Notes: generated by a model not told the origin, from the sequence alone. Counted from the first letter of the stretch, positions 1-64,000 are shown. The stretch: 64,000 nucleotides of DNA from Candidatus Enterousia sp. (GCA_045613785.1 JAZLBQ010000004.1:64001-128000), one strand, 5' to 3'. Translations and numbers: made by a program.

Positions 1-1
1 T

Positions 2-58
2 AATGGCAAGATAGTTATTGTGGACGAAGACAAGATTAGCCTTCGCACATTGGACTAA
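2..58 (+). CDS. 3' end of a CDS entering from the left (…NGKIVIVDEDKISLRTLD*), product unknown
   Basis: Open frame from the window edge to TAA at 56-58, followed directly by a terminator hairpin. Confidence 0.5.
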   Translation, partial: NGKIVIVDEDKISLRTLD

Positions 59-63
59 AAAAC

Positions 64-87
64 AATCCCCCGCTTTGGGGGATTTTT
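64..87 (+). terminator. Intrinsic terminator hairpin
   Basis: AATCCCCC-gcttt-GGGGGATT followed by T run. Confidence 0.7.
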
Positions 88-129
88 AATTATTGACCCA
101 CATACAATTTTTTTACTAACATTTATTGT

Positions 130-1347
130 ATGAGAAGAATGTTCCCACTTTTTTTTGCATTGTTTTTTTGTGCAACTGCTAACGCAGCACAGTATCGTGC
201 AGCATTGGTTGCAGATATGGACACAGGTCGTGTTTTATACCAAGAAAACGCAAATGAATTAAATTATCCAGCAAGTTTAACAAAAATAATGACATTGTAT
301 TTAACGTTTGATGCGCTGGAACATGGTCGTCTGGCATTAGACGATTATCTGATTGTATCACAGTCTGCCGCAAATGCAGAGCCTGTAAAACTAGGGCTTG
401 CAGCTGGCTCTAAAATTCGGGTCGAAGATGCGATAAAGGCATTGGCTGTTTACAGTGCAAATGACGTTGCACGTGTGTTGGCAGAAAATCTAAAAGGTGG
501 TCAAGAAGAATCCTTTGCAGACTTGATGACCCGTGTCGCACGTGAAATAGGACTGACGAATACGAATTTTGAAAATTCATCTGGTTTGCCAAATGATGAC
601 CATTTATCAACGGCACGTGATATTGCGCTGCTGTCAATGGCGGTATATAAACACTTTCCACAGTATTGGCACTTTTTTGGGATAAAGTCTTGGACATATA
701 ACGGTAAAACATATACAAATGGAAATCGCCTGTTGACGTCTTTTAATGGTTGCGATGGTATGAAGACTGGTTATACAAAGAAATCTAAATATTCACTTGT
801 TGCGACTGCACATCGTAATGGTTCGCATTTGATGTCTGTGGTGTTGGGGGCAGAAAACAAAGACGTTCGTGCCAATGTCGCAGCCCAAATGTTAAATCGT
901 GGTTTTACAATGTTGGGAAATGGTTCGCAGCCAATTGTCAAGAATACACCTGTTGCACCTGTGCAGACGTCGCATCAAACTCAGCCTGCACCGCAACCGT
1001 CATATAATCAGCCGGCGTATAATCAAACAGCGGCAAATCCAACAACATTTGCAGGTGCGTATAATTCTGCAACTGCAAACGCAATGCCAAAATATTCAGG
1101 TGCTGCAATAACCCAGACTGCAACATCGGCGGGTGGAACAGGTGTTCAGTTTGGTGCATTTTCATCTGAATCAGCGGCTCGTTCTCAGGTTGCAAATGTC
1201 AAAAATAAATTGGGTGCAACCGCAGTTGTTGAACCAACAGGCACTGGGCTTTACCGTGTGCGTGTCTATGGTTTGTCTGAATCTGCAGCCCAGAACTTAA
1301 AATCGTCTGCAACTGCAAACGGTATTGACAGTTATGTTTTTCACTAG
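130..1347 (+). CDS. D-alanyl-D-alanine carboxypeptidase (peptidase S11) with C-terminal SPOR domain
   Basis: Signal peptide; PASLTK (SxxK), SAND (SxN), DGMKTG motifs; Q/P-rich linker; SPOR-like VQFGAFSS…YRVRVYG. Confidence 0.92.
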   Translation: MRRMFPLFFALFFCATANAAQYRAALVADMDTGRVLYQENANELNYPASLTKIMTLYLTFDALEHGRLALDDYLIVSQSAANAEPVKLGLAAGSKIRVEDAIKALAVYSANDVARVLAENLKGGQEESFADLMTRVAREIGLTNTNFENSSGLPNDDHLSTARDIALLSMAVYKHFPQYWHFFGIKSWTYNGKTYTNGNRLLTSFNGCDGMKTGYTKKSKYSLVATAHRNGSHLMSVVLGAENKDVRANVAAQMLNRGFTMLGNGSQPIVKNTPVAPVQTSHQTQPAPQPSYNQPAYNQTAANPTTFAGAYNSATANAMPKYSGAAITQTATSAGGTGVQFGAFSSESAARSQVANVKNKLGATAVVEPTGTGLYRVRVYGLSESAAQNLKSSATANGIDSYVFH

Positions 1348-1362
1348 TATTTTATATACGCT

Positions 1363-1962
1363 ATGAATCCAAAAATTGAAAAGTTGATAAAACTGTTCGC
1401 AAAATTACCACGTGTTGGCACACGTGGTGGTCAGCGTATTGCCCTTTGTTTATTACAAGATAAAACAGGTCGTGCAAATGCACTGGCATCAGCAATAATT
1501 GATGCTTCTGAAAATATTGCACCGTGTCCACGTTGTGGTGTTTTAACTGATCGTGGGGCAGGGGTGTGTGAATACTGTCGTGATGCATCTCGTGCAAATG
1601 GTCAGTTGTGTATTGTTCGTGACCTGGCTGATGTTTGGACACTGGAAAAATCATCTGTGTTTCACGGTCGGTATCATATTATTGGTGGTTTGTTGTCTGG
1701 GGCGTCTGGCGTTTTGCCCCAAGATTTGAATATCAACACTTTGACGGGGCGTATTAGCGATGAAAAAATCACAGAAGTTATATTTGCTCTGCCGAACACG
1801 GTCGAAGGTAAAACGACCCAGCATTACATAATATCGGTTATTGGTGAAACAGACGGTGTTTCGTATTCAGAACTTGCCTCTGGCGTGCCATTGGGCGGTG
1901 ATTTAGATTATTTAGACGAAGGAACGTTGACATTAGCGTTTGGGGGGCGTAAATCATTATGA
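1363..1962 (+). CDS. recR: Recombination mediator RecR
   Basis: LPRVGxRxxQRIA HhH, C4 zinc finger, TOPRIM, GVPLGGDLDYLDEGTL. Confidence 0.97.
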   Translation: MNPKIEKLIKLFAKLPRVGTRGGQRIALCLLQDKTGRANALASAIIDASENIAPCPRCGVLTDRGAGVCEYCRDASRANGQLCIVRDLADVWTLEKSSVFHGRYHIIGGLLSGASGVLPQDLNINTLTGRISDEKITEVIFALPNTVEGKTTQHYIISVIGETDGVSYSELASGVPLGGDLDYLDEGTLTLAFGGRKSL

Positions 1963-2783
1963 CAGATTTAATTACATCTTTGCCACCTGTGTCTGCAATG
2001 ATGATTGAATGTGGGCTAGAACCTAAAAAGCAGTTTGGTCAGAATTTTTTGTTTGATTTGAATTTAACAGGCCGTATTGCTAACAGTGTTCCTGATATAA
2101 AAAACACTAATGTTGTAGAAGTTGGACCTGGGCCAGGTGGTCTTACCCGTGCGATTTTATTAGCAGGTGCCAAGCAACTGATTGCGATTGAAAAGGACAA
2201 GACAACCGAGCCGATATTGTCGCAAATTATTGATGCATCAAAAGGTCGCTTGTCTGTAATTTATGATGATGCATTGCGTGTAGATTTTTCAAGGTTGGGT
2301 TTTGATGAATATGCAGTATGTGCGAACTTGCCGTATAATGTTGGTACAGAGTTATTGATAGGTTGGTTAAAAAAGATTGCGACTGGTGAACGTATAACAT
2401 CGCTGACCTTGATGTTCCAGCGAGAGGTTGCTCAGCGAATCACCGCCCGTCCTAGTGATGAACATTATGGTCGTCTGGCTGTTTTAACATCATTACTTGC
2501 CAACGCCAAGATTTTATTTGATGTTCCAAACACAGCCTTTGTTCCACGTCCACGTGTTCAAAGTGCTGTTGTTCAAATAATTCCAGATGCTCAAAAGATT
2601 TCGCAAATTTCAGACATTACCAAGATTGAACAAATCACCGCAAAACTGTTTGGGCAGCGTCGTAAAATGATACGTGGGATTATGCCTGGTGTTGATTGGT
2701 CTGCGTTTGGTCTTGACGGAACAGAGCGTGCTGAAAATCTTGCACCAGAAACATTTGCAATCTTGGCAAATAATTTGTTATAG
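1959..2783 (+). CDS. rsmA: 16S rRNA m6,2A dimethyltransferase
   Basis: KKQFGQNFLFD, EVGPGPGGLT, ANLPYNVGT, MFQREVA. Confidence 0.97.
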   Translation: MTDLITSLPPVSAMMIECGLEPKKQFGQNFLFDLNLTGRIANSVPDIKNTNVVEVGPGPGGLTRAILLAGAKQLIAIEKDKTTEPILSQIIDASKGRLSVIYDDALRVDFSRLGFDEYAVCANLPYNVGTELLIGWLKKIATGERITSLTLMFQREVAQRITARPSDEHYGRLAVLTSLLANAKILFDVPNTAFVPRPRVQSAVVQIIPDAQKISQISDITKIEQITAKLFGQRRKMIRGIMPGVDWSAFGLDGTERAENLAPETFAILANNLL

Positions 2784-2812
2784 TTTTTTATATCAGGGGA
2801 ACGGGGGGGATA

Positions 2813-4522
2813 ATGTCGTTATCATTACTCGCATTTTTTGCAATTGTTTTTACATTGGTTTATACGCTACGTATGGCTAAAATCGGTTCTTTGGTTGCGT
2901 TTTTATTCGCAGGCGTTTTATCTGGGCCGTATGTTTTTAATCTGTTTGAATTATCAGATGCCTGGACGTTTCTGGGTGATATGGGAATATTATTTTTGTG
3001 GTTCAGTATTGGACTGGAAATAAATATCAAGCGTCTGTGGCGTATGAAACGCACGATATTTGGTTTTGGTGCTGCCCAGGTAATGATGGTTGCGGTCATG
3101 TTGTTCCCATTGTTGTTTGGACTGACAACTTGGTCTATTCTTGGGTGCATAATGGTGTCGCTAATGTTAGCAATGTCCAGCACTTCTGTTGATTTGCAGT
3201 TGTTGACAGAACGTAATCAGTTAAATACAGAAATGGGGCGGCAAACATTTTCAATTCTTTTGTTCCAAGACCTATTGTCGATTCCGTTGTTGGCAATGCT
3301 ACCTGCACTGGCAGGGCGAACATTTAACCTGGGGGCAACTGCAATAGATGTTGGTGTAATATCTGTTGTTCTGGTTTTATCTGTTGTCTTGATGGGGCGT
3401 TTTGTAATGACGCCATTATTCCGTCAGGTTGCAAAACTTAAATCCAAAGAAGCCTTTTTGCTTGCAGTAATGCTGAATATTGTTGTTTGGGCTGTTTTGG
3501 TTGACTTGATTGGTTTGCCAGCAGGTCTAGGTGCGTTTTTGGCAGGTATGTTGATGTCAGAAACAATTTATCGTCATCAAATTACCGCTGAAATTTCGCC
3601 TTATGCAACATTATTTCTGGCGTTTTTCTTTATCTCATTGGGTATGGGGCTAGACCTAAAACTGCTAGGACATTATTGGTATGTTGTTCTGTTTGGTGTT
3701 ATAGGGTTGATTGCGTTAAAGTTTTTTGCAATATTCATTGTTGCACGTGTTCGTGGTATCAACGCACCTGATGCATTGATGATTTCTTTGATTCTAGCTC
3801 AGGGTGGTGAATTTGCATTATTGATGCTGCAAACAATGAAGACCAGTGGGATTTCTGCAATTCCATCTGGCCACAAAGAAATCTTGACGGCGATAATAAT
3901 CCTATCGATTATGATAACTCCGCTATTGTTAGGCTTGCATGATTATTTGCAGCGAAATGGACGGTTGTTTCCTCAGCGTCAATCACGCAAAATAGAAATG
4001 AATAAATCAGAAGTTCAACCTGATGTGATTGTTTGTGGTTTTGGTCGTGTTGGTCAAATTATATGCCAAATGCTGGACGCAAAAAAGATTCCATATGTTG
4101 CGATTGACCTAGATGTTAACGCTGTTATGATGGGGCGTGAAATGGGCTTTAATGTAGTCTATGGAAATACGACCAGTCGTGATGTGTTATCTGAATTTGG
4201 TCTGCGTCCACGGCGTGTAAAATCAGTTGTTGTTGCATTGGATAATGCTACTACTGCCAAACGAACAATATTGACAGTCCGTTCGATTGCACCACGTGTA
4301 AAAATATTTGCCCGTGCTCGTAATCTGGCTGATTCACAGATGTTGATGACCCAAGGCGTTGAAACAGTAATGCCAGAAACCATAGAATCTTCATTTTTAT
4401 TGGGCTTTGGTGTCTTGTCTGATTTAGGCGTATCTGAACGCAGTATAAATAACCTGCTAACCGAAATGCGTCAGGATAATTATGCAGTCTTATCGACTGT
4501 GATTTCGGACAAACGTGATTGA
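2813..4522 (+). CDS. CPA2-family cation:proton antiporter with TrkA-N (KTN) domain, KefB/KefC-like
   Basis: Many TM helices; LLFQDL, GAFLAG, LAQGGEF; C-terminal VCGFGRVGQ Rossmann. Confidence 0.93.
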   Translation: MSLSLLAFFAIVFTLVYTLRMAKIGSLVAFLFAGVLSGPYVFNLFELSDAWTFLGDMGILFLWFSIGLEINIKRLWRMKRTIFGFGAAQVMMVAVMLFPLLFGLTTWSILGCIMVSLMLAMSSTSVDLQLLTERNQLNTEMGRQTFSILLFQDLLSIPLLAMLPALAGRTFNLGATAIDVGVISVVLVLSVVLMGRFVMTPLFRQVAKLKSKEAFLLAVMLNIVVWAVLVDLIGLPAGLGAFLAGMLMSETIYRHQITAEISPYATLFLAFFFISLGMGLDLKLLGHYWYVVLFGVIGLIALKFFAIFIVARVRGINAPDALMISLILAQGGEFALLMLQTMKTSGISAIPSGHKEILTAIIILSIMITPLLLGLHDYLQRNGRLFPQRQSRKIEMNKSEVQPDVIVCGFGRVGQIICQMLDAKKIPYVAIDLDVNAVMMGREMGFNVVYGNTTSRDVLSEFGLRPRRVKSVVVALDNATTAKRTILTVRSIAPRVKIFARARNLADSQMLMTQGVETVMPETIESSFLLGFGVLSDLGVSERSINNLLTEMRQDNYAVLSTVISDKRD

Positions 4523-4539
4523 TTGTTGGTTACAAAAAA

Positions 4540-4563
4540 GTCCCCATTTTTTGGGGACATTTT
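4540..4563 (+). terminator. Intrinsic terminator hairpin
   Basis: GTCCCCA-ttttt-TGGGGAC after the antiporter stop. Confidence 0.6.
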
Positions 4564-4622
4564 ATTTGCATTTCACCTTGCATATTGTTATATTTCAACC
4601 TATATAGAACGGAAAGGCAAAC

Positions 4623-5159
4623 ATGAAAAAAATAACATTGATTTTATCAGTCATTTTTGGTGTGTTGTTCTTGGATTTGGTGTCCAAGGGGGCATTGTTG
4701 TATTTAATCACGGGTGGCGTTCCCTTGTTTGGTGCTGCGTGGGACGTTGTTTCTGTGCCGTATTTAATGGCATTTGTGTGCGATTATTTTAATATTGTCT
4801 TTACATGGAATCCTGGTGCATCATTTTCAATGTTTCGTGCCCTGGGCGAAGCGACTCCGATAATATTGATATTTGCAACTGGTGCAATAATTGGAATGAT
4901 ATTGCATTATTTGTTTACTCGTGCCAAGTCGTATGAATTGGTGCCATTGTCATTGATTGCTGGTGGTGCAATTGGTAATTTGATTGACCGCATCAGATTT
5001 GGTGCAGTGGTTGATTTTCTAGATTTTCATATTGGTGGTTGGCATTGGCCTGCGTTCAATATTGCAGACATTTGTATTGTTGTCGGTGTTGGTTTGTATT
5101 TGTTAAATATGTTCCTTGCCCGTCGTCGTTGTTTAAAAAATATAAAGGATGGTAAATAA
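4623..5159 (+). CDS. lspA: Lipoprotein signal peptidase II
   Basis: WNPGASFS, GGAIGNLIDR, GAVVDFLDF, WPAFNIAD. Confidence 0.97.
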   Translation: MKKITLILSVIFGVLFLDLVSKGALLYLITGGVPLFGAAWDVVSVPYLMAFVCDYFNIVFTWNPGASFSMFRALGEATPIILIFATGAIIGMILHYLFTRAKSYELVPLSLIAGGAIGNLIDRIRFGAVVDFLDFHIGGWHWPAFNIADICIVVGVGLYLLNMFLARRRCLKNIKDGK

Positions 5160-5161
5160 AA

Positions 5162-6721
5162 ATGGTTCAGTATATGGATAAAAATTCTGGTTTTAATCAG
5201 TGGAATGCGAACAAGAATGCAAGCCAACGCAAATCTCCATTTTCAGGCTTTTTGTGGTGGACATTGATGTTTATTGCTGCTTGGTGGGCAATTGGTGCGA
5301 TTACATCGCCTCGGCAGACTGTGCAATCAGATGCCGTCATAACGACCAGCGAAGATTTATCAAGTGTTCCGACATCAACAATTTCGTCTGATAACATAAC
5401 GGCAACGGTTCAAGGCTTGCGTATATCAGATATTGCACTGACAAATTTTGCAGCCTCTCCAGATACTACCGAGCCAGTTGTTTTATTAGGCAAAGATGAT
5501 AATTTTATCGAAGTAGGCTTACTTGCCACTGGCACAACTGCTCCTGTTTCTACGACCGCTTGGTCTGGTCAAGAAGGAACATACACATGGCGTAATACAG
5601 ACGGTATTGAATTTGTTCGCAGCATCGTTGCAGACGGTTATACAATAACAATTACAGATACTATCAATAATAAATCACGTTCAGATATATCTGTTGCACC
5701 TTATGCAAGAATTGTTCGTGAGAATGATAAAGCCTCTGCTGCTGGTGTGTCAAACGGTGCGATTGCGTATGTGAATTCTGACGTAGAAGACGTAGCCTGG
5801 TCAAAGCTAGATAAAAAATCATATGCCTATTCAACAACAACTGGCTTTGCAGGATTTACAGATCAGTATTGGGAAACAGTTGCATCTGTTTCATCACCTG
5901 ATCAAACAATCCGCATTAAAAAGTCAGGCGATAAATATGCATCTGACATTGCGGCGTCTGCTGTTCCTGTTGCTGCTGGCACAACTGCAACACTCACAAC
6001 CAATCTGTTTACTGGTCCACGTGATCAGACTGTTTTGGATTATGCGGAATCAAAGATTCCAGGAATTGCCGAAACGATTGATTATGGTTGGTTCTGGTTC
6101 TTGGCACGTCCAATGTTGTGGTTATTAAATGCAATTCACAGTATTGTGATGAATTATGGTATTGCGATTATCATAATGACAATTTTACTGCGTATGCTGA
6201 TGTGGCCTTTGACCCGCAAATCATATGTTTCAATGGCTGCGATGCAGAAAATGCAACCAGAAATGCAACGTATCCAGAAATTGTATGCAAATGATAAAAT
6301 GCGTCTGCAAATGGAAATGATGAAACTGTATCAAACGCACAAGACATCACCAATGTCAGGCTGCTTGCCAATGTTGATTCAGATTCCAATATTCTTCGCA
6401 TTGTATAAGGCCTTGTTGGTATCTGTTGCGATGCGTAATGCACACTTTTTGTGGATATCTGATTTATCTGCGATGGATCCATACTTTATATTACCTATAA
6501 TGATGGGTGCAACCATGTGGATTCAGCAACGTTTACAGTCGCCAAAAACATCTGGTAATGGCAATGATGTTGCTGCCCAGACTCAACGAATGATGCGTTG
6601 GATGCCAATATTGTTTACGGTAATGTTTGCTTGGATGCCGGCAGGATTAGTTTTGTATTGGACGGTATCGAATATATTTGGGATAATCCAAATGGAAATG
6701 ATAAAACAAAAAAACAAGTAA
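5162..6721 (+). CDS. yidC: Membrane protein insertase YidC
   Basis: IDYGWFWFLARP, GCLPMLIQIPIFFALY, DLSAMDPYFILP, PAGLVLYW. Confidence 0.97.
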   Translation: MVQYMDKNSGFNQWNANKNASQRKSPFSGFLWWTLMFIAAWWAIGAITSPRQTVQSDAVITTSEDLSSVPTSTISSDNITATVQGLRISDIALTNFAASPDTTEPVVLLGKDDNFIEVGLLATGTTAPVSTTAWSGQEGTYTWRNTDGIEFVRSIVADGYTITITDTINNKSRSDISVAPYARIVRENDKASAAGVSNGAIAYVNSDVEDVAWSKLDKKSYAYSTTTGFAGFTDQYWETVASVSSPDQTIRIKKSGDKYASDIAASAVPVAAGTTATLTTNLFTGPRDQTVLDYAESKIPGIAETIDYGWFWFLARPMLWLLNAIHSIVMNYGIAIIIMTILLRMLMWPLTRKSYVSMAAMQKMQPEMQRIQKLYANDKMRLQMEMMKLYQTHKTSPMSGCLPMLIQIPIFFALYKALLVSVAMRNAHFLWISDLSAMDPYFILPIMMGATMWIQQRLQSPKTSGNGNDVAAQTQRMMRWMPILFTVMFAWMPAGLVLYWTVSNIFGIIQMEMIKQKNK

Positions 6722-6748
6722 AAAAAAATACGCCACAAGGGCGGATTT

Positions 6749-7090
6749 TTATTTTAGGTTCAGTTTTTTATACAACGCCTCTGGCGTTTGAATCCATGGG
6801 GATTTTAGTTTTATCATTGTCTTGGTCAACTGCACACAGGTAAAACATAATTCAGTATTTACTGCTGTGTTTAATTGGCCAGCAAAGACCAAGAACTGCC
6901 ACCCGTGCTTTTGCAAGATAAATAAATCACGCAATTTTAATTCTATTTTTTTAATGTTATTGTGCTTTACAAATTGATATAGAATCATTTTGTTTTTATG
7001 AACGTAAATAGGTGCGACGTGCTTAAAATTCTTGCAGAACAGTTTTGCCAAAAATTTATTAGATTTATTTGAAAATGCAATTATAAACAT
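6749..7090 (-). CDS. Hypothetical protein, possible permuted papain-like (His…Cys) fold
   Basis: 113-aa ORF with FKHVA…FTCVQ…IQTPEALYK pattern. Confidence 0.6.
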   Translation of the reverse strand: MFIIAFSNKSNKFLAKLFCKNFKHVAPIYVHKNKMILYQFVKHNNIKKIELKLRDLFILQKHGWQFLVFAGQLNTAVNTELCFTCVQLTKTMIKLKSPWIQTPEALYKKLNLK

Positions 7091-7120
7091 TTTTTTTTGC
7101 CTGTTATTTTGTGTAAAAGC

Positions 7121-7140
7121 AAATCCCCAATCGGGGATTT
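7121..7140. terminator. Hairpin/terminator between the two small hypothetical genes
   Basis: AAATCCCC-aatc-GGGGATTT perfect stem. Confidence 0.6.
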
Positions 7141-7143
7141 TGA

Positions 7144-7488
7144 TTATTCAATCCAGCCACGCTGACGAGCATTTTGTTCCAGTTCACGCATTGCGTTTCG
7201 CCACTGTTCTGCTGCACGATTTTCTGCCCAAATATGTTGATGAGGAGCTCGTCTTTTGTCGCCAAATTTTTTCATTACTACTAATTGTTCTTCGGTCAAT
7301 TTTCCTGCCAGATATAATTTTGTGATCATTGATTCTACATCTAAAATTTCGCATGGTCTGCGTGTTTGAGACGAACGATTCCGCATAAAAGTATTGTTCT
7401 GAACAGCTTTTGAATACAAAAACCAAAACCATAATTGTTCTGCATTTTGAAATTTTTCAGTCTGAATCATAGGCATTGTTTTGGTCAT
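7144..7488 (-). CDS. Hypothetical protein (F..AE..WFWF / RPCE / W..AM..L motifs)
   Basis: 114-aa ORF with strong SD (AAGGAG) upstream; motif pattern recalled from uncharacterised alphaproteobacterial proteins. Confidence 0.75.
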   Translation of the reverse strand: MTKTMPMIQTEKFQNAEQLWFWFLYSKAVQNNTFMRNRSSQTRRPCEILDVESMITKLYLAGKLTEEQLVVMKKFGDKRRAPHQHIWAENRAAEQWRNAMRELEQNARQRGWIE

Positions 7489-7537
7489 TTTTCTTTCTCC
7501 TTTTTTTTATATTTCCCACCTAGCACTATCTATAGTA

Positions 7538-7553
7538 TAAGAAAAGATTCCTG
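7538..7553. promoter_or_regulatory. Candidate palindromic operator (AGGAA-N4-TTCTTA on the minus strand)
   Basis: TAAGAAAAGATTCCTG about 50 nt upstream of 7488; same motif at 39519-39534. Confidence 0.4.
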
Positions 7554-7754
7554 TAAAACACTACAACCAATGGTTGAAGTTCGAATCGAAAAACAGATTC
7601 GGTTCTGAAAATTGGATTGTGCTTTGCGAATCGAATTTTTTCTTTGTTTCATATTTTTTATAAAAAAAAGTGTGCCAACTGGCACACGGTTTTCTATTTA
7701 TCTTAATCAAAGTCTTATGTGAAATTTTTCTCCTTTGTAAATATTGTTAAATTA

Positions 7755-7775
7755 AAACCCGCCGATGGCGGGTTT
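7755..7775 (-). terminator. Terminator of the virB8-9-10-like operon
   Basis: AAACCCGCC-gat-GGCGGGTTT just past the virB10-like stop. Confidence 0.7.
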
Positions 7776-7780
7776 GTTTA

Positions 7781-10183
7781 TTACAGAATTGGTGGGAAGC
7801 AATCACCGCCTGTTTCAGGGCAACAGTTAAATCCTTGTTCGCCCATATCGGTGTATATTTCTCCTGGACAGCAACCATTTGCATCTGGTGCAATATCGCC
7901 TTCGCACATTATTTGTTCAACGACTTCCTCGACCGCTGGTTTCTCAGGTTTCTCAAATGGATTTTCAATTGCACCTGTTTCTTCGTCGTATTTCAGGCCC
8001 AACACCTGTTCATTATATGCTTGCTGCCCCTGATCTGCAACATATGCAATACTGTTCTGATTGCTTGTTGATTGCTGATTTTGGAATACAGCTTCCTGCT
8101 TTGCATTATTTATTGCCTTATATTGACTAGACTGGCAATAGAACAACACTGTTCTGTAATCTAGGCCTGCGTTGTATATCTCTTCTGCACTTGCTGTAAC
8201 CTTGCCTGTGCTTAAATCGCAATACTGTGCCAAATTAAATGAACGCACCTGACCAACCCATTCTTCCCCTGACTGGTCAATATTCACAGAGTTTGCAACG
8301 CTATTGTAATTAAACCTATTTTGTTGTAATGATTTACTGTAATAACTTTCCATCTTACAGCTTTTGCCACCGTCTGGACACACAACAATCAAGTCCTCTG
8401 GGGAATAGACTGTGATACGTGTTCCTGCTGCGATTGTAAACGGTGGAACAGTGTTATCCATCATATCGACCAACAGCTTTTGTGCAACCTGATTCCAGGC
8501 AGTAATGATTTCATTTTTTGCCAGTTCTGATGAACGCACAGTTCCACTTTGAACGACTGTGTTGTTGTCCAAATCGATTTGATTTACAAACGCATCGCTG
8601 ACAGGAGCAATCAAATTCACCGCTGCTGGCACAATCGCTGTCAACATTGGCATAATAAATTGTTCCATATAATCAGTGCTGCCACGTCCTGGCACGCCAA
8701 CACGTCCTTGGGCATCACCTGCAAAAGGCTGATTTCCTTGATTGTTAAAGTTAAATTCAACACCATCTGGTCGTATAAACTGATACCAGTTTATTTGCAT
8801 ACGTCCAATTGCCTTGTATGGGCCTGGCAAATCACCTGTCACATATCCCAGCATCAAAGTTCCTGTTGGGATAATAATATTACGTCCGTCGTCTGAATAA
8901 ACGTTTCTATCAACAGTTGCACGAACGGGCAGGGGGCGTCCATTTTTGAAAACTTCTGCATCGGCTCGAACTTCAGATACAATAGTTGCAGGAATTGGCT
9001 TGTATTGACGCAAAATGAAACTGCGGTCATACGGTTGTGATGCAACAACGCCATCACCCGAAGTGCCAAATATTACTTCCGTAGTTTCTTTTAGCTTTAG
9101 TCCACCAAAAGCTTCCATACCGTTTGCAGTCAGGCGACCTGCACCACGACTGTTCATTACGACTGCATTTGCTTCATCCGAGTCCAGTTGGCGTGCACGA
9201 TTTACAACCTTTATTGCAGGTGCATTAGACAGTTCTGGGATTTTGCCATCCCATGTTGCAGCAAAAACGATATGGTCTGCATCTGTTCCTATCTTTTTAC
9301 CTTTGTTATCAGTGATAATACCATTGTCTGGATTGTATGTTCCTGTTGGTTTTTCGCAGTTTTTATCTGAAAATGGGTGAAATTTATATGTTCCACCATC
9401 GGGTTTTATCCAACCGATTTGGACGCCAAAATTATTATAACCTGGGAAAGCAAAGTCCGTGCATCCATCAGGGATTTCAATTTTTTCAGTTTTTGCTGTC
9501 TTTGTCACAGGTTTTTCAATCTTTACTGACGGAGAAATTGTTTCGACGTTCTTTTTAATTTCTTCTTTGACAGGCTCTGGTTCTGGCTTTGCTTCAATCA
9601 CAGGCTCTGGTTCTGGCTCTGGTTCTGGCACGATGACAGGTTCTGGGATTGGCTCAGGTTTTTTTTCAACGACTGGTGAAACAGCCCCCAAGGTCAGAAC
9701 AATTTTCGAAGTCTTTTTCATTGCATCAGTTTCATCTGCTTTGTGCCAGTCAACGAACACAGGAACTTGTTCTGTTGCCATTGGTGCAGTTGGTGCATAT
9801 GAAACAATCACCCCACAGGCTAGATTTTCGTTTATCTGTCCCATTTCAGTGCAAGTTCCTTTGACATCAAATCCCTTGATGTCCTTGTGGCGACGAACAG
9901 AAATCACCTTAACAGGAGCTGTTGCAGAAATCTTGATTGTTTCAGTTTTTTTCTGTCCGATTGTCGTTTCTGCCCAGTTTATCATATCAGGGGAAATGAC
10001 AATATCTACTGATCCGCTATCAGTGCTAGAAATATCTGATTTGCTTGATTTTTTATTATTTCCACTCAGCAGCAAGGTCAACAATATCAGCACCACAACA
10101 AATGCAGCCGCCATCAACAACCACTGCACCCGTTTTGGTGTATTTTGTCGCATTTCTGAAAACTGTTCTTTGAAACTAGCCAT
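7781..10183 (-). CDS. virB10: VirB10/TrbI-family type IV secretion core protein with extra domains
   Basis: N-terminal TM, PEPEP linker, TrbI-type motifs IPATIVSEV…RNVYSDDGRNIIIPTGTLMLG…DAQGRVGVPG…PPFTIAAGTRITVY; Cys-rich C-terminus. Confidence 0.8.
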   Translation of the reverse strand: MASFKEQFSEMRQNTPKRVQWLLMAAAFVVVLILLTLLLSGNNKKSSKSDISSTDSGSVDIVISPDMINWAETTIGQKKTETIKISATAPVKVISVRRHKDIKGFDVKGTCTEMGQINENLACGVIVSYAPTAPMATEQVPVFVDWHKADETDAMKKTSKIVLTLGAVSPVVEKKPEPIPEPVIVPEPEPEPEPVIEAKPEPEPVKEEIKKNVETISPSVKIEKPVTKTAKTEKIEIPDGCTDFAFPGYNNFGVQIGWIKPDGGTYKFHPFSDKNCEKPTGTYNPDNGIITDNKGKKIGTDADHIVFAATWDGKIPELSNAPAIKVVNRARQLDSDEANAVVMNSRGAGRLTANGMEAFGGLKLKETTEVIFGTSGDGVVASQPYDRSFILRQYKPIPATIVSEVRADAEVFKNGRPLPVRATVDRNVYSDDGRNIIIPTGTLMLGYVTGDLPGPYKAIGRMQINWYQFIRPDGVEFNFNNQGNQPFAGDAQGRVGVPGRGSTDYMEQFIMPMLTAIVPAAVNLIAPVSDAFVNQIDLDNNTVVQSGTVRSSELAKNEIITAWNQVAQKLLVDMMDNTVPPFTIAAGTRITVYSPEDLIVVCPDGGKSCKMESYYSKSLQQNRFNYNSVANSVNIDQSGEEWVGQVRSFNLAQYCDLSTGKVTASAEEIYNAGLDYRTVLFYCQSSQYKAINNAKQEAVFQNQQSTSNQNSIAYVADQGQQAYNEQVLGLKYDEETGAIENPFEKPEKPAVEEVVEQIMCEGDIAPDANGCCPGEIYTDMGEQGFNCCPETGGDCFPPIL

Positions 10184-10201
10184 CCCTCAAATCCACTAAT
10201 T

Positions 10202-11758
10202 TTATTGCATTCTTACAACGCTACAACTTGTTCCGCTAAATTTTAACAACTTGTCGCATAATGTTTGTGCTGTGTCAATATCTGCCAATGGGCCAATACG
10301 CAAGCGATACTGGCGTGCTGTTGTTGAGTCTGCACCTAATTCTCCGACACCTTGTTCATCAACTGCAAAGAAAACCATATTTTTATAAGGTGTCAACAAT
10401 CCTTGACCATTTTCACCGCTGAATTTAGCCAACAACATTGTCCAATAATCGTCCAAGGCCTTGACAGAAGTATCTGATTTTAATTCTACGGCAACACCAA
10501 CCTGATTACTTGAAATCAGTGGGATGTTGGTTTGTGGTAAATAAGCCCCTGCTGTATTTCGTTGTGTTGGCAACATGTTTACAACACTTCCTGACGAGCG
10601 AGGCATTGTCTGTGGTGCAGTAAATCCTGCTGGCATATAATATCCTGCACCAGTTGTCTGATTGACAGTTTGATTATTTTCAACGAATACAGGTGTCCCG
10701 GTATATGGTGTTCCCATACTCATTGCAGCCATACTGTCAGTATATGCGATGTTGCTTAGTGATTGTCCAGACAGCATACTCTGTGCAACATTTGCCTCTG
10801 CCAGTGCCATCACAGATGCGGTATCAGCAATCAAGAACGGTTTTTCACGTTTTTTGATGCAAACAATACGTTGTCCGCTACGCAGAACCATATCGCCCAC
10901 GGCCTCTACAATCAACAAGCGACCGTCTTCACCATCTGTGCGGAATCCAACAGGAGATTCGCCACCTTCTACCAACAGTGAAACAACAGGGCGTTGCGTC
11001 ATTGCGATAACCTTGTCGCCAAAATCAATGTATGTGAAGATACGATCACGCCAAACACGCTCTGGTGCGATTACATAGTCGTCTGGGTTTGGAACAAAGA
11101 TGTCTAAATCGAAACGAAATTCCGAAGGATCGATTTTCATTGATTTAATCCAGCCATAGTCTTCGCCATCAACACCGACTGTATTTGTTGCGTTGCTTGA
11201 AGTTGCGGCCTTTTTGAATATAGAACTTGCCCCACCAGAAACAGGAACGTTTCCTGCGGTTGGCAGTGCAACATTGCCGTCCAGGACTACATCGACTTGT
11301 GAATATGTAATTTCACTGGAATTAGATGGTTCGCTACGCAAATAGAAGATATATTTATTTCCTGATTTGCCTGTTACAATCATATTAGTATCAGACCCTT
11401 GGTTAGAACCGACTGGTGAAATAAACATTGTCTGACCGCCCTGAGTCGCATCAATGTCAAACAAGTCTTGGTTTCCAACCATTGCATCTGCAATCTGTTC
11501 ACCATTTGGCAATGTAACCATAGTTACCATTCCATTACGCAGTTTGATTGGTAAAACACTGCCTGCAGACCAAGCCAACTGTGCATATCCTGGTTTTGTG
11601 CTACCGCTGGCCATATTTGCCATTGGGTTATCCCATGCCTCTTGCACACCGTATTCTGTTATTGCAGAATATGCCGGCAACGTCAACAGACCTGCCAGGC
11701 AAAAAACAGACATATTAAATCTTAGTGCTTTTACGAAACTCATACCAATCCTTCCCAT
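10202..11758 (-). CDS. virB9: VirB9/TrbG-family type IV secretion protein with C-terminal SPOR-like domain
   Basis: Signal peptide; TMVTLPNGEQI, TNMIVTGKSGNKYIFYL, IAPERVWRDRIFTYIDF; C-terminal YRLRIGPL…C…C. Confidence 0.8.
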   Translation of the reverse strand: MGRIGMSFVKALRFNMSVFCLAGLLTLPAYSAITEYGVQEAWDNPMANMASGSTKPGYAQLAWSAGSVLPIKLRNGMVTMVTLPNGEQIADAMVGNQDLFDIDATQGGQTMFISPVGSNQGSDTNMIVTGKSGNKYIFYLRSEPSNSSEITYSQVDVVLDGNVALPTAGNVPVSGGASSIFKKAATSSNATNTVGVDGEDYGWIKSMKIDPSEFRFDLDIFVPNPDDYVIAPERVWRDRIFTYIDFGDKVIAMTQRPVVSLLVEGGESPVGFRTDGEDGRLLIVEAVGDMVLRSGQRIVCIKKREKPFLIADTASVMALAEANVAQSMLSGQSLSNIAYTDSMAAMSMGTPYTGTPVFVENNQTVNQTTGAGYYMPAGFTAPQTMPRSSGSVVNMLPTQRNTAGAYLPQTNIPLISSNQVGVAVELKSDTSVKALDDYWTMLLAKFSGENGQGLLTPYKNMVFFAVDEQGVGELGADSTTARQYRLRIGPLADIDTAQTLCDKLLKFSGTSCSVVRMQ

Positions 11759-11771
11759 TTTTTATGTTGTT

Positions 11772-12443
11772 TTATTCTGTCTCACGAAAACCTGTATTTA
11801 AAGGGTCTCCATTGTCAGATATAACCTTGTATTCAGATACACGCAGTCCCAATGGATTTTCGATACGGTCTGCCCATTTGATTTGCGTTTTATCATTATC
11901 TTCTAATTTCAACTTTATTGTATAATCTTTTGTGATTGTATGTCCAGCATTATCAGTGCAGAAATATCTAAATTTTACCTGATATTGATCTTCGCTTGCC
12001 AAATATATCGGTGCACCATCAAAAATAACAGGGCATTGAAACTCAAAGTCAGGCATTCCTGCCATCATTGCGATGAACATATCGGTGTTTGCAAACTCGC
12101 CATAAACAGCATCTGTTGACATAATGCGAACTGCACCGTCGTTGCTGTTCCATTTTTTATGCATTGCCTTGGCATTTGTGAAAACTTCGTTTCTGTGTTG
12201 GATATATTCACGAACAAAGGCTTTTTTGTATCGATCCAGATTTTCGCTTTTTGGTTGCATTTGAATCAATCGAACGTCTTGGTCGTCACGGACAGCGGTT
12301 GCCAAAAAGAACACTTGTGGACGATTCAATGGGAACATTTTTACCAGTGTCACAGTCATTACGCCTAACGTCACCAAAGCAGCAGCCAGCACAAAAGTCA
12401 TCAGTCTGGATAATAAAATTGGTGGTTGTATGCGGTTCTGCAC
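11772..12443 (-). CDS. virB8: VirB8-like type IV secretion protein
   Basis: N-terminal TM ending in FPL; FVREYIQHRNE, VRIMST..VYGEF, ENPLGLRVSEY; first of the B8-B9-B10 order. Confidence 0.8.
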   Translation of the reverse strand: MQNRIQPPILLSRLMTFVLAAALVTLGVMTVTLVKMFPLNRPQVFFLATAVRDDQDVRLIQMQPKSENLDRYKKAFVREYIQHRNEVFTNAKAMHKKWNSNDGAVRIMSTDAVYGEFANTDMFIAMMAGMPDFEFQCPVIFDGAPIYLASEDQYQVKFRYFCTDNAGHTITKDYTIKLKLEDNDKTQIKWADRIENPLGLRVSEYKVISDNGDPLNTGFRETE

Positions 12444-12685
12444 GATGTTCCTCTCTCTTTAATTAAAGTGATTGTAGAAAAAAACAAATAGTCTGTGCAA
12501 GAAAAAATTTGCAATAACAAAAAACTAAAACAGGAAAAGTTATAAAAGGTGTTAAAAATATAGTTGCAAGGTAAAGAGAAAAATATTATAATATTTCCAC
12601 TTGATTTTTTATATAAGTGTGCTATTCTGTCGCAGACTATTATGGTGGTGTGCGGCACATCGACAGGTATCAGATATGAACACAC

Positions 12686-12759
12686 AGGGGCATAGTTCAA
12701 CGGTAGAATATCGGTCTCCAAAACCGCGGATGAGGGTTCGATTCCTTCTGCCCCTGCCA
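12686..12759 (+). tRNA. trnW: tRNA-Trp (CCA)
   Basis: AGGGGCA/TGCCCCT acceptor stem, CTCCAAA anticodon loop, GGTTCGATTCC T-arm, encoded CCA; canonical position before secE. Confidence 0.97.
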
Positions 12760-12800
12760 GGAATAGTCAGGGTTAAATTACGTAATTTAGGCAGTTTTTT

Positions 12801-12980
12801 ATGAAAAAAATACTGGATTTTTTTAAGTCAGTTCGCAGTGAATGGTTCAAGATTGTATGGCCATCACGTGACAGTGTCGTGCGTGCAACAATTATGATAT
12901 TGGTATTTTCCGGGCTGGCGGCCTTGTTCTTTTTTGTTGTTGACAGTGTCTTGAATGCGATTGTTGGTTGGATTTTCTAA
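12801..12980 (+). CDS. secE: Preprotein translocase subunit SecE (missing from ORF track)
   Basis: MKKILDFFKSVRSEWFKIVWPSRDSVVRATIMILVFSGLAALFFFVVDSVLNAIVGWIF; E..K..WP motif; between tRNA-Trp and nusG. Confidence 0.95.
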   Translation: MKKILDFFKSVRSEWFKIVWPSRDSVVRATIMILVFSGLAALFFFVVDSVLNAIVGWIF

Positions 12981-13000
12981 ATCAGGCAAAGGAAGCAAAG

Positions 13001-13534
13001 ATGGAAGAAAAGATGCAGTGGTTTGTTGTAAATGTTCATACAGGGTGCGAAGATAAGGTTGCACGTGGTTTACGTGAACAGATTGACAAGCGTCGTTTGA
13101 ATGCGTTGTTTGGCGAAATTATGGTTCCAACACGTGAAGTTATCGAAATCAAGGCCGGCAAGCGTGTCAAAGCTGAAAGAAAGTTTTTTCCAGGTTATAT
13201 CGTTGTTCAAATGGTTATGAACAATGAAACCTTTACCTTGGTTCGTCAGATTCCTCAGGTTGTTATGTTTTTGGGTGCACGCAACAAGCCGATTGCAGTT
13301 AGCGAGGCCGAAGCCCACCGTCTGATGAAACAGGTCGAAGAAGGTGCTGTTGCAATCGAAGACGTTGAATACGAAGTTGGACAGGAAGTTCATGTTATCG
13401 ATGGTCCGTTTGCGGGCTTTAATGGAATTGCGTCCGAAGTTGATAATGTAAAACAAAAGATGACAGTAACAGTTCTGGTGTTTGGTCGTGAAACCAGCAT
13501 GGAATTGGAATTTGACCAGGTAGAAAAGGTCTAA
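13001..13534 (+). CDS. nusG: Transcription termination/antitermination factor NusG
   Basis: WFVVNVHTGCE, FFPGYIVVQM, KOW VIDGPFAGF, VFGRET; start moved to ATG 13001 after AAGGA. Confidence 0.97.
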   Translation: MEEKMQWFVVNVHTGCEDKVARGLREQIDKRRLNALFGEIMVPTREVIEIKAGKRVKAERKFFPGYIVVQMVMNNETFTLVRQIPQVVMFLGARNKPIAVSEAEAHRLMKQVEEGAVAIEDVEYEVGQEVHVIDGPFAGFNGIASEVDNVKQKMTVTVLVFGRETSMELEFDQVEKV

Positions 13535-13640
13535 ATAAAGTTTTTTGTGGTTTTCTGAAAAAAATACAGTAAAATCACAGCAACATGTGGTAGATACGCC
13601 AAATCGAACCACAACACAAACGAAAAAAACGGAGTGAAAA

Positions 13641-14072
13641 ATGGCAAAGAAAGAAGTTAAGGGATTGGTTAAATTAGTCGTCCCTGCAAAACAGGCGAAT
13701 CCTGCACCACCAATCGGCCCAGTTTTGGGTGCAAACGGTGTAAACATTGCAGAATTCTGCAAACAGTTTAACGACAAAACATCTGATAAAGAACCTGGAA
13801 TGCCAATTCCATGTATTATCACTGTTTATACAGATCGCAGTTTCGAATTCATTATGAAATTGCCACCTGTGTCATACTATATTAAGAAAGCGTTGAAACT
13901 GAAAATCGGTTCACACAAACCAGGTCGTGAATTTGTTGGCACATTGACTCAGGCACAAATCAAAGAAATTGCCGAAGCAAAATTGCCAGACTTGAATTGC
14001 TCTACCATTGAATCTGCGATGAACATTGTTGCGGGTCAGTGTCGTTCTATGGGCGTAAAGGTGGAGGAATAA
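13641..14072 (+). CDS. rplK: 50S ribosomal protein L11
   Basis: [22 protein letters not shown]. Confidence 0.98.
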
Positions 14073-14076
14073 TATC

Positions 14077-14751
14077 ATGAAACTGACAAAGAAACAGCAG
14101 ACTTGGAAAAACTTGGACACAGACAAAGTGTATTCTTTGGCTGATGCGATTGAAGTTTTGCGTGAATATGCATCTAAAAAGTTTGATGAAACACTGGAAA
14201 TCGCTATCCGTTTGGGTATCGATGTAACCAAGGCAGACCAGAACATTCGTGGTATGTTGTCTTTGCCAAATGGCACAGGCAAGACAGTCCGTGTTGCTGT
14301 ATTTACTGCAAATTCTCAGGACGAAGCGAAAAAAGCTGGTGCAGACGTTGTTGGTGCCGAAGAATTGATTGATTCTGTGGCAGCAGGCAACATCAATTTT
14401 GACCGTGTTATTGCAACACCAGATATGATGCCAAAGATGTCAAAAATCGCACGTGTTTTGGGGCCAAAGGGCTTGATGCCGAACCCAAAATTAGGCACTG
14501 TTACAAATAACGTTGCCGAAGCGGTTGCTACAGCCAAGGCAGGTCAGATTGAATACCGTGCAGAAAAGAAAGGTATTATCCACGCCGGTATTGGTAAAAT
14601 GTCATTTGAAACCGCAAAATTGGTTGAAAATGCAGTTGCTTTGATTGACCAGTTGAAAAAGGTCAAACCTGCATCGTCTAAGGGTCAGTATATCTTGGGG
14701 ATCTCGGTTGCAACAACCCAGGGCCCAGGTCTGAAAGTAGATGCAAAATAA
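14077..14751 (+). CDS. rplA: 50S ribosomal protein L1
   Basis: KFDETLEIAIRLG, LGPKGLMPNPKLGTV. Confidence 0.98.
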   Translation: MKLTKKQQTWKNLDTDKVYSLADAIEVLREYASKKFDETLEIAIRLGIDVTKADQNIRGMLSLPNGTGKTVRVAVFTANSQDEAKKAGADVVGAEELIDSVAAGNINFDRVIATPDMMPKMSKIARVLGPKGLMPNPKLGTVTNNVAEAVATAKAGQIEYRAEKKGIIHAGIGKMSFETAKLVENAVALIDQLKKVKPASSKGQYILGISVATTQGPGLKVDAK

Positions 14752-14789
14752 TTAAATGCGATGGTGGGCGACCACCGTCGCATAAACAG

Positions 14790-14862
14790 ATTTCTGTCCA
14801 AGACTGATGGTGCTAACGCTTAATTTCCATCATAGACAAAGAAAAATTCTTTGGGGCAGGAA
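14790..14862 (+). promoter_or_regulatory. Ribosomal protein L10 leader (autoregulatory RNA)
   Basis: CCAAGACTGATGGTGC…GCTTAATTTCCATCATAGAC pattern in the rplA-rplJ spacer; boundaries approximate. Confidence 0.65.
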
Positions 14863-14929
14863 CAAAAGCCCCATCCCTGGTAAAAACGGATGGATAAGTT
14901 AACAAAACAGAAGCTTGAAGGAAAAATAG

Positions 14930-15409
14930 ATGAGACGCGAAGAAAAATCAGATTTGATTTCAGCGTTACAGTCGTCCCTGAAAGAAGCGAACGGTGTTTT
15001 CGTTATTGAAAACCATGGCTTGACAGTAAGCGAATTTGAAACATTGCGTAATGAATTGCGCCCATTGGTTTCTGTATTCAAGGTTGTCAAGAACCGTTTG
15101 ATGAAATTGGCGTTAAAAGACACTGATTTCGAACCTGTATCCGAAATGTTGAAACGTCCAACTGCTGTTGCTGTTGCAACTGACGGTTTGGCGGTTACCA
15201 AGGTTTTGGCAAAATTTGCTGGTGAACACCCAAATTTGACAATCGTTGGTGGTAAAATGGATGCAGACGTTTTGGACGTAGACGGCGTTATGCAATTATC
15301 CAAGCTTCCTTCCCTGTTGGAAATCCGTGGCACAATCGCACGCATTTTGGTCGAACCAGCATCACGTTTGGCACGTGTATCCGCAGAGTATGGAAAAAAA
15401 GAACAATAA
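14930..15409 (+). CDS. rplJ: 50S ribosomal protein L10
   Basis: GLTVSE…LR, VVKNRLMKLAL, LSKLPS; synteny. Confidence 0.97.
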   Translation: MRREEKSDLISALQSSLKEANGVFVIENHGLTVSEFETLRNELRPLVSVFKVVKNRLMKLALKDTDFEPVSEMLKRPTAVAVATDGLAVTKVLAKFAGEHPNLTIVGGKMDADVLDVDGVMQLSKLPSLLEIRGTIARILVEPASRLARVSAEYGKKEQ

Positions 15410-15457
15410 AATCAGAATACATTATTCTGACCTAAAACAAAAATTAGGAGTAAAAAA

Positions 15458-15823
15458 ATGGCAGACATTCAGAAATTAGTTGAAGAATTGTCAAAATTGA
15501 GTGTTTTGGAAGCAGTTGAATTGTCCAAAGCATTAGAAGAAACATGGGGCGTAAGTGCTGCTGCTGCTGTTGCAGTTGCTGCTGGTCCTGTTGCTGCTGC
15601 AGCCGAAGAAAAGTCAGAATTTGACGTTGTTTTGGCTGAAATTGGTGCAAACAAATTGGCAGTTATCAAAGCTGTAAAAGAAGCTACAGGCTTGGGCTTG
15701 GGCGAAGCAAAAGCTTTGGTAGAATCTGCACCAAAGGCCGTTAAAGAAGGCTTGGCAAAAGACGAAGCTGAAAAATTGAAAGCTGCGTTGGAAGCCGCAG
15801 GTGCAAAAGTTGAATTGAAATAA
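15458..15823 (+). CDS. rplL: 50S ribosomal protein L7/L12
   Basis: [32 protein letters not shown]. Confidence 0.98.
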
Positions 15824-16120
15824 TTTAACTTTTTTTGAACCGATTGGTTCAATAAATCTGGTCGTATAAAACTACGACAAAACGCCGCCCGTGTGGGATA
15901 AAATCCCATGCGGGCACAAAGGCGTAAAAGACGAAAGTCAAAAAACATAAGACAAAAGCAGGGCAAAAAGGAGATTTTTAGATAAATTGTGTAATGATAA
16001 TCGATTCAGAAACTGATTGATTATCCAAGATTTTTACCAAGATTCGTTCACAATTTGTTTAAGAATTTTCTTTTTGCCCTGCTATGTTTGCAAAACGCAC
16101 AGAAAAAAGGATTAAAACCG

Positions 16121-19100
16121 ATGGCAGTTATCCAGAAACTTAGAAAATCTTTTGGAAAAAGTTTTTTGCAAACTCCGCTTCCTGATTTAGTTGAAATTCA
16201 ATATAATTCATATAAAAACTTCTTGCAGGCAGATGTCGCCCCAGAATCTCGCAAAGACATGGGGTTGCAAAATGTATTTAAATCAATGTTCCCAATCAAA
16301 GACTATGCCGGCATTGCCGAGTTGAAGTTTGTGGAATATACATTGGATAAACCAGTATACAACGTAAAAGAATGTATGCTGCGTAATATGACATACTCCA
16401 GCAAGTTGAAACTGAAGCTGAGCTTGACTTTATGGGATGTCGCCGAAGACGGCACAAAAAGCCTGCGTGACATCAAAGAACAAGAAATATTTATGGGCGA
16501 AGTGCCATTGATGACTGAACGTGGCAGCTTTATCGCATCAGGTGTTGAACGTGTTATTGTATCCCAGATGCATCGTGCCCAGGGTGTTGTTTTTGCGACA
16601 ACCAAGGAATCAAAGGTTGCGGGAAATCCAACAACATATACCGCACGTATTATTCCAGAACATGGTTCTTGGATTGATTTCGAAGAAGCCAAAGGTATTA
16701 TTTATGTTCGTATTGACCGCCGCCGCAAAGTTCCTGCGACGGTTCTGTTGCGTTGTTTGCCAAGTGCCCAAGACGAAAAGAAATGGGCAGAAGATCCACG
16801 CAAACCAACAATTCAGGGTATGTCAGATACTGAAATTTTGGGTGTATTCTATAATCGTATTCCATTGGCATTTGATGGTAAAAATTGGGTTGGCGAAACA
16901 GCCAGTTTCCAGGGCTTGGATAAATTTAGCCTGAACTTTGATTTGTTGTCAACCAAAGGCAACAAGACAATCTTGGCCAAGGGCGATCGTCTGAACGGCA
17001 AGAATACCAAGAAATTGATGGCAGAACAGAATTTCGAAATCGAATCAGAAGCATTAGAAGGCGAATATCTGTTTGACCCAGTTATCTCTGGCGATGAAGT
17101 TATCTTCCCAGCAGGCACAGAAATCACCGAAGAAGTATTAAAGACACTGGACGAATTAGCTATCAAAGAAATCAGTCTGATTGCAATTGATAACAAAACA
17201 GTCAGTGCTCATATCCGCAACACATTGTTAGCAGATAAAACAACAAATCGTGAAGAAGCCCTGATTGAAATCTATAACATTATCCGTCCGGGTGAACGTC
17301 CAACATTGGAAGCTGCAATCAATCTGTTTATGCGTCAAGGCTTTGAACCTGCATATTATGATTTGTCTGCTGTTGGTCGTTTCAAGATGAACAAACGTTT
17401 GAAAATCGACTCTGGTAAAAAACCAGAAGACGAACGCTTGTTGACTAAATCTGATTTCTTGGCAGTGTTAAAGACATTGACAAACATCATCGACCGCAAA
17501 GATACAGTTGATGACATTGATAACTTGTCAAATCGTCGTGTTCGCACAGTTGGCGAATTGCTGGAACAGAATTTCCGCACAGGTATGGTTCGCATTGAAC
17601 GTTTGGTTCGTGAAGCATTGTCTTCTCAGAATATTGCAAACATGCAGCCACAAGATGTTATCAATGTAAAGCCATTGATGTCATTGGTTTCTGAATTCTT
17701 GGGAACATCACAGTTGTCTCAGTTTATGGATGCATATAATCCATTGTCAGAACTGGAACACAAACGCCGTATTTCTGCATTGGGTCCAGGTGGCTTGAAC
17801 CGTGACCGTGCAGGCATCGATGTCCGTGACGTTCACCCAACACACTATGGTCGTCTGTGTCCAATTCACACCCCAGAAGGTGCGAACATTGGTCTGATTA
17901 ACCACTTGTCAACATATGCACGTGTAAATCCATACGGATTCATTGAAACACCATACTATGTTGTCAAAGATGGCAAAGTCACCAGTGAAATGAAATATTT
18001 GACTGCAGACGAAGAATTGGGTCATAAAATCGCTCAGGGTAATACCCCAACTGCCAAAGACGGCACATTTACCGAAGATACGGTTACTGCACGTGTTGAC
18101 GGCGAATTTACTATGGTATCCAAGGACGAAATTGACCTTATCGACGTTGAGCCACGTCAGGTGGTATCTATCGCAACAGGTTTGATTCCATTTGTTGAAA
18201 ATGACGACGCTAACCGTGCATTGATGGGATCGAACATGCAACGTCAGGCTGTTCCATTATTGCGTGTTCAGGCACCATTGGTTGGAACAGGTATTGAACG
18301 TGAAGTTGCACGTGATTCTCGCACTGGTAAGGTTGCAAAACACAGTGGTGTTGTTGAATCAGTTGACGCAAATCGTATTGTGGTAAAATGTATGAACAGC
18401 CGCAATGTTGTGACAGGCGTTGATATTTACAACTTGGAAAAATTCGAACGTTCAAACAGTGAAACAATCATTCACCAGAAACCATTGGTCAAGGTTGGCG
18501 ACCGTATTTCAATGGGCGACATCATTGCTGACGGTTCATCTATGAACTATGGTGAATTGGCATTGGGTCGCAACGTCTTGGTTGCATTTATGCCATGGCG
18601 TGGATATAACTACGAAGACTCTATTGTTATCTCTGAACGCATTTCACGTGACGACGTATTTACATCTGTAAAAATCGTTGAAAAGGAATTCAAAGTTCGT
18701 GACACCCAGTTAGGGCCAGAAGCATTGACTCGTGATATTCCAAACGTCGGTGAAGAAGCGTTAAAGAACTTGGACGAATCAGGTATTATCTATGTTGGTG
18801 CCCGTGTAAAACAGGGTGATATTTTGGTTGGTCGTGTGACACCAAAATCAGAAACACTGTTGACACCAGAAGAAGCGTTATTGCGTAACATCTTTGGTGA
18901 AAAGGCACTGAATGTAAAGGATACATCACTGCGTGTTGGTCCAAACGAAGAAGGAACAGTTATCGGTGTAAACGTTTTGACCCGTCACGGTGTCAAGAAA
19001 GACGAACGCACCCAGATGATTGAATTGCAGAAAATCGAAAAAATCAACAAAGACCGTGAAGAAGAAATTGCAATTATCGAAAAGGGCTTTGCTGATCAGA

Positions 19101-20254
19101 TTTTCCAAATCGCAGAAAACCTGGAAATCGAAGCAGGCACTGGCAGTTTGAAACCATTTGTTGGCAAGAAACTGACAGGCGAAGTCTTTGAAGGTGTCCG
19201 TGCATCTGATATCAAGAAATTGGTTGTCAAGGACAAAGAAGCCCAGGAAAAAATCGAAGAACTGCGTGAACAGCACGTTCAGAAATTAAAGATGCTGAAC
19301 GACAAGGCTGATGCGGAAGTTGCCAAAGCGACTGAAAGCAATTCATTGAATGCTGGCGTTTTGAAGGAAGTGAAAGTTTACATTGCACACAAGATGAAAT
19401 TACAGCCAGGTGATAAAATGGCGGGTCGTCACGGAAACAAGGGTATTGTATCCAAGGTTGTCCCTGTCGAAGATATGCCACACTTGGCGGACGGAACACC
19501 TGTTGATTTAGTTTTGAATCCGTTGGGTGTGCCATCACGTATGAACATCGGTCAGATTTTGGAAACTCACCTTGGTATGGCTGCCCGCACATTGGGTGCT
19601 CAGATTGGTGCAGTTTTGGACGAAGTCAAGGCCAAGCGTGCTGTAACTGACGATTTACGCAAAGAAATGGGCAAGGTATATGGTGCTGACGTTGCTGAAA
19701 AACTGGAAAAAATGACAGACACAGACGTTCGTGCCCAGGCTGCATTATTGCGTGACGGTGTTCCAATGGCGACACCAACATTTGACGGTGCGACATCCGA
19801 AGACATTCGTGGAATGTTGAAATTAGCAGGTCTGCCAGAAACAGGTCAGTTTGATTTGTATGACGGTATGACAGGTGAAAAGTTTGCCCGTCCAGTGACA
19901 GTTGGTATTATGTATATGCTGAAACTGCATCACTTTGTTGATGAAAAGATTCACGCACGTTCAATCGGTAATTATTCATTAGTTACCCAGCAGCCATTGT
20001 CAGGTAAGGCCCACATGGGTGGTCAGCGTTTGGGTGAAATGGAAGTGTGGGCACTAGAAGCCCACGGTGCAGCCCACTTGCTGCGTGAAATGTTGACGGT
20101 AAAATCTGACGATATCACCGGCCGTAACAAGATGTATGAATCCATCATCAGCGGCAGTGATGATATCCAGACCGGCACACCAGAAGCGTTCAACGTATTT
20201 GTGCGTGAACTGCGTGGGCTTGGGTTAGCGATGACCCCAAAAAAAATTGATTAG
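16121..20254 (+). CDS. rpoB: RNA polymerase beta subunit
   Basis: SQLSQFMD, HKRRISALGPGG, GDKMAGRHGNKG, GGQRLGEMEVWALEA; start placed at ATG 16121 after AAGGA. Confidence 0.99.
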   Translation: MAVIQKLRKSFGKSFLQTPLPDLVEIQYNSYKNFLQADVAPESRKDMGLQNVFKSMFPIKDYAGIAELKFVEYTLDKPVYNVKECMLRNMTYSSKLKLKLSLTLWDVAEDGTKSLRDIKEQEIFMGEVPLMTERGSFIASGVERVIVSQMHRAQGVVFATTKESKVAGNPTTYTARIIPEHGSWIDFEEAKGIIYVRIDRRRKVPATVLLRCLPSAQDEKKWAEDPRKPTIQGMSDTEILGVFYNRIPLAFDGKNWVGETASFQGLDKFSLNFDLLSTKGNKTILAKGDRLNGKNTKKLMAEQNFEIESEALEGEYLFDPVISGDEVIFPAGTEITEEVLKTLDELAIKEISLIAIDNKTVSAHIRNTLLADKTTNREEALIEIYNIIRPGERPTLEAAINLFMRQGFEPAYYDLSAVGRFKMNKRLKIDSGKKPEDERLLTKSDFLAVLKTLTNIIDRKDTVDDIDNLSNRRVRTVGELLEQNFRTGMVRIERLVREALSSQNIANMQPQDVINVKPLMSLVSEFLGTSQLSQFMDAYNPLSELEHKRRISALGPGGLNRDRAGIDVRDVHPTHYGRLCPIHTPEGANIGLINHLSTYARVNPYGFIETPYYVVKDGKVTSEMKYLTADEELGHKIAQGNTPTAKDGTFTEDTVTARVDGEFTMVSKDEIDLIDVEPRQVVSIATGLIPFVENDDANRALMGSNMQRQAVPLLRVQAPLVGTGIEREVARDSRTGKVAKHSGVVESVDANRIVVKCMNSRNVVTGVDIYNLEKFERSNSETIIHQKPLVKVGDRISMGDIIADGSSMNYGELALGRNVLVAFMPWRGYNYEDSIVISERISRDDVFTSVKIVEKEFKVRDTQLGPEALTRDIPNVGEEALKNLDESGIIYVGARVKQGDILVGRVTPKSETLLTPEEALLRNIFGEKALNVKDTSLRVGPNEEGTVIGVNVLTRHGVKKDERTQMIELQKIEKINKDREEEIAIIEKGFADQIFQIAENLEIEAGTGSLKPFVGKKLTGEVFEGVRASDIKKLVVKDKEAQEKIEELREQHVQKLKMLNDKADAEVAKATESNSLNAGVLKEVKVYIAHKMKLQPGDKMAGRHGNKGIVSKVVPVEDMPHLADGTPVDLVLNPLGVPSRMNIGQILETHLGMAARTLGAQIGAVLDEVKAKRAVTDDLRKEMGKVYGADVAEKLEKMTDTDVRAQAALLRDGVPMATPTFDGATSEDIRGMLKLAGLPETGQFDLYDGMTGEKFARPVTVGIMYMLKLHHFVDEKIHARSIGNYSLVTQQPLSGKAHMGGQRLGEMEVWALEAHGAAHLLREMLTVKSDDITGRNKMYESIISGSDDIQTGTPEAFNVFVRELRGLGLAMTPKKID

Positions 20255-20353
20255 TGGTTAGGCTTGGTTGCCACATTTTGTGGCAACCAAACTGACAACA
20301 CTAATGACTAACCACTAACAAACTCTTTAAGCGACTGAAAGGAGCGAAATATA

Positions 20354-23300
20354 ATGAGCAATATGTTGCAAAAGATATTTGGACAAATTGAAACCAAGGA
20401 ACAGTTTGATGCACTTCGCATTACAATTGCGTCTCCCGAAGAAATTTTGTCCTGGTCCCATGGTGAAGTTAAGAAACCAGAAACAATTAACTATCATTCA
20501 ATGAAACCAGAAGCCGAAGGTCTGTTCTGTCAGCAGATTTTTGGTCCTGTCAAAGACTATGAATGTGCCTGTGGGAAGTATAAAAGAATTAAATTCCGTG
20601 GCGTTGTTTGTGAAAAGTGCGGTGTAGAAGTTGGGTCTTCATCTGTTCGTCGTGAACGCATGGGGCATATTAAATTGGCGATGCCAGTTGCCCACACATG
20701 GTTCTTGCGTGAAGGCAAGATTGCAACACTGTTGAACAATCTGCCACAAAAGAAACTGGAACAGGTTATTTCATACGATGCATATATCGTAATTGAACCA
20801 GGTTTAACAAATCTGAAATTGTATGACGTTACCAGCGAAGACGAATACCAGGCAGCAGTTGAAGAATTTGGTGCTGACGCATTCCGTGTTGGCATTGGTG
20901 CCGAAGGTGTTCGTGAAATCATCAGTGGCTTGGATATGGGCGACGAACGCACACGTCTGCGTACAGAATTGGCTGAAACAAAATCAGAAACAAAACGTCG
21001 TGCACTGATTAAACAGTTAAAATTGGTCGAAGCGTTCTTGGATTCCAAGACAGAACCAGCATGGATGATGCCGGATATTATCCCTGTTATCCCACCTGAT
21101 ATGCGTCCATTGGTGACATTGGATGCAGGACACGTTGCTGCGTCTGACTTAAATGACTTGTATCGTCGTGTTATTATCCGTAACAATCGTCTGAAAAAGT
21201 TTATGGAAATGCACGCCCCAGACATTATTATCCGCAACGAAAAACGTATGTTGCAGGAAGCGGTTGATTCATTGTTTGATAATGGCCACAAGGCACGTCC
21301 AATGGTATCTCAGAACCGTCGTCCATTGAAATCATTGTCTGATTCATTGCGTGGTAAATCTGGTCGTTTCCGTATGAACATGTTGGGTAAACGTGTTGAC
21401 TATTCTGGTCGTTCGGTTATCGTATCTGGTCCAACATTGAAATTGCACCAGGTTGGTTTGCCAAAGACAATGGCATTGGAATTGTTCAAACCATTTGTAT
21501 ATTCACGTTTGTTGTCTGGCGATCATGCTAATACATTAAAGACAGCACGTAAGATGGTTGAAAACGGCGAAGATATTGTATGGGATATTCTGGAAAAGGT
21601 TATTTATCAGCATCCTGTATTGTTGAACCGTGCACCAACATTGCACCGTTTGTCATTGCTGGCATTTGAACCAGTTTTGATTGAAGGCAAGGCAATCCGT
21701 CTGCATCCATTGGTATGTAAGGGCTTTAATGCTGACTTTGACGGTGACCAGATGTCTGTTCACGTTCCAATTTCACTAGAAGCACAATTAGAAGCACGCA
21801 CATTGATGTTGGCATCGAATAATGTATTGTCGCCTGCAAATGGTAAGCCAATGATTGTTCCATCTCAAGACATGGTTTTGGGTGTTTACTACATCTCGTT
21901 GATAAACGGCAAACACGATGAAAAGTCTCCACGTTTTGCCAATATGGACGAAGTGAAGTTGGCATTGGATAAAAAGGCAATTACACTGCACACACCAATT
22001 GTTGCACGTATCAACGGCAAGCGTTATGAAACAACAGCAGGTCGTATGATTTTGGGTGAATTATTGCCAAAATCAGAAAATATGCCATTTGACCTGGTGA
22101 ACAAGACAATGCCAGTAAAAGAAATCGAAGCATTGTTGGCAACGACTTATGAACGTTGTGGCGACAAGGCGATGATTTTGTTGGCTGATGCATTAAAGAA
22201 CACTGGTTTTGAACAGGCTGCACGCAGTGGTATTTCAATTGGTTATGACGACATTGTTATTCCTGCAGAAAAGAAGAACATGATTGAAAGTTCCGAAAAG
22301 ACAGCCAAGGAAATCGAAGAACAGTATCAGAACGGTTTGTTATCAGGCAACGAACGTCACAATAAATTGATTGACTTGTGGCAGAAGACAACTGATGAAC
22401 TGGCTGACAAAGCATATGATGCATTGTCAAAAAGCGAAGGCGACAACTGGAATTCTGTTCACATGATGGCGTTGTCTGGGGCTCGTGGTTCAAAGCGTCA
22501 GATTCAGCAGTTGGCAGGTATGCGTGGTATGATGCAGAAGCCAGACGGCTCGATTATCGAAGTTCCAATTATTTCGAACTTTAAAGAAGGTTTGACCATG
22601 TCTGAATACTTTACGTCAACCCACGGTGCACGTAAGGGTATGTCGGATACGGCTTTGAAGACAGCTGACGCTGGTTATTTGACACGTCGTTTGGTTGAAT
22701 TGGCACAGAACACTGTCATCACAGAACATGACTGTGGCACAGATGAATACATTACAGCAAAACCAGTTTACACAGGTTCTGTATTGTCTGTTCCATTGGG
22801 TGATGTGGTCTTAGGACGCACAGCCGCCAAGGATATTATCCACCCAGACACCGAAGAAGTGATTGTTCCAAAGGGCGAATTGATTACCAAGGCAGCGTCC
22901 AAGATAATCAATGAATCTGGTTTACCATCTGTTGATGTTCGCAGCGTTTTGACATGTTGTTCAGACGGTCTGTGTGCAAAATGTTATGGTATGGACTTGT
23001 CACGTAATTCATTGGTTCACGTTGGCGAAGCAGTTGCTGTTATCGCTGGTCAGTCTATTGGTGAACCTGGAACACAGTTGACACTGCGAACCTTCCACAT
23101 TGGTGGTATTGCTGCTGGTGGTGCAGACAGTCACTATATCGAAGTTCCAGTTGCTGGTAAGATTAAATTGTCAGATGTGAATACGATCAAGAACAGTGCG
23201 GGTCGCATTGTTGTGGTCAACCGCAATGGGAAACTGGCGGTCACAGATGACGAAGGCAAAGAATTGTATAGTGCATCATTGCCATACGCAGCTGTTTTGA

Positions 23301-24469
23301 TTGCAAAAGACGGTGATATAGTCGAAAAGAAGGCCAAGGTTGCTGAATGGGATCCATACTCAAACACAATCATCGCTGAAAAAGACGGTAAAGTATGCTA
23401 TAACGACTTGATTGAAAATGTATCATATCAAGAAAATGTTGATGCGATGACAGGTATTACATCACGCAAGGTTATCAAATGGAATGATAACACAAAGAAG
23501 TCTTTGAAACCTGCAATCACACTGGTTGATGACAAAGGCGAAATCATTTCATTGGGTGGCAAAAAGATTGCTGAATACCTGTTGCCAACATACTCTGTTT
23601 TGAACGTCAAAGATGGCGATAAGGTTCAGGCTGGTGATATTATTGCACGTATTCCTGTCCAGACAAAACGAACAGGCGACATTACTGGTGGTTTGCCACG
23701 TGTTAATGAATTGCTGGAAGTTCGTCGTCCAACAAATCCTGCTATTTTGGCAGAAGTTGACGGAACAGTTGATTTGGAAGAAGCCAAGAACAAAAGCAAG
23801 ATTATTGTTCGAATCAATCCTGCTGATGGTTCAGAACCAGTTGAATACATTGTTCCAAAGGGTGCAAACTTATTGGTCAGAACAGGTGATGAAGTTAAAA
23901 AGGCTGACAAATTGGTTGACGGTGATCCAGTGCCACAGGATATTTTGCGTATCTCTGGCCAGAAAGCATTGGCAACCTTTATGGCAGACCAGATTCAACA
24001 GGTTTACCGCTTACAAGGTGTGACCATCAATGACAAGCACATTGAAATCTTGATACGTGAAATGACACGCCGTGTTGAAATCACCAACCCAGGCGACACC
24101 AGCTTCTTGATGGGGCAGGTTGTTGACCGTGTTGATTTCGAAGAAGAAAACGCACGTGTTGCACGTGACGGTGGTCGCCAGGCAGAACGTTCAGAAGTTT
24201 TGGTTGGTTTGACCCGTGCATCATTGACATCACGTTCATTTATTTCGAACGCATCGTTCCAACAGACGACCAAAGTTTTGGTTGACGCTGCAATCAGTGG
24301 TTCAACAGACAAATTGGTTGGTATAAACGAAAACTTGATTGTTGGTCGTTTGATACCGATTGGAACGGGGGCATATGTCCGTCGTGTTCGTGAAATTGCC
24401 CGTGAAGAAGAAAAAGCGGAAAAATTGGCTCGTGAAGGCAATGCCCAGCAGCAATTGATGGACATTTAA
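20354..24469 (+). CDS. rpoC: RNA polymerase beta' subunit
   Basis: NADFDGDQM catalytic motif, N-terminal zinc finger, GEPGTQLTLRTFH. Confidence 0.99.
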   Translation: MSNMLQKIFGQIETKEQFDALRITIASPEEILSWSHGEVKKPETINYHSMKPEAEGLFCQQIFGPVKDYECACGKYKRIKFRGVVCEKCGVEVGSSSVRRERMGHIKLAMPVAHTWFLREGKIATLLNNLPQKKLEQVISYDAYIVIEPGLTNLKLYDVTSEDEYQAAVEEFGADAFRVGIGAEGVREIISGLDMGDERTRLRTELAETKSETKRRALIKQLKLVEAFLDSKTEPAWMMPDIIPVIPPDMRPLVTLDAGHVAASDLNDLYRRVIIRNNRLKKFMEMHAPDIIIRNEKRMLQEAVDSLFDNGHKARPMVSQNRRPLKSLSDSLRGKSGRFRMNMLGKRVDYSGRSVIVSGPTLKLHQVGLPKTMALELFKPFVYSRLLSGDHANTLKTARKMVENGEDIVWDILEKVIYQHPVLLNRAPTLHRLSLLAFEPVLIEGKAIRLHPLVCKGFNADFDGDQMSVHVPISLEAQLEARTLMLASNNVLSPANGKPMIVPSQDMVLGVYYISLINGKHDEKSPRFANMDEVKLALDKKAITLHTPIVARINGKRYETTAGRMILGELLPKSENMPFDLVNKTMPVKEIEALLATTYERCGDKAMILLADALKNTGFEQAARSGISIGYDDIVIPAEKKNMIESSEKTAKEIEEQYQNGLLSGNERHNKLIDLWQKTTDELADKAYDALSKSEGDNWNSVHMMALSGARGSKRQIQQLAGMRGMMQKPDGSIIEVPIISNFKEGLTMSEYFTSTHGARKGMSDTALKTADAGYLTRRLVELAQNTVITEHDCGTDEYITAKPVYTGSVLSVPLGDVVLGRTAAKDIIHPDTEEVIVPKGELITKAASKIINESGLPSVDVRSVLTCCSDGLCAKCYGMDLSRNSLVHVGEAVAVIAGQSIGEPGTQLTLRTFHIGGIAAGGADSHYIEVPVAGKIKLSDVNTIKNSAGRIVVVNRNGKLAVTDDEGKELYSASLPYAAVLIAKDGDIVEKKAKVAEWDPYSNTIIAEKDGKVCYNDLIENVSYQENVDAMTGITSRKVIKWNDNTKKSLKPAITLVDDKGEIISLGGKKIAEYLLPTYSVLNVKDGDKVQAGDIIARIPVQTKRTGDITGGLPRVNELLEVRRPTNPAILAEVDGTVDLEEAKNKSKIIVRINPADGSEPVEYIVPKGANLLVRTGDEVKKADKLVDGDPVPQDILRISGQKALATFMADQIQQVYRLQGVTINDKHIEILIREMTRRVEITNPGDTSFLMGQVVDRVDFEEENARVARDGGRQAERSEVLVGLTRASLTSRSFISNASFQQTTKVLVDAAISGSTDKLVGINENLIVGRLIPIGTGAYVRRVREIAREEEKAEKLAREGNAQQQLMDI

Positions 24470-24475
24470 TAAAAA

Positions 24476-24498
24476 ATCCCGGGGGCAACCCCGGGGAT
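24476..24498 (+). terminator. Terminator after rpoC
   Basis: CCCGGGG-GCAA-CCCCGGG stem with GNRA loop. Confidence 0.65.
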
Positions 24499-24568
24499 AA
24501 AACTTTTTCTTGCAAATCGTAATGATTTGAATAAAATAGGACAGTTATAACATAAAAAGGATAAAAAA

Positions 24569-24718
24569 ATGGCAACGCCAAAAAGTAAAACAAGTAAAGC
24601 CCGCAGTGCCCAGCGTCGTTCACACGATGCATTGTCTGTAATGCCTTGTGGTGTATGCAAAACATGTGGCGAAAAGAAACGTCCACATCACGTTTGTTCT
24701 GCATGCGGTGCGAAATAA
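24569..24718 (+). CDS. rpmF: 50S ribosomal protein L32, zinc-binding type (missing from ORF track)
   Basis: MATPKSKTSKARSAQRRSHDALSVMPCGVCKTCGEKKRPHHVCSACGAK; upstream of plsX. Confidence 0.96.
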   Translation: MATPKSKTSKARSAQRRSHDALSVMPCGVCKTCGEKKRPHHVCSACGAK

Positions 24719-24789
24719 TATAACTAACAACAAAAATACAAGGCAGGATTCTGGGTGCATGTATGTGCCCGTTCTGCCTTTTTTAAACT

Positions 24790-25854
24790 ATGTCACACGA
24801 AAAAAAAATTATTGCTATTGATGCCATGGGCGGCGACAAAGGACCAAATGCTGTTCTTGGTGGAATGAATCAATATTTATACCAGCACGGCGAAAATGAA
24901 GTTTCATTTCGTCTGTTTGGTGATGAAAAGAAGTTGCGTAAATTATTGGCAAAATACCCCCGTGTTTCCCGAAATGTAGAGGTTATACACGCTCCGAATG
25001 TTATTCGTGGCACGGACAAGGTTATGGATGTTTTGCGTCATGCCCAGGACACATCGATGTATATGGCGATTAAGGATGTCCGTGAAGGAAAATCTACTGC
25101 CGTTATCAGTGCCGGCAATACTGGCATTTTGATGTCTTTGTCAAAATTGGCATTAAAGACGATTGATGGAATTTCACGTCCTGCGATTACAACGATGTTG
25201 CCATCTGGTGCTGGAGACAGCCGTGTAGTTGTTCTTGATTTAGGTGCAAACGTTCATTGTGATGAAACTATTTTGTTTGATTTTGCCATATTAGGCAGTG
25301 TCTATGCCGAAGTAGTAGGAAAAATGCCAAAACCAAAATTGGGCATATTGAATATCGGTTCCGAAGAAACCAAAGGCAATGAAACTCTGGTTCACTTGAA
25401 CAAAATTCTGACGGCTAACAAAGACACATTACCATACGACTACATCGGTTTTGTCGAAGGGAATGACATCAGTGCAGGTCGTGTTCAGGTTGTTGTAACA
25501 GATGGGTTTACTGGCAATATTGTTCTTAAAACCGTCGAAGGGACTGCAAAATTGATAAAGCGGGTTATTGTTGAAAACTTCAAGAAATCAATTCTGGCAA
25601 TAATCGGTGCGTTTTTCTTGGTTCACGTATTCAAGCGGCTTAAAAACAAGATTGATCCACGCTCGTATGCTGGTGCTACATTCTTGGGCTTGCGTGGGTT
25701 TGCGGTCAAGACGCACGGTAACAGTGATGCCTTGGCGTTTGCAAATTCAATCCATTACACAGCCAAACTAACAAGTGCGAACTTAAATGGTTTGATTGCA
25801 GAACGGGCTCGTGCATTGGCTGATGTTCGTGCTACAATCAAGAACGAAGAATAA
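24790..25854 (+). CDS. plsX: Phosphate acyltransferase PlsX
   Basis: IAIDAMGGD, SAGNTG, LDLGAN, DGFTGNIVLK, KTHG. Confidence 0.97.
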   Translation: MSHEKKIIAIDAMGGDKGPNAVLGGMNQYLYQHGENEVSFRLFGDEKKLRKLLAKYPRVSRNVEVIHAPNVIRGTDKVMDVLRHAQDTSMYMAIKDVREGKSTAVISAGNTGILMSLSKLALKTIDGISRPAITTMLPSGAGDSRVVVLDLGANVHCDETILFDFAILGSVYAEVVGKMPKPKLGILNIGSEETKGNETLVHLNKILTANKDTLPYDYIGFVEGNDISAGRVQVVVTDGFTGNIVLKTVEGTAKLIKRVIVENFKKSILAIIGAFFLVHVFKRLKNKIDPRSYAGATFLGLRGFAVKTHGNSDALAFANSIHYTAKLTSANLNGLIAERARALADVRATIKNEE

Positions 25855-25880
25855 TTATAAACATACAAGGAAGAATATAT

Positions 25881-26477
25881 ATGTTGAAAAAAACAGACGT
25901 TGTTTTGTTTGATTTTGATGGAACTCTTTCTGCGCTGGATTCAAATATTGAATTTGCGAAATATTGTTTTCGTCGCAGCCTTCGTCCCTGGCTTTTTTTA
26001 CCATTGATGGGGATTAGTGGAATTTGCCGTTGGGTTCGTCCAAATGGTGTTTGGTGGCGTGAAAACATCCGTCGTTTTATGACACCTGAAATGGTTCGTC
26101 GTTTTGCACCTGGTTTTATAAAGCAGCACAAACGTGAACGTTTTGGTTGGGCCAAAGAACGTGTTCAGTCCGAACGTGATGCTGGTCGCAAAGTATTGCT
26201 AATATCTGCTAGCACAGATTATTTAATCCCAGGGCTTGTTCGTGATATGAAATTTGATGCGGTATTTTGTTCAAAAATGGACGCAAAAAAACCATGGCGT
26301 TATAAGTTCTTGTGTTGGGGCGAAAACAAAGTTATCGCAATGGATGAATGGGCGAAAGAAAACAAAATTATTCCAAATGTTGTTCGTGCCTATTCGGACA
26401 GTAAATCAGACTTGCCGATGATGGAATTGGCTCAAGAACAGGTCTGGATTGACAAGAAAACAGGTCTAAGAAAATAA
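25881..26477 (+). CDS. HAD-IB family hydrolase
   Basis: FDFDGTL, ISAST, CWGENKV, AYSDSKSDLPMM. Confidence 0.9.
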   Translation: MLKKTDVVLFDFDGTLSALDSNIEFAKYCFRRSLRPWLFLPLMGISGICRWVRPNGVWWRENIRRFMTPEMVRRFAPGFIKQHKRERFGWAKERVQSERDAGRKVLLISASTDYLIPGLVRDMKFDAVFCSKMDAKKPWRYKFLCWGENKVIAMDEWAKENKIIPNVVRAYSDSKSDLPMMELAQEQVWIDKKTGLRK

Positions 26478-26517
26478 GCCTGGTGCATTATTGCTAAAAC
26501 AATGTTAAAGTGTTTCT

Positions 26518-26823
26518 ATGGTCTTGGTAGAAACACTTTTTGATTTACTTAGTGCATCTTTTGGTGCGATTTGTGGTGCTGTATTTGCGTTTTTTCTAAA
26601 TCGCAAGCGTAACAAGTCGATGGCAACCCAGTTGGTTGTCAGCCGTCAGGCACTGGAAAAGATAAAGCTTGAAAACCAAGATTTGTTGCATCAGGTTCAA
26701 GACAAAGAGAATTTGATTCTGCAACTGCAACTGCAAATTTTGGGCAAGCATACAAATCCGCCAGATGGTTCGCAGGACGAAAAACAAAAATCTAAACCCA
26801 GAAAAAATAAAAAGAAAAAATAA
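26518..26823 (+). CDS. Hypothetical membrane-anchored coiled-coil protein
   Basis: N-terminal TM, heptad-rich segment, basic tail; hairpin follows. Confidence 0.7.
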   Translation: MVLVETLFDLLSASFGAICGAVFAFFLNRKRNKSMATQLVVSRQALEKIKLENQDLLHQVQDKENLILQLQLQILGKHTNPPDGSQDEKQKSKPRKNKKKK

Positions 26824-26845
26824 CCGGCATATTTGCCGGTTTTTC
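26822..26845. terminator. Bidirectional terminator
   Basis: AACCGGCA-tatt-TGCCGGTT between convergent genes. Confidence 0.65.
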
Positions 26846-26846
26846 A

Positions 26847-27725
26847 TTATTCTTCACCGAAATCCATATTACGCAGTTTTTCTGCCCGTGGGGCGATTTT
26901 GCCAACAGAAATTTGAATTTTATCCAGGTCTGCATTAGCCAGTGCAAAGTGTTTTTCAATATCGTTTGCCCGCTCGTTCAGACGGGTTAAATCGCCCAAC
27001 AGTGCGTCTAGTTCTGTTTTTATCTTTGCGGCAACACGTTTTATCTTGATATCAGACAATACTGCCCTGATTGTGTTTAACGTTGCCCACAGTGTTGCAG
27101 GTGATACAATAAATACTTTCTGGTGTGCTGCATAATCAATTGTTGCTGGAAAGTTTCTGTGCAGCAATTCGAAAATAGATTCCGATGCGATAAACATCAT
27201 TGCGGATTCTGCAGTTTGACCAGGGATAATATATTTTTCTGCGATTGCATCAATATGTCTTCGAACATCTTGTTCGAATTGTTTTTTTGCCAAGGCATCA
27301 TTACCGTCTGCCATCATACGGTTATAACTTTCAAGTGGGAACTTGCTGTCAATTACCATGTCGCCGGGTGGATAGGGCAATCTGATAACACAGTCTGGTC
27401 GCACGCCGCCTGGCAAAACGTGTTGAAATGCGTATGTTTCAGGTGGCATAATATCCCGCACCAAATCTTCCAGTTGACGTTCGCCAAATGTTCCACGTGC
27501 TTGTTTGTTTCCCATCAATATATTTTTAAAGTTTGCGATGTCGGCACTTATATTTTTCAGTTCAATAGCATTTTGGTTCAAAGCCCCCAATCGTTCTGCC
27601 AATCTTTCACGCAGGCGTGCATTATCTTCACGCAGTGGCGAAAAGTCTAACACAGGGCGTCGCATTAAAATAGCCAGCAACAATAAAATAATAATGAATA
27701 ACAATACAAAAATATAAGTTGTCAT
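26847..27725 (-). CDS. rmuC: DNA recombination protein RmuC
   Basis: NKQARGTFGERQLE, RPDCVIRLP, IDSKFPLE, VSPATL. Confidence 0.95.
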   Translation of the reverse strand: MTTYIFVLLFIIILLLLAILMRRPVLDFSPLREDNARLRERLAERLGALNQNAIELKNISADIANFKNILMGNKQARGTFGERQLEDLVRDIMPPETYAFQHVLPGGVRPDCVIRLPYPPGDMVIDSKFPLESYNRMMADGNDALAKKQFEQDVRRHIDAIAEKYIIPGQTAESAMMFIASESIFELLHRNFPATIDYAAHQKVFIVSPATLWATLNTIRAVLSDIKIKRVAAKIKTELDALLGDLTRLNERANDIEKHFALANADLDKIQISVGKIAPRAEKLRNMDFGEE

Positions 27726-27766
27726 TTCCTAATCCTTTGCTATGATTATTATAAGAGGTTTTAATA

Positions 27767-28267
27767 ATGTTGCAAATGAAACTTTGTGGTGATTTAGTTT
27801 TACGAACAGTTTGTTCGCCTGTTGAATCCATAACGCCTGATTTATTGGCGACAATGGACGAAATGGTTGAAATGATGCGTGAACAGAACGGGGTCGGCTT
27901 AGCGGCACCCCAGGTTGGTATTCTTTCACGTTTTTTGGTAATGATGGATCCGGACAGTGAAACGGTTTATCGCATGATAAATCCACGTATTTTATCACAC
28001 AGTTCTTCGACTTGCACAATGGAAGAAGGTTGCTTGTCTGTTTTGGGGATGGACGGTTTGCCAGTTTATGCAAATGTTACACGTCCTGACAGTGTTATCG
28101 TTGAATGGACAGATGAAGCAGGTGAAACAAAGACTGCTCAGATGTCTGGTGTTCCTGCTAGGATTGTTCAGCACGAAACAGACCATTTGGACGGAAAGTT
28201 GTTTGTTGATTATTTATCTCCTTTGCGTCGTGAAATGGTTATGCGTAAAGTAAAAAAACGGAAATAA
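27767..28267 (+). CDS. def: Peptide deformylase
   Basis: GVGLAAPQVG, EGCLS, QHETDHLDG. Confidence 0.98.
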   Translation: MLQMKLCGDLVLRTVCSPVESITPDLLATMDEMVEMMREQNGVGLAAPQVGILSRFLVMMDPDSETVYRMINPRILSHSSSTCTMEEGCLSVLGMDGLPVYANVTRPDSVIVEWTDEAGETKTAQMSGVPARIVQHETDHLDGKLFVDYLSPLRREMVMRKVKKRK

Positions 28268-28268
28268 A

Positions 28269-29075
28269 ATGAAGTTAGTTTTAATGGGAACAAACGCATT
28301 TGTCGTCCCTATTTTTGACGCTATATTAAAAGCAGGCCATGAAATAGAGGCTGTATTTACTCGTGCTCCAAAACCAACAGGACGCAAGCGGATTTTAACA
28401 CCATCACCGGTTCACACCTGGGCAAATGAAAACGGCTTGCAGGTTCACACAAGTATCAAGGAATATAATTATACCCCAGATATGGTTGTTGTTATATCAT
28501 ACGGTGTTATTTTGCGTGAAAATGTTCTAGGGTCTGCACCGTGTGTAAATCTGCACCCTAGCTTACTGCCAGCGTATCGTGGACCGTCGCCAATACGCAC
28601 AGCGATTTATAGCGGGGATAAAAAGTCGGGTGTATGCCTGATGACAATGACACCAGAACTTGATGCAGGCGATGTCTTTGCGTGCCGTGAATTTGAAATC
28701 GGTATTGATGACACTAATGATGACATAGAACATCGTGTTTCCGAAATAGGCTCGCAAATGTTGGTTGAATACTTGTCGTCGCCATCAGCCTATGTTGCAG
28801 AACCTCAGGTTGGTAATCCTACGTTTACATGCAAGTGGACTGGCGATGATGAAATAATAGATTGGTCGAAATCTGCCAGTCAAATTCATAACCAGATTCG
28901 TGCGCTGGGTTGTGGTCGCACGACTATAAACGGTATTGAAGTCAAAATCTTAAAGACCAAGTTAAATGGCGGCACATTGGAAATAGTGCAATTGCAACCT
29001 GCTGGTAAGAAACCGATGGACTGGAAAAGTTTTGTAAATGGTCTGCATGGTGCACCGACAAAATTAGGGGAATAG
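28269..29075 (+). CDS. fmt: Methionyl-tRNA formyltransferase
   Basis: LMGTNAF, NLHPSLLPAYRGPSPI, LDAGD. Confidence 0.96.
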   Translation: MKLVLMGTNAFVVPIFDAILKAGHEIEAVFTRAPKPTGRKRILTPSPVHTWANENGLQVHTSIKEYNYTPDMVVVISYGVILRENVLGSAPCVNLHPSLLPAYRGPSPIRTAIYSGDKKSGVCLMTMTPELDAGDVFACREFEIGIDDTNDDIEHRVSEIGSQMLVEYLSSPSAYVAEPQVGNPTFTCKWTGDDEIIDWSKSASQIHNQIRALGCGRTTINGIEVKILKTKLNGGTLEIVQLQPAGKKPMDWKSFVNGLHGAPTKLGE

Positions 29076-29080
29076 AAAAA

Positions 29081-29287
29081 ATGGCAAATGAAAGTGATTT
29101 AAAGAACACAGAAAAAATATGCAGAAATTGCGAACATATGCGTGAACACACAGATAAAAAAGGCGAAAAGCATTTTTTGTGTTATCAGGCTGGTGAATTA
29201 AATGTGTTTTTCTTTGGTCCGCTTCGGGTCAGCACGCAAGACACCTGCAAGGATTTTCTTTATAAAGCAACTCAAAACACACGCTAG
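29081..29287 (+). CDS. Small hypothetical 4-Cys protein
   Basis: CRNCEH…LC…TC; tightly packed between fmt and truA. Confidence 0.65.
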   Translation: MANESDLKNTEKICRNCEHMREHTDKKGEKHFLCYQAGELNVFFFGPLRVSTQDTCKDFLYKATQNTR

Positions 29288-29293
29288 GCACAA

Positions 29294-30025
29294 ATGACAC
29301 GATACAAAGTTATTTTAGAATATGATGGCACAGATTTAATTGGCTGGCAGGAAAATCGCCAAGGGGATTCTGTTCAATCATTAGTCAAAGATGCGATTGA
29401 AAAATTCTGTGGTGCTCGTCCTGATGTTGTTGGTGCTGGTCGCACAGATTCAGGCGTTCACGCTGTTGCGATGACTGCGCATTTTGACATAGACGGCACA
29501 CATTCTGCCCAAACTGTTATGCATGCCTTAAATTTTTATCTGGTTCAAAGTCCTGTTCGGGTTTTGTGTTGTGAAATTGTTCCTGATGATTTTAATGCAC
29601 GCTTTGATTGTGTTGCACGTCATTATAAATACATTGTTCTAAATCGTGGTGCATCACCAGTATTGCAAAAGAACCGTGTGTATTGGGTGCCACGACCATT
29701 GAATGTTGATGCAATGCGAAGTGCGGTGGCACGTCTAATTGGTAATCATGATTTTACCAGTTTTCGTGCATCAGAATGTCAGGCAAAATCCCCTGTTAAA
29801 ACATTAGATAAAATTGAAATCACGCAACACGGCGATGAAATAATATTTGAGTTTTCTGCCCGTTCATTTTTGCATCACATGGTTCGCAACATTGTTGGCA
29901 CGTTGATTGAAATAGGACTGGGCAAGTCTTTGGATATTGATGAAATATTGGCTGCAAAAAATCGTTCTGCGGCAGGTCCAACCGCCCCCGCATCAGGCTT
30001 GTATTTTATCCGTGCAGATTATTAG
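29294..30025 (+). CDS. truA: tRNA pseudouridine(38-40) synthase
   Basis: EYDGT..GWQ, GAGRTDSGVHA, FLHHMVRNIVG, AGPTAPASGL. Confidence 0.97.
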   Translation: MTRYKVILEYDGTDLIGWQENRQGDSVQSLVKDAIEKFCGARPDVVGAGRTDSGVHAVAMTAHFDIDGTHSAQTVMHALNFYLVQSPVRVLCCEIVPDDFNARFDCVARHYKYIVLNRGASPVLQKNRVYWVPRPLNVDAMRSAVARLIGNHDFTSFRASECQAKSPVKTLDKIEITQHGDEIIFEFSARSFLHHMVRNIVGTLIEIGLGKSLDIDEILAAKNRSAAGPTAPASGLYFIRADY

Positions 30026-31941
30026 TTCCAGCGGCGTTTTGTAGTTGTGTATTTAACACGTCCGCCAGGATAAATTACAAATCCGCCTCGCAGAATTTTA
30101 TGACCGCAATTTTCTGATTTTATATCAAAGTATGACACAATATATCTGACGCTGTCGTCATTGCATAACGATTTAATGTTGTTCATCAGTGGAACAAACT
30201 TTTGAATATATACGATATCGTTATATCGATAGACGCCTTTGTTGTGCTTGTATCGTTTGTTTGGTGTGTTTGTGGCTTCTCCGTTAAATTTCTTCCAGGT
30301 TTCAAATGCAAAATAGTGATTTGATGAACGGGATTTATTAAATTCTAGTTTGCCGTTATCATCGACAAACGCAACCAGTTCATTATCGTCAGTCGTCCAG
30401 AAAATTGGCTTTGGATTTGTCTGGACTAAAACAATTCCGATTCCAACAAACAGTGCAAATAAAACGCAGTTTATTTTCATCTTTATATTTCGAATTAAAA
30501 TCAGACACATAAAACCGACAATAAAGCAAATCATTGCATTGTTTGGAATGTGTGGCATATCTATGTTTGTCAATGGTAATTCTGAAATGCTGCGTGCGAT
30601 ATTCAGTGTTGTATCGTAAATCAAATGAGCCAGTTTTATTGGGGATAATATTCCAAACATTCCTGTAATTGTTCCAATCATAACCAGTGGCATAATTGCA
30701 ACCGAAAATACAGGCAGTAAAATCAGGTTGCCAATCAAACTGTATGTTGGCAATGTTCCAAAGTGTGCCGCCACAAATGGGGCGGTAAACAGTGTGGCCA
30801 CCAGTGAAGTCAAAAGCATTGCATAAATTATTTTCAAGATTTTGTTTTCTGGCATCTTTGGTTTGATTTCATAATACAGCCAAATCAATCCGAATACTGC
30901 AGCAAACGACAGTTGAAATCCTGCCTGCATAACATAGTGTGGGTTTATCAAGAAAGTTGCACAAAATGCCAGTGCTATATTTCGCATTGAAAACGCACTG
31001 CGTCCAAATATAAAGGCCATAAATACCAATGTTGTCATCAAGAAAGCACGAATTGTTGCGACATCACAGCCGGACAAAAATAAATATCCAACCAGCCCAA
31101 TCCACGCACATAATATTCCTGGAATTTTAGCCGGCACCCGTCGCACAATCCATGGCACAGCCCGAAACAAGGAAACGAAAATCAAAAACAACCAACCACC
31201 AACCAATGTCATGTGAAATCCACTGATTGACCAAACGTGGCCAATGCCACTGCTAACCCAGATAGCAGCATCGTTTTCTGGAATTACGTTTTTATAGCCT
31301 AATACTAAACTGTCAACCAGAAAAGAATTTGTGTTGTTGTGAATATTGTTTCTGAACTTGTTCAGACTGTATTTAGTGTTATTTTCAATTACCTGAATGT
31401 TGTTTGCGTATCCTGTCGCACTTAAATTATTAAAATATGCCCAGCGTGCATAGTCAAATGTTTCAGGTGCTGTTGCGGCTGATGGTTTGAATAATCCAAC
31501 ATTTGCACTAACTACGTCACCAATCTGGGGCAGGGCAATATTATCACCAACAGAAACTCGCACGATTGCATCGCCAGTTCCAGCTTTGATATCTTCTGCA
31601 TTGGTGCTCAGATAAATTCTGCTTTTATCATCTGTAAAATCAATTTTCTGAACTGTTCCAGTGATGTCCAGATTATGTAAGTTGCGTTTTATAACAGGTG
31701 TGTTGACAAGATTTGTATAAGCATTCGCATAACAAAAACCGAAAGCAAAAATAAATATTGCCCGAACCAGGGTTGGAATTTTATTTACGGTCGCAAGTGT
31801 GATTAAAATCAGTGATAAAATTCCGGGGCAAAATAAACCAGGTTCTGTTGTCAGTGAAAAATACAAAGCCGCCCCTGCGGCCATCAGAAATGGCACGAAC
31901 AGAAATCTGTTTTGTTGTTGAAGATTCAACCATTTTCGCAT
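30022..31941 (-). CDS. comEC: ComEC/Rec2 DNA-uptake channel without beta-lactamase domain
   Basis: FDYARWAYF, GIGHVWSISGFHM, RAFLM, GFQLSFAAV; start likely ATG 31941. Confidence 0.93.
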   Translation of the reverse strand: MRKWLNLQQQNRFLFVPFLMAAGAALYFSLTTEPGLFCPGILSLILITLATVNKIPTLVRAIFIFAFGFCYANAYTNLVNTPVIKRNLHNLDITGTVQKIDFTDDKSRIYLSTNAEDIKAGTGDAIVRVSVGDNIALPQIGDVVSANVGLFKPSAATAPETFDYARWAYFNNLSATGYANNIQVIENNTKYSLNKFRNNIHNNTNSFLVDSLVLGYKNVIPENDAAIWVSSGIGHVWSISGFHMTLVGGWLFLIFVSLFRAVPWIVRRVPAKIPGILCAWIGLVGYLFLSGCDVATIRAFLMTTLVFMAFIFGRSAFSMRNIALAFCATFLINPHYVMQAGFQLSFAAVFGLIWLYYEIKPKMPENKILKIIYAMLLTSLVATLFTAPFVAAHFGTLPTYSLIGNLILLPVFSVAIMPLVMIGTITGMFGILSPIKLAHLIYDTTLNIARSISELPLTNIDMPHIPNNAMICFIVGFMCLILIRNIKMKINCVLFALFVGIGIVLVQTNPKPIFWTTDDNELVAFVDDNGKLEFNKSRSSNHYFAFETWKKFNGEATNTPNKRYKHNKGVYRYNDIVYIQKFVPLMNNIKSLCNDDSVRYIVSYFDIKSENCGHKILRGGFVIYPGGRVKYTTTKRRWN

Positions 31942-32018
31942 GGAAAAAGTATAGGAATTTATTAGATTGCATATCAATGAAATTTTTCGTATGATGAAAG
32001 TCCATAAGGGGGCAGCTT

Positions 32019-33593
32019 ATGGCAAAATATATATTTATTACTGGTGGGGTTGTATCAAGTTTAGGCAAGGGCGTCGCAGCGGCAGGTTGCGGTGCCCTTC
32101 TTCAATCACGGGGTTACAGTGTTCATGCACGAAAATTTGACCCGTATTTGAATGTTGATCCGGGGACTATGTCGCCGTTTCAGCATGGCGAAGTTTATGT
32201 TACAAACGATGGTTATGAAACAGACCTTGATTTAGGTTATTACGAGCGTTTTCTAGGGGTAAAGTTATCACGTTGTGATTCTGTATCTGGGGGTCGAATT
32301 TACTGGGATGTTTTGAATGCAGAACGTCATGGCACATATTTAGGATCTACGGTTCAAATGATTCCGCATGTGTCAAATAAAATCAAAGAATATATATCTG
32401 CACCAACTGACACTGATTTTGTAGTTTGTGAAATTGGTGGCACTGTTGGCGATATCGAAGGTAAAATATTCCTAGAATCTATTCGTCAGTTTGCGAACGA
32501 TGTTGGGCGACGCAATGTAATGTTTGTTCATTTGACGCTTGCACCTTATTTGGAAAAGTCGGGGGAATTAAAGACAAAGCCTACTCAGATGTCTGTTCGT
32601 CAGTTGTTAGAGCATGGGATTCAGGCGGATATGTTAGTCGTTCGAACACCACGTATGCTAACGCCTTCTGAACGAGATAAGATAGGTATGTTTTGTAATT
32701 TGCCATCAAAAAATGTAATCAGTGGCATAGATGTTGATAACATATACAAGATTCCATTGGCGTATGAATCTCAGCATGTTTTTGATATTATTGCAGACCA
32801 CTTTGGATTACCAAATGCCCGTGGCGACAACGCGCGCTTTGAACGCATAGAACGGTATTTGTCGGCGGATTTGCCAACGATAACTATTGGGGTTGTTGGT
32901 AAGTATTTTAATGTTCCCGATGCTTATAAATCGCTAAACGAAGCATTGTTTCATGCGGGGATACAAAATAATGTTCATGTAAAATTAAAAAAGATAGATG
33001 CCGAAACTTTTTCGCCCGAAGACTGTCGTGATGTTGACGGTATTTTAGTTCCTGGTGGTTTTGGTGTTCGTGGTGTTTCTGGCAAGATAGCGGCTGCAAA
33101 ATACGCTCGTGAAAATAATGTTCCATATATGGGGATATGCTTGGGGATGCAGGTTGCGGTTTTAGAATTTGCGCGAAATGTTTTGGGAATAAGCAATGCG
33201 GATTCGACTGAATTTACCAAGGATTGCACTCCGGTCATAGATATTATTGCGGCACATGATAAGGAAGACCTAGGTGGAACGTTGCGTCTTGGGGCATATC
33301 CTTGTGAAATTACACCGGGAACGTTAGCACATCGTGTGTTTGGTGCGACAAGTATATCAGAGCGTCATCGTCATCGCTATGAAATGGATATTAGTCTTGA
33401 AAAGCGTTTTGCAGATGCCGGTCTGATAATATCAGGACGCAGTCCAGATGGCAAATTGCCAGAGATAATTGAATTAAAAAATCATCCGTTTTTTATTGCA
33501 GGACAATTCCATCCTGAATTTCAATCAAGTCCATACACTGGTCATTCGATGTTCAATGCTTTCATAGGGGCGGCGATGCGTCGCAGTGAATAG
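32019..33593 (+). CDS. pyrG: CTP synthase
   Basis: ITGGVVSSLGKG, DPYLNVDPGTMSP, GICLGMQ, ERHRHRYE, QFHPEF. Confidence 0.98.
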   Translation: MAKYIFITGGVVSSLGKGVAAAGCGALLQSRGYSVHARKFDPYLNVDPGTMSPFQHGEVYVTNDGYETDLDLGYYERFLGVKLSRCDSVSGGRIYWDVLNAERHGTYLGSTVQMIPHVSNKIKEYISAPTDTDFVVCEIGGTVGDIEGKIFLESIRQFANDVGRRNVMFVHLTLAPYLEKSGELKTKPTQMSVRQLLEHGIQADMLVVRTPRMLTPSERDKIGMFCNLPSKNVISGIDVDNIYKIPLAYESQHVFDIIADHFGLPNARGDNARFERIERYLSADLPTITIGVVGKYFNVPDAYKSLNEALFHAGIQNNVHVKLKKIDAETFSPEDCRDVDGILVPGGFGVRGVSGKIAAAKYARENNVPYMGICLGMQVAVLEFARNVLGISNADSTEFTKDCTPVIDIIAAHDKEDLGGTLRLGAYPCEITPGTLAHRVFGATSISERHRHRYEMDISLEKRFADAGLIISGRSPDGKLPEIIELKNHPFFIAGQFHPEFQSSPYTGHSMFNAFIGAAMRRSE

Positions 33594-33620
33594 TTGGATG
33601 ATAAGAACTTAAAACTGGGT

Positions 33621-33657
33621 AAAAATGCACCGTCGGCAATTACTTGCCGACGGCTGC
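33621..33657 (-). terminator. Terminator for the 111-aa gene (may also serve pyrG)
   Basis: 10-bp stem CCGTCGGCAA/TTGCCGACGG with T run on the minus strand. Confidence 0.7.
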
Positions 33658-33714
33658 TCCCTTCCTTCCGGTTGTCCGGAAACTGTTTGTCCTGTTTCGC
33701 GCAATGTTTTGTTA

Positions 33715-34050
33715 TTATGCGGCCATTGCGATGTTGGACTTTGAATTGTTGTCTGCTGCGTCCATGATTTTCTTGGCTTCTGCGAAAACCATTTCTTTTA
33801 CACGCAGTGCTAATGTTTTTGTATCCATTGTTTCTGCAGCGATATCAAAATTGTCTGTGCGAATCTGTAAAGAAACATAAGCACCAACCAATGAAGCACG
33901 TGCCAAATCTTCGATAGAACGAGGTGCGTTGTTGTGTCCGATTTTTAATTCGTCTGCCAAAGAGATAATTTGACGATCTTCGTTGACCCAAACTGTGGTT
34001 GTCAGGACTTGGTTCAGGGCTATCATAATTTCTTTAATGTTCTGTGTCAT
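33715..34050 (-). CDS. Hypothetical protein with ssrA-tag-like C-terminus (…AADNNSKSNIAMAA)
   Basis: 111-aa ORF, strong SD AAGGAGG, double TAA stop, own promoter and terminator. Confidence 0.85.
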   Translation of the reverse strand: MTQNIKEIMIALNQVLTTTVWVNEDRQIISLADELKIGHNNAPRSIEDLARASLVGAYVSLQIRTDNFDIAAETMDTKTLALRVKEMVFAEAKKIMDAADNNSKSNIAMAA

Positions 34051-34230
34051 GCGCGTTTCCCCTCCTTTCTGGGCGTATGTTGTAAAAATTATCTTGTTTT
34101 TTGTGTAAATACGTTGGTATTTACAAAACTGTCAGACAATTTTTAATTTTGTTTTTATGTTTTCCTAAAATACTGCGGTTTCTAGCGGTTTTTCAGGGTT
34201 TTTATTTCTTCTTCTCTTGTCTATACAAAC

Positions 34231-34260
34231 ATCTTAGAACAAAAACGAATCGGAGGTCAA
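34231..34260 (-). promoter_or_regulatory. Sigma70-like promoter TTGACC-N18-TAAGAT with LexA-like GATT-N7-GTTC box and a GANTC site in the spacer
   Basis: Minus strand reads TTGACCtccGATTcgtttttGTTCTAAGAT. Confidence 0.55.
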
Positions 34261-34318
34261 GCACAAAATATAATTATTTTCATTTTATTTAAAATTTTTT
34301 TAATTTTGCTTTCTGTGG

Positions 34319-34380
34319 CATAAAATACCATAAAATATTTATAAAATGTCATTGACAACCATGAAATGCCGTGCTAGATT
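34319..34380 (+). promoter_or_regulatory. mraZ promoter TTGACA-N17-TAGATT overlapped by ~10-bp periodic repeats
   Basis: -35 at 34352-34357, TG-extended -10 at 34375-34380; CATAAAAT-like units at 34319, 34329, 34340, 34350, 34360. Confidence 0.55.
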
Positions 34381-34438
34381 CCTTATGAAGTCAAGAAAGG
34401 ATGGTGGGACAATCTCCCGAATTAAAGAAGATCATAAA

Positions 34439-34888
34439 ATGTCATTGTTTCTCTCATCTTATGAAAATCGTTTGGATACCAAGGGGCGGATTTCTGTTCC
34501 AGCGTCCTTTCGGGCTTCGGTTTCTGATGAAAAATTTGCAGGCATTGTTTTATATCGTTCCTTTACTAATAATTGTATCGAAGGTTTAACGCTGTCTCGT
34601 ATGGAGCAGATGGCAGCAGCAACTGATAAAATGGGTGTTTTTGACAGTGAATTAGACGATTTGACTGCGTTGTTATTTGCTGATGCACGCCAGTTGGCAT
34701 TTGATGTGACGGGGCGTGTTGTTATTCCAGCGGATTTGTTGGCACATGCTGGTATAACTGATACTGCGGTATTTGTTGGTCGTGGTAACAGTTTTCAGAT
34801 ATGGAATCCTGATGCGTTTCGTGCTGCCCAGACTAAATCTTTGGAAAATCTGCGTCGCACTCGTCCGAATATTAAAATAGGCGACTAA
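34439..34888 (+). CDS. mraZ: Transcriptional regulator MraZ
   Basis: FLSSYENRLDTKGRISVPASFR, FDVTGRVVIP, VFVGRG.SFQIW; start ATG 34439. Confidence 0.95.
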   Translation: MSLFLSSYENRLDTKGRISVPASFRASVSDEKFAGIVLYRSFTNNCIEGLTLSRMEQMAAATDKMGVFDSELDDLTALLFADARQLAFDVTGRVVIPADLLAHAGITDTAVFVGRGNSFQIWNPDAFRAAQTKSLENLRRTRPNIKIGD

Positions 34889-35002
34889 AAATCGGTTTGT
34901 TTTCTTTCTTGAAATAAAAATATCCCATTGGGGGTTCTTTTTTATGTTTGCGTGCAAGGGTGCAAAATGGTATAATAAATCAAAAGGAATAATGGGAAAG
35001 GT

Positions 35003-36097
35003 ATGAAGAAATTTAGTTTTTCTGCCGTGTTTGCTGGTGTTTTATGTTCGTTGCCAATGGTGGCGGGGGCGGCTTATCCTGCATATCCGTCGTATCAAGC
35101 GGCCGGTGCTAATAATCAGATGATGTATTTGCCGTCTGTGAACAGTCGTGTTGTGTCGACTGCGGCAGCTATGCCTGGGTATAATTCTGTTGCTGCGGCT
35201 CAGCCTACACGTGTAACTGGTGCATTACCTCGTGTTGGGACATCACAAACTTCGGCTGGTCGTCAATATTATCAGCCTGCAGATTATGATAGGTTGGCAG
35301 ACAGTGGTTTGTATGTTGGTTTGTCTGTTGGTTATACTGCATCAGTAATGGGGTCGATTTCGTCTGATTACACTGGCGAAGAAGATGCTTATACTGTTCC
35401 TGGTGCGTTCAAGGCAGCAGATTTTCAATCAGATACAATGATTCCGCTTCAGGTTTCTGTTGGTGCGGCATTAAATAATGATGTTCGTGTTGACTTTTCT
35501 TATTTGCGTTATTCTGGTTTGTCTTATCCAAACACTGTTCAGACGGACGATGGTGCCGGTGGTTATGTTGAGGCACAGGTTGATGGTGGTGCGATAACAG
35601 CTAACGCAACAATGTTGAACGTTTATTATAATATTGACTCGTATACAGGCTTTTTGGCTGGTGGTTCATTGCGGCCATATATTGGTGCCGGTGTTGGTAT
35701 TTCATTAAATACGATTGCGGACTATGTTGTTTATGACAAAACCTTTTATTCTGTTATGGATCCAGCCTATGCAAATGCAGGTCAGTTGACGGGTATTTCT
35801 GATATTTATGCATATCACAACGGTGGCACAAATGAACAGTTGGCCTTTATGTTAGAGGCTGGTATTACAACAGAACTAGAAGGTGGTATAAAAATGGACT
35901 TTTTTGCCCGTTATGCAAATCTTGGAACTGTAAAAACATCAGGCAGTATTGTTCTAAGTCAAATTGAATGGCTGGGTGATGGTGCAGGTGGTGAATACGA
36001 AGCACCGTATGACAGTGTATTTCATTATACGAATTGGTATGAAAGCGGCCGCCTTGGGTTGGTTGATGTTGGTGTTCGTTTAAGATTGCAGTTCTAA
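35003..36097 (+). CDS. Outer-membrane beta-barrel protein (opacity/OmpA-transmembrane-like) with inserts
   Basis: Signal peptide, GLYVGLSVGY, RPYIGAGVG, C-terminal VGVRLRLQF BAM signature. Confidence 0.8.
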   Translation: MKKFSFSAVFAGVLCSLPMVAGAAYPAYPSYQAAGANNQMMYLPSVNSRVVSTAAAMPGYNSVAAAQPTRVTGALPRVGTSQTSAGRQYYQPADYDRLADSGLYVGLSVGYTASVMGSISSDYTGEEDAYTVPGAFKAADFQSDTMIPLQVSVGAALNNDVRVDFSYLRYSGLSYPNTVQTDDGAGGYVEAQVDGGAITANATMLNVYYNIDSYTGFLAGGSLRPYIGAGVGISLNTIADYVVYDKTFYSVMDPAYANAGQLTGISDIYAYHNGGTNEQLAFMLEAGITTELEGGIKMDFFARYANLGTVKTSGSIVLSQIEWLGDGAGGEYEAPYDSVFHYTNWYESGRLGLVDVGVRLRLQF

Positions 36098-36160
36098 AAG
36101 AAATAATCGCACCGGGCTGATGCCCGGTTGTGTTGATTTGTTGCGGCAGGGGGCAATATA

Positions 36161-37804
36161 GTGATGAGACGCAAAAATTCAATCTTTTACTATTCTTTAT
36201 TGGCGGCATTAGTGCCGTCTGTTGCTGGTGCTGGAATTCGTGTTGGGAATTTGTCTCGCAATAATGCCCAGGGCTATCAACAGGTAAACGAGGCACGTTA
36301 TAACTCGGAACTTGCGACCCAGGCAGCGGTTGCTGCAATTCCTGCTGATTTGCCAACAACTGTTGCAAAGTCTGCGACAGATGACACGACTGTTGCATCC
36401 AAGGCACAGCGTTGTTCGATGATTTATCCCGAAGGTGAATTTGCCTGGGGTAAGCCTACGCTTGGGGCTGGTTCTGGCGGTGCGTCAACTTGCACGGCTG
36501 TTGTTGAATTGCGTGCGATTGGGGCTGGTGAAAATGGTAATGATGCAATCTTGGCACGTGCAAACCTGGCAGCAGGAGATAGTTTTAATTGCAATATTTC
36601 TGAATTTAACGAGGTGTCATTGTTGCCTGCTGCTGGCACGATTGAATTTCCGGCAGATCGTGAGCCAACGGTTGATGATGTTGTGTCTGTTCTGAATCAA
36701 GAGCAGCGTCAAAATGCAGGAATTAAAATTGCTGCAGGAACTGTGTTGTTTGGTTTAGCAGGAAACATTGCTGGTGAAAACGAGCCTGGCAAGGATGGAT
36801 TATTGGGCGGTGGTCGCTCTAAAACCCAGGGGACGATTATTGGTGCATTGGGTGGTGCGGCATTGATGGCAGGTAATGCTTATTCGGGCAAGGTTGCTGG
36901 CGATATGATACTGTCAACTGGTGTAAATGCTGCGGCTGGCGGATTAGTTGGGAATATTGTTGCCAGTGGTGATTCTGTTTTGCGTATTGAACCATGTCAG
37001 GTTGCGGGCTGGGATACAAAGTGCCTTTGGGGTGTTATCGAAGAAGTTTCGTCCATAGACGGCACTGCGTATGTTTCTGCGAATGATATCAATGACTTTC
37101 GTGTTTGCTCAGGCACTACATGTGGACGTGCGGATTTGACGTCTGCTGTGGTTGCGGAATATAACGGCAAAAAGCGTGCATCTGACGGCAAAAAAATGGA
37201 ATTGTCCGATATGCAGACTGAAAATTGGTCGTTGGTTCAAAGTATGTATTGTTATGATGCTGCCTACGGTATGGTTCAGGGGGCTAGTTGCACAGATGGT
37301 CCGTGGATAAAACTGGATTCTGCTCAGCGTGTGGCAAATCGCACGGCGGCAATGGTTGTTGATGTCCGGGACAAGGCCTTTGGTTGGCATAAAGATGAAT
37401 GGTCGGACTTTAAGGCTAGTCATAATGGTAATTTGATTGTTGGTCGTTCTGGTAATGGTATTGCAACGAATTTGAATCCACGGGATGTAATATCGGATGC
37501 GACTGATGATACCGAGATAAAATTGTCGGCTGTAAATTTCCGTCCTGTATATCAGGATTCTGATGATGGTGGTGTTATTGATTTGAATAACAAGGCACGC
37601 CTGAAAAGCACATTGACTGGTGCCGGTGTTGGTGGTGCTATGGGGGCATTTACTGGATATCAGGGTGCACAAAGTGATATTGATGAACGTTGGGTATCTG
37701 CTGTGCGTGAGTATAAGGATAGTTCGCAAAAGTTTTATTGTGCAACAGGTAAACGTTTCTTGTCGTATTACAATGATGTGGTTATGATTCCAAGTCTGGA
37801 TTAA
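36161..37804 (+). CDS. Exported hypothetical protein with glycine-zipper segments and Cys pairs
   Basis: Signal peptide; GTIIGALGGAALMAG, GAGVGGAMGAFTG; start may be 36164. Confidence 0.8.
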   Translation: MMRRKNSIFYYSLLAALVPSVAGAGIRVGNLSRNNAQGYQQVNEARYNSELATQAAVAAIPADLPTTVAKSATDDTTVASKAQRCSMIYPEGEFAWGKPTLGAGSGGASTCTAVVELRAIGAGENGNDAILARANLAAGDSFNCNISEFNEVSLLPAAGTIEFPADREPTVDDVVSVLNQEQRQNAGIKIAAGTVLFGLAGNIAGENEPGKDGLLGGGRSKTQGTIIGALGGAALMAGNAYSGKVAGDMILSTGVNAAAGGLVGNIVASGDSVLRIEPCQVAGWDTKCLWGVIEEVSSIDGTAYVSANDINDFRVCSGTTCGRADLTSAVVAEYNGKKRASDGKKMELSDMQTENWSLVQSMYCYDAAYGMVQGASCTDGPWIKLDSAQRVANRTAAMVVDVRDKAFGWHKDEWSDFKASHNGNLIVGRSGNGIATNLNPRDVISDATDDTEIKLSAVNFRPVYQDSDDGGVIDLNNKARLKSTLTGAGVGGAMGAFTGYQGAQSDIDERWVSAVREYKDSSQKFYCATGKRFLSYYNDVVMIPSLD

Positions 37805-37830
37805 AAAAATGCCCAAACGGGCATTTTTTT
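37803..37830. terminator. Bidirectional terminator
   Basis: A7-TGCCC-aaac-GGGCA-T7. Confidence 0.75.
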
Positions 37831-37836
37831 TTATTA

Positions 37837-39426
37837 TTAAACGAATTTTTCAGGAACCAGATTGCAAATGTTTTTCCAGATTCTGCGTAATATCCCAGTG
37901 TCTGGTGCGTGTTTGTAAACGCGTGGTTTTTCGTCGCCTGGTCGTTTGCCTGTCCATACTGGGTCGTTGTTTGCGTTTAGGCTGACCTGCCAAGATGTTT
38001 GTGTGTCTTTGATGATCATTTCACGCAGTTTGTTTGCAAAATCACGACTTTCAAAGATTGCTACGTTTTCGGTATTGTAATACGCGCTTCTTGGGTCCAG
38101 GTTGAAACTGCCAATCCAAGAAATGTCGTCGTCGAACACCATAGTTTTGCTGTGCAGGACAGAAAAACTGGATTGTTTACGCTCACGGTCATGTTCTTTG
38201 CCACGCAGATTTTCAGCAGAAACCATAAATTCATAAACGTCTGCACCTGATTCAATCAAGTGTTTTCTGTATTTTTCCCACTTTGCATATACGGTTGGTG
38301 CATTGGTTGAAGCCAATGAGTTTGTCACAATGGTCAAATGAACGCCTGATTTTTCTTCGTTTAACATATGTTCCAATCCACCTTGTCCTGGAACAAAATA
38401 AGCAGCGGACATATAGACTGATTTGTTTGTTCTGTCCCACAGGTGTTGTAATGCACGAACAATTTCGCCACGATATTGTTCTTTTTCTTCCATAGACATT
38501 TCGACTTTTTGTGGTGGGTCAGCCAAGAATTTTCCATGTCCCCAACTAAAATCAAGTCTTTTTTGCTTAAAATCACGTTGTGCTAGTGAAATAATAGTAT
38601 TGTATCTGCGAACATCTTCGGCACTTCGTTTTTCGATATCTTCGAATGTTCGTTCCAGTTTACGCATTGCCTTTTTAGATTTTGCCTTTGGGAAAACGGC
38701 GGCGGGTATTGACAGGTGATGATTCCAGTATTCGTTAAAACTGTCGGTGGCATAGTGTGTCATGTCTCCGATAAACAGCACGTCGGTATCAGAAAAGTTT
38801 GATGCTGTTTCTGGATAGAAATAGTTGCTGCCAACGTTTCGTCCACCTGTGATATATGCGATATTGTCAACGATGAACAGTTTGTTGTGCATGCGTGAGT
38901 TTAATCGATTAAAGTCTGTTAAGAATTGAGGGTAATATAATAATCTAGAACGGTTTCGAACAGTATTAAAAACTTTAACTTCTATATTAGGGTGTTGGTT
39001 TAGCAGCATAACATCGACGATGTCTGACTTTGTTCCATAGTCATCAACCAGTATTCGAACCTTGACGCCACGGTCTGCGGCGTTTTTTAGTTCGCCAATC
39101 AGAACTTTTGAAGAAAAGTCGTTACTGTAAATGTATGTCTGTAAATCAATTGTCTTAGTCGCCATTCTGGCAAACGCTGAACGTATTACAAATGCAGACA
39201 ATCCGTCTTCGATAAGTGTTGCACCAGATATGTCGGGGCTTTGGCTAAGTTCATCGTCATAGCACATTGCGATTGGAGTTTTGTATGGGTCATAGTCAAA
39301 GTCAGATGACGTAATTTTTGCCTGATAGTTATCCAGTCTTGCGTCATTTGTTGTTGTTGGGACGGTTGTGCATCCCATCAAGGGTAGAGCTAAAATCCAC
39401 ATCGAAACTTTTTTAAGAATGTTCAA
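37837..39426 (-). CDS. Phospholipase D-family lipoprotein, cardiolipin synthase ClsC-like
   Basis: Two HKD motifs (RMHNKLFIVD, LHSKTMVFDD), GGRN, GSFNLDPRS; lipobox LMGC; start placed at TTG 39426 after AAGGA. Confidence 0.9.
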   Translation of the reverse strand: MNILKKVSMWILALPLMGCTTVPTTTNDARLDNYQAKITSSDFDYDPYKTPIAMCYDDELSQSPDISGATLIEDGLSAFVIRSAFARMATKTIDLQTYIYSNDFSSKVLIGELKNAADRGVKVRILVDDYGTKSDIVDVMLLNQHPNIEVKVFNTVRNRSRLLYYPQFLTDFNRLNSRMHNKLFIVDNIAYITGGRNVGSNYFYPETASNFSDTDVLFIGDMTHYATDSFNEYWNHHLSIPAAVFPKAKSKKAMRKLERTFEDIEKRSAEDVRRYNTIISLAQRDFKQKRLDFSWGHGKFLADPPQKVEMSMEEKEQYRGEIVRALQHLWDRTNKSVYMSAAYFVPGQGGLEHMLNEEKSGVHLTIVTNSLASTNAPTVYAKWEKYRKHLIESGADVYEFMVSAENLRGKEHDRERKQSSFSVLHSKTMVFDDDISWIGSFNLDPRSAYYNTENVAIFESRDFANKLREMIIKDTQTSWQVSLNANNDPVWTGKRPGDEKPRVYKHAPDTGILRRIWKNICNLVPEKFV

Positions 39427-39518
39427 CGCTAGTTTCCTTTGCCTAAAAATAATACAGTTGCGATTATAGTTAAATAAAAACGTTCCTGCAAGTAAATTCA
39501 TTATATTTTTTAATGATT

Positions 39519-39534
39519 TAGGAACGTGTTCTTA
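39519..39534. promoter_or_regulatory. Candidate palindromic operator TAGGAACGTGTTCTTA
   Basis: Near-perfect palindrome in a divergent intergenic region; related weaker copy at 39473-39488. Confidence 0.45.
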
Positions 39535-39606
39535 GTATTTGTGATTTTTGTGTTAATTTTTATTTTCTGTTATGGTAAAATAATAAAATAGGAAGGGTTG
39601 TTTTTT

Positions 39607-41901
39607 ATGAAAAGATTTGTTGCAGTTCTTAGTGGTCTTTTATTTTTGCCAGCATATGCCCAGGCTGTGCCTGTTTATAGCGAGGCTGATGTCGATACGT
39701 TGGTTGGTGATTTGCCTGGTAAAAACGAAGTAGAGGTTGATGATATTGATGCTGCTGCATTTGTAGTTCCTGTGGCACAGGCGTCTTCTCGTAATCCACG
39801 TGCAAGTGCTGCGTCTGCATCACGTGCTGTTCCTGCTGGGGCGGGGACGACGCCTAATACACGTTCTGCTTCGACACGTGCGACAATTGGTTCCAGAAAT
39901 GTTTCAAGTTCTACGATTGCACGCAGTGCGGCTGCGAATTCGATTGCTCGTTCGACTGGTCGTTCTGTTGTTTCTACTGCGGGGCGTAATGCATCACGGG
40001 TGGCACGCAATTCAACAGTCCCTGTTGCTCAGTCTGTTACAGAGCGTCGTTCAGGTGTATCTGTAAATTCTGCTACGAATACTGCACGTTCGGTCAGTGC
40101 ACGTGTTCCGACGATTGCCACAACGGTCGGGACTTCTTCTGCAACCACTAAATCAGAGCCTGTAGCTGTTGCGGATGTTGTGTCAAAAATGGACGAAGTT
40201 GCGAACTTGACTGCAACATGCAAGACACAATATACAGAATGTATGGATAATTTCTGCAATGTTCTGGATGATAACCAGGGGCGTTGCTCTTGCTCAAAAA
40301 ATATCAAGAACTACGAGAAAACAGAAAATGCCTTAAAAGAAGCGACCGAGGCATTAAAGGATATTGCACAGCAGATTCAGTATATTGGTCTGACAGGTGA
40401 AGAGATTGAGATTTTGTTTTCCCAGACCGAGGCTGAAGCACAAATGCAGCAAACAAATGACAGTTCTCGTCTGAAAAACGACTTGGATAAAATTAAAAAA
40501 CTGTTGGTTGAAGTCAAGGGGTCAACAGCCTCATCGTCTGAGGTGAATATAAGTTTTGACTTGTCTGGTTTGCTAGATTTTAGTGTGGATAGCAGTGGGT
40601 TTGATTTGGCGTCGTTGTTTGGTAGCACGTCTGCGAATACGTCCAGTATCAGCAATCAGCGTGGTGAACAGTTGTATAAGACTGCTGCGGCTCGTTGTAA
40701 AAAGGCGGTTTTAGAAGAATGTGATACTATGGGTGTTGATGTATCTGTTATATCTAATGCCTATGACATGGAAATTGATAAGCAGTGTGTTGCGTATGAG
40801 CGTCGATTGACTGACACGAACGAAGAAATGGTTCAGACAGTTCGTAATGCGAAAAATGTGTTGCAACGTGCTCGTTTGATGGTTGCTCAGAATAAAAATA
40901 CATATGATTTACGTGGTTGTGTAAACGCACTTGATTCTTGTATGCAGGATGACTTTGTTTGTGGTTCTGATTATGAGTATTGCCTGGATCCGACGGGTAA
41001 GTATATTGTGAACGGTGAAATTGTTGTTGGGTCGATGCCAGGTTATGTTATCGATGCTAACCAAACGCCGGCACCATCGACTGATTATCCTAAGGAAACT
41101 CTGTATGGCACATGGTATTATGATGAAAATGTCTATGCCTGGGGGATGTCTGGTAATATATCAGACTATATAGATAAAAACAACACTTCTTCGGCTGTGA
41201 CCAAGACTGATGCAAATATGGCGAAATATCTGCAATATAAAATTGGGTATAATGATGGCGGCAAGAATTATGGAATGTGTATGTCTGTCTTGAACAAGTG
41301 TCAAGATATCACATACAGTAATGGTAAATATCAACCAGATAACCAAGTTGTTCGTGAATACCTGCGTCGCACATTGGTTCAGATAAAGGCCAGTCAAGAT
41401 GCAGTTTTGCGTGATTATGCATCAAGCTGCATAGCTGATGTTTCAACTTGTTTGTCGTCAAATAATTACGAAGCCGGCAATACAACTAAAAGCAATATCG
41501 CAATCAATGCATGTCGTGCGGAAATTGTAACGTGTATGTCTGTAAATGGTGATACGACCAAGACCCCAACCCCAAGTAGTATGAAACAATGGGTTGATGC
41601 AATCAATTCAGTTTCATCAGGCGATTCTGGCACAACGAGTTCTCCTGTTCCTGTTGGTTGCTCTCAAGAATATTTTTATTATAATGGTTCGACCTGTGTT
41701 TCGTGCAAGAATGGAACATGGGACGACGTGCAAAAAGGATGTAAATGTACCACATATTATAATGGGGCGATAACAGAGTATACGGTGGGCGGTGGGTGCT
41801 CATGCACAGGTGATACCCGTGAAGAAGCTGATTATTGCACGGGTGAAATATATGGTTATCACCTGTTTACATCTGGTGGTAGTTATCAACCTGATAAATA
41901 A
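39607..41901 (+). CDS. Exported Cys-rich hypothetical protein, paralog 1
   Basis: Signal peptide, S/A/R/T-rich low-complexity region, 26 Cys; start ATG 39607 matches paralog 2 start. Confidence 0.88.
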   Translation: MKRFVAVLSGLLFLPAYAQAVPVYSEADVDTLVGDLPGKNEVEVDDIDAAAFVVPVAQASSRNPRASAASASRAVPAGAGTTPNTRSASTRATIGSRNVSSSTIARSAAANSIARSTGRSVVSTAGRNASRVARNSTVPVAQSVTERRSGVSVNSATNTARSVSARVPTIATTVGTSSATTKSEPVAVADVVSKMDEVANLTATCKTQYTECMDNFCNVLDDNQGRCSCSKNIKNYEKTENALKEATEALKDIAQQIQYIGLTGEEIEILFSQTEAEAQMQQTNDSSRLKNDLDKIKKLLVEVKGSTASSSEVNISFDLSGLLDFSVDSSGFDLASLFGSTSANTSSISNQRGEQLYKTAAARCKKAVLEECDTMGVDVSVISNAYDMEIDKQCVAYERRLTDTNEEMVQTVRNAKNVLQRARLMVAQNKNTYDLRGCVNALDSCMQDDFVCGSDYEYCLDPTGKYIVNGEIVVGSMPGYVIDANQTPAPSTDYPKETLYGTWYYDENVYAWGMSGNISDYIDKNNTSSAVTKTDANMAKYLQYKIGYNDGGKNYGMCMSVLNKCQDITYSNGKYQPDNQVVREYLRRTLVQIKASQDAVLRDYASSCIADVSTCLSSNNYEAGNTTKSNIAINACRAEIVTCMSVNGDTTKTPTPSSMKQWVDAINSVSSGDSGTTSSPVPVGCSQEYFYYNGSTCVSCKNGTWDDVQKGCKCTTYYNGAITEYTVGGGCSCTGDTREEADYCTGEIYGYHLFTSGGSYQPDK

Positions 41902-41999
41902 ACCTCTTATCATCATTTGTCCTAAAACTCAATTTTTTCAATTGCGTTGCATTGCGTAATGTGATAAAATGAAACATAATTAGAGGGAAGGATTAAGCC

Positions 42000-44204
42000 G
42001 TGAAAAGATTTTTAGCTGTCTTAAGTGGGTTACTTGTATTGCCTGCATATGCCGAAATTGCACCTGTTTATTATGAAATAGACAGTGATTATGAATCGGT
42101 CGATGTCGCTGGTGACAGTGAACAGGATGTTGATGAAATTGATGTCGCTGCTGTTGCTGTGCCGGTTTCTCAGACAACTGCTCGTGCGTTGCGTGCATCA
42201 AATGCGGCGTCGTCACGTGCAATGCCAACAGGTGCCAGGGCGGTAAATTCTCGTTCTGCAGCGACCCGTGCAACGACTTCTCGTAATGTTTCGAATTCAA
42301 ATGTGGCACGCACTGCTACAAATACGGCAATGGCACGTTCTGGTGCATCACGTGTTGCGTCTCGTTCAATGGCACGTTCTGGTGCGACACAGATTGCCAC
42401 AACACGTCAGGCAATGCAGAATAATGGAACAACTGCACGTGCAGCGATTGTTCAAACTGATACGGTTCGCACCCCATTATATACCGGTCGGGTCAGTTCA
42501 CGTGCCAGTGCTGTTCGTGCACGTATCCCAACAATTACATCTGTTTCTGGTAACGTTTCAACAACAACTGGCGGCACGGTTGATGCAGCTACAGCTGCGG
42601 CTGAAATGGACGAATTGGCACAGTTGACTGATTTCTGCAAGGCACAATACACAGATTGTATGGATAACTTCTGTAATGTTCTGGACGATAACCAGGGGCG
42701 TTGTTCTTGTTCAAAGAATATCAAAAATTATGAAAAGACAGAAACTGCGTTAAAAGAAGCGACCGAAGCATTAAAAGACGTCGCGCAACAAATTCAGTAT
42801 ATTGGTCTGACCAGTGATGAAATTGAAACATTGTTTACTCAGACAGAAGCTGAACTTGAAATGCAACAAACAACAGACAGTTCACGTCTGAAAAACGATT
42901 TGGATAAAATTAAAAAGCTGTTGGTTGATGTAAAAGGTTCGGCTGCATCTTCGTCCGAAGTGGATATGAGTTTTGATTTGTCTGGTCTATTGGACTTCAG
43001 TGTGAACAGCACGGGCTTTGATTTGACATCATTATTTGGTGGCACAACAACAAATACATCCAGTATCAGTAACCAACGTGGTGAACAGTTGTATAAAACA
43101 GCAGCCTCACGTTGCAAAAAGGCAGTTTTGGAAAATTGTCAGAACCAAGGCGTTGATATTTCAATTATCTCAAACGCATATGACCTGGAAATCGACAAGC
43201 AGTGTGTGGCATATGAACGTCAGTTGACAGATACTAACGAAGAAATGTCGCAAACTGTCCGCAATGCTAAGGGGGTTTTGCAGCGTGCACGTTTGATGGT
43301 TGCCCAGAACAAGAATTCGTATGACTTGCGTGGCTGTGTAAATGCACTGGATTCATGTATGCAGGACGATTTTGTCTGCGGAACAGATTATGAATACTGT
43401 CTGGATCCAACCGGCAAGTATATCGTAAACGGCGAAGTTGTTGTTGGGTCAACGCCTGGCTTTATGGTCAAAAAGGACGAGGGATCTTCTGCAGTATTCC
43501 CAGATGAATCTGATAAGGACGCTAAGGGTAAAAATACCCTGTTGGCTGGCTGGTATTATGGCGAAAAATATGCTTGGGCTGATACAAGTGCTAATGGTGA
43601 TTTGATGGGGTATATTGAAAACTATACCAAAACATCAGCTGTAGAAAAGCCAACGTCTGTATATGCTGAATATCTGCAATATAAAATTGGATATAACGAC
43701 GGAACAAAAAATCACGGTATGTGTATGTCTGTTCTGAACAAATGTCAAGACCTTTCCTATGAAAAGGGAAAGTATAAGCCTAATAATAATGTAGTTAAGG
43801 AATATTTGACCCGGACACTGACCCAAATTAAGGCGGCTCAGGACGAAATATTGGCAGAATATGCATCAAATTGTTTGTCTGACGTGTCATCGTGTTTGTC
43901 ATCAAATAACTATGTTGCAGAAAACACGACCAAAGCAAACATTGCAATCAATGCGTGTCGTTCTGAAATTGTCACGTGTATGTCTGTAAATGGTAATGCA
44001 GCGGCTACTCCAAATCCGGAAGAAATGAAGAATTGGGTTGCGGGAATGGTTGGTTGCACCAAGGAAGGCTTTGAATGGGATTCAAGTAATAAGAAATGTG
44101 TGTCCTGTGTTGGTGGCAGCTGGGATGCAACTGATAACACGTGTGATTGCCCATCCGGTGCTTCTTATGATGTAGTCAATGGGTGCGTAAAAGCAGCAAG
44201 CTAA
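42000..44204 (+). CDS. Exported Cys-rich hypothetical protein, paralog 2
   Basis: Long blocks identical to paralog 1 (CMDNFCNVLDDNQGRCSCSKNIKNYEKTE; CVNALDSCMQDDFVCG); 24 Cys. Confidence 0.88.
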   Translation: MKRFLAVLSGLLVLPAYAEIAPVYYEIDSDYESVDVAGDSEQDVDEIDVAAVAVPVSQTTARALRASNAASSRAMPTGARAVNSRSAATRATTSRNVSNSNVARTATNTAMARSGASRVASRSMARSGATQIATTRQAMQNNGTTARAAIVQTDTVRTPLYTGRVSSRASAVRARIPTITSVSGNVSTTTGGTVDAATAAAEMDELAQLTDFCKAQYTDCMDNFCNVLDDNQGRCSCSKNIKNYEKTETALKEATEALKDVAQQIQYIGLTSDEIETLFTQTEAELEMQQTTDSSRLKNDLDKIKKLLVDVKGSAASSSEVDMSFDLSGLLDFSVNSTGFDLTSLFGGTTTNTSSISNQRGEQLYKTAASRCKKAVLENCQNQGVDISIISNAYDLEIDKQCVAYERQLTDTNEEMSQTVRNAKGVLQRARLMVAQNKNSYDLRGCVNALDSCMQDDFVCGTDYEYCLDPTGKYIVNGEVVVGSTPGFMVKKDEGSSAVFPDESDKDAKGKNTLLAGWYYGEKYAWADTSANGDLMGYIENYTKTSAVEKPTSVYAEYLQYKIGYNDGTKNHGMCMSVLNKCQDLSYEKGKYKPNNNVVKEYLTRTLTQIKAAQDEILAEYASNCLSDVSSCLSSNNYVAENTTKANIAINACRSEIVTCMSVNGNAAATPNPEEMKNWVAGMVGCTKEGFEWDSSNKKCVSCVGGSWDATDNTCDCPSGASYDVVNGCVKAAS

Positions 44205-44223
44205 ATAAAGTCGTTTAAAGGCT

Positions 44224-44259
44224 AAATTAAATCCCCTGCAATCGCAGGGGATTTAATTT
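44224..44259 (+). terminator. Long hairpin terminator after the Cys-rich pair
   Basis: 16-bp perfect stem AAATTAAATCCCCTGC/GCAGGGGATTTAATTT. Confidence 0.75.
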
Positions 44260-44332
44260 GGTATGTCATTTGTAAAATCAGAAACGGTAAATTATTCTGT
44301 TTTGTTCTTGCTAAATCCAGCAATAGGATAAC

Positions 44333-44357
44333 AAAAAAACGCCCAAATGGGCGTTTT
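44333..44357 (-). terminator. Terminator after the M13 peptidase
   Basis: AAAACGCCC-aaat-GGGCGTTTT. Confidence 0.7.
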
Positions 44358-44361
44358 GTGT

Positions 44362-46344
44362 TTACCACAGTTTTACACGTTCTCCAGGTAATACATACAA
44401 CCCATCGCCTGATTTTATGTCAAATACACTATACCATGCGTTGATGTGTGGCAGTATTCCGTTTACACGATTTTTGCCCAAAGAATGCTCGTCAACCTTG
44501 GTCAGGCGTAATTCTTCGTCTGGGCGAATGTTCTGTGCCCACGCCCCTGCGTATGCGATAAAGAAGCGTCTGTCTGCACTGATGCTTTCTGCATCACCAG
44601 ATGGTGTGCCAAAGTTTTTATATGCGTCAAATGCAATTGTTACGCCACCATAGTCTGCCAGATTTTCGCCCAGTGTAAATTCGCCATTTGCAAAGACTTC
44701 GTCGTTTATTTTGATTTTATCGAAATATTCCTTCATTGTGCTGGCACGTTCATTGAATTTTTCTGCATCTTCGCTGGTCCACCAGTCTTTCATATTGCCA
44801 TCTTTGTCAAAGTGGCGACCAGAATCATCGAATCCATGGGTCATTTCATGACCAATAACAGCACCGATAGCACCATAGTTAAATGCGTCATCTGCCTCCA
44901 TATCAAAGAACGGATATTGCAAGATTCCTGCAGGGAAACAGATTTCGTTTGTTGAAGGGTCGTAGTATGCGTTGACTTCGTGTGCATTCATATACCAGAT
45001 TGTAGGGTCTTTTTCCTGGCCTATTTTTTCAATCCAGAATGCGTCTTCAAATTCTGAAACACGCATCATATTTTCCCACAACGAATCATTTTTGATTTCC
45101 AGTTTTGAATAATCACGCCATTTATCTGGATATCCAATTTTTGCTGTAAATCCTGCCAGTTTTTCCAGTGCTTTTACTTTAGTTTTATCCGACATCCATT
45201 CCAGTTTTTCGATACGCATTGCGTATGCACGTTGCAGGTTTTTTACCAATGTCTGCATGCGTTCTTTGGCGTCTGAAGAAAAGTATTTTTCAACATACAG
45301 GCGGCCAATTTCTTCGCCCAGCGAACCGTCCAACATTGCGACTGCACGTTTCCAACGTGGCTTTTGTTCTTTTTGTCCAGCCATTGTTCGGTTATAGAAA
45401 TCAAAAGATATGTCATATGTCTTGTCGTCCAAGACAGTGTCTGCTGCACTGACAATTCTGTATTTTAAATACGTTTTAACCAATTCGAAATCGGTGTCGT
45501 TCATAATTGCGATTGATTCTGCAATCGCTTCAGGTTGTGCGATGTTGATAAATTTCGCTGCCTTTGCACCACGTGTGTCCAAGAAAGTGTCCCAATCAAA
45601 TCCCGGAAATTTTTCTTTTATTTGTTCAATGCTCATCTTGTGATAGTTTGCATGAGGATCACGTAATTTTTCTTTGGGATAGAACGATTTTGCCATTCTT
45701 TCTTCCATTGCATACAACTTATCGACATCAACTTCTATGCCAAAGTTCTTCATCTGCTTTTCGATAAATTCACGGTATTTTTTGCGAACTTCAACTGTTT
45801 TAGCGTCTGTGTCAAAATAATAATCACGGGACAACCCCAGACCGCCCTGACCAATATTATACAGATAGTGTTCGCTGTCCATTTCGTCCAGTGCAACACC
45901 GTCGCCCCAAAAAGCAGACGTAAACTTGTGCATTTGCCCCAGGTATTTTTCTAGGTCTTTGCGTTCCAGTTTGTCGATTTGGGCAAACAGTGGCGACACA
46001 GGTTGAATGCCGTCTTGATTTAATTTCTTTTCGTTCATTGCAATGCTATACAACTGGCCAATTTTGCCATTATCGTTTTCTGCGATTTCACGTGTGCGTT
46101 CCAGATTGGTGTTGCGTAATACTTCAAAAGCACCGTATCTTGAATAGTCGTCTGGGATTGGATTGTGTTTCTGCCAACCTGCGTTTGCGTATGCATAGAA
46201 ATCGTCGCCTGGTTTGACTGACATATCCATATTTTCGATTTTGATACCTGCACTCACCACTTTCTCCTTTGTTGCATTGTGTGCCCAAACGATTGCAGTC
46301 AACACCGCAACCACGCCTATAAAGTTCCAAAATTTACTTTCCAT
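44362..46344 (-). CDS. M13-family metalloendopeptidase (PepO/neprilysin-like)
   Basis: PGDDFYAYAN, VNAYY, GHEMTHGFDD (HExxH), GENLAD; N-terminal hydrophobic anchor. Confidence 0.96.
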   Translation of the reverse strand: MESKFWNFIGVVAVLTAIVWAHNATKEKVVSAGIKIENMDMSVKPGDDFYAYANAGWQKHNPIPDDYSRYGAFEVLRNTNLERTREIAENDNGKIGQLYSIAMNEKKLNQDGIQPVSPLFAQIDKLERKDLEKYLGQMHKFTSAFWGDGVALDEMDSEHYLYNIGQGGLGLSRDYYFDTDAKTVEVRKKYREFIEKQMKNFGIEVDVDKLYAMEERMAKSFYPKEKLRDPHANYHKMSIEQIKEKFPGFDWDTFLDTRGAKAAKFINIAQPEAIAESIAIMNDTDFELVKTYLKYRIVSAADTVLDDKTYDISFDFYNRTMAGQKEQKPRWKRAVAMLDGSLGEEIGRLYVEKYFSSDAKERMQTLVKNLQRAYAMRIEKLEWMSDKTKVKALEKLAGFTAKIGYPDKWRDYSKLEIKNDSLWENMMRVSEFEDAFWIEKIGQEKDPTIWYMNAHEVNAYYDPSTNEICFPAGILQYPFFDMEADDAFNYGAIGAVIGHEMTHGFDDSGRHFDKDGNMKDWWTSEDAEKFNERASTMKEYFDKIKINDEVFANGEFTLGENLADYGGVTIAFDAYKNFGTPSGDAESISADRRFFIAYAGAWAQNIRPDEELRLTKVDEHSLGKNRVNGILPHINAWYSVFDIKSGDGLYVLPGERVKLW

Positions 46345-46345
46345 T

Positions 46346-47404
46346 TCATTTCACCAAATTTACTGTTACATCGTCCAGAATCAATAATCCATTTGGGGTT
46401 GCACGAATGCGACCGTCTTGAATCTGAACCAGTTCAGGGTTGTTTTTGACCCAGTCTATATCAATAACCTTTTTTACATCGTCTGTCAATTGGCAACCGC
46501 ACACAGTCCGCATTCCCATCAAGACTTTTTCAATTGCTCGTGTTTCATTATCGATTGCGACAAATTTTTGATTTGCACCCATTTGTTCATACCAAATGCC
46601 ATCAATACAAACTCTGCCTGCTGCACCACGTCCGATGCCGATGTATGCACCGCCGTCCCATATGTTTAAATTATGCTGGCATTCGTTCCCTGGGGTTGCA
46701 TAGTTTGAAACCTCATATCGGGGCAGGGTCAGTGTTTTTTCTATCGCCATATACATATCTGCCATTATTTCATTGTCTGGCATATTTAAATTCATTTTTC
46801 CAAAAGGTGTGTTCGGCTCTATTGTCAGTTCGTATAAAGAACAGTGTTCAATTCCGATTTGGTTTATTTGTTCGCACGTTAAAATAACATCATTTACTGT
46901 TTCGTTTGGCAGTCCATAAATAAAGTCAGCCGATGTTCGCAAATTTAACTTTTTTGCAGATTGAATCAATTTGATTGTATCGTTTGCACTGTGTCTGCGT
47001 CCCAAAAATTTTAGTTTTTCATCACTTAAACTTTGAACGCCGATTGAAATACGGTTGATTCCAGCTTGGACAAAGTCTTTTAATTTGTCTTCGTCAATCG
47101 TTCCAGGGTTAGCCTCTATGGTGATTTCTGCGTCTTTGGGTAAAATAAAGTTTTGTTTTAATATCTGGATAATTTTTTCAAAGCAATCAACTGGCATCAG
47201 CGAAGGTGTGCCACCACCAAAGAATACAGTTGGCACGATTATGTCAGGCATTTTTTCAGCCCACTGCAAGATTTCCTTGCAAATACCATCTGAGTATTCT
47301 GTCCAGTCTGGGTTTGCACATGCCCACGACATAAAAGCACAATAATTGCACTTTGATTTGCAAAAAGGCACATGAATATAAATATTGTGTGGCATATTTT
47401 TCAT
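46346..47404 (-). CDS. hemW: Radical SAM heme chaperone HemW (HemN-like)
   Basis: YIHVPFCKSKCNYCAF (CxxxCxxC), FFGGGTPS, EITIEANP, YEVSNYA…HNLNIW; start uncertain. Confidence 0.9.
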   Translation of the reverse strand: MKNMPHNIYIHVPFCKSKCNYCAFMSWACANPDWTEYSDGICKEILQWAEKMPDIIVPTVFFGGGTPSLMPVDCFEKIIQILKQNFILPKDAEITIEANPGTIDEDKLKDFVQAGINRISIGVQSLSDEKLKFLGRRHSANDTIKLIQSAKKLNLRTSADFIYGLPNETVNDVILTCEQINQIGIEHCSLYELTIEPNTPFGKMNLNMPDNEIMADMYMAIEKTLTLPRYEVSNYATPGNECQHNLNIWDGGAYIGIGRGAAGRVCIDGIWYEQMGANQKFVAIDNETRAIEKVLMGMRTVCGCQLTDDVKKVIDIDWVKNNPELVQIQDGRIRATPNGLLILDDVTVNLVK

Positions 47405-47505
47405 TTCATCGGACAGTTTACAACACAAAATAATCGGTGCAAGGGATAAATTAAAATACTTTTCACAGTTTCAAAATTATGTTATAATACGAACAACGTT
47501 ATACG

Positions 47506-49029
47506 ATGAAGGCAAGGTCAATTCTATTTTTATCGGGGATTTTTGCACCGTTTGCGGCGTTTGCTGCGAACGAAGGTGTGCCTGCGTATTATCAAACATC
47601 GTCTGCCCCGACAGCAAATCAGGTTGCTTATGGCCAATATGCGGATCAAGGATATACAAGATACGTTGGTAAATCTGGGAATAAACAGGTTGTTGGCTCA
47701 CGTTCTTATTCATATCAGGTTCCACGTCCGCAAGTTCAAGAGCCAACATTTGTCGGCACAATGACGGCGAACGGCATTGCGATGCCTGCGGAAATGGAAC
47801 CAAAAACCGCAATGTATCTTGGGTATTCTCGTCGTTTTTCTGATTTTGAATTTGAAACAGGTGTAAATTCTATACTTGAATGGGACGACATGGTTTGGAA
47901 TGAAATCCATGTTGGTGCCCATCATAATTTTACACTGCGTAATTTTGATTTGTCTTTCTATGGCGAATATGTCTATGGTCAAATGTCGCACGGTGGTCTG
48001 TCAATGGACTATGACCTTAAGCCGTTTGATATGTCTGATCCAGGCTATGGAATTTTTACAATTTCTATGGGTGATCAATCTGGTCGCAGTAATTATTTTC
48101 GTTTTGGCGTGTCTGCCCACCACATCTGGGATGTAGGTGGTTGGAAATTGTCGCCAACATTTGGTTATGAGATATTTAAGCATAACCTGGAAATGTCCAA
48201 TCATTATTATCCAAACCCTGGAATTTATCTGCCTTTGATGACGGATCAGGGATATTATGTGTATGGAAATGAATTGGGTGAATATTTTTCTGTTCCAATT
48301 GGTGCGACACCTCCCGAAGATTGGTATCAAGTGTGCATGTCGCCAGAAGATATCAAAGTTGTAACAAATGCATCGTCTGGTGCAACTGTCGAAGGATTTC
48401 CTTACTTGGGCAATTCATTGGTGACCGGCGATTATGAAATTGCAATGGGTGATATTCCATGGGGTGTAAACGCAGGCGAATGTGTAATTATTGGTGGTGA
48501 TGGTCCAATCGTTGTCGAAGGAACAACTCACGAATACAACACGACTTGGTCTGGATTTTATGTTGGTCTAGAAGCGGAAAAGCAAATGACCCTAAAAGAC
48601 AAGTTGCGTTTTTATGTTCAGTTTGGATTGCCAAAGTATTCGTCTGAAGGTATCTGGCCAAATCGCACAGATTGGCAACAGAACCCAAGTTTCTTGGACG
48701 AAGGCAGCAATGGTGCATATTCATACATTGCGGAAATGGAATATAATTATCGTTTATCTGACCGCCTGCAGTTTGCATTAAAGGTTGACACAAACCTGTT
48801 CCATGTTGGCCAGATTCCTGGGGAATTATACATTGCTGAATACAGCCAGTATGTAATTGATGAAAACGGTCAGTATGTTATGGAAGAAGTCTTTGATGAC
48901 TATGGCAATGTATATTACGTTCCATTGTTGGAAACAGTTCCAGCCCACACAGAAAAAGTGTCAGAGTCATTAAAGCATGCAACCTGGCAGTCGTTTGGTT
49001 TGCATTTGGGCTTTAAATATTCATTTTAA
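47506..49029 (+). CDS. Outer-membrane beta-barrel protein, omptin-like outline with large acidic inserts
   Basis: Signal peptide; SILEWDD, alternating aromatic strands, C-terminal GLHLGFKYSF. Confidence 0.7.
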   Translation: MKARSILFLSGIFAPFAAFAANEGVPAYYQTSSAPTANQVAYGQYADQGYTRYVGKSGNKQVVGSRSYSYQVPRPQVQEPTFVGTMTANGIAMPAEMEPKTAMYLGYSRRFSDFEFETGVNSILEWDDMVWNEIHVGAHHNFTLRNFDLSFYGEYVYGQMSHGGLSMDYDLKPFDMSDPGYGIFTISMGDQSGRSNYFRFGVSAHHIWDVGGWKLSPTFGYEIFKHNLEMSNHYYPNPGIYLPLMTDQGYYVYGNELGEYFSVPIGATPPEDWYQVCMSPEDIKVVTNASSGATVEGFPYLGNSLVTGDYEIAMGDIPWGVNAGECVIIGGDGPIVVEGTTHEYNTTWSGFYVGLEAEKQMTLKDKLRFYVQFGLPKYSSEGIWPNRTDWQQNPSFLDEGSNGAYSYIAEMEYNYRLSDRLQFALKVDTNLFHVGQIPGELYIAEYSQYVIDENGQYVMEEVFDDYGNVYYVPLLETVPAHTEKVSESLKHATWQSFGLHLGFKYSF

Positions 49030-49034
49030 AAATA

Positions 49035-50093
49035 ATGGGGGCTGTTATGCATAAAGTATCAAAGTGGCTGATTGCAGCGACATTTTGTGTGCCGTTTGTT
49101 GCACATGCAGAACGTGGTTCGTTTGATGTAGAGCGTTGGTATGCCTTGCAGGATTCTGTGCGTTCTCGTGCGGCATCTGAAAACATATCAGAAGAAATGA
49201 TATCTTCGACCTTACGCAGTCCTGCCTTTATTCCATCGATTGTTCGCAGTGACAAGAATCAATCTGAATTCAAATTGACATTGGACGGTTATCTTGAACG
49301 CACGGTCAATCAAACACGTATTGCAACAGGTCGTCGTATGCGTGCAACATATCCAACGATGTTATCACGTGTTGAAAACAAATTTGGTGTTCCTCCGCAC
49401 ATTATATTGGCATTTTGGGGTATGGAATCAAACTATGGTGCAGTCAAGGCACGCCATAAATTGACAGATGCTTTTTTTACATTGATGTATGATGGTCGTC
49501 GTGAAACATTTTTTACAAACCAGTTGATTGCACTGATGAAGATTGCAGATAAAAACAGTCTGGATATCAATGGGATTTCTGGGTCTTGGGCTGGTGCGAT
49601 GGGGCATTTTCAGTTTATTCCAACAACATTGGCACAATATGGTGTTGATGGCAATTCTGACGGTCGTGTTGATATAATAAATAATATTGCCGATGCGATG
49701 TTCAGTGCCGGCAATTATCTGAGCAAATTGGGCTGGAATAAAAACGAGCGAATAGTTCGTCGTGTTATTTTGCCTGCTGATTTTGATTTGTCGTTGCTGG
49801 ACGGCAAGACAAAGTTGACATTACCCCAGTGGTCATCAATGGGTGTGGTAAATCCAGATGGTAGTCCGATTCCACAAAATGATTTAACGGCGGGTCTTGT
49901 TGCAGATGTTGCAGCGATTGATGTGGCTCGTTCAGCTGCAGCCTCAACAACGGCAGGATTAGATGCGGATATTGCACCGATGCCTGTTATAACGGCATAT
50001 TTGACCTATCCAAATTTTTATAGAATCAAGAAATGGAATAATTCAAATTGGTATGCGATTGCGATTGCGAATCTTGCTGACGAATTGCACTAA
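49035..50093 (+). CDS. Lytic murein transglycosylase (MltB/SLT_2 family)
   Basis: AFWGMESNYG, GSWAGAMGHFQFIP, DGNSDGRVD, NF.RIKKWNNSNWYA. Confidence 0.95.
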   Translation: MGAVMHKVSKWLIAATFCVPFVAHAERGSFDVERWYALQDSVRSRAASENISEEMISSTLRSPAFIPSIVRSDKNQSEFKLTLDGYLERTVNQTRIATGRRMRATYPTMLSRVENKFGVPPHIILAFWGMESNYGAVKARHKLTDAFFTLMYDGRRETFFTNQLIALMKIADKNSLDINGISGSWAGAMGHFQFIPTTLAQYGVDGNSDGRVDIINNIADAMFSAGNYLSKLGWNKNERIVRRVILPADFDLSLLDGKTKLTLPQWSSMGVVNPDGSPIPQNDLTAGLVADVAAIDVARSAAASTTAGLDADIAPMPVITAYLTYPNFYRIKKWNNSNWYAIAIANLADELH

Positions 50094-50099
50094 GAAGGT

Positions 50100-50124
50100 C
50101 CCCACTAAAAGTGGGGCTTTTTTT
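50100..50124 (+). terminator. Intrinsic terminator
   Basis: CCCCACT-aaa-AGTGGGG followed by T run. Confidence 0.7.
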
Positions 50125-50210
50125 GTTATTGGTCAATATAAATAAAATCGTTGAATATTAGGCATTTGTTTGATATTCTTTTCCCATAGGTTTTATACAA
50201 GGATATATTT

Positions 50211-51167
50211 ATGGCAATTAAAATTCGTGATTTCGAGGTAAGACTTACGCGAAACAAAGAAGAAAGAAAGCAGGTTCGTCAATTACGCTATCAGGTGTTT
50301 TGCCTGGAAGAGGGGGCATCCGCTACCGAGGAACAACGTGCCTTGGGCGAAGAATATGATTCATACGACCGCTTTGCGGAATATATGGCGGTTTTTCATC
50401 AGGGACGTGTTGTTGGGACATACCGTATAATTGATCGCCGTGCTGCGGAAAAGATGGGTGGTTTCTATACTGAAAATGAGTTTAATATATCCAAGATAAA
50501 AAAATACCATGGCAATATTGCGGAAATGTCCCGTGCATGCGTTGACGCTGCTTACCGTGAAAACGCACTTGTTATGCGTATGTTGTGGGCAGGGTTGGGC
50601 GAATTGATTGTCCGTCGCAAGATTGGTGTTTTATTTGGAGTTGCGTCATTTGTTGGGACTAAACCGGCACGTTCTGCCCAGGCAATATCATATCTGTATT
50701 ACAATCATTTAACACCGCTGCGTTTGCGTGCAACAGTGTTGTCTGAAAAGTTTGATGAAGGTGTAAATCCAAAATTGGCACGTATGAACATTTTGCCACG
50801 TGAATTTGTTGATGCAGCTGACGCTAAATCAGAAATGACCCCATTGATAAAGGGTTATTTGCGTCTGGGCGCAACATTTGGTCGTGGTGTGTTTGTTGAT
50901 GCACCGTTCAATTCGTATGATGTATTTGTAATGATTGAAACACGTAAAATGGACGCTGCGTATCAAAAGCATTTCTTGGGGCGTGAAAATGCGTTGGGCG
51001 ACCCTAATGAAGACAAAGAGAACATTATCAAGACTGTTGGAAAAATAATGACGTTCCCTGTTGTTGGACCGTTCAAGGTTGTGCGTGCATTTGTTGACTT
51101 CTTGTTGCGTGAAGATGCTGCTGACGTTGAATACATCGAAGACAGTGAAAAAACCGAAGAACAGTAA
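50211..51167 (+). CDS. GNAT amino-acid N-acyltransferase, OlsB-like
   Basis: LRYQVF, VVGTYR, FYTENEF, EMSRACV..AYR, PLIKGYLRLGA. Confidence 0.85.
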   Translation: MAIKIRDFEVRLTRNKEERKQVRQLRYQVFCLEEGASATEEQRALGEEYDSYDRFAEYMAVFHQGRVVGTYRIIDRRAAEKMGGFYTENEFNISKIKKYHGNIAEMSRACVDAAYRENALVMRMLWAGLGELIVRRKIGVLFGVASFVGTKPARSAQAISYLYYNHLTPLRLRATVLSEKFDEGVNPKLARMNILPREFVDAADAKSEMTPLIKGYLRLGATFGRGVFVDAPFNSYDVFVMIETRKMDAAYQKHFLGRENALGDPNEDKENIIKTVGKIMTFPVVGPFKVVRAFVDFLLREDAADVEYIEDSEKTEEQ

Positions 51168-51169
51168 AA

Positions 51170-51988
51170 ATGGCAAAATTGCGTAAACAGAATATTTTTA
51201 ACACAACGACTGCGGCAATTAAATTCTTGCTGTTCTGGGTGCTGGTTGTTGTCCAGTTACCAATAATAGTATTTATGCCACACAGTTTGGCGGTTCGCTA
51301 TATGCCGATATTTATGTGGGGTTTGGTTCGGCTGTCTGGGGTAAAAATCGTAGTTCACGGAAAATTATCGGACAAGCGTCCATTGATGGTTGTGTCAAAT
51401 CATATATCTGTGTTTGAAATTGCGACCTTTCCTTTTGCATTTCGTGGCAGTTTTATTGCCAAAAAAGAAATGGAAAATTGGCCTTTGGTTGGTTGGGTTG
51501 CCAAGAAGTTTGGCGTTATATTCGTTGACCGTCGTCCATCGCACGCCCACGATGCACTGGCTGTTGTGCAAAAAGCGGTTCAAACGGTTAAATATCCAAT
51601 GATACTGTTTCCCGAAGGAACAACGACCAACGGTGCATATGTAAAGCCATTTAAAAGCACGCTGTTTAACTTTGTTGAAAATTCAAATGTGACGGTTCAG
51701 CCAATGGCAATGCACTATCGCTATCGGGACGGTTCTGTCATTGACGAACAGACATTGGCCGACCACTTTGCGTATTTTGATAATTCGAAAATGGAAACCG
51801 GCCCCAAATGCAAGCGTGAACGCAGTGCCTTTGGCCAAGTGTTTCACATAATGATGCTGGGTGGCTTTACGGTTGAAATTACATTGCTGCCACCACCGCC
51901 CCTGGCGGGGTTAAACAGAAAGCAGATTGCTGAAACACTGCACACAATCGTTTCAGAAAAATATATGGAATTAAAAGATAAAAAATAA
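51170..51988 (+). CDS. PlsC-family acyltransferase, OlsA-like by context
   Basis: VSNHISVFE (HX4E variant), FIAKKE, FVDR, LFPEGTT. Confidence 0.85.
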   Translation: MAKLRKQNIFNTTTAAIKFLLFWVLVVVQLPIIVFMPHSLAVRYMPIFMWGLVRLSGVKIVVHGKLSDKRPLMVVSNHISVFEIATFPFAFRGSFIAKKEMENWPLVGWVAKKFGVIFVDRRPSHAHDALAVVQKAVQTVKYPMILFPEGTTTNGAYVKPFKSTLFNFVENSNVTVQPMAMHYRYRDGSVIDEQTLADHFAYFDNSKMETGPKCKRERSAFGQVFHIMMLGGFTVEITLLPPPPLAGLNRKQIAETLHTIVSEKYMELKDKK

Positions 51989-52012
51989 TTAAGCAATAAA
52001 GAGATTTATAAA

Positions 52013-53293
52013 ATGAGAATTGAAAATTTATGTGTTCGTCGTCTGATTGGCGACGTTGCAGGTGCCACGACCCATGGTCACAAGATGGCGGTCAAAGGCG
52101 GTTATATTTACCAAACGTTTCAGGGTGGATACACCTTGTCACCATTGGGCTGGCGTGTTGTTCGTAATATTGAAAATATTATTCGCAGTGAAATGGACGG
52201 TATTGACGGCCAAGAAATCTTGATGCCTGTTGTTGCAGGGGCGGATATTTGGCGTGAAAGTGGTCGTTATGATACGGTCGATGTTCTGGCAAAGTTCAAG
52301 GGGCGTTCTGGTGCGGATTATGTCTTGAATCCAACCCATGAAGAGGTTGTCGTTGACTATGTAAAGTCAGTTTTGGAAACATATCGTCAAATGCCATTTA
52401 TGGTATATCAGATTCAAACAAAATTCCGTGATGAATTGCGTGTTCGTGCAGGCTTAATCCGCACACGTGAATTTATAATGAAGGATGCATATTCATTTCA
52501 CGAAACGCAATCAGACCTAGAAAATTATTATAATCGTTGTCACGGTGCATACGAACGCATATTTGCCCGTTGTGGCCTGAAAAATGTTGTCAGCGTTTTG
52601 TCATCAACTGGCGATATGGGCGGCAGTGTTGCGCACGAATTCCAACTGGTAAATGAAATGGGCGAAGACACAATATTCTTGTGCGATTGTGGGTATAGCA
52701 CTAACAAGGAATTGGTCGATGAAGACACAGAAATTTGTCCAAAATGTGGTGCAAAATTGAACAAAGTTCGTGGAATTGAAATTGGAAATATTTTCCAACT
52801 TGGGACCAAGTATTCTGAATCTATGAACCTGACTTATACCGCCCCGGACGGGGAATCCAAGCATCCCATAATGGGGTGTTATGGTATTGGTGTTGGTCGC
52901 ACAATGGCGGCAATTATCGAAGAAAGTGCCGATGACAAGGGACCAATATGGAATGCAGCAACTGCGCCATTTATGGTCGAAGTTATTGGCTTGCCAGACA
53001 AGGACGGCAAGACATTGCCACTGGCAGAACAGGTTTATCAAAATATTAAATCAGCAGGCATAGAAGTCTTGCTTGATAATCGTGATGCCCGTGCTGGCGA
53101 AAAATTTGCAGATGCCGATTTAGTTTCTGCGCCAATTCGTCTGATAATATCTGCCAAGAATTTGGAGAATAATGCAATAGAGGTTAAGTATCGTGTGAAC
53201 GATGTTAATACATCTGGGATGAAAACGACATTTGGCTTGGATACATATATGTCAGAAACGGTTGATGCGATATTAAAATTACTAGGTAAATAA
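52013..53293 (+). CDS. proS: Proline--tRNA ligase (short form)
   Basis: PTHEE, KFRDELR..GLIRTREFIMKDAYSF, EIGNIFQLGTKYS, MGCYGIGVGR. Confidence 0.96.
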   Translation: MRIENLCVRRLIGDVAGATTHGHKMAVKGGYIYQTFQGGYTLSPLGWRVVRNIENIIRSEMDGIDGQEILMPVVAGADIWRESGRYDTVDVLAKFKGRSGADYVLNPTHEEVVVDYVKSVLETYRQMPFMVYQIQTKFRDELRVRAGLIRTREFIMKDAYSFHETQSDLENYYNRCHGAYERIFARCGLKNVVSVLSSTGDMGGSVAHEFQLVNEMGEDTIFLCDCGYSTNKELVDEDTEICPKCGAKLNKVRGIEIGNIFQLGTKYSESMNLTYTAPDGESKHPIMGCYGIGVGRTMAAIIEESADDKGPIWNAATAPFMVEVIGLPDKDGKTLPLAEQVYQNIKSAGIEVLLDNRDARAGEKFADADLVSAPIRLIISAKNLENNAIEVKYRVNDVNTSGMKTTFGLDTYMSETVDAILKLLGK

Positions 53294-53317
53294 AAACGGG
53301 GCATTGCCCCGTTTTTT
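53292..53317 (+). terminator. Intrinsic terminator
   Basis: AAAAACGGGGC-att-GCCCCGTTTTT. Confidence 0.75.
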
Positions 53318-53357
53318 GTGATATAATATCCCCTGTAATAAACAAGCGAGAGAGAAT

Positions 53358-54293
53358 ATGAAAATTTCAATTATTGGTCTGGGGTCGGTTGGCTCTGCGG
53401 TTGCCACAGCGGTTGCAAATACAGGGCTAGCAAATGAAATAGTGTTGTTTGATCGTGATGGTGTTCGTGCACGTGCTGCTGCCGAAGATTTAGGGCATGC
53501 TGCGGCTTTTTCGTATGATGTAAAAATCACCGCAGTAAACAATTATCGTTCAATTCGTGGTTCTGAAATTGTAATTATTGCTGCTGGTGCAAATCAACGT
53601 CCTGGTCAAACTCGCACGGATTTGTTGGCAGCAAATGCAGCCGTGATTTCAGATGTTGTTCCACGTGTTATGGCTAATGTTGACCCCAAGACTGTAAAGT
53701 TGATAATCGTCACAAATCCACTAGATGTTATGGTTATGCTGGCCCAGCGTCTGTCTAAATTGCCAGCGGGGCGTGTTATCGGCACGGGCACAATGTTGGA
53801 CTCTGCACGCCTTCGCACGATATTGTCACGCCAGTTATCTGTTTCAACCCAGTCAATAAATGCCTATGTTCTGGGCGAACACGGCGACAGCAGCATTGTT
53901 GCCTGGTCTTCGGCGTGTATTGGCGGTGTAGATTTGAATACATTCTGTCGCCAGACAAAAATTAGTCTGCCCATGACAACTCGTCGCACCATAGAGCATC
54001 GTGTTCATAATGCTGCCTATGAAATAATCCAAGGTCGTGGTGCAACCTGGGACGGCATTGCCGGTGCGGTTGCAGACCTGGTTCGTTGTATTGTTCGTGA
54101 TGAACACAGAATCGTGACTGTATCGATTGTTGATGGTATTGGCACACGTGCGTTATCAATGTCATTGCCACGTATTGTTGGTTGTAGTGGTGTTATTGCA
54201 ACGCTAATGCCGAAATTAGATTCCGAAGAAGCGTCTGCATTGCGTCGCAGTGGAAAGATAATCAGAAAAAACTATGATTCAATACCAAAATAA
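53358..54293 (+). CDS. ldh: L-lactate dehydrogenase family protein
   Basis: IIGLGSVG, AGANQRPGQTRTDL (Gln specificity residue), TNPLD, GTMLDSAR, GEHGDS. Confidence 0.88.
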   Translation: MKISIIGLGSVGSAVATAVANTGLANEIVLFDRDGVRARAAAEDLGHAAAFSYDVKITAVNNYRSIRGSEIVIIAAGANQRPGQTRTDLLAANAAVISDVVPRVMANVDPKTVKLIIVTNPLDVMVMLAQRLSKLPAGRVIGTGTMLDSARLRTILSRQLSVSTQSINAYVLGEHGDSSIVAWSSACIGGVDLNTFCRQTKISLPMTTRRTIEHRVHNAAYEIIQGRGATWDGIAGAVADLVRCIVRDEHRIVTVSIVDGIGTRALSMSLPRIVGCSGVIATLMPKLDSEEASALRRSGKIIRKNYDSIPK

Positions 54294-54320
54294 AAAAATC
54301 CCCAATTTGGGGATTTTTTT
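54292..54320. terminator. Bidirectional terminator
   Basis: A7-TCCCC-aattt-GGGGA-T7. Confidence 0.75.
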
Positions 54321-54658
54321 TAATTTGCACTTGGTGCTTCCGCAGGGGCTTGTTGTTCTGTTGCTGCTGCGGCTGCTTCCTGCTGAACAATTTCTTGACG
54401 CAGGTGGCTTTCCTGAACGGACATACCAGATTTTGCAGAAACCAAAGCCAACGCTGCACACAAAATAAAGAATATTGTCGCCAGCCAAGCGGTTGCACGT
54501 GTTAAAAAGTTTCCTGCTGCCGCCCCAGTCAACGCACCACCAAACATAGATGCTGCACTAGAACCTGACATACCAGAGCCTTCAGATTTTTGTAATAAAA
54601 TTAAACCAATCATCATAACGGCAACAATGACCAACAAAACTAGTAAAATTGAAAACAT
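54320..54658 (-). CDS. secG: Preprotein translocase subunit SecG
   Basis: ILLQKSEG.G, NFLTRATAWLATIF. Confidence 0.95.
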   Translation of the reverse strand: MFSILLVLLVIVAVMMIGLILLQKSEGSGMSGSSAASMFGGALTGAAAGNFLTRATAWLATIFFILCAALALVSAKSGMSVQESHLRQEIVQQEAAAAATEQQAPAEAPSAN

Positions 54659-54690
54659 ATCTTATTCCTTGTGTTAAATACGCACCGATT

Positions 54691-55338
54691 TTAATTCGCA
54701 GAATCTGAAATTGCAAGGATTTTCAGCAATGCTTCTGCTGCGGCAACGCTAGCCCCTTTTTTTGAAGTGCCTTTTCCCGTTGCAGATTTTCCCATTGCAC
54801 TAACCCGCACATTAAATACAGGGTTGTGCGATGCCCCGACAGATTCCAAATATTCATAGACCGGCAACTTGCCAGAATCCATCTGTTGAACCAGTTCTTG
54901 CAACGTTGTTTTTGGGTCTTTTGGTGCAACTACATCATTTGCCGCCAAATCACGCCAAATATCAACGATAATATTACTGGCAACGTCAATGCCAGCGTCC
55001 AGGTAAATTGCCCCCAGGATAGCCTCCATCGTGTTTGCAAGCATATGTTTGGTTCGACCTGCGGTCATATGTCCGTGTCGAACTTGCTTTTCCAGACCGA
55101 TTTTTTGTGCGATTTCCCCCAGTGTTTCGGTTGAAACCAGCATCGCATGACGACGTGCCAATTCGCCTTCGGTTTCATTTGGATACATTTTATACAGCAA
55201 CACCGCCACACTCAGTCCTAAAACACGGTCGCCAATAAATTCCAAGCGTTCATTATTGTGGTTTGAATCAACACCGCTTTGGGTCAATGCCAAATCCAGC
55301 AACTGTTTGTCTTTGAAAGTATAATTTAGAATATCCAT
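54691..55338 (-). CDS. rnc: Ribonuclease III
   Basis: NERLEFIGDRVLGL, EAILGAIYLD, dsRBD DPKTTLQE. Confidence 0.97.
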   Translation of the reverse strand: MDILNYTFKDKQLLDLALTQSGVDSNHNNERLEFIGDRVLGLSVAVLLYKMYPNETEGELARRHAMLVSTETLGEIAQKIGLEKQVRHGHMTAGRTKHMLANTMEAILGAIYLDAGIDVASNIIVDIWRDLAANDVVAPKDPKTTLQELVQQMDSGKLPVYEYLESVGASHNPVFNVRVSAMGKSATGKGTSKKGASVAAAEALLKILAISDSAN

Positions 55339-55339
55339 A

Positions 55340-56218
55340 TTATTTTACACCCATTCCCCAGCGGTTCCACCGCATTTTATTTCCCCAGTTCCAAACAGAC
55401 AACATTGGTGCGTAATAGTTGTGTGAATACCAAATAAACCAAACGTTGCCCAATACATTATCACGTGGCACAAAACCAACATCGCCACGACTATCGCCAC
55501 TGTTGTCACGATTGTCACCCATAAAGAAGAAATGATTTTCAGGCACAGTAAATACTTCTGTATCGTCAAAATAAGCATCGTCTGTCATTTCGATAATGCT
55601 GTGTTGAACGCCGTTTGGCAAAGTTTCTGTGTATTCCTTGCCATGGAAGACCCCGCACATACCGCTATACATATCACAGAAATTATCAGGTTTATATTCA
55701 ATAGTATAGTTAAATTCTGCAGGCTTGTTATCAATCCAAATTTTATTTCCTTTGATAGACATATTGTCTTTGTAATATCCGACGCTACGCATAGACTTTG
55801 GCAAAGTTGCAATAATGTATGGTCGTTCATTTTCGCGTGGGACTTGAACGTCATTTATGTGCAAGCGACCATTTATCATTTGAATTTTATCACCAGGTTT
55901 ACCAATCAATCGTTTTACATAGTCTTGTGATTCATTGATAGGGTTTCTGAAAACCACGATATCGCCAACTTCTGGTTCTGTTGCCCAAAAGCGTCCGTCC
56001 CACATTTTCCATGAACCAAATGGGAACGAGTATCTGGAATAACCATAAGACCACTTTTGAACAAAGATATGGTCACCAACATGCAGTGTTGGAATCATAG
56101 ACCCAGACGGAATATTAAACGGTTCCAGCAAGAAGCTACGAAAAACGATTGCGATAATCGCCCCATAAAATATAGTATTAAACCATTCACGTGCTGTATT
56201 TTTGTTTTTTGCTGGCAT
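55340..56218 (-). CDS. lepB: Signal peptidase I
   Basis: IPSGSMIPTL, DYVKRLIGKPGD, MGDNRDNSGDSR. Confidence 0.97.
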   Translation of the reverse strand: MPAKNKNTAREWFNTIFYGAIIAIVFRSFLLEPFNIPSGSMIPTLHVGDHIFVQKWSYGYSRYSFPFGSWKMWDGRFWATEPEVGDIVVFRNPINESQDYVKRLIGKPGDKIQMINGRLHINDVQVPRENERPYIIATLPKSMRSVGYYKDNMSIKGNKIWIDNKPAEFNYTIEYKPDNFCDMYSGMCGVFHGKEYTETLPNGVQHSIIEMTDDAYFDDTEVFTVPENHFFFMGDNRDNSGDSRGDVGFVPRDNVLGNVWFIWYSHNYYAPMLSVWNWGNKMRWNRWGMGVK

Positions 56219-56289
56219 ATATCAAATCCTTTTCTTTGGCAACTATAATAGAACTTGCGGAAGTCTAATTCAAGTTATAATATACCGAT

Positions 56290-57807
56290 ATGATATCATT
56301 AAAGTCAATTATATTTCATGGCATTGATGCCACGCCTATAGATGTTCAAGTTCAGTTGTCAACTGGTCTGTCAAAGCCAGAATTTAACATTATCGGTCTG
56401 GCGGACAGGGCGGTCAAGGAATCAGCCGAGCGTATTCGTAATGTTTTGTCTGCATTAAATTTGTCATTACCGCCAAAACGGTTGACGGTAAATTTGTCGC
56501 CAGCAGACGTTGAAAAAACAGGTTCTCATTTTGATTTGCCGATATTGTGTGGGATATTGTGTGCGATTGGTGTATTGCCGGACACGGAACTTGAAAAATA
56601 CCTTATTTTAGGTGAAGTCGGACTAAATGGTGCTATTGTAAAAACTGATGCAGTCCTGCCTGCCAGTGTTTGGGCAAATGCGAATGGTCTGGGGATAATT
56701 TGTCCTGGCGATCAGGGGGCAGAGGCACGCTGGGCTGGCCACACAAATATATTAGCACCTTTTCATGTTCTTCAGTTGATAAATCATTTCAAGGGGACAC
56801 AAACGTTGCCAGTGCCAGAATTGTTATCGATTGCAGATGAGACGAACTGTGCCTTGGATATGTCCGAAGTTCACGGTCAATCTGCAGCCAAGCGTGCATT
56901 GGAAATTGCCGCAGCAGGTGGACATGCAATGTTGATGGTCGGGCCTCCAGGTTCGGGCAAGACAATGCTAGCATCGCGTCTGCCGACAATTATGCCCCAG
57001 ATGACCCCGACCGAGGTTTTGGAAACCTCAACAATCTATTCAATCGCAGGTCAGTTAAAATCAAATGGCTTGATGCGGAATCGTCCATTTCGCAGTGTTC
57101 ATCATACGTCCAGTCCTGTTGCACTGGCAGGTGGCGGTTCGGATGCACGACCTGGTGAGATATCGTTGGCACATAATGGCGTTTTATTTTTGGACGAATT
57201 GCCTGAATTTAATCGTGCAACACTTGAAATATTGCGTCAGCCAATGGAATCTGGTCGTATATTGATTTCACGTGCTCGTCGTAATGCGACATACCCTGCA
57301 CGTTTTCAGTTGGTTGCGGCAATGAATCCGTGTCCTTGTGGACATTTGGGAAATGCGGCACTGTCGTGTTCACGTGCTCCTCGTTGTGCTGAGGCATACC
57401 AGAACAAAATCTCTGGTCCATTGTTGGATAGGATTGATTTGCATGTTGATGTTGACGCTGTAAAGCCTTGGGAAATGACAAATGATGATGAGGTTCGTGA
57501 AACCAGTGCTGAAATTAGGGCTCGTGTTGTAGCTGCACGAACCCGCCAGTTAGAACGTCAAGGGTGTGTAAATGCCGCTTTGGACGGGGCGGAATTGGAA
57601 CAGTATACAAAATTGACATTACAGTTATCAGAATTTTTGAATACAGCCGCCGAAAAAATGGGAATGTCTGCCCGTGGGTATAATCGTATAAAACGCCTGG
57701 CAAGAACAATAGCGGATTTGCGTGGTGCAACGGATATAGAGATGACCGACCTGACCGAGGCTTTGTCCTATCGGCCCATAAATCGTGGTAAATATGGTGT
57801 AAAATAA
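56290..57807 (+). CDS. comM: ComM/YifB Mg-chelatase-like AAA+ ATPase
   Basis: VNLSPAD, GPPGSGKT, PGEISLAHNGVLFLDELPEF, AAMNPCPCG, SGPLLDRID. Confidence 0.96.
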   Translation: MISLKSIIFHGIDATPIDVQVQLSTGLSKPEFNIIGLADRAVKESAERIRNVLSALNLSLPPKRLTVNLSPADVEKTGSHFDLPILCGILCAIGVLPDTELEKYLILGEVGLNGAIVKTDAVLPASVWANANGLGIICPGDQGAEARWAGHTNILAPFHVLQLINHFKGTQTLPVPELLSIADETNCALDMSEVHGQSAAKRALEIAAAGGHAMLMVGPPGSGKTMLASRLPTIMPQMTPTEVLETSTIYSIAGQLKSNGLMRNRPFRSVHHTSSPVALAGGGSDARPGEISLAHNGVLFLDELPEFNRATLEILRQPMESGRILISRARRNATYPARFQLVAAMNPCPCGHLGNAALSCSRAPRCAEAYQNKISGPLLDRIDLHVDVDAVKPWEMTNDDEVRETSAEIRARVVAARTRQLERQGCVNAALDGAELEQYTKLTLQLSEFLNTAAEKMGMSARGYNRIKRLARTIADLRGATDIEMTDLTEALSYRPINRGKYGVK

Positions 57808-57830
57808 AAGGCAGATTTTTATCTGCCTTT
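57807..57830. terminator. Bidirectional terminator
   Basis: AAAGGCAGAT-tttt-ATCTGCCTTT overlapping convergent stops. Confidence 0.65.
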
Positions 57831-58424
57831 TTCTTTTGCTGCATTTATCCATTTTCTGATTTGGTGATTGGACAAATTAAATTCTTTAGCTGCTTTTGCC
57901 ACAGTTTTTTTCAGTGCAAAGCAAACGATTCTACTTTTTGTTTCATCGCTGTAATTGCGTTTTTTTCTTGTTTCATAGACTTTATATTTTGCGTTCCAAT
58001 TTCGTATTGTAGAATCTGGGACGTTGTATTTGCGAGCTGCTGCAACCGGGCCACGTGTCTTTGCAAAGTTCAGTATTTCCAAGATTTCGCTTTCTGACTT
58101 TTCTATGTGTTTTTTCTTTTCTTGAGGTTCTGTTTTTTTGCCTGTATAAATTTTTCTGGTTTCATTCCACTCTTGGATTGTCGCTACGTCCACGTTATAG
58201 AAACGCATAGCGTTGGTCAGACCTCGTTCTTCGGCAAAATTCAGAATTTCAATTCGTTGTTCTTCGCTAAATTTACGCATAGGGCGTATTTCGTAAATTC
58301 GATATTTTTTATTCCAGCGGATAATAGTGCTAGATTGTAGGTTGAAATGTCGTGCAGCACCAATAGTGCCGTGTTCTTTGGCCCAATTCAAAACTATGAT
58401 TTTGTATTCTTCTGTGTAAGTCAT
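57819..58424 (-). CDS. Protein with four tandem helix-turn-helix repeats
   Basis: Four units of [YF][ST]EE…ILN[FW]A…AAR.[FY]N[VL]..STI..W; start likely ATG 58424. Confidence 0.8.
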   Translation of the reverse strand: MTYTEEYKIIVLNWAKEHGTIGAARHFNLQSSTIIRWNKKYRIYEIRPMRKFSEEQRIEILNFAEERGLTNAMRFYNVDVATIQEWNETRKIYTGKKTEPQEKKKHIEKSESEILEILNFAKTRGPVAAARKYNVPDSTIRNWNAKYKVYETRKKRNYSDETKSRIVCFALKKTVAKAAKEFNLSNHQIRKWINAAKEKGR

Positions 58425-58512
58425 ATGCTGATTATAGCACATAATTGTTGTTTTGTCAACTTTTGAAAACAGTCTTATGTCCAAAATGTATCAGATGTGA
58501 TATGTTTGCAAT

Positions 58513-58812
58513 ATGTCAAATGAAGTCCAATATTTTTTGTCAGAAAGCAAAGATGGTTTTGATGCGATTTATAATGGTCAAAAGGTCGGCGAAATCACCT
58601 TTGTTCGTGTTGGTTCGGATAAATTGCTAATTGATTATACAAGTGTTGATCCAAACTATCGTCATCGCAATATTGGTTTAACGCTAGTTCGAAATGTAGC
58701 AAATATGGCACGAAATCAACATCGGCATATAATAACATTATGTCCGTTTGCACGTGCGATGTTTAATCGTTTTCCTGAATTTGATGATGTCCGTTTAATG
58801 AATGCGCATTAA
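58513..58812 (+). CDS. GNAT N-acetyltransferase, YjdJ-like
   Basis: VGEITF, IDYTSVDPNYR, LCPFARAMF. Confidence 0.88.
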   Translation: MSNEVQYFLSESKDGFDAIYNGQKVGEITFVRVGSDKLLIDYTSVDPNYRHRNIGLTLVRNVANMARNQHRHIITLCPFARAMFNRFPEFDDVRLMNAH

Positions 58813-58880
58813 ATTTGCCATTGCATAGATTGCGTAATTTTATTAGTATCTCAAATTGTGAAATCAAAGGGAAAGGGATT

Positions 58881-60260
58881 ATGCGTAAATTATCACGTTC
58901 TGCGTTAGTGTTTTTAGTTTTTCTGAACGGTTATGTCAGTTTATCGTTGGAATTGCTTGTTTTGCGTCAGTTGTCGTTCTATGTTGGCAGCAGTGCAGTT
59001 ATCACCAGCATCATAATGGCAATATTTTTAGGCTTTATGTCATTGGGCTATTTTATCGGAGAGTCTCAGCGAATTGACGAAAAAAAAATCGGTTCGATAT
59101 TGAATTTTAGTTTCTTGGTCATTGCAGGTCTTTCTGTATGTGCGGCCAGTTTCCCATTGATTACAAAATATTTCACTTGGTTATATGTTGGCGGTATAAC
59201 ATCTGGTGCGATACAAACGTTTATATATTCGCTGGTGTTCTTGTCTGCTGGTCCGTTTTTATTTGGTTTTAATACAACACTGTTATCACGGCAACTGCAT
59301 GCATATAACAAGAACTGCACAGGCAACATAATGGCGTGGGACACGATTGGATCTGTTTTTGGTTCTATTGCTACAACGTTGCTTTTAATGCCTTTGATGG
59401 GGGTAAATTACACGGTTGTTTTAATAACACTGATGGCGGTATTTGGTGCACTTATATTACGTCGTCGTTGGTGGGTTTGGATTGTTTGTGCGTTGATTTT
59501 TGCAGCATCTTGCTTTATCAACAGTAATAAATATCAGTTAAAAAAACTGGGGATTTTAGTAAATAATGCAAATTCAACGATTGTTGTTTCAGAAATAGGC
59601 TCTACCCGTATTTTGAATATGAATGGTCTGCCGATGTCTGTGTATAACACGGCAAATGGTTCTGTTGCAGAATACGTTGATTATTTGAATCAAAATTTCA
59701 TTTACACAATGCCCAAGAACAAAACACATAAAGTATTGGTCTTGGGGGCAGGGGGCTTTACGCTGGGTTTAAATGACGACCGTAATGATTATACTTTTGT
59801 TGATATCGAGCATACATTGAAAGATGTTTCAGAACGTCATTTTCTGGGACATCCCCTACAAGACAATAAAAAGTTCGTTGTGGCTGATGCCAGTCAGTAT
59901 TTGAAAAATACAGAAGAACAATATGATTTTATATTGCTGGACGTATATTCGAACTCGTATCAAGTTCCCGAAGATTTAATAACTGTTGAATTTATGCAGC
60001 GGATTAAATCACGTGTTGCTCCAAATGGTATAATTGCAATGAATATTGTTGTTGCACCAGAATTTAGCGATAAATATTCCAGGGTTTTTGATAATACGTT
60101 TAATGCGGTATTTCCGTATAATACCACTCGTCAGGTTCTAGGCGATTTTAATCCGTGGCATAACACGTATGGGCCATCAAATGTCTTGTATATATATTAC
60201 AATATTGAAAACGATGGGCGTATATATACGATAAACAAGACACCAGTGATATACGATTAA
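58881..60260 (+). CDS. Membrane-fused spermidine-synthase-like SAM-dependent transferase
   Basis: N-terminal TM bundle (TIGSVFGS), VLVLGAGG, VDIE, ADA, YDFILLDVY; start ATG 58881. Confidence 0.85.
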   Translation: MRKLSRSALVFLVFLNGYVSLSLELLVLRQLSFYVGSSAVITSIIMAIFLGFMSLGYFIGESQRIDEKKIGSILNFSFLVIAGLSVCAASFPLITKYFTWLYVGGITSGAIQTFIYSLVFLSAGPFLFGFNTTLLSRQLHAYNKNCTGNIMAWDTIGSVFGSIATTLLLMPLMGVNYTVVLITLMAVFGALILRRRWWVWIVCALIFAASCFINSNKYQLKKLGILVNNANSTIVVSEIGSTRILNMNGLPMSVYNTANGSVAEYVDYLNQNFIYTMPKNKTHKVLVLGAGGFTLGLNDDRNDYTFVDIEHTLKDVSERHFLGHPLQDNKKFVVADASQYLKNTEEQYDFILLDVYSNSYQVPEDLITVEFMQRIKSRVAPNGIIAMNIVVAPEFSDKYSRVFDNTFNAVFPYNTTRQVLGDFNPWHNTYGPSNVLYIYYNIENDGRIYTINKTPVIYD

Positions 60261-60285
60261 AAAAACGGGATATTCCCGTTTTTTT
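60259..60285. terminator. Bidirectional terminator
   Basis: A7-CGGGA-tat-TCCCG-T7. Confidence 0.75.
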
Positions 60286-60871
60286 ATTGATTTAAGTTCT
60301 CGGACACAAAGTTCCAATTTACCAGATTGTCCAGGAACGAATCGACAAAGTCTGCACGCTTGTTTTTATAGTCCAGATAATATGCGTGTTCCCATACGTC
60401 CAGGTTCAACAGTGGTTTCATATTGTTTGTAATTGGTGTTTCAGCATTTTTAGTGTTTATTATTTTTATCTCTTTACCATCACGCACCAGCCACGTATAT
60501 CCGCTACCGAACAGATTGGTTGCGGCATCTTTGAATTGTTTTTTAAAGCTTTCGGCACTGCCAAACTGTTGGATTATTTCGTCAGGGATTTGTGTTGCAC
60601 AGTTTGGGCACATGCCGCTAAAAAAGAATTGGTGGTTGTATATTTGTGCAGCGTTATTAAAAATTTTTTCTTGCTCAGGCTTTTTTGCGGACTCTTGGAT
60701 AATTTGCACCAAAGAGACATTTTCATAAGGCGTATTTTCAATAAGTTTATTCAAGTTATCGATATATGTTTTTACGTGTTTTCCGTGATGTGTCTGAATA
60801 GTTTCCTGAGAAATATAAGGTGCCAATGCATTTGTTTCGTATGGCAATGGGAATTGATTTAAATCAAACAT
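60284..60871 (-). CDS. sodB: Fe/Mn superoxide dismutase (Fe-type signature)
   Basis: HHGKH, FNNAAQIYNH, FGSGYTWL, DVWEHAYY. Confidence 0.95.
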   Translation of the reverse strand: MFDLNQFPLPYETNALAPYISQETIQTHHGKHVKTYIDNLNKLIENTPYENVSLVQIIQESAKKPEQEKIFNNAAQIYNHQFFFSGMCPNCATQIPDEIIQQFGSAESFKKQFKDAATNLFGSGYTWLVRDGKEIKIINTKNAETPITNNMKPLLNLDVWEHAYYLDYKNKRADFVDSFLDNLVNWNFVSENLNQ

Positions 60872-61002
60872 AAATTACCTCCTTTGACATATGTAATGAT
60901 GTGGATTCTGGTTAAAAATAACAACAGGAAATAATTATTAAAAAGCACTTGCACCACGATTAAAATATTTTCTATAATCGGAACATCGAAAGGAGTAAAC
61001 AA

Positions 61003-61593
61003 ATGAAAAAAACAACATTTTTATCAGCTATCTTAGGTTTGGCTTTCATTGGCAATGCGTCTGCTGCAGACATCACAATTTATCATTCTCCACACTGTCC
61101 ACATTGTCATCATGCACGTGAATTTATTTCCAGCACATTGATTTATGAATATCCAGAATTAAAGGTTACAGAAGTAAACGTTATGGAACCAGCAAATTCT
61201 GAAAAATTTCAGGCTGCTTTAACAGAATGTAAATTCGACAACGGTGGTGTTCCTGTAATTGTAATTGGCGACAAATGCGAACAGGGTTATGCAGACTTTA
61301 TGCAAGACACATTGCGTCAGCATATCGAAGTAGATTTGTCAGAAGAACAAAAGGCTGCTGCTGCTGAAAACAAGAAAGCAATGTCCGAAGACGCAGAAAA
61401 GTTCAAAGCAGAACATGCCGACCGTGTAAACGCAATTACAGAATATGCGGCCTCTGCCGAAGCGGTTGCAGAACCAGAAGTTGCCGAAACTGAAAAAAAA
61501 AGTGAAGGCAGCGTAGTTTGGTTCTGGGGTCTGTTGATTGTCTTGGTTGCAGGATTGGGCTATGTCTTGGTTCGCAAAGACAAACGTAAATAA
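61003..61593 (+). CDS. Exported thioredoxin/glutaredoxin-fold protein with C-terminal membrane anchor
   Basis: Signal peptide (ASA-AD), CPHC, GVP cis-Pro loop, C-terminal TM plus RKDKRK. Confidence 0.85.
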   Translation: MKKTTFLSAILGLAFIGNASAADITIYHSPHCPHCHHAREFISSTLIYEYPELKVTEVNVMEPANSEKFQAALTECKFDNGGVPVIVIGDKCEQGYADFMQDTLRQHIEVDLSEEQKAAAAENKKAMSEDAEKFKAEHADRVNAITEYAASAEAVAEPEVAETEKKSEGSVVWFWGLLIVLVAGLGYVLVRKDKRK

Positions 61594-61623
61594 AAATATA
61601 ACTAGGTTATAATCGGAACAGAT

Positions 61624-62388
61624 ATGTTTGATTTAACAACACTTGATTATATTTATGTTGCTGTGATATTGGCATCGACCGTCTGGGCAACAATTCGTGG
61701 TGGCGTGTATGAAACGATTGCAACGCTATCTTGGGTTGTTGCGGCGGTCACAGCCAGATTTGCATCACCATGGTTGGACAGACTGTTGCAAACATGGTTT
61801 GATTTATCTGAATCGACTGTTGGCACACTGGTTGCGTCATACTTTATTGTATTTTTTGCAATATTGATAACGGTTGGTTTTTTAAATCAAAAACTGCGTG
61901 AAAAAATTCAAGACAGCATTATGAATGTTACGGACAAAACATTAGGTGTGATTTTTGGAATTATCCGTGGGATTGTTGTCATGGGGATATTTTATTGGGG
62001 TGCGTTGTGGTATTATTCAGACACACCATTTTTACCACAATGGTTATCCCAGGCACGCACACGCCCAATAATGCAAATCACAGCATTAAAACTGGACGAC
62101 TGGTTTTTTCCGGGTCCTGAAAACAAATTATTGGCACGTGATATTGCAGGCACACATCAGGCGATTGAAATATATAATAATCTGATAAATCCGGCTATAT
62201 CATCTGGCCAAGATGCGAAAAATACAGAATCTGATACAGGTGTTTCAACTGATGCATCTTCAGAAGAAACTGGCTATAAATCATCAGAACGTGCAGCGTT
62301 GGAAAATCAATTGTTGCAAATAGAAACGGTTGCTCGTGCTGTTGAACAGCGAGAATCTGATGAAACTAAAAATTCTGTTGCTGAATAA
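61624..62388 (+). CDS. cvpA: CvpA (colicin V production) family protein
   Basis: LDYI…S…IRG…E, DKTLGVIFGIIRG. Confidence 0.88.
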   Translation: MFDLTTLDYIYVAVILASTVWATIRGGVYETIATLSWVVAAVTARFASPWLDRLLQTWFDLSESTVGTLVASYFIVFFAILITVGFLNQKLREKIQDSIMNVTDKTLGVIFGIIRGIVVMGIFYWGALWYYSDTPFLPQWLSQARTRPIMQITALKLDDWFFPGPENKLLARDIAGTHQAIEIYNNLINPAISSGQDAKNTESDTGVSTDASSEETGYKSSERAALENQLLQIETVARAVEQRESDETKNSVAE

Positions 62389-62412
62389 AAGTCGCCCAAT
62401 TGGGCGATTTTT
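62387..62412 (+). terminator. Intrinsic terminator
   Basis: TCGCCC-aatt-GGGCGA flanked by A and T runs. Confidence 0.65.
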
Positions 62413-62493
62413 ATTTTCTTGGAATTCATACCTGGTGTGTTGTTTGTAGATTTATTGTATCCTTTGGTTGTATTTATAACCAAAGGATAAAAA

Positions 62494-63015
62494 ATGTTAT
62501 TAAAGTCAAAAATTTGTTTTACTGCGGTTGTTATTTATGAAATCATCGCAGTGTCTGTTTTACATTTTCAGCGTTTATGTGATGCGATGTTTCCGACACC
62601 TTTTTGTGACAGTTGGTATCGTTATTTTCTGTTTTGTATAATTGTGCCATTGGTTGGGATACTGATATGGATGTGGATAAGTGAATTTATTCGTCTGCAT
62701 CGTCGTCGCAAATTTATCCGTCGTGCAAAAAATACGGTGTCTGGGATAGTATCCAGCGTTCGTGGCAAGATATCCGAACATTTTGATTCTCAAGATTTAG
62801 AAAGGATAATAACGGCGGCGGTTTTAATTGGAATCAAGCGGTATATTGATCGTCATCCAAATATTCGTCGCAATGTAAATGATGTGATTGGGTATGCAAA
62901 TGGAGATATAGAAATAGATTTGATGGACGACAGCGACGAAGTTTCTGTGCCAAAGCGTCGTATCCAGGCCAAGAAAAACAATCGGTCAAAACCGACAGGC
63001 AAGAACAAGAAATAA
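62494..63015 (+). CDS. Hypothetical membrane protein
   Basis: Two hydrophobic segments, SD AAGGA, charged tail. Confidence 0.75.
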   Translation: MLLKSKICFTAVVIYEIIAVSVLHFQRLCDAMFPTPFCDSWYRYFLFCIIVPLVGILIWMWISEFIRLHRRRKFIRRAKNTVSGIVSSVRGKISEHFDSQDLERIITAAVLIGIKRYIDRHPNIRRNVNDVIGYANGDIEIDLMDDSDEVSVPKRRIQAKKNNRSKPTGKNKK

Positions 63016-63042
63016 AAAATCCCCCGCATGGGGGAATTTTTT
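63014..63042. terminator. Bidirectional terminator
   Basis: A6-TCCCCC-gcat-GGGGGA-A-T6. Confidence 0.7.
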
Positions 63043-63499
63043 AATCGATAATTTCGGCCTTGATAATTTTATCAGGATTTTCGACCCGACCATTGTCCAT
63101 ATCATCGCCACGTTTGATTTTATCAACGTTTTCCATGCCAGAAATAACATTTCCCCATACTGTGTATTGTCCGTCCAAGAATCTGGAATTCTGGAAACAG
63201 ATAAAGAATTGCGAGTCTGCGGAATTTCTGTCTGCTGCACGTGCCATACCGACTGTTCCACGCAGAAAAGGTTCTGCGGAAAATTCAGCGGGGATACTAA
63301 CGCCACTGCGACCCATACCGTCCCCACGTGGACAGCCTGTCTGTGCCATAAATCCATCGATTACACGATGAAATTTTAATCCGTTATAGAATCCTGATTT
63401 TACCAGTTCTGAAATTCTAGCCACGTGCTTTGGTGCGACTTCTGGCAACATTTTTATTACAACATCACCTGTTGTTAGTGTTAGTTTAAGATTTGGCAT
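63041..63499 (-). CDS. Cyclophilin-type peptidyl-prolyl isomerase
   Basis: FYNGLKFHRVIDGFMAQTG, GTVGMARA, SADSQFFI, LDGQYTVWG. Confidence 0.96.
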   Translation of the reverse strand: MPNLKLTLTTGDVVIKMLPEVAPKHVARISELVKSGFYNGLKFHRVIDGFMAQTGCPRGDGMGRSGVSIPAEFSAEPFLRGTVGMARAADRNSADSQFFICFQNSRFLDGQYTVWGNVISGMENVDKIKRGDDMDNGRVENPDKIIKAEIID

Positions 63500-63519
63500 G
63501 TTTTATCCTTTTGTTTGTT

Positions 63520-63999
63520 TTAAAATCTTGTATCAATCAGAAAATTAGGGTTTTGAATTAGTTCACCCTTTGCAATCTGTTGATTGATTTTTTCTTGTTG
63601 AATTCTTCGTTGTTCGATGACGCTAATGCCATTTAGCAGTGCGTTTTGATTCATTTTTTTCAACAGTGAATCCATGTTCCCGGTTATATGTGCATTGGGG
63701 TGCGTTTTTATCTCTGTGACTTCACTTAAATCCGTCCCGGTTAAATCAATCGCTGGGACATTAGAAAAGTCCAAAACGCCACGCAGTCCCGTTACATTTT
63801 TCAATTCAACTTGTGATGCATTAGGGTTTGTTTTGATGCTTGCATCGCCCGACAATTTAACGTCACACATTCGCAATAAATCAACATTGCTTGCATCGAT
63901 TACACCATGAATATTGATAACGTCAAGTATAATAACCGATTTTGCATTTGGGTTCAGTTTTAATTGCTTTATTCCGATAATATTGTTCAGAAATATATC
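63520..63999 (-). CDS. 3' part of an LRR-like repeat protein entering from the right edge
   Basis: Frame stays open to the window end; ~42-aa repeat [IL]KxNPNA…GV[IL]D[AF]SNV…LS. Confidence 0.75.
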   Translation of the reverse strand, partial: DIFLNNIIGIKQLKLNPNAKSVIILDVINIHGVIDASNVDLLRMCDVKLSGDASIKTNPNASQVELKNVTGLRGVLDFSNVPAIDLTGTDLSEVTEIKTHPNAHITGNMDSLLKKMNQNALLNGISVIEQRRIQQEKINQQIAKGELIQNPNFLIDTRF

Positions 64000-64000
64000 T

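What the first reader, a model, noticed from the sequence alone, without database searches (positions are those of the whole stretch)
7781..12443. Stand-alone, domesticated and remodelled VirB8-VirB9-VirB10 type IV secretion core
Seen: three co-oriented genes in B8-B9-B10 order with 13-18 nt spacers and their own terminator, transcribed divergently from tRNA-Trp-secE. No virB4/B11/D4, relaxase, integrase or att repeat is nearby. Known: canonical VirB9 (~270 aa) and VirB10 (~380 aa) are far shorter than the 518 and 800 aa here; Rickettsiales rvh genes are split into chromosomal islets; the Cag and Dot/Icm systems have enlarged cores. Inference: this is the core of a lineage-specific expanded T4SS used for host/prey interaction or DNA uptake. 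It is the best candidate for an undescribed system in this window.
Basis: partly seen in the sequence, partly recalled or inferred. Interest (0 to 1): 0.78.

Follow-up and report, generated by a model that had tools for sequence, protein, structure and literature searches.

The report
Remodelled secretion-machine core in gut symbiont
These three genes encode the envelope-spanning core of a type IV secretion machine whose other parts lie scattered around a tiny gut-bacterium genome, and every relative examined keeps it, so it may be how these uncultured, metabolically dependent bacteria deal with partner cells.

Summary
virB8 (223 aa), virB9 (518 aa) and virB10 (800 aa) lie head to tail on the minus strand at 7781-12443. 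They are separated by 13 and 18 nt, end in a terminator hairpin, and diverge from tRNA-Trp-secE-nusG.

The cluster is not stand-alone. The 1.04-Mb genome (Candidatus Enterousia, order Rs-D84) also holds virB3-virB4, virD4, virB11 and a tandem array of divergent VirB6-like membrane proteins at other places. No relaxase was found with three Pfam families.

The system is vertically inherited:
- VirB10 was found in 300 of 301 genomes of the order.
- VirD4 was found in 41 of 41 and VirB4 in 21 of 21.
- The same synteny holds in the 80 loci examined.

In a quick VirB4 tree the order's sequences form one group. That group sits inside a clade of MobA/MobL-bearing T4SS loci on alphaproteobacterial megaplasmids.

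The core is remodelled:
- VirB9 carries a C-terminal SPOR-like domain.
- VirB10 carries an Ig-like domain, a conserved middle domain and a C-terminal extension.
- The extension ends in a cysteine-rich ~45-aa module that also ends three other envelope proteins.

My reading is a domesticated, dispersed, relaxase-less T4SS that most likely exports substrates to a partner cell. The function is inferred. I file it as a new variant of a known kind.

The parts
11772..12443 (-). virB8, 223 aa, GTG start; N-terminal TM helix followed by the VirB8 domain
   Evidence: Pfam VirB8 E 8e-11, residues 13-207. An ortholog was found in 74 of 80 related loci.
10202..11758 (-). virB9, 518 aa. Layout: signal peptide, N-terminal domain (residues 56-162), C-terminal core domain (195-340), variable linker (341-410), SPOR-like domain (411-518).
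   Evidence: Pfam CagX E 5.4e-22. An ortholog was found in 78 of 80 loci at 66-98% identity.
11273..11593 (-). VirB9 N-terminal beta-sandwich domain (residues 56-162)
   Evidence: Model pLDDT is 78-88 here. VIA-align gives Z 13.8, rmsd 2.0, 102 residues aligned to VirB9 of the Xanthomonas citri T4SS core (6gyb_b), and Z 11.2 to the F-plasmid outer-membrane core complex (7spb_C1).
10739..11176 (-). VirB9 C-terminal core domain (residues 195-340), the best-conserved stretch of the operon
   Evidence: 116 of 146 columns are invariant in 23 sequences, with mean identity 95.5%. It is covered by the CagX match. The monomer model is not confident here (pLDDT under 35).
10205..10528 (-). SPOR-like C-terminal domain of VirB9 (residues 411-518), with a conserved cysteine pair at C501 and C512
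   Evidence: Pfam SPOR matches 23 of 23 aligned orthologs at E <= 0.01, best 9e-7. The window's own protein scores 19.2 bits, below the cut-off of 21. The fold matches the RlpA SPOR domain 6i0n_A (Z 8.8, rmsd 2.4, 77 of 77 residues) and CwlC 1x60 (Z 6.7). The region is present in 5 of 5 genomes of the five other families of the order.
7781..10183 (-). virB10, 800 aa. Layout: cytoplasmic tail and TM helix (1-40), Ig/ASH-like domain (58-171), Pro/Glu-rich spacer (172-238), middle domain (239-330), linker, TrbI barrel domain (386-598), C-terminal extension (599-751), Cys-rich module (752-800).
   Evidence: Pfam TrbI E 2.2e-17, residues 392-598. NCBIfam T4SS_VirB10 E 3.3e-16. 898 homologs were found, and the 120 listed are 774-824 aa long.
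9671..10012 (-). VirB10 periplasmic Ig-like (ASH/PapD/MSP-type) beta-sandwich, residues 58-171
   Evidence: Model pLDDT is 79-88. VIA-align gives Z 11.3 to the CEP192 ASH domain 6fvi_A and Z 11.0 to the VesB Ig-like domain 4lk4_A. This is a generic fold match and says nothing about function.
9194..9469 (-). VirB10 middle domain, residues 239-330, beta-rich, with invariant C241 and C276
   Evidence: 32 of 92 columns are invariant, mean identity 72%. pLDDT is 65-79. No Pfam family matches. It aligns in VirB10 of 4 of 4 other-family genomes examined.
8390..9028 (-). VirB10 TrbI barrel domain with two long helices (505-536 and 551-576) where known VirB10 proteins carry the outer-membrane antenna
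   Evidence: Pfam TrbI model positions 3-186 of 188 are matched. Profile A1 hits CagY at E 3.1e-6 and ComB10 at E 4.3e-3 among solved chains. Mean identity is 87%. The helices come from a low-confidence part of the model, and the antenna assignment is recalled.
7784..7930 (-). Cys-rich C-terminal module (residues 752-800, six conserved cysteines, ending in CFPP plus two residues)
   Evidence: 25 of 49 columns are invariant. The same module ends three other ORFs of this genome: E 2.2e-22, 6.1e-12 and 2.9e-8 in a six-frame hmmsearch. 150 short proteins carry it, and all the named ones are MAG Alphaproteobacteria or Pseudomonadota. No Pfam or NCBIfam family matches.
7931..8389 (-). VirB10 C-terminal extension, residues 599-751, with conserved cysteines C602, C609, C655 and C683
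   Evidence: 18 of 153 columns are invariant, mean identity 48%. It is not aligned in VirB10 of the four other-family genomes or of the two plasmid relatives.
7755..7775 (-). Intrinsic-terminator-like hairpin directly after the virB10 stop codon
   Evidence: Read from the sequence: a 9-bp stem with 6 G-C pairs and a 3-nt loop, followed by an A/T-rich tail. The scan lists this hairpin on the plus strand only.
7670..7687 (-). Second terminator-like hairpin, followed by a T8 run
12471..12499 (-). Candidate sigma-70-like promoter upstream of virB8, in the 242-nt gap to tRNA-Trp
   Evidence: 9 of 12 consensus positions match. The scan found 19 such sites where shuffles give 15.8, so this is weak.
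12686..12759 (+). tRNA-Trp(CCA), transcribed divergently; first gene of the secE-nusG-rplKA block
   Evidence: ARAGORN and Rfam tRNA at 63.3 bits.
7144..7488 (-). orf114, a conserved 114-aa neighbour of unknown function, downstream of the terminators
   Evidence: Found in 74 of 80 loci at 46-97% identity, in the same place and orientation. No Pfam family and no Atlas family. A functional link to the T4SS is not shown.
6749..7090 (-). orf113, a conserved 113-aa neighbour of unknown function
   Evidence: Found in 70 of 80 loci at 27-78% identity. Its only Pfam hit is weak: DUF1374, E 0.0019, below the cut-off.

Best explanation
The three genes encode the envelope-spanning scaffold (VirB8, VirB9, VirB10) of one chromosomal P-type (VirB/VirD4-like) type IV secretion system of Candidatus Enterousia. 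The common ancestor of the order Rs-D84 took this system from a conjugative element of the kind still seen on alphaproteobacterial megaplasmids. It then lost the relaxase, and the operon broke into islets: virB8-9-10 here, with virB3-virB4, virD4, virB11 and a VirB6-like array elsewhere. Every lineage examined has kept it since. Shown: gene identity, dispersal, universality in the genomes sampled, the added domains and their conservation. Inferred mechanism: VirB10 spans the periplasm from the inner membrane, and with the VirB9 C-terminal domain it forms the outer-membrane ring. The SPOR-like domain of VirB9, on a long linker, ties the ring to peptidoglycan. It may take over the stabilising role that a VirB7 lipoprotein plays in other systems; I did not look for one systematically. 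The Ig-like, middle and cysteine-rich C-terminal parts of VirB10 add extra periplasmic or surface layers. VirB4, VirB11 and VirD4 power substrate export. With VirD4 universal in the order and no relaxase found, the most likely cargo is protein or another macromolecule delivered to a partner cell on which this biosynthetically poor bacterium depends.
For: Identity of the three genes: Pfam matches above gathering scores, and the VirB9 N-terminal domain matches a solved T4SS core at Z 13.8. One system: G000 has a single VirB4 (809 aa) beside VirB3, one VirD4 (749 aa) and one VirB11-like ATPase (331 aa). VirB4, VirB9, VirB10, VirB11 and VirD4 each find their counterpart in the contiguous Erythrobacter and Microvirga plasmid operons at 28-41% identity. 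VirB6: five tandem polytopic ORFs at C4:28810-35420 have no Pfam family, and three of them are paralogs. The Atlas gives a lead to a cluster in which 49% of members carry TrbL, at score 0.93. Of 19 distant full-length relatives found with profile A3, 5 match TrbL, two of them above the cut-off, and no other family recurs. Vertical inheritance: VirB10 in 300 of 301 order genomes, 223 of 223 high-quality ones and 29 of 29 genera; VirD4 in 41 of 41; VirB4 in 21 of 21. The gene order L11-NusG-SecE | VirB8-9-10-orf114-orf113 | YidC-LspA holds in the 80 loci; of these, VirB9 was found in 78, VirB8 in 74 and SecE in 69, and several of the loci that lack a gene end within a few kb of virB10. The 11 Rs-D84 VirB4 rows form one group with SH-aLRT 100. 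No relaxase was found with PF03432, PF08751 or PF03389. Added domains are conserved: SPOR-like 81%, middle domain 72%, Cys module 76% mean identity. A DsbA-like gene is present, which fits disulfide-rich periplasmic domains. Contigs from one gut RNA library bridge both gene junctions; this is weak, because such a library can hold DNA. Lifestyle: in the passages I read of PMC12306168, Rs-D84 genomes lack the upper part of glycolysis, the TCA cycle, respiration, most biosynthesis and standard importers, and the authors propose dependence on a partner.
Against: No substrate, effector or partner organism is known, so the export function is inferred only from the parts list. No VirB2 pilin was found: PF04956 gave no match at E <= 1, and there is no suitable ORF upstream of virB3. 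VirB5, VirB1 and VirB7 were not found or not searched for. The VirB6 assignment is indirect: hhalign of the family against the protein at the VirB6 position of the Erythrobacter operon gave nothing. The genome is a 26-contig assembly that is 96.5% complete, so absences are not proven, and virB11 lies 523 nt from a contig end. The structure models of the core parts are poor: mean pLDDT is 50.9 and 48.7, and the TrbI domain and the VirB9 C-terminal domain are under 50. Other relaxase families were not searched. The tree is a quick search, rooted at the midpoint, with no rvh, ComB, Cag or Dot/Icm rows.
Confidence: 0.6

Rival explanations
1. It is still a DNA-transfer (conjugation or DNA-release) machine. 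An undetected relaxase or a relaxase-independent route moves chromosomal DNA between Enterousia cells.
For: The closest T4SS loci found are in operons that include a MobA/MobL relaxase and a DnaB-like helicase on plasmids. VirD4 is a coupling protein of the conjugative kind: T4SS-DNA_transf E 3.2e-54 and TrwB_AAD_bind E 2.8e-19.
Against: No match to PF03432, PF08751 or PF03389 in the genome. The genes are dispersed among housekeeping genes and fixed in position across the order. That is not how a mobile element behaves.
Confidence: 0.12
2. It imports DNA or other macromolecules (ComB-like) to feed a cell that cannot make nucleotides.
For: NCBIfam ComB10 matches VirB10 at E 7.3e-12, and ComB10 is one of only three solved chains hit by the VirB10 profile. 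Rs-D84 genomes lack nucleotide biosynthesis according to the abstract of PMC12306168.
Against: The T4SS_VirB10 model scores higher than the ComB10 model, 59.4 against 45.1 bits. VirD4 and a VirB11-like ATPase are present and conserved. From recall, the Helicobacter ComB system works without them.
Confidence: 0.12
3. It is a contact-dependent weapon against other gut bacteria, like the bacteria-killing T4SS of Xanthomonas.
For: The best structural match of the VirB9 N-terminal domain is the Xanthomonas citri bacteria-killing T4SS core, at Z 13.8. The organism lives in a dense bacterial community.
Against: That match reflects the shared VirB9 fold and is not evidence of closer kinship. In the VirB4 quick tree a Xanthomonas plasmid VirB4 groups with the Agrobacterium type, away from Rs-D84. 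I did not search for toxin-immunity pairs or for XVIPCD-type effectors.
Confidence: 0.1
4. The core has lost secretion and now serves as an envelope scaffold or adhesin platform. The ATPases would then be kept for another role.
For: No pilin was found. VirB9 and VirB10 carry wall-binding and Ig-like additions. The Cys-rich module is shared with other envelope proteins that have no link to secretion.
Against: VirB4, VirB11, VirD4 and the VirB6-like proteins are all intact, and those searched across the order were in every genome examined. This is hard to explain without a working translocation channel.
Confidence: 0.06

Closest known systems
T4SS loci with a MobA/MobL relaxase gene on alphaproteobacterial megaplasmids (Erythrobacter aureus NZ_CP031358, Microvirga sp. 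VF16 pMVF16-3 NZ_CP069357, Sphingosinicella sp. NZ_CP035502); PLSDB types the first two non-mobilizable and the third mobilizable
   Same: They hold the closest VirB4 in the plasmid collection, at 31-33% identity (E down to 4e-122), where the next hits are about 25%. VirB9, VirB10, VirB11 and VirD4 also match at 28-41%. In the quick tree VirB4 falls in the same clade with SH-aLRT 100. Their VirB9 is also long (432 and 550 aa), and its C-terminal end aligns weakly with the SPOR-like end here: hhalign E 6.8e-5 over 33 columns for Erythrobacter, and E 0.088 for Microvirga.
   Different: They are contiguous operons with a MobA/MobL relaxase, a VirB2 pilin and a VirB5-like gene. Here the genes are dispersed on the chromosome, and no relaxase or pilin was found. 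Their VirB10 (529 and 590 aa) aligns only over the TrbI domain (Microvirga also over about 45 residues before it), so it lacks the Ig-like domain, the middle domain and the Cys-rich extension. Pfam does not call SPOR in their VirB9.
Rickettsiales vir homolog (rvh) T4SS
   Same: It works alike in layout: a chromosomal, vertically inherited P-type T4SS of a reduced-genome alphaproteobacterium, split into islets, with a tandem array of VirB6-like paralogs and no conjugative relaxase. The rvh features are recalled from the literature.
   Different: Only one VirB4 and one VirB9 were found here, against the duplicated copies recalled for rvh. The islets are cut differently: virB11 and virD4 are not beside virB10. 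The VirB9 SPOR-like domain and the VirB10 extensions are not features I know from rvh. Phylogenetic kinship could not be tested, because no rvh sequences were on hand.
Expanded-core systems: Helicobacter Cag (CagX, CagY) and Legionella Dot/Icm
   Same: VirB9 and VirB10 homologs are enlarged. CagY is the best solved-chain match of the VirB10 profile, at E 3.1e-6.
   Different: The match covers only the TrbI domain. From recall, the CagY and DotG enlargements are N-terminal repeats, and those systems add dedicated extra ring proteins. Here the additions are an Ig-like domain, a middle domain and a C-terminal Cys-rich extension on VirB10, and a SPOR-like domain on VirB9. I did not search for extra ring components.
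SPOR domains of cell-division and cell-wall proteins (RlpA, CwlC, FtsN, DamX)
   Same: The C-terminal 108 residues of VirB9 have the same beta-alpha-beta-beta-alpha-beta arrangement. They match RlpA SPOR at Z 8.8 over 77 of 77 residues and Pfam SPOR in 23 of 23 orthologs.
   Different: The domain is fused to a secretion-system ring protein where known SPOR domains sit on division or wall-hydrolase proteins. The window's own score is below Pfam's cut-off, at 19.2 against 21 bits. Glycan binding is untested. A full-text search for 'VirB9' together with 'SPOR domain' found 0 papers.

Membership tests
P-type (VirB/VirD4-like) type IV secretion system | VirB4 ATPase | tested here: met
   PF03135 scores 46.8-50.3 bits (cut-off 21) in an 809-aa ORF at C26:60031-62460. 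It is 31-33% identical to plasmid VirB4 over 94-95% of its length.
P-type (VirB/VirD4-like) type IV secretion system | Core scaffold of VirB8, VirB9 and VirB10 | tested here: met
   All three Pfam families match above their gathering scores. The VirB9 N-terminal domain matches a solved T4SS core at Z 13.8.
P-type (VirB/VirD4-like) type IV secretion system | VirB11 ATPase and VirD4 coupling protein | tested here: met
   The VirB11-like 331-aa ORF matches T2SSE at E 9.4e-23 and is 39-41% identical to plasmid VirB11. VirD4 matches PF02534 at E 3.2e-54 and was found in 41 of 41 order genomes.
P-type (VirB/VirD4-like) type IV secretion system | VirB3 and VirB6 inner-membrane parts | tested here: inconclusive
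   VirB3: PF05101 scores 27.6 bits, above the cut-off of 23.9, directly upstream of virB4. VirB6: PF04610 gives no direct match. The support is indirect and comes through distant relatives (5 of 19 match TrbL, 2 above the cut-off) and an Atlas lead.
P-type (VirB/VirD4-like) type IV secretion system | VirB2 pilin (and VirB5 tip protein) | tested here: inconclusive
   PF04956 gave no match at E <= 1 in a 96.5%-complete genome. No pilin-like ORF lies upstream of virB3. Short, divergent pilins are easily missed. VirB5 was not searched for.
Conjugative (DNA-transferring) T4SS / integrative conjugative element | Relaxase encoded with the system | tested here: not met
   PF03432, PF08751 and PF03389 gave no match at E <= 1. 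Other MOB families were not searched, and the genome is 96.5% complete.
Conjugative (DNA-transferring) T4SS / integrative conjugative element | Patchy distribution, flanking repeats or foreign base composition | tested here: not met
   Present in 300 of 301 genomes of the order, in fixed synteny, with G+C like the rest of the contig and only chance-sized repeats.
Rickettsiales vir homolog (rvh) | Genes split into chromosomal islets with a tandem VirB6-like array | tested here: met
   The islets lie on C4, C26 and C3. Genes that share a contig are 36-43 kb apart in G000 and 55-72 kb apart in G001. A tandem array of five polytopic ORFs is present; their VirB6 kinship is indirect.
Rickettsiales vir homolog (rvh) | Duplicated VirB4, VirB8 and VirB9 genes (recalled feature) | tested here: not met
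   One VirB4, one VirB9 and one VirB10 match in the genome. The only second VirB8 match is weak and partial: 21.1 bits, below the cut-off, at C7:91605-92309.
Rickettsiales vir homolog (rvh) | Common descent with rvh genes (phylogeny) | not testable with these tools
   No named rvh sequences could be obtained. The tree holds only Rs-D84 and plasmid rows.
ComB-type DNA-uptake T4SS | Works without VirD4 and VirB11 (recalled feature) | tested here: not met
   Both are present and conserved. The ComB10 model scores lower than the VirB10 model.
SPOR domain (PF05036) | Sequence match to the family model | tested here: inconclusive
   23 of 23 orthologs match at E <= 0.01, best 9e-7. The window's protein reaches 19.2 bits, below the cut-off of 21, and only over model positions 38-76.
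SPOR domain (PF05036) | Beta-alpha-beta-beta-alpha-beta fold | tested here: met
   VIA-align gives Z 8.8, rmsd 2.4, 77 of 77 residues to RlpA SPOR 6i0n_A, and Z 6.7 to CwlC 1x60.
SPOR domain (PF05036) | Binding to denuded peptidoglycan glycan strands | not testable with these tools
   This needs a binding assay with amidase-treated sacculi.

The most novel reading that the evidence does not exclude
Enterousia and its kin have rebuilt a plasmid-derived T4SS into a lineage-specific, wall-anchored contact apparatus. It would work together with a set of periplasm-spanning proteins that share one disulfide-rich C-terminal docking module (VirB10, a 733-aa bitopic protein and small exported proteins) and with a type IVb pilus. 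With this apparatus an epibiotic or parasitic gut alphaproteobacterium would attach to partner cells and tap them. That would make Rs-D84 a proteobacterial counterpart of the Patescibacteria lifestyle, with the T4SS as its key organ.
Probability: 0.2. Interest if true: 0.85.

Novelty: new variant of a known kind. Interest (0 to 1): 0.58.

Why it matters
Rs-D84 and Enterousia are widespread, uncultured gut bacteria. Their genomes are about 1 Mb and cannot support independent growth, and nobody knows what they live on or with. The one paper in the library that analyses their genomes (PMC12306168) does not contain the word 'secretion'. A complete, universally retained, relaxase-less T4SS is the most concrete molecular handle on their way of life. 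It predicts contact with a partner cell and gives targets for imaging, for effector hunting and for enrichment. For secretion-system biology, it offers a second, independent case of a conjugative P-type system that was domesticated and scattered in a reduced alphaproteobacterial genome. It also shows new ways of enlarging the core: a VirB9-SPOR fusion and a VirB10 with a shared cysteine-rich terminal module.

Tried and rejected
- Complex prediction on the VirB10 TrbI domain (386-620) with the VirB9 C-terminal domain (195-340) gave no verdict: score 0.25 against a mark of 0.32. It says nothing either way.
- Full-length AlphaFold models of VirB10 and VirB9 were poor (mean pLDDT 50.9 and 48.7). 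Only the Ig-like domain, the middle domain, the VirB9 N-terminal domain and the SPOR-like part could be used. The fold searches were filled by those domains, so the middle domain, the C-terminal extension and the Cys module remain untested for known folds.
- hhalign of the VirB6-like family A3 against the protein at the VirB6 position of the Erythrobacter operon found nothing (E 0.32). P0311 against the same protein also found nothing. phmmer of the family against solved chains gave 0 hits.
- Pfam does not call SPOR in the Erythrobacter or Microvirga VirB9.
- The search of earlier findings was not open. The 2023 Enterousia paper (doi 10.1134/S0026261723603780) is not held, so I cannot say whether it mentions secretion genes.
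- Literature searches without result: 'Rs-D84' plus 'type IV secretion' gave 0 papers, and 'VirB9' plus 'SPOR domain' gave 0 papers. PMC13558222 mentions Enterousia once and does not contain 'T4SS' or 'type IV secretion'.
- orf114 and orf113 have no family and no shown link to the T4SS beyond conserved position. General synteny is high in these genomes, so position alone is weak evidence.
- RNA evidence: only 1 of the 3 listed runs holds the stretch, with a word share of 0.34. Parts of the stretch had no cover, and that proves nothing.
- The careful maximum-likelihood tree did not finish within the time limit, so only the quick tree is reported.
- I considered a recently acquired mobile element and rejected it: the distribution is universal and the position is fixed.

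Full report
**Observation.**
Three ORFs fill 7781-12443 on the minus strand: 11772-12443 (223 aa), 10202-11758 (518 aa) and 7781-10183 (800 aa). They are separated by 13 and 18 nt. Pfam assigns them to VirB8 (E 8e-11), CagX/VirB9 (E 5.4e-22, residues 60-303) and TrbI/VirB10 (E 2.2e-17, residues 392-598), all above the gathering scores. The NCBIfam equivalog models match only far below their cut-offs, so these are divergent members.

A G+C-rich hairpin follows the virB10 stop codon. A second hairpin with a T8 run lies 70 nt further on. Upstream, across a 242-nt gap, lie tRNA-Trp, secE, nusG, rplK and rplA on the other strand. Downstream lie two small conserved ORFs, then yidC and lspA.

**Organism and inheritance.**
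The window is part of a 1,044,118-bp assembly of 26 contigs, 96.5% complete. Full-length VirB10 homologs are very numerous: 898 hits, and the 120 listed are 774-824 aa long. A scan of species-representative genomes found 256 loci that encode a relative. The record titles name Candidatus Enterousia and unnamed gut Alphaproteobacteria MAGs.

In the 80 loci kept, the gene order L11-NusG-SecE | VirB8-VirB9-VirB10-orf114-orf113 | YidC-LspA recurs. The counts of 80 are: VirB10 80, VirB9 78, VirB8 74, orf114 74, orf113 70, SecE 69, NusG 68, L11 61, YidC 57, LspA 55. Several of the loci that lack a gene end within a few kb of virB10.

Across the order:
- VirB10 was found in 300 of 301 genomes, in 223 of 223 high-quality ones and in 29 of 29 genera.
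- VirD4 was found in 41 of 41 genomes.
- VirB4 was found in 21 of 21 genomes.

G+C of the cluster equals that of the contig. Only chance-sized repeats flank it. This is a vertically inherited chromosomal system and does not behave like a mobile element.

**The rest of the machine.**
The cluster is not stand-alone. The same genome holds:
- virB3-virB4 at C26:60031-62753;
- virD4 at C26:105735-107984;
- a VirB11-like ATPase at C3:523-1518.

Genes that share a contig are tens of kb apart. The same is true in another family of the order: in G001, VirD4, VirB9 and VirB4 lie at about 54, 109 and 181 kb of one contig.

Pfam TrbL (VirB6) gives no match in the genome. I then screened the polytopic membrane proteins: 47 candidates, of which I scanned the 40 not already scanned or 37 and not lying in the window or in locus L102. 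The screen showed five tandem ORFs at C4:28810-35420 with no Pfam family. Three of them are distant paralogs.

The evidence that these are VirB6-like is indirect:
- The Atlas points to a cluster in which 49% of members carry TrbL, at score 0.93.
- A profile of the 497-aa member found only 85 relatives among 1.84 billion representatives.
- Of 19 full-length distant relatives, 5 match TrbL, two of them above the cut-off, and no other family recurs.

I read the array as divergent VirB6 paralogs, with moderate confidence.

Not found in the genome: a VirB2 pilin and relaxases of three Pfam families.

**Nearest relatives.**
Among 72,556 plasmids, three stand out by VirB4: Microvirga sp. VF16, Erythrobacter aureus and Sphingosinicella sp., at 31-33% identity with E down to 4e-122. 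The next hits are about 25% identical.

The first two carry contiguous operons. Both hold a MobA/MobL relaxase, a DnaB-like helicase, VirB2, a VirB3 or VirB3-sized ORF, VirB4, further ORFs, VirB8, VirB9, VirB10, VirB11 and VirD4. The further ORFs include a Pfam-supported VirB5-like protein in Erythrobacter.

Enterousia VirB4, VirB9, VirB10, VirB11 and VirD4 each match their counterpart there at 28-41% identity. So the scattered genes descend from one operon of this type.

In a quick maximum-likelihood VirB4 tree of 20 rows:
- the 11 Rs-D84 sequences from six families form one group (SH-aLRT 100);
- that group sits inside a clade (SH-aLRT 100) with these plasmids and an Azospirillum plasmid;
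- the Agrobacterium Ti, Xanthomonas, Mesorhizobium, Sphingomonas and Nitrosospira VirB4 lie apart.

The careful search did not finish, the root is a midpoint, and no rvh, ComB, Cag or Dot/Icm rows were available.

**Remodelling of VirB9.**
VirB9 is the best-conserved protein of the locus.
- Its N-terminal domain (56-162) is modelled with confidence. It matches VirB9 of the Xanthomonas citri core at Z 13.8, rmsd 2.0, 102 residues.
- Its C-terminal core domain (195-340) is 95.5% identical on average over 23 species, but it does not fold as a monomer model.
- After a variable 70-residue linker comes a 108-residue domain with a beta-alpha-beta-beta-alpha-beta order. This domain matches the RlpA SPOR domain (Z 8.8, 77 of 77 residues) and CwlC, and it matches Pfam SPOR in 23 of 23 orthologs (best E 9e-7; the window's own protein is just below the cut-off).
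- The region is present in all five other families of the order that I sampled.
- It aligns weakly with the C-terminal end of the Erythrobacter plasmid VirB9 (E 6.8e-5 over 33 columns). The fusion may therefore predate domestication, but Pfam does not call SPOR there.

**Remodelling of VirB10.**
VirB10 has the usual N-terminal tail, TM helix, Pro-rich spacer and complete TrbI domain. It also has three additions:
- an Ig/ASH-like sandwich at 58-171 (pLDDT 79-88; Z about 11 to many Ig-like domains, which is a generic match);
- a conserved middle domain at 239-330 (72% identity, two invariant cysteines);
- a 200-residue C-terminal extension that holds ten of the protein's fourteen cysteines, all ten invariant in the 22 aligned sequences.

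The last 49 residues form a module with six conserved cysteines, ending in CFPP plus two residues. A six-frame hmmsearch finds this module at the extreme C-terminus of three other ORFs of the genome:
- an 80-aa exported protein;
- a 195-aa exported protein;
- a 733-aa bitopic protein whose long acidic, Pro-rich periplasmic tail ends in the module.

150 short proteins in the public collection carry the module, and all the named ones come from Alphaproteobacteria or Pseudomonadota MAGs. No Pfam or NCBIfam family covers it. A DsbA-like gene is present.

In four genomes of other families of the order, VirB10 is 623-758 aa and shares the middle domain. In three of the four the alignment also reaches into the N-terminal part. 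None shares the extension or the module. The additions were therefore acquired stepwise, the last within the Enterousia family.

**Expression.**
One gut metatranscriptome run holds a third of the sampled words. Its near-identical contigs bridge the virB10/virB9 and virB9/virB8 junctions: 669 nt with 2 differences, and 330 nt with 1 difference. This fits an expressed operon. It is weak evidence, because the data are contigs from a library that may contain DNA.

**Function.**
The parts list, its integrity and its universality are shown. The mechanism is inferred.
- VirB8, VirB9 and VirB10 build the envelope-spanning scaffold.
- The SPOR-like domain would tie the outer ring to peptidoglycan.
- The VirB10 additions would form extra periplasmic or surface layers.
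- VirB4, VirB11 and VirD4 would drive export.

VirD4 is conserved and no relaxase was found. Published passages report that these bacteria lack most biosynthesis, the upper part of glycolysis, respiration and ordinary importers, and that they probably depend on a partner (PMC12306168, passages read). Rs-D84 MAGs also occur in flagellate-free termites, so the partner need not be a flagellate (PMC11257099, passages read).

On this basis, delivery of substrates to a partner cell is the most likely use. I put it at about 0.5-0.6. DNA transfer, DNA uptake, bacterial killing and a purely structural role remain open.

**Novelty.**
Public MAG annotations already label some of these genes as TrbI/VirB10 family proteins, so the family assignment itself is not new. 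I found no paper that describes a T4SS in Rs-D84 or Enterousia, or a VirB9-SPOR fusion. One relevant subscription paper could not be read. I file the finding as a new variant of a known kind: a domesticated, dispersed P-type T4SS with a novel core architecture, in a lineage whose biology is unknown.

Noticed in passing
G000 contig C4:28810-35420 (about 29 kb before the window start; loci L130-L134): Five adjacent polytopic membrane ORFs (431, 497, 395, 422 and 439 aa), four in tandem on one strand and the fifth divergent, with no Pfam family. Three are distant paralogs. Indirect evidence points to divergent VirB6/TrbL.
   Followed up: yes
G000 C26:28815-29057(-), C26:29079-29666(-) and C3:106208-108409(+) (loci L150, L149; P0330): Three further ORFs end in the same cysteine-rich ~45-aa module as VirB10. 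The 733-aa one has a cytoplasmic coiled coil, one TM helix and a long acidic, Pro-rich periplasmic tail, which is a TonB-like or VirB10-like topology.
   Followed up: partly
G000 C26:112446-117119 (locus L100:8446-13119): A type IVb-pilus-like cluster: a PilO-like protein (PF06864, E 7e-9), a 235-aa coiled-coil protein, a T2SSE ATPase (545 aa) and a T2SSF platform protein. TolC-like and HlyD-like genes lie just upstream, and virD4 lies 4.5 kb before those.
   Followed up: partly
G000 C7:91605-92950 (locus L102:5605-6950): Directly after bamA lie two small bitopic ORFs (234 and 213 aa). The first gives a weak, partial VirB8 match (E 1.8e-4, below the cut-off). It could be a VirB8-like paralog or an unrelated NTF2-like envelope protein.
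   Followed up: no
G000 C26:55296-57292 (locus L099:1296-3292): Two adjacent paralog-looking glycine-rich ORFs (327 and 334 aa) with no Pfam family, 3-5 kb downstream of virB4 and beyond the rfb-like genes.
   Followed up: no
window 6749-7488 (-): orf114 and orf113 are conserved in the same place and orientation downstream of virB10 in 74 and 70 of 80 loci. No family was found for either. They lie beyond two terminator-like hairpins, so they are probably separate transcripts.
   Followed up: partly
window 130-1347 (+): A D-alanyl-D-alanine carboxypeptidase with a clear C-terminal SPOR domain (Pfam E 3e-9). SPOR domains above Pfam's cut-off are therefore in use in this cell wall.
   Followed up: no
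G000 C3:7564-8085(-): A DsbA-like thioredoxin-fold gene (PF13462, E 4.3e-18) lies about 6 kb from virB11. It fits the many conserved cysteines in VirB10 and in the proteins that carry the module.
   Followed up: partly
G000 C16:9867-12893(-) (locus L106): A 1008-aa membrane ORF on a low-G+C contig (0.37). It has only weak Pfam hints: tape-measure at E 0.005 and FtsK/SpoIIIE at E 0.025. This may be mobile or phage-derived DNA.
   Followed up: no
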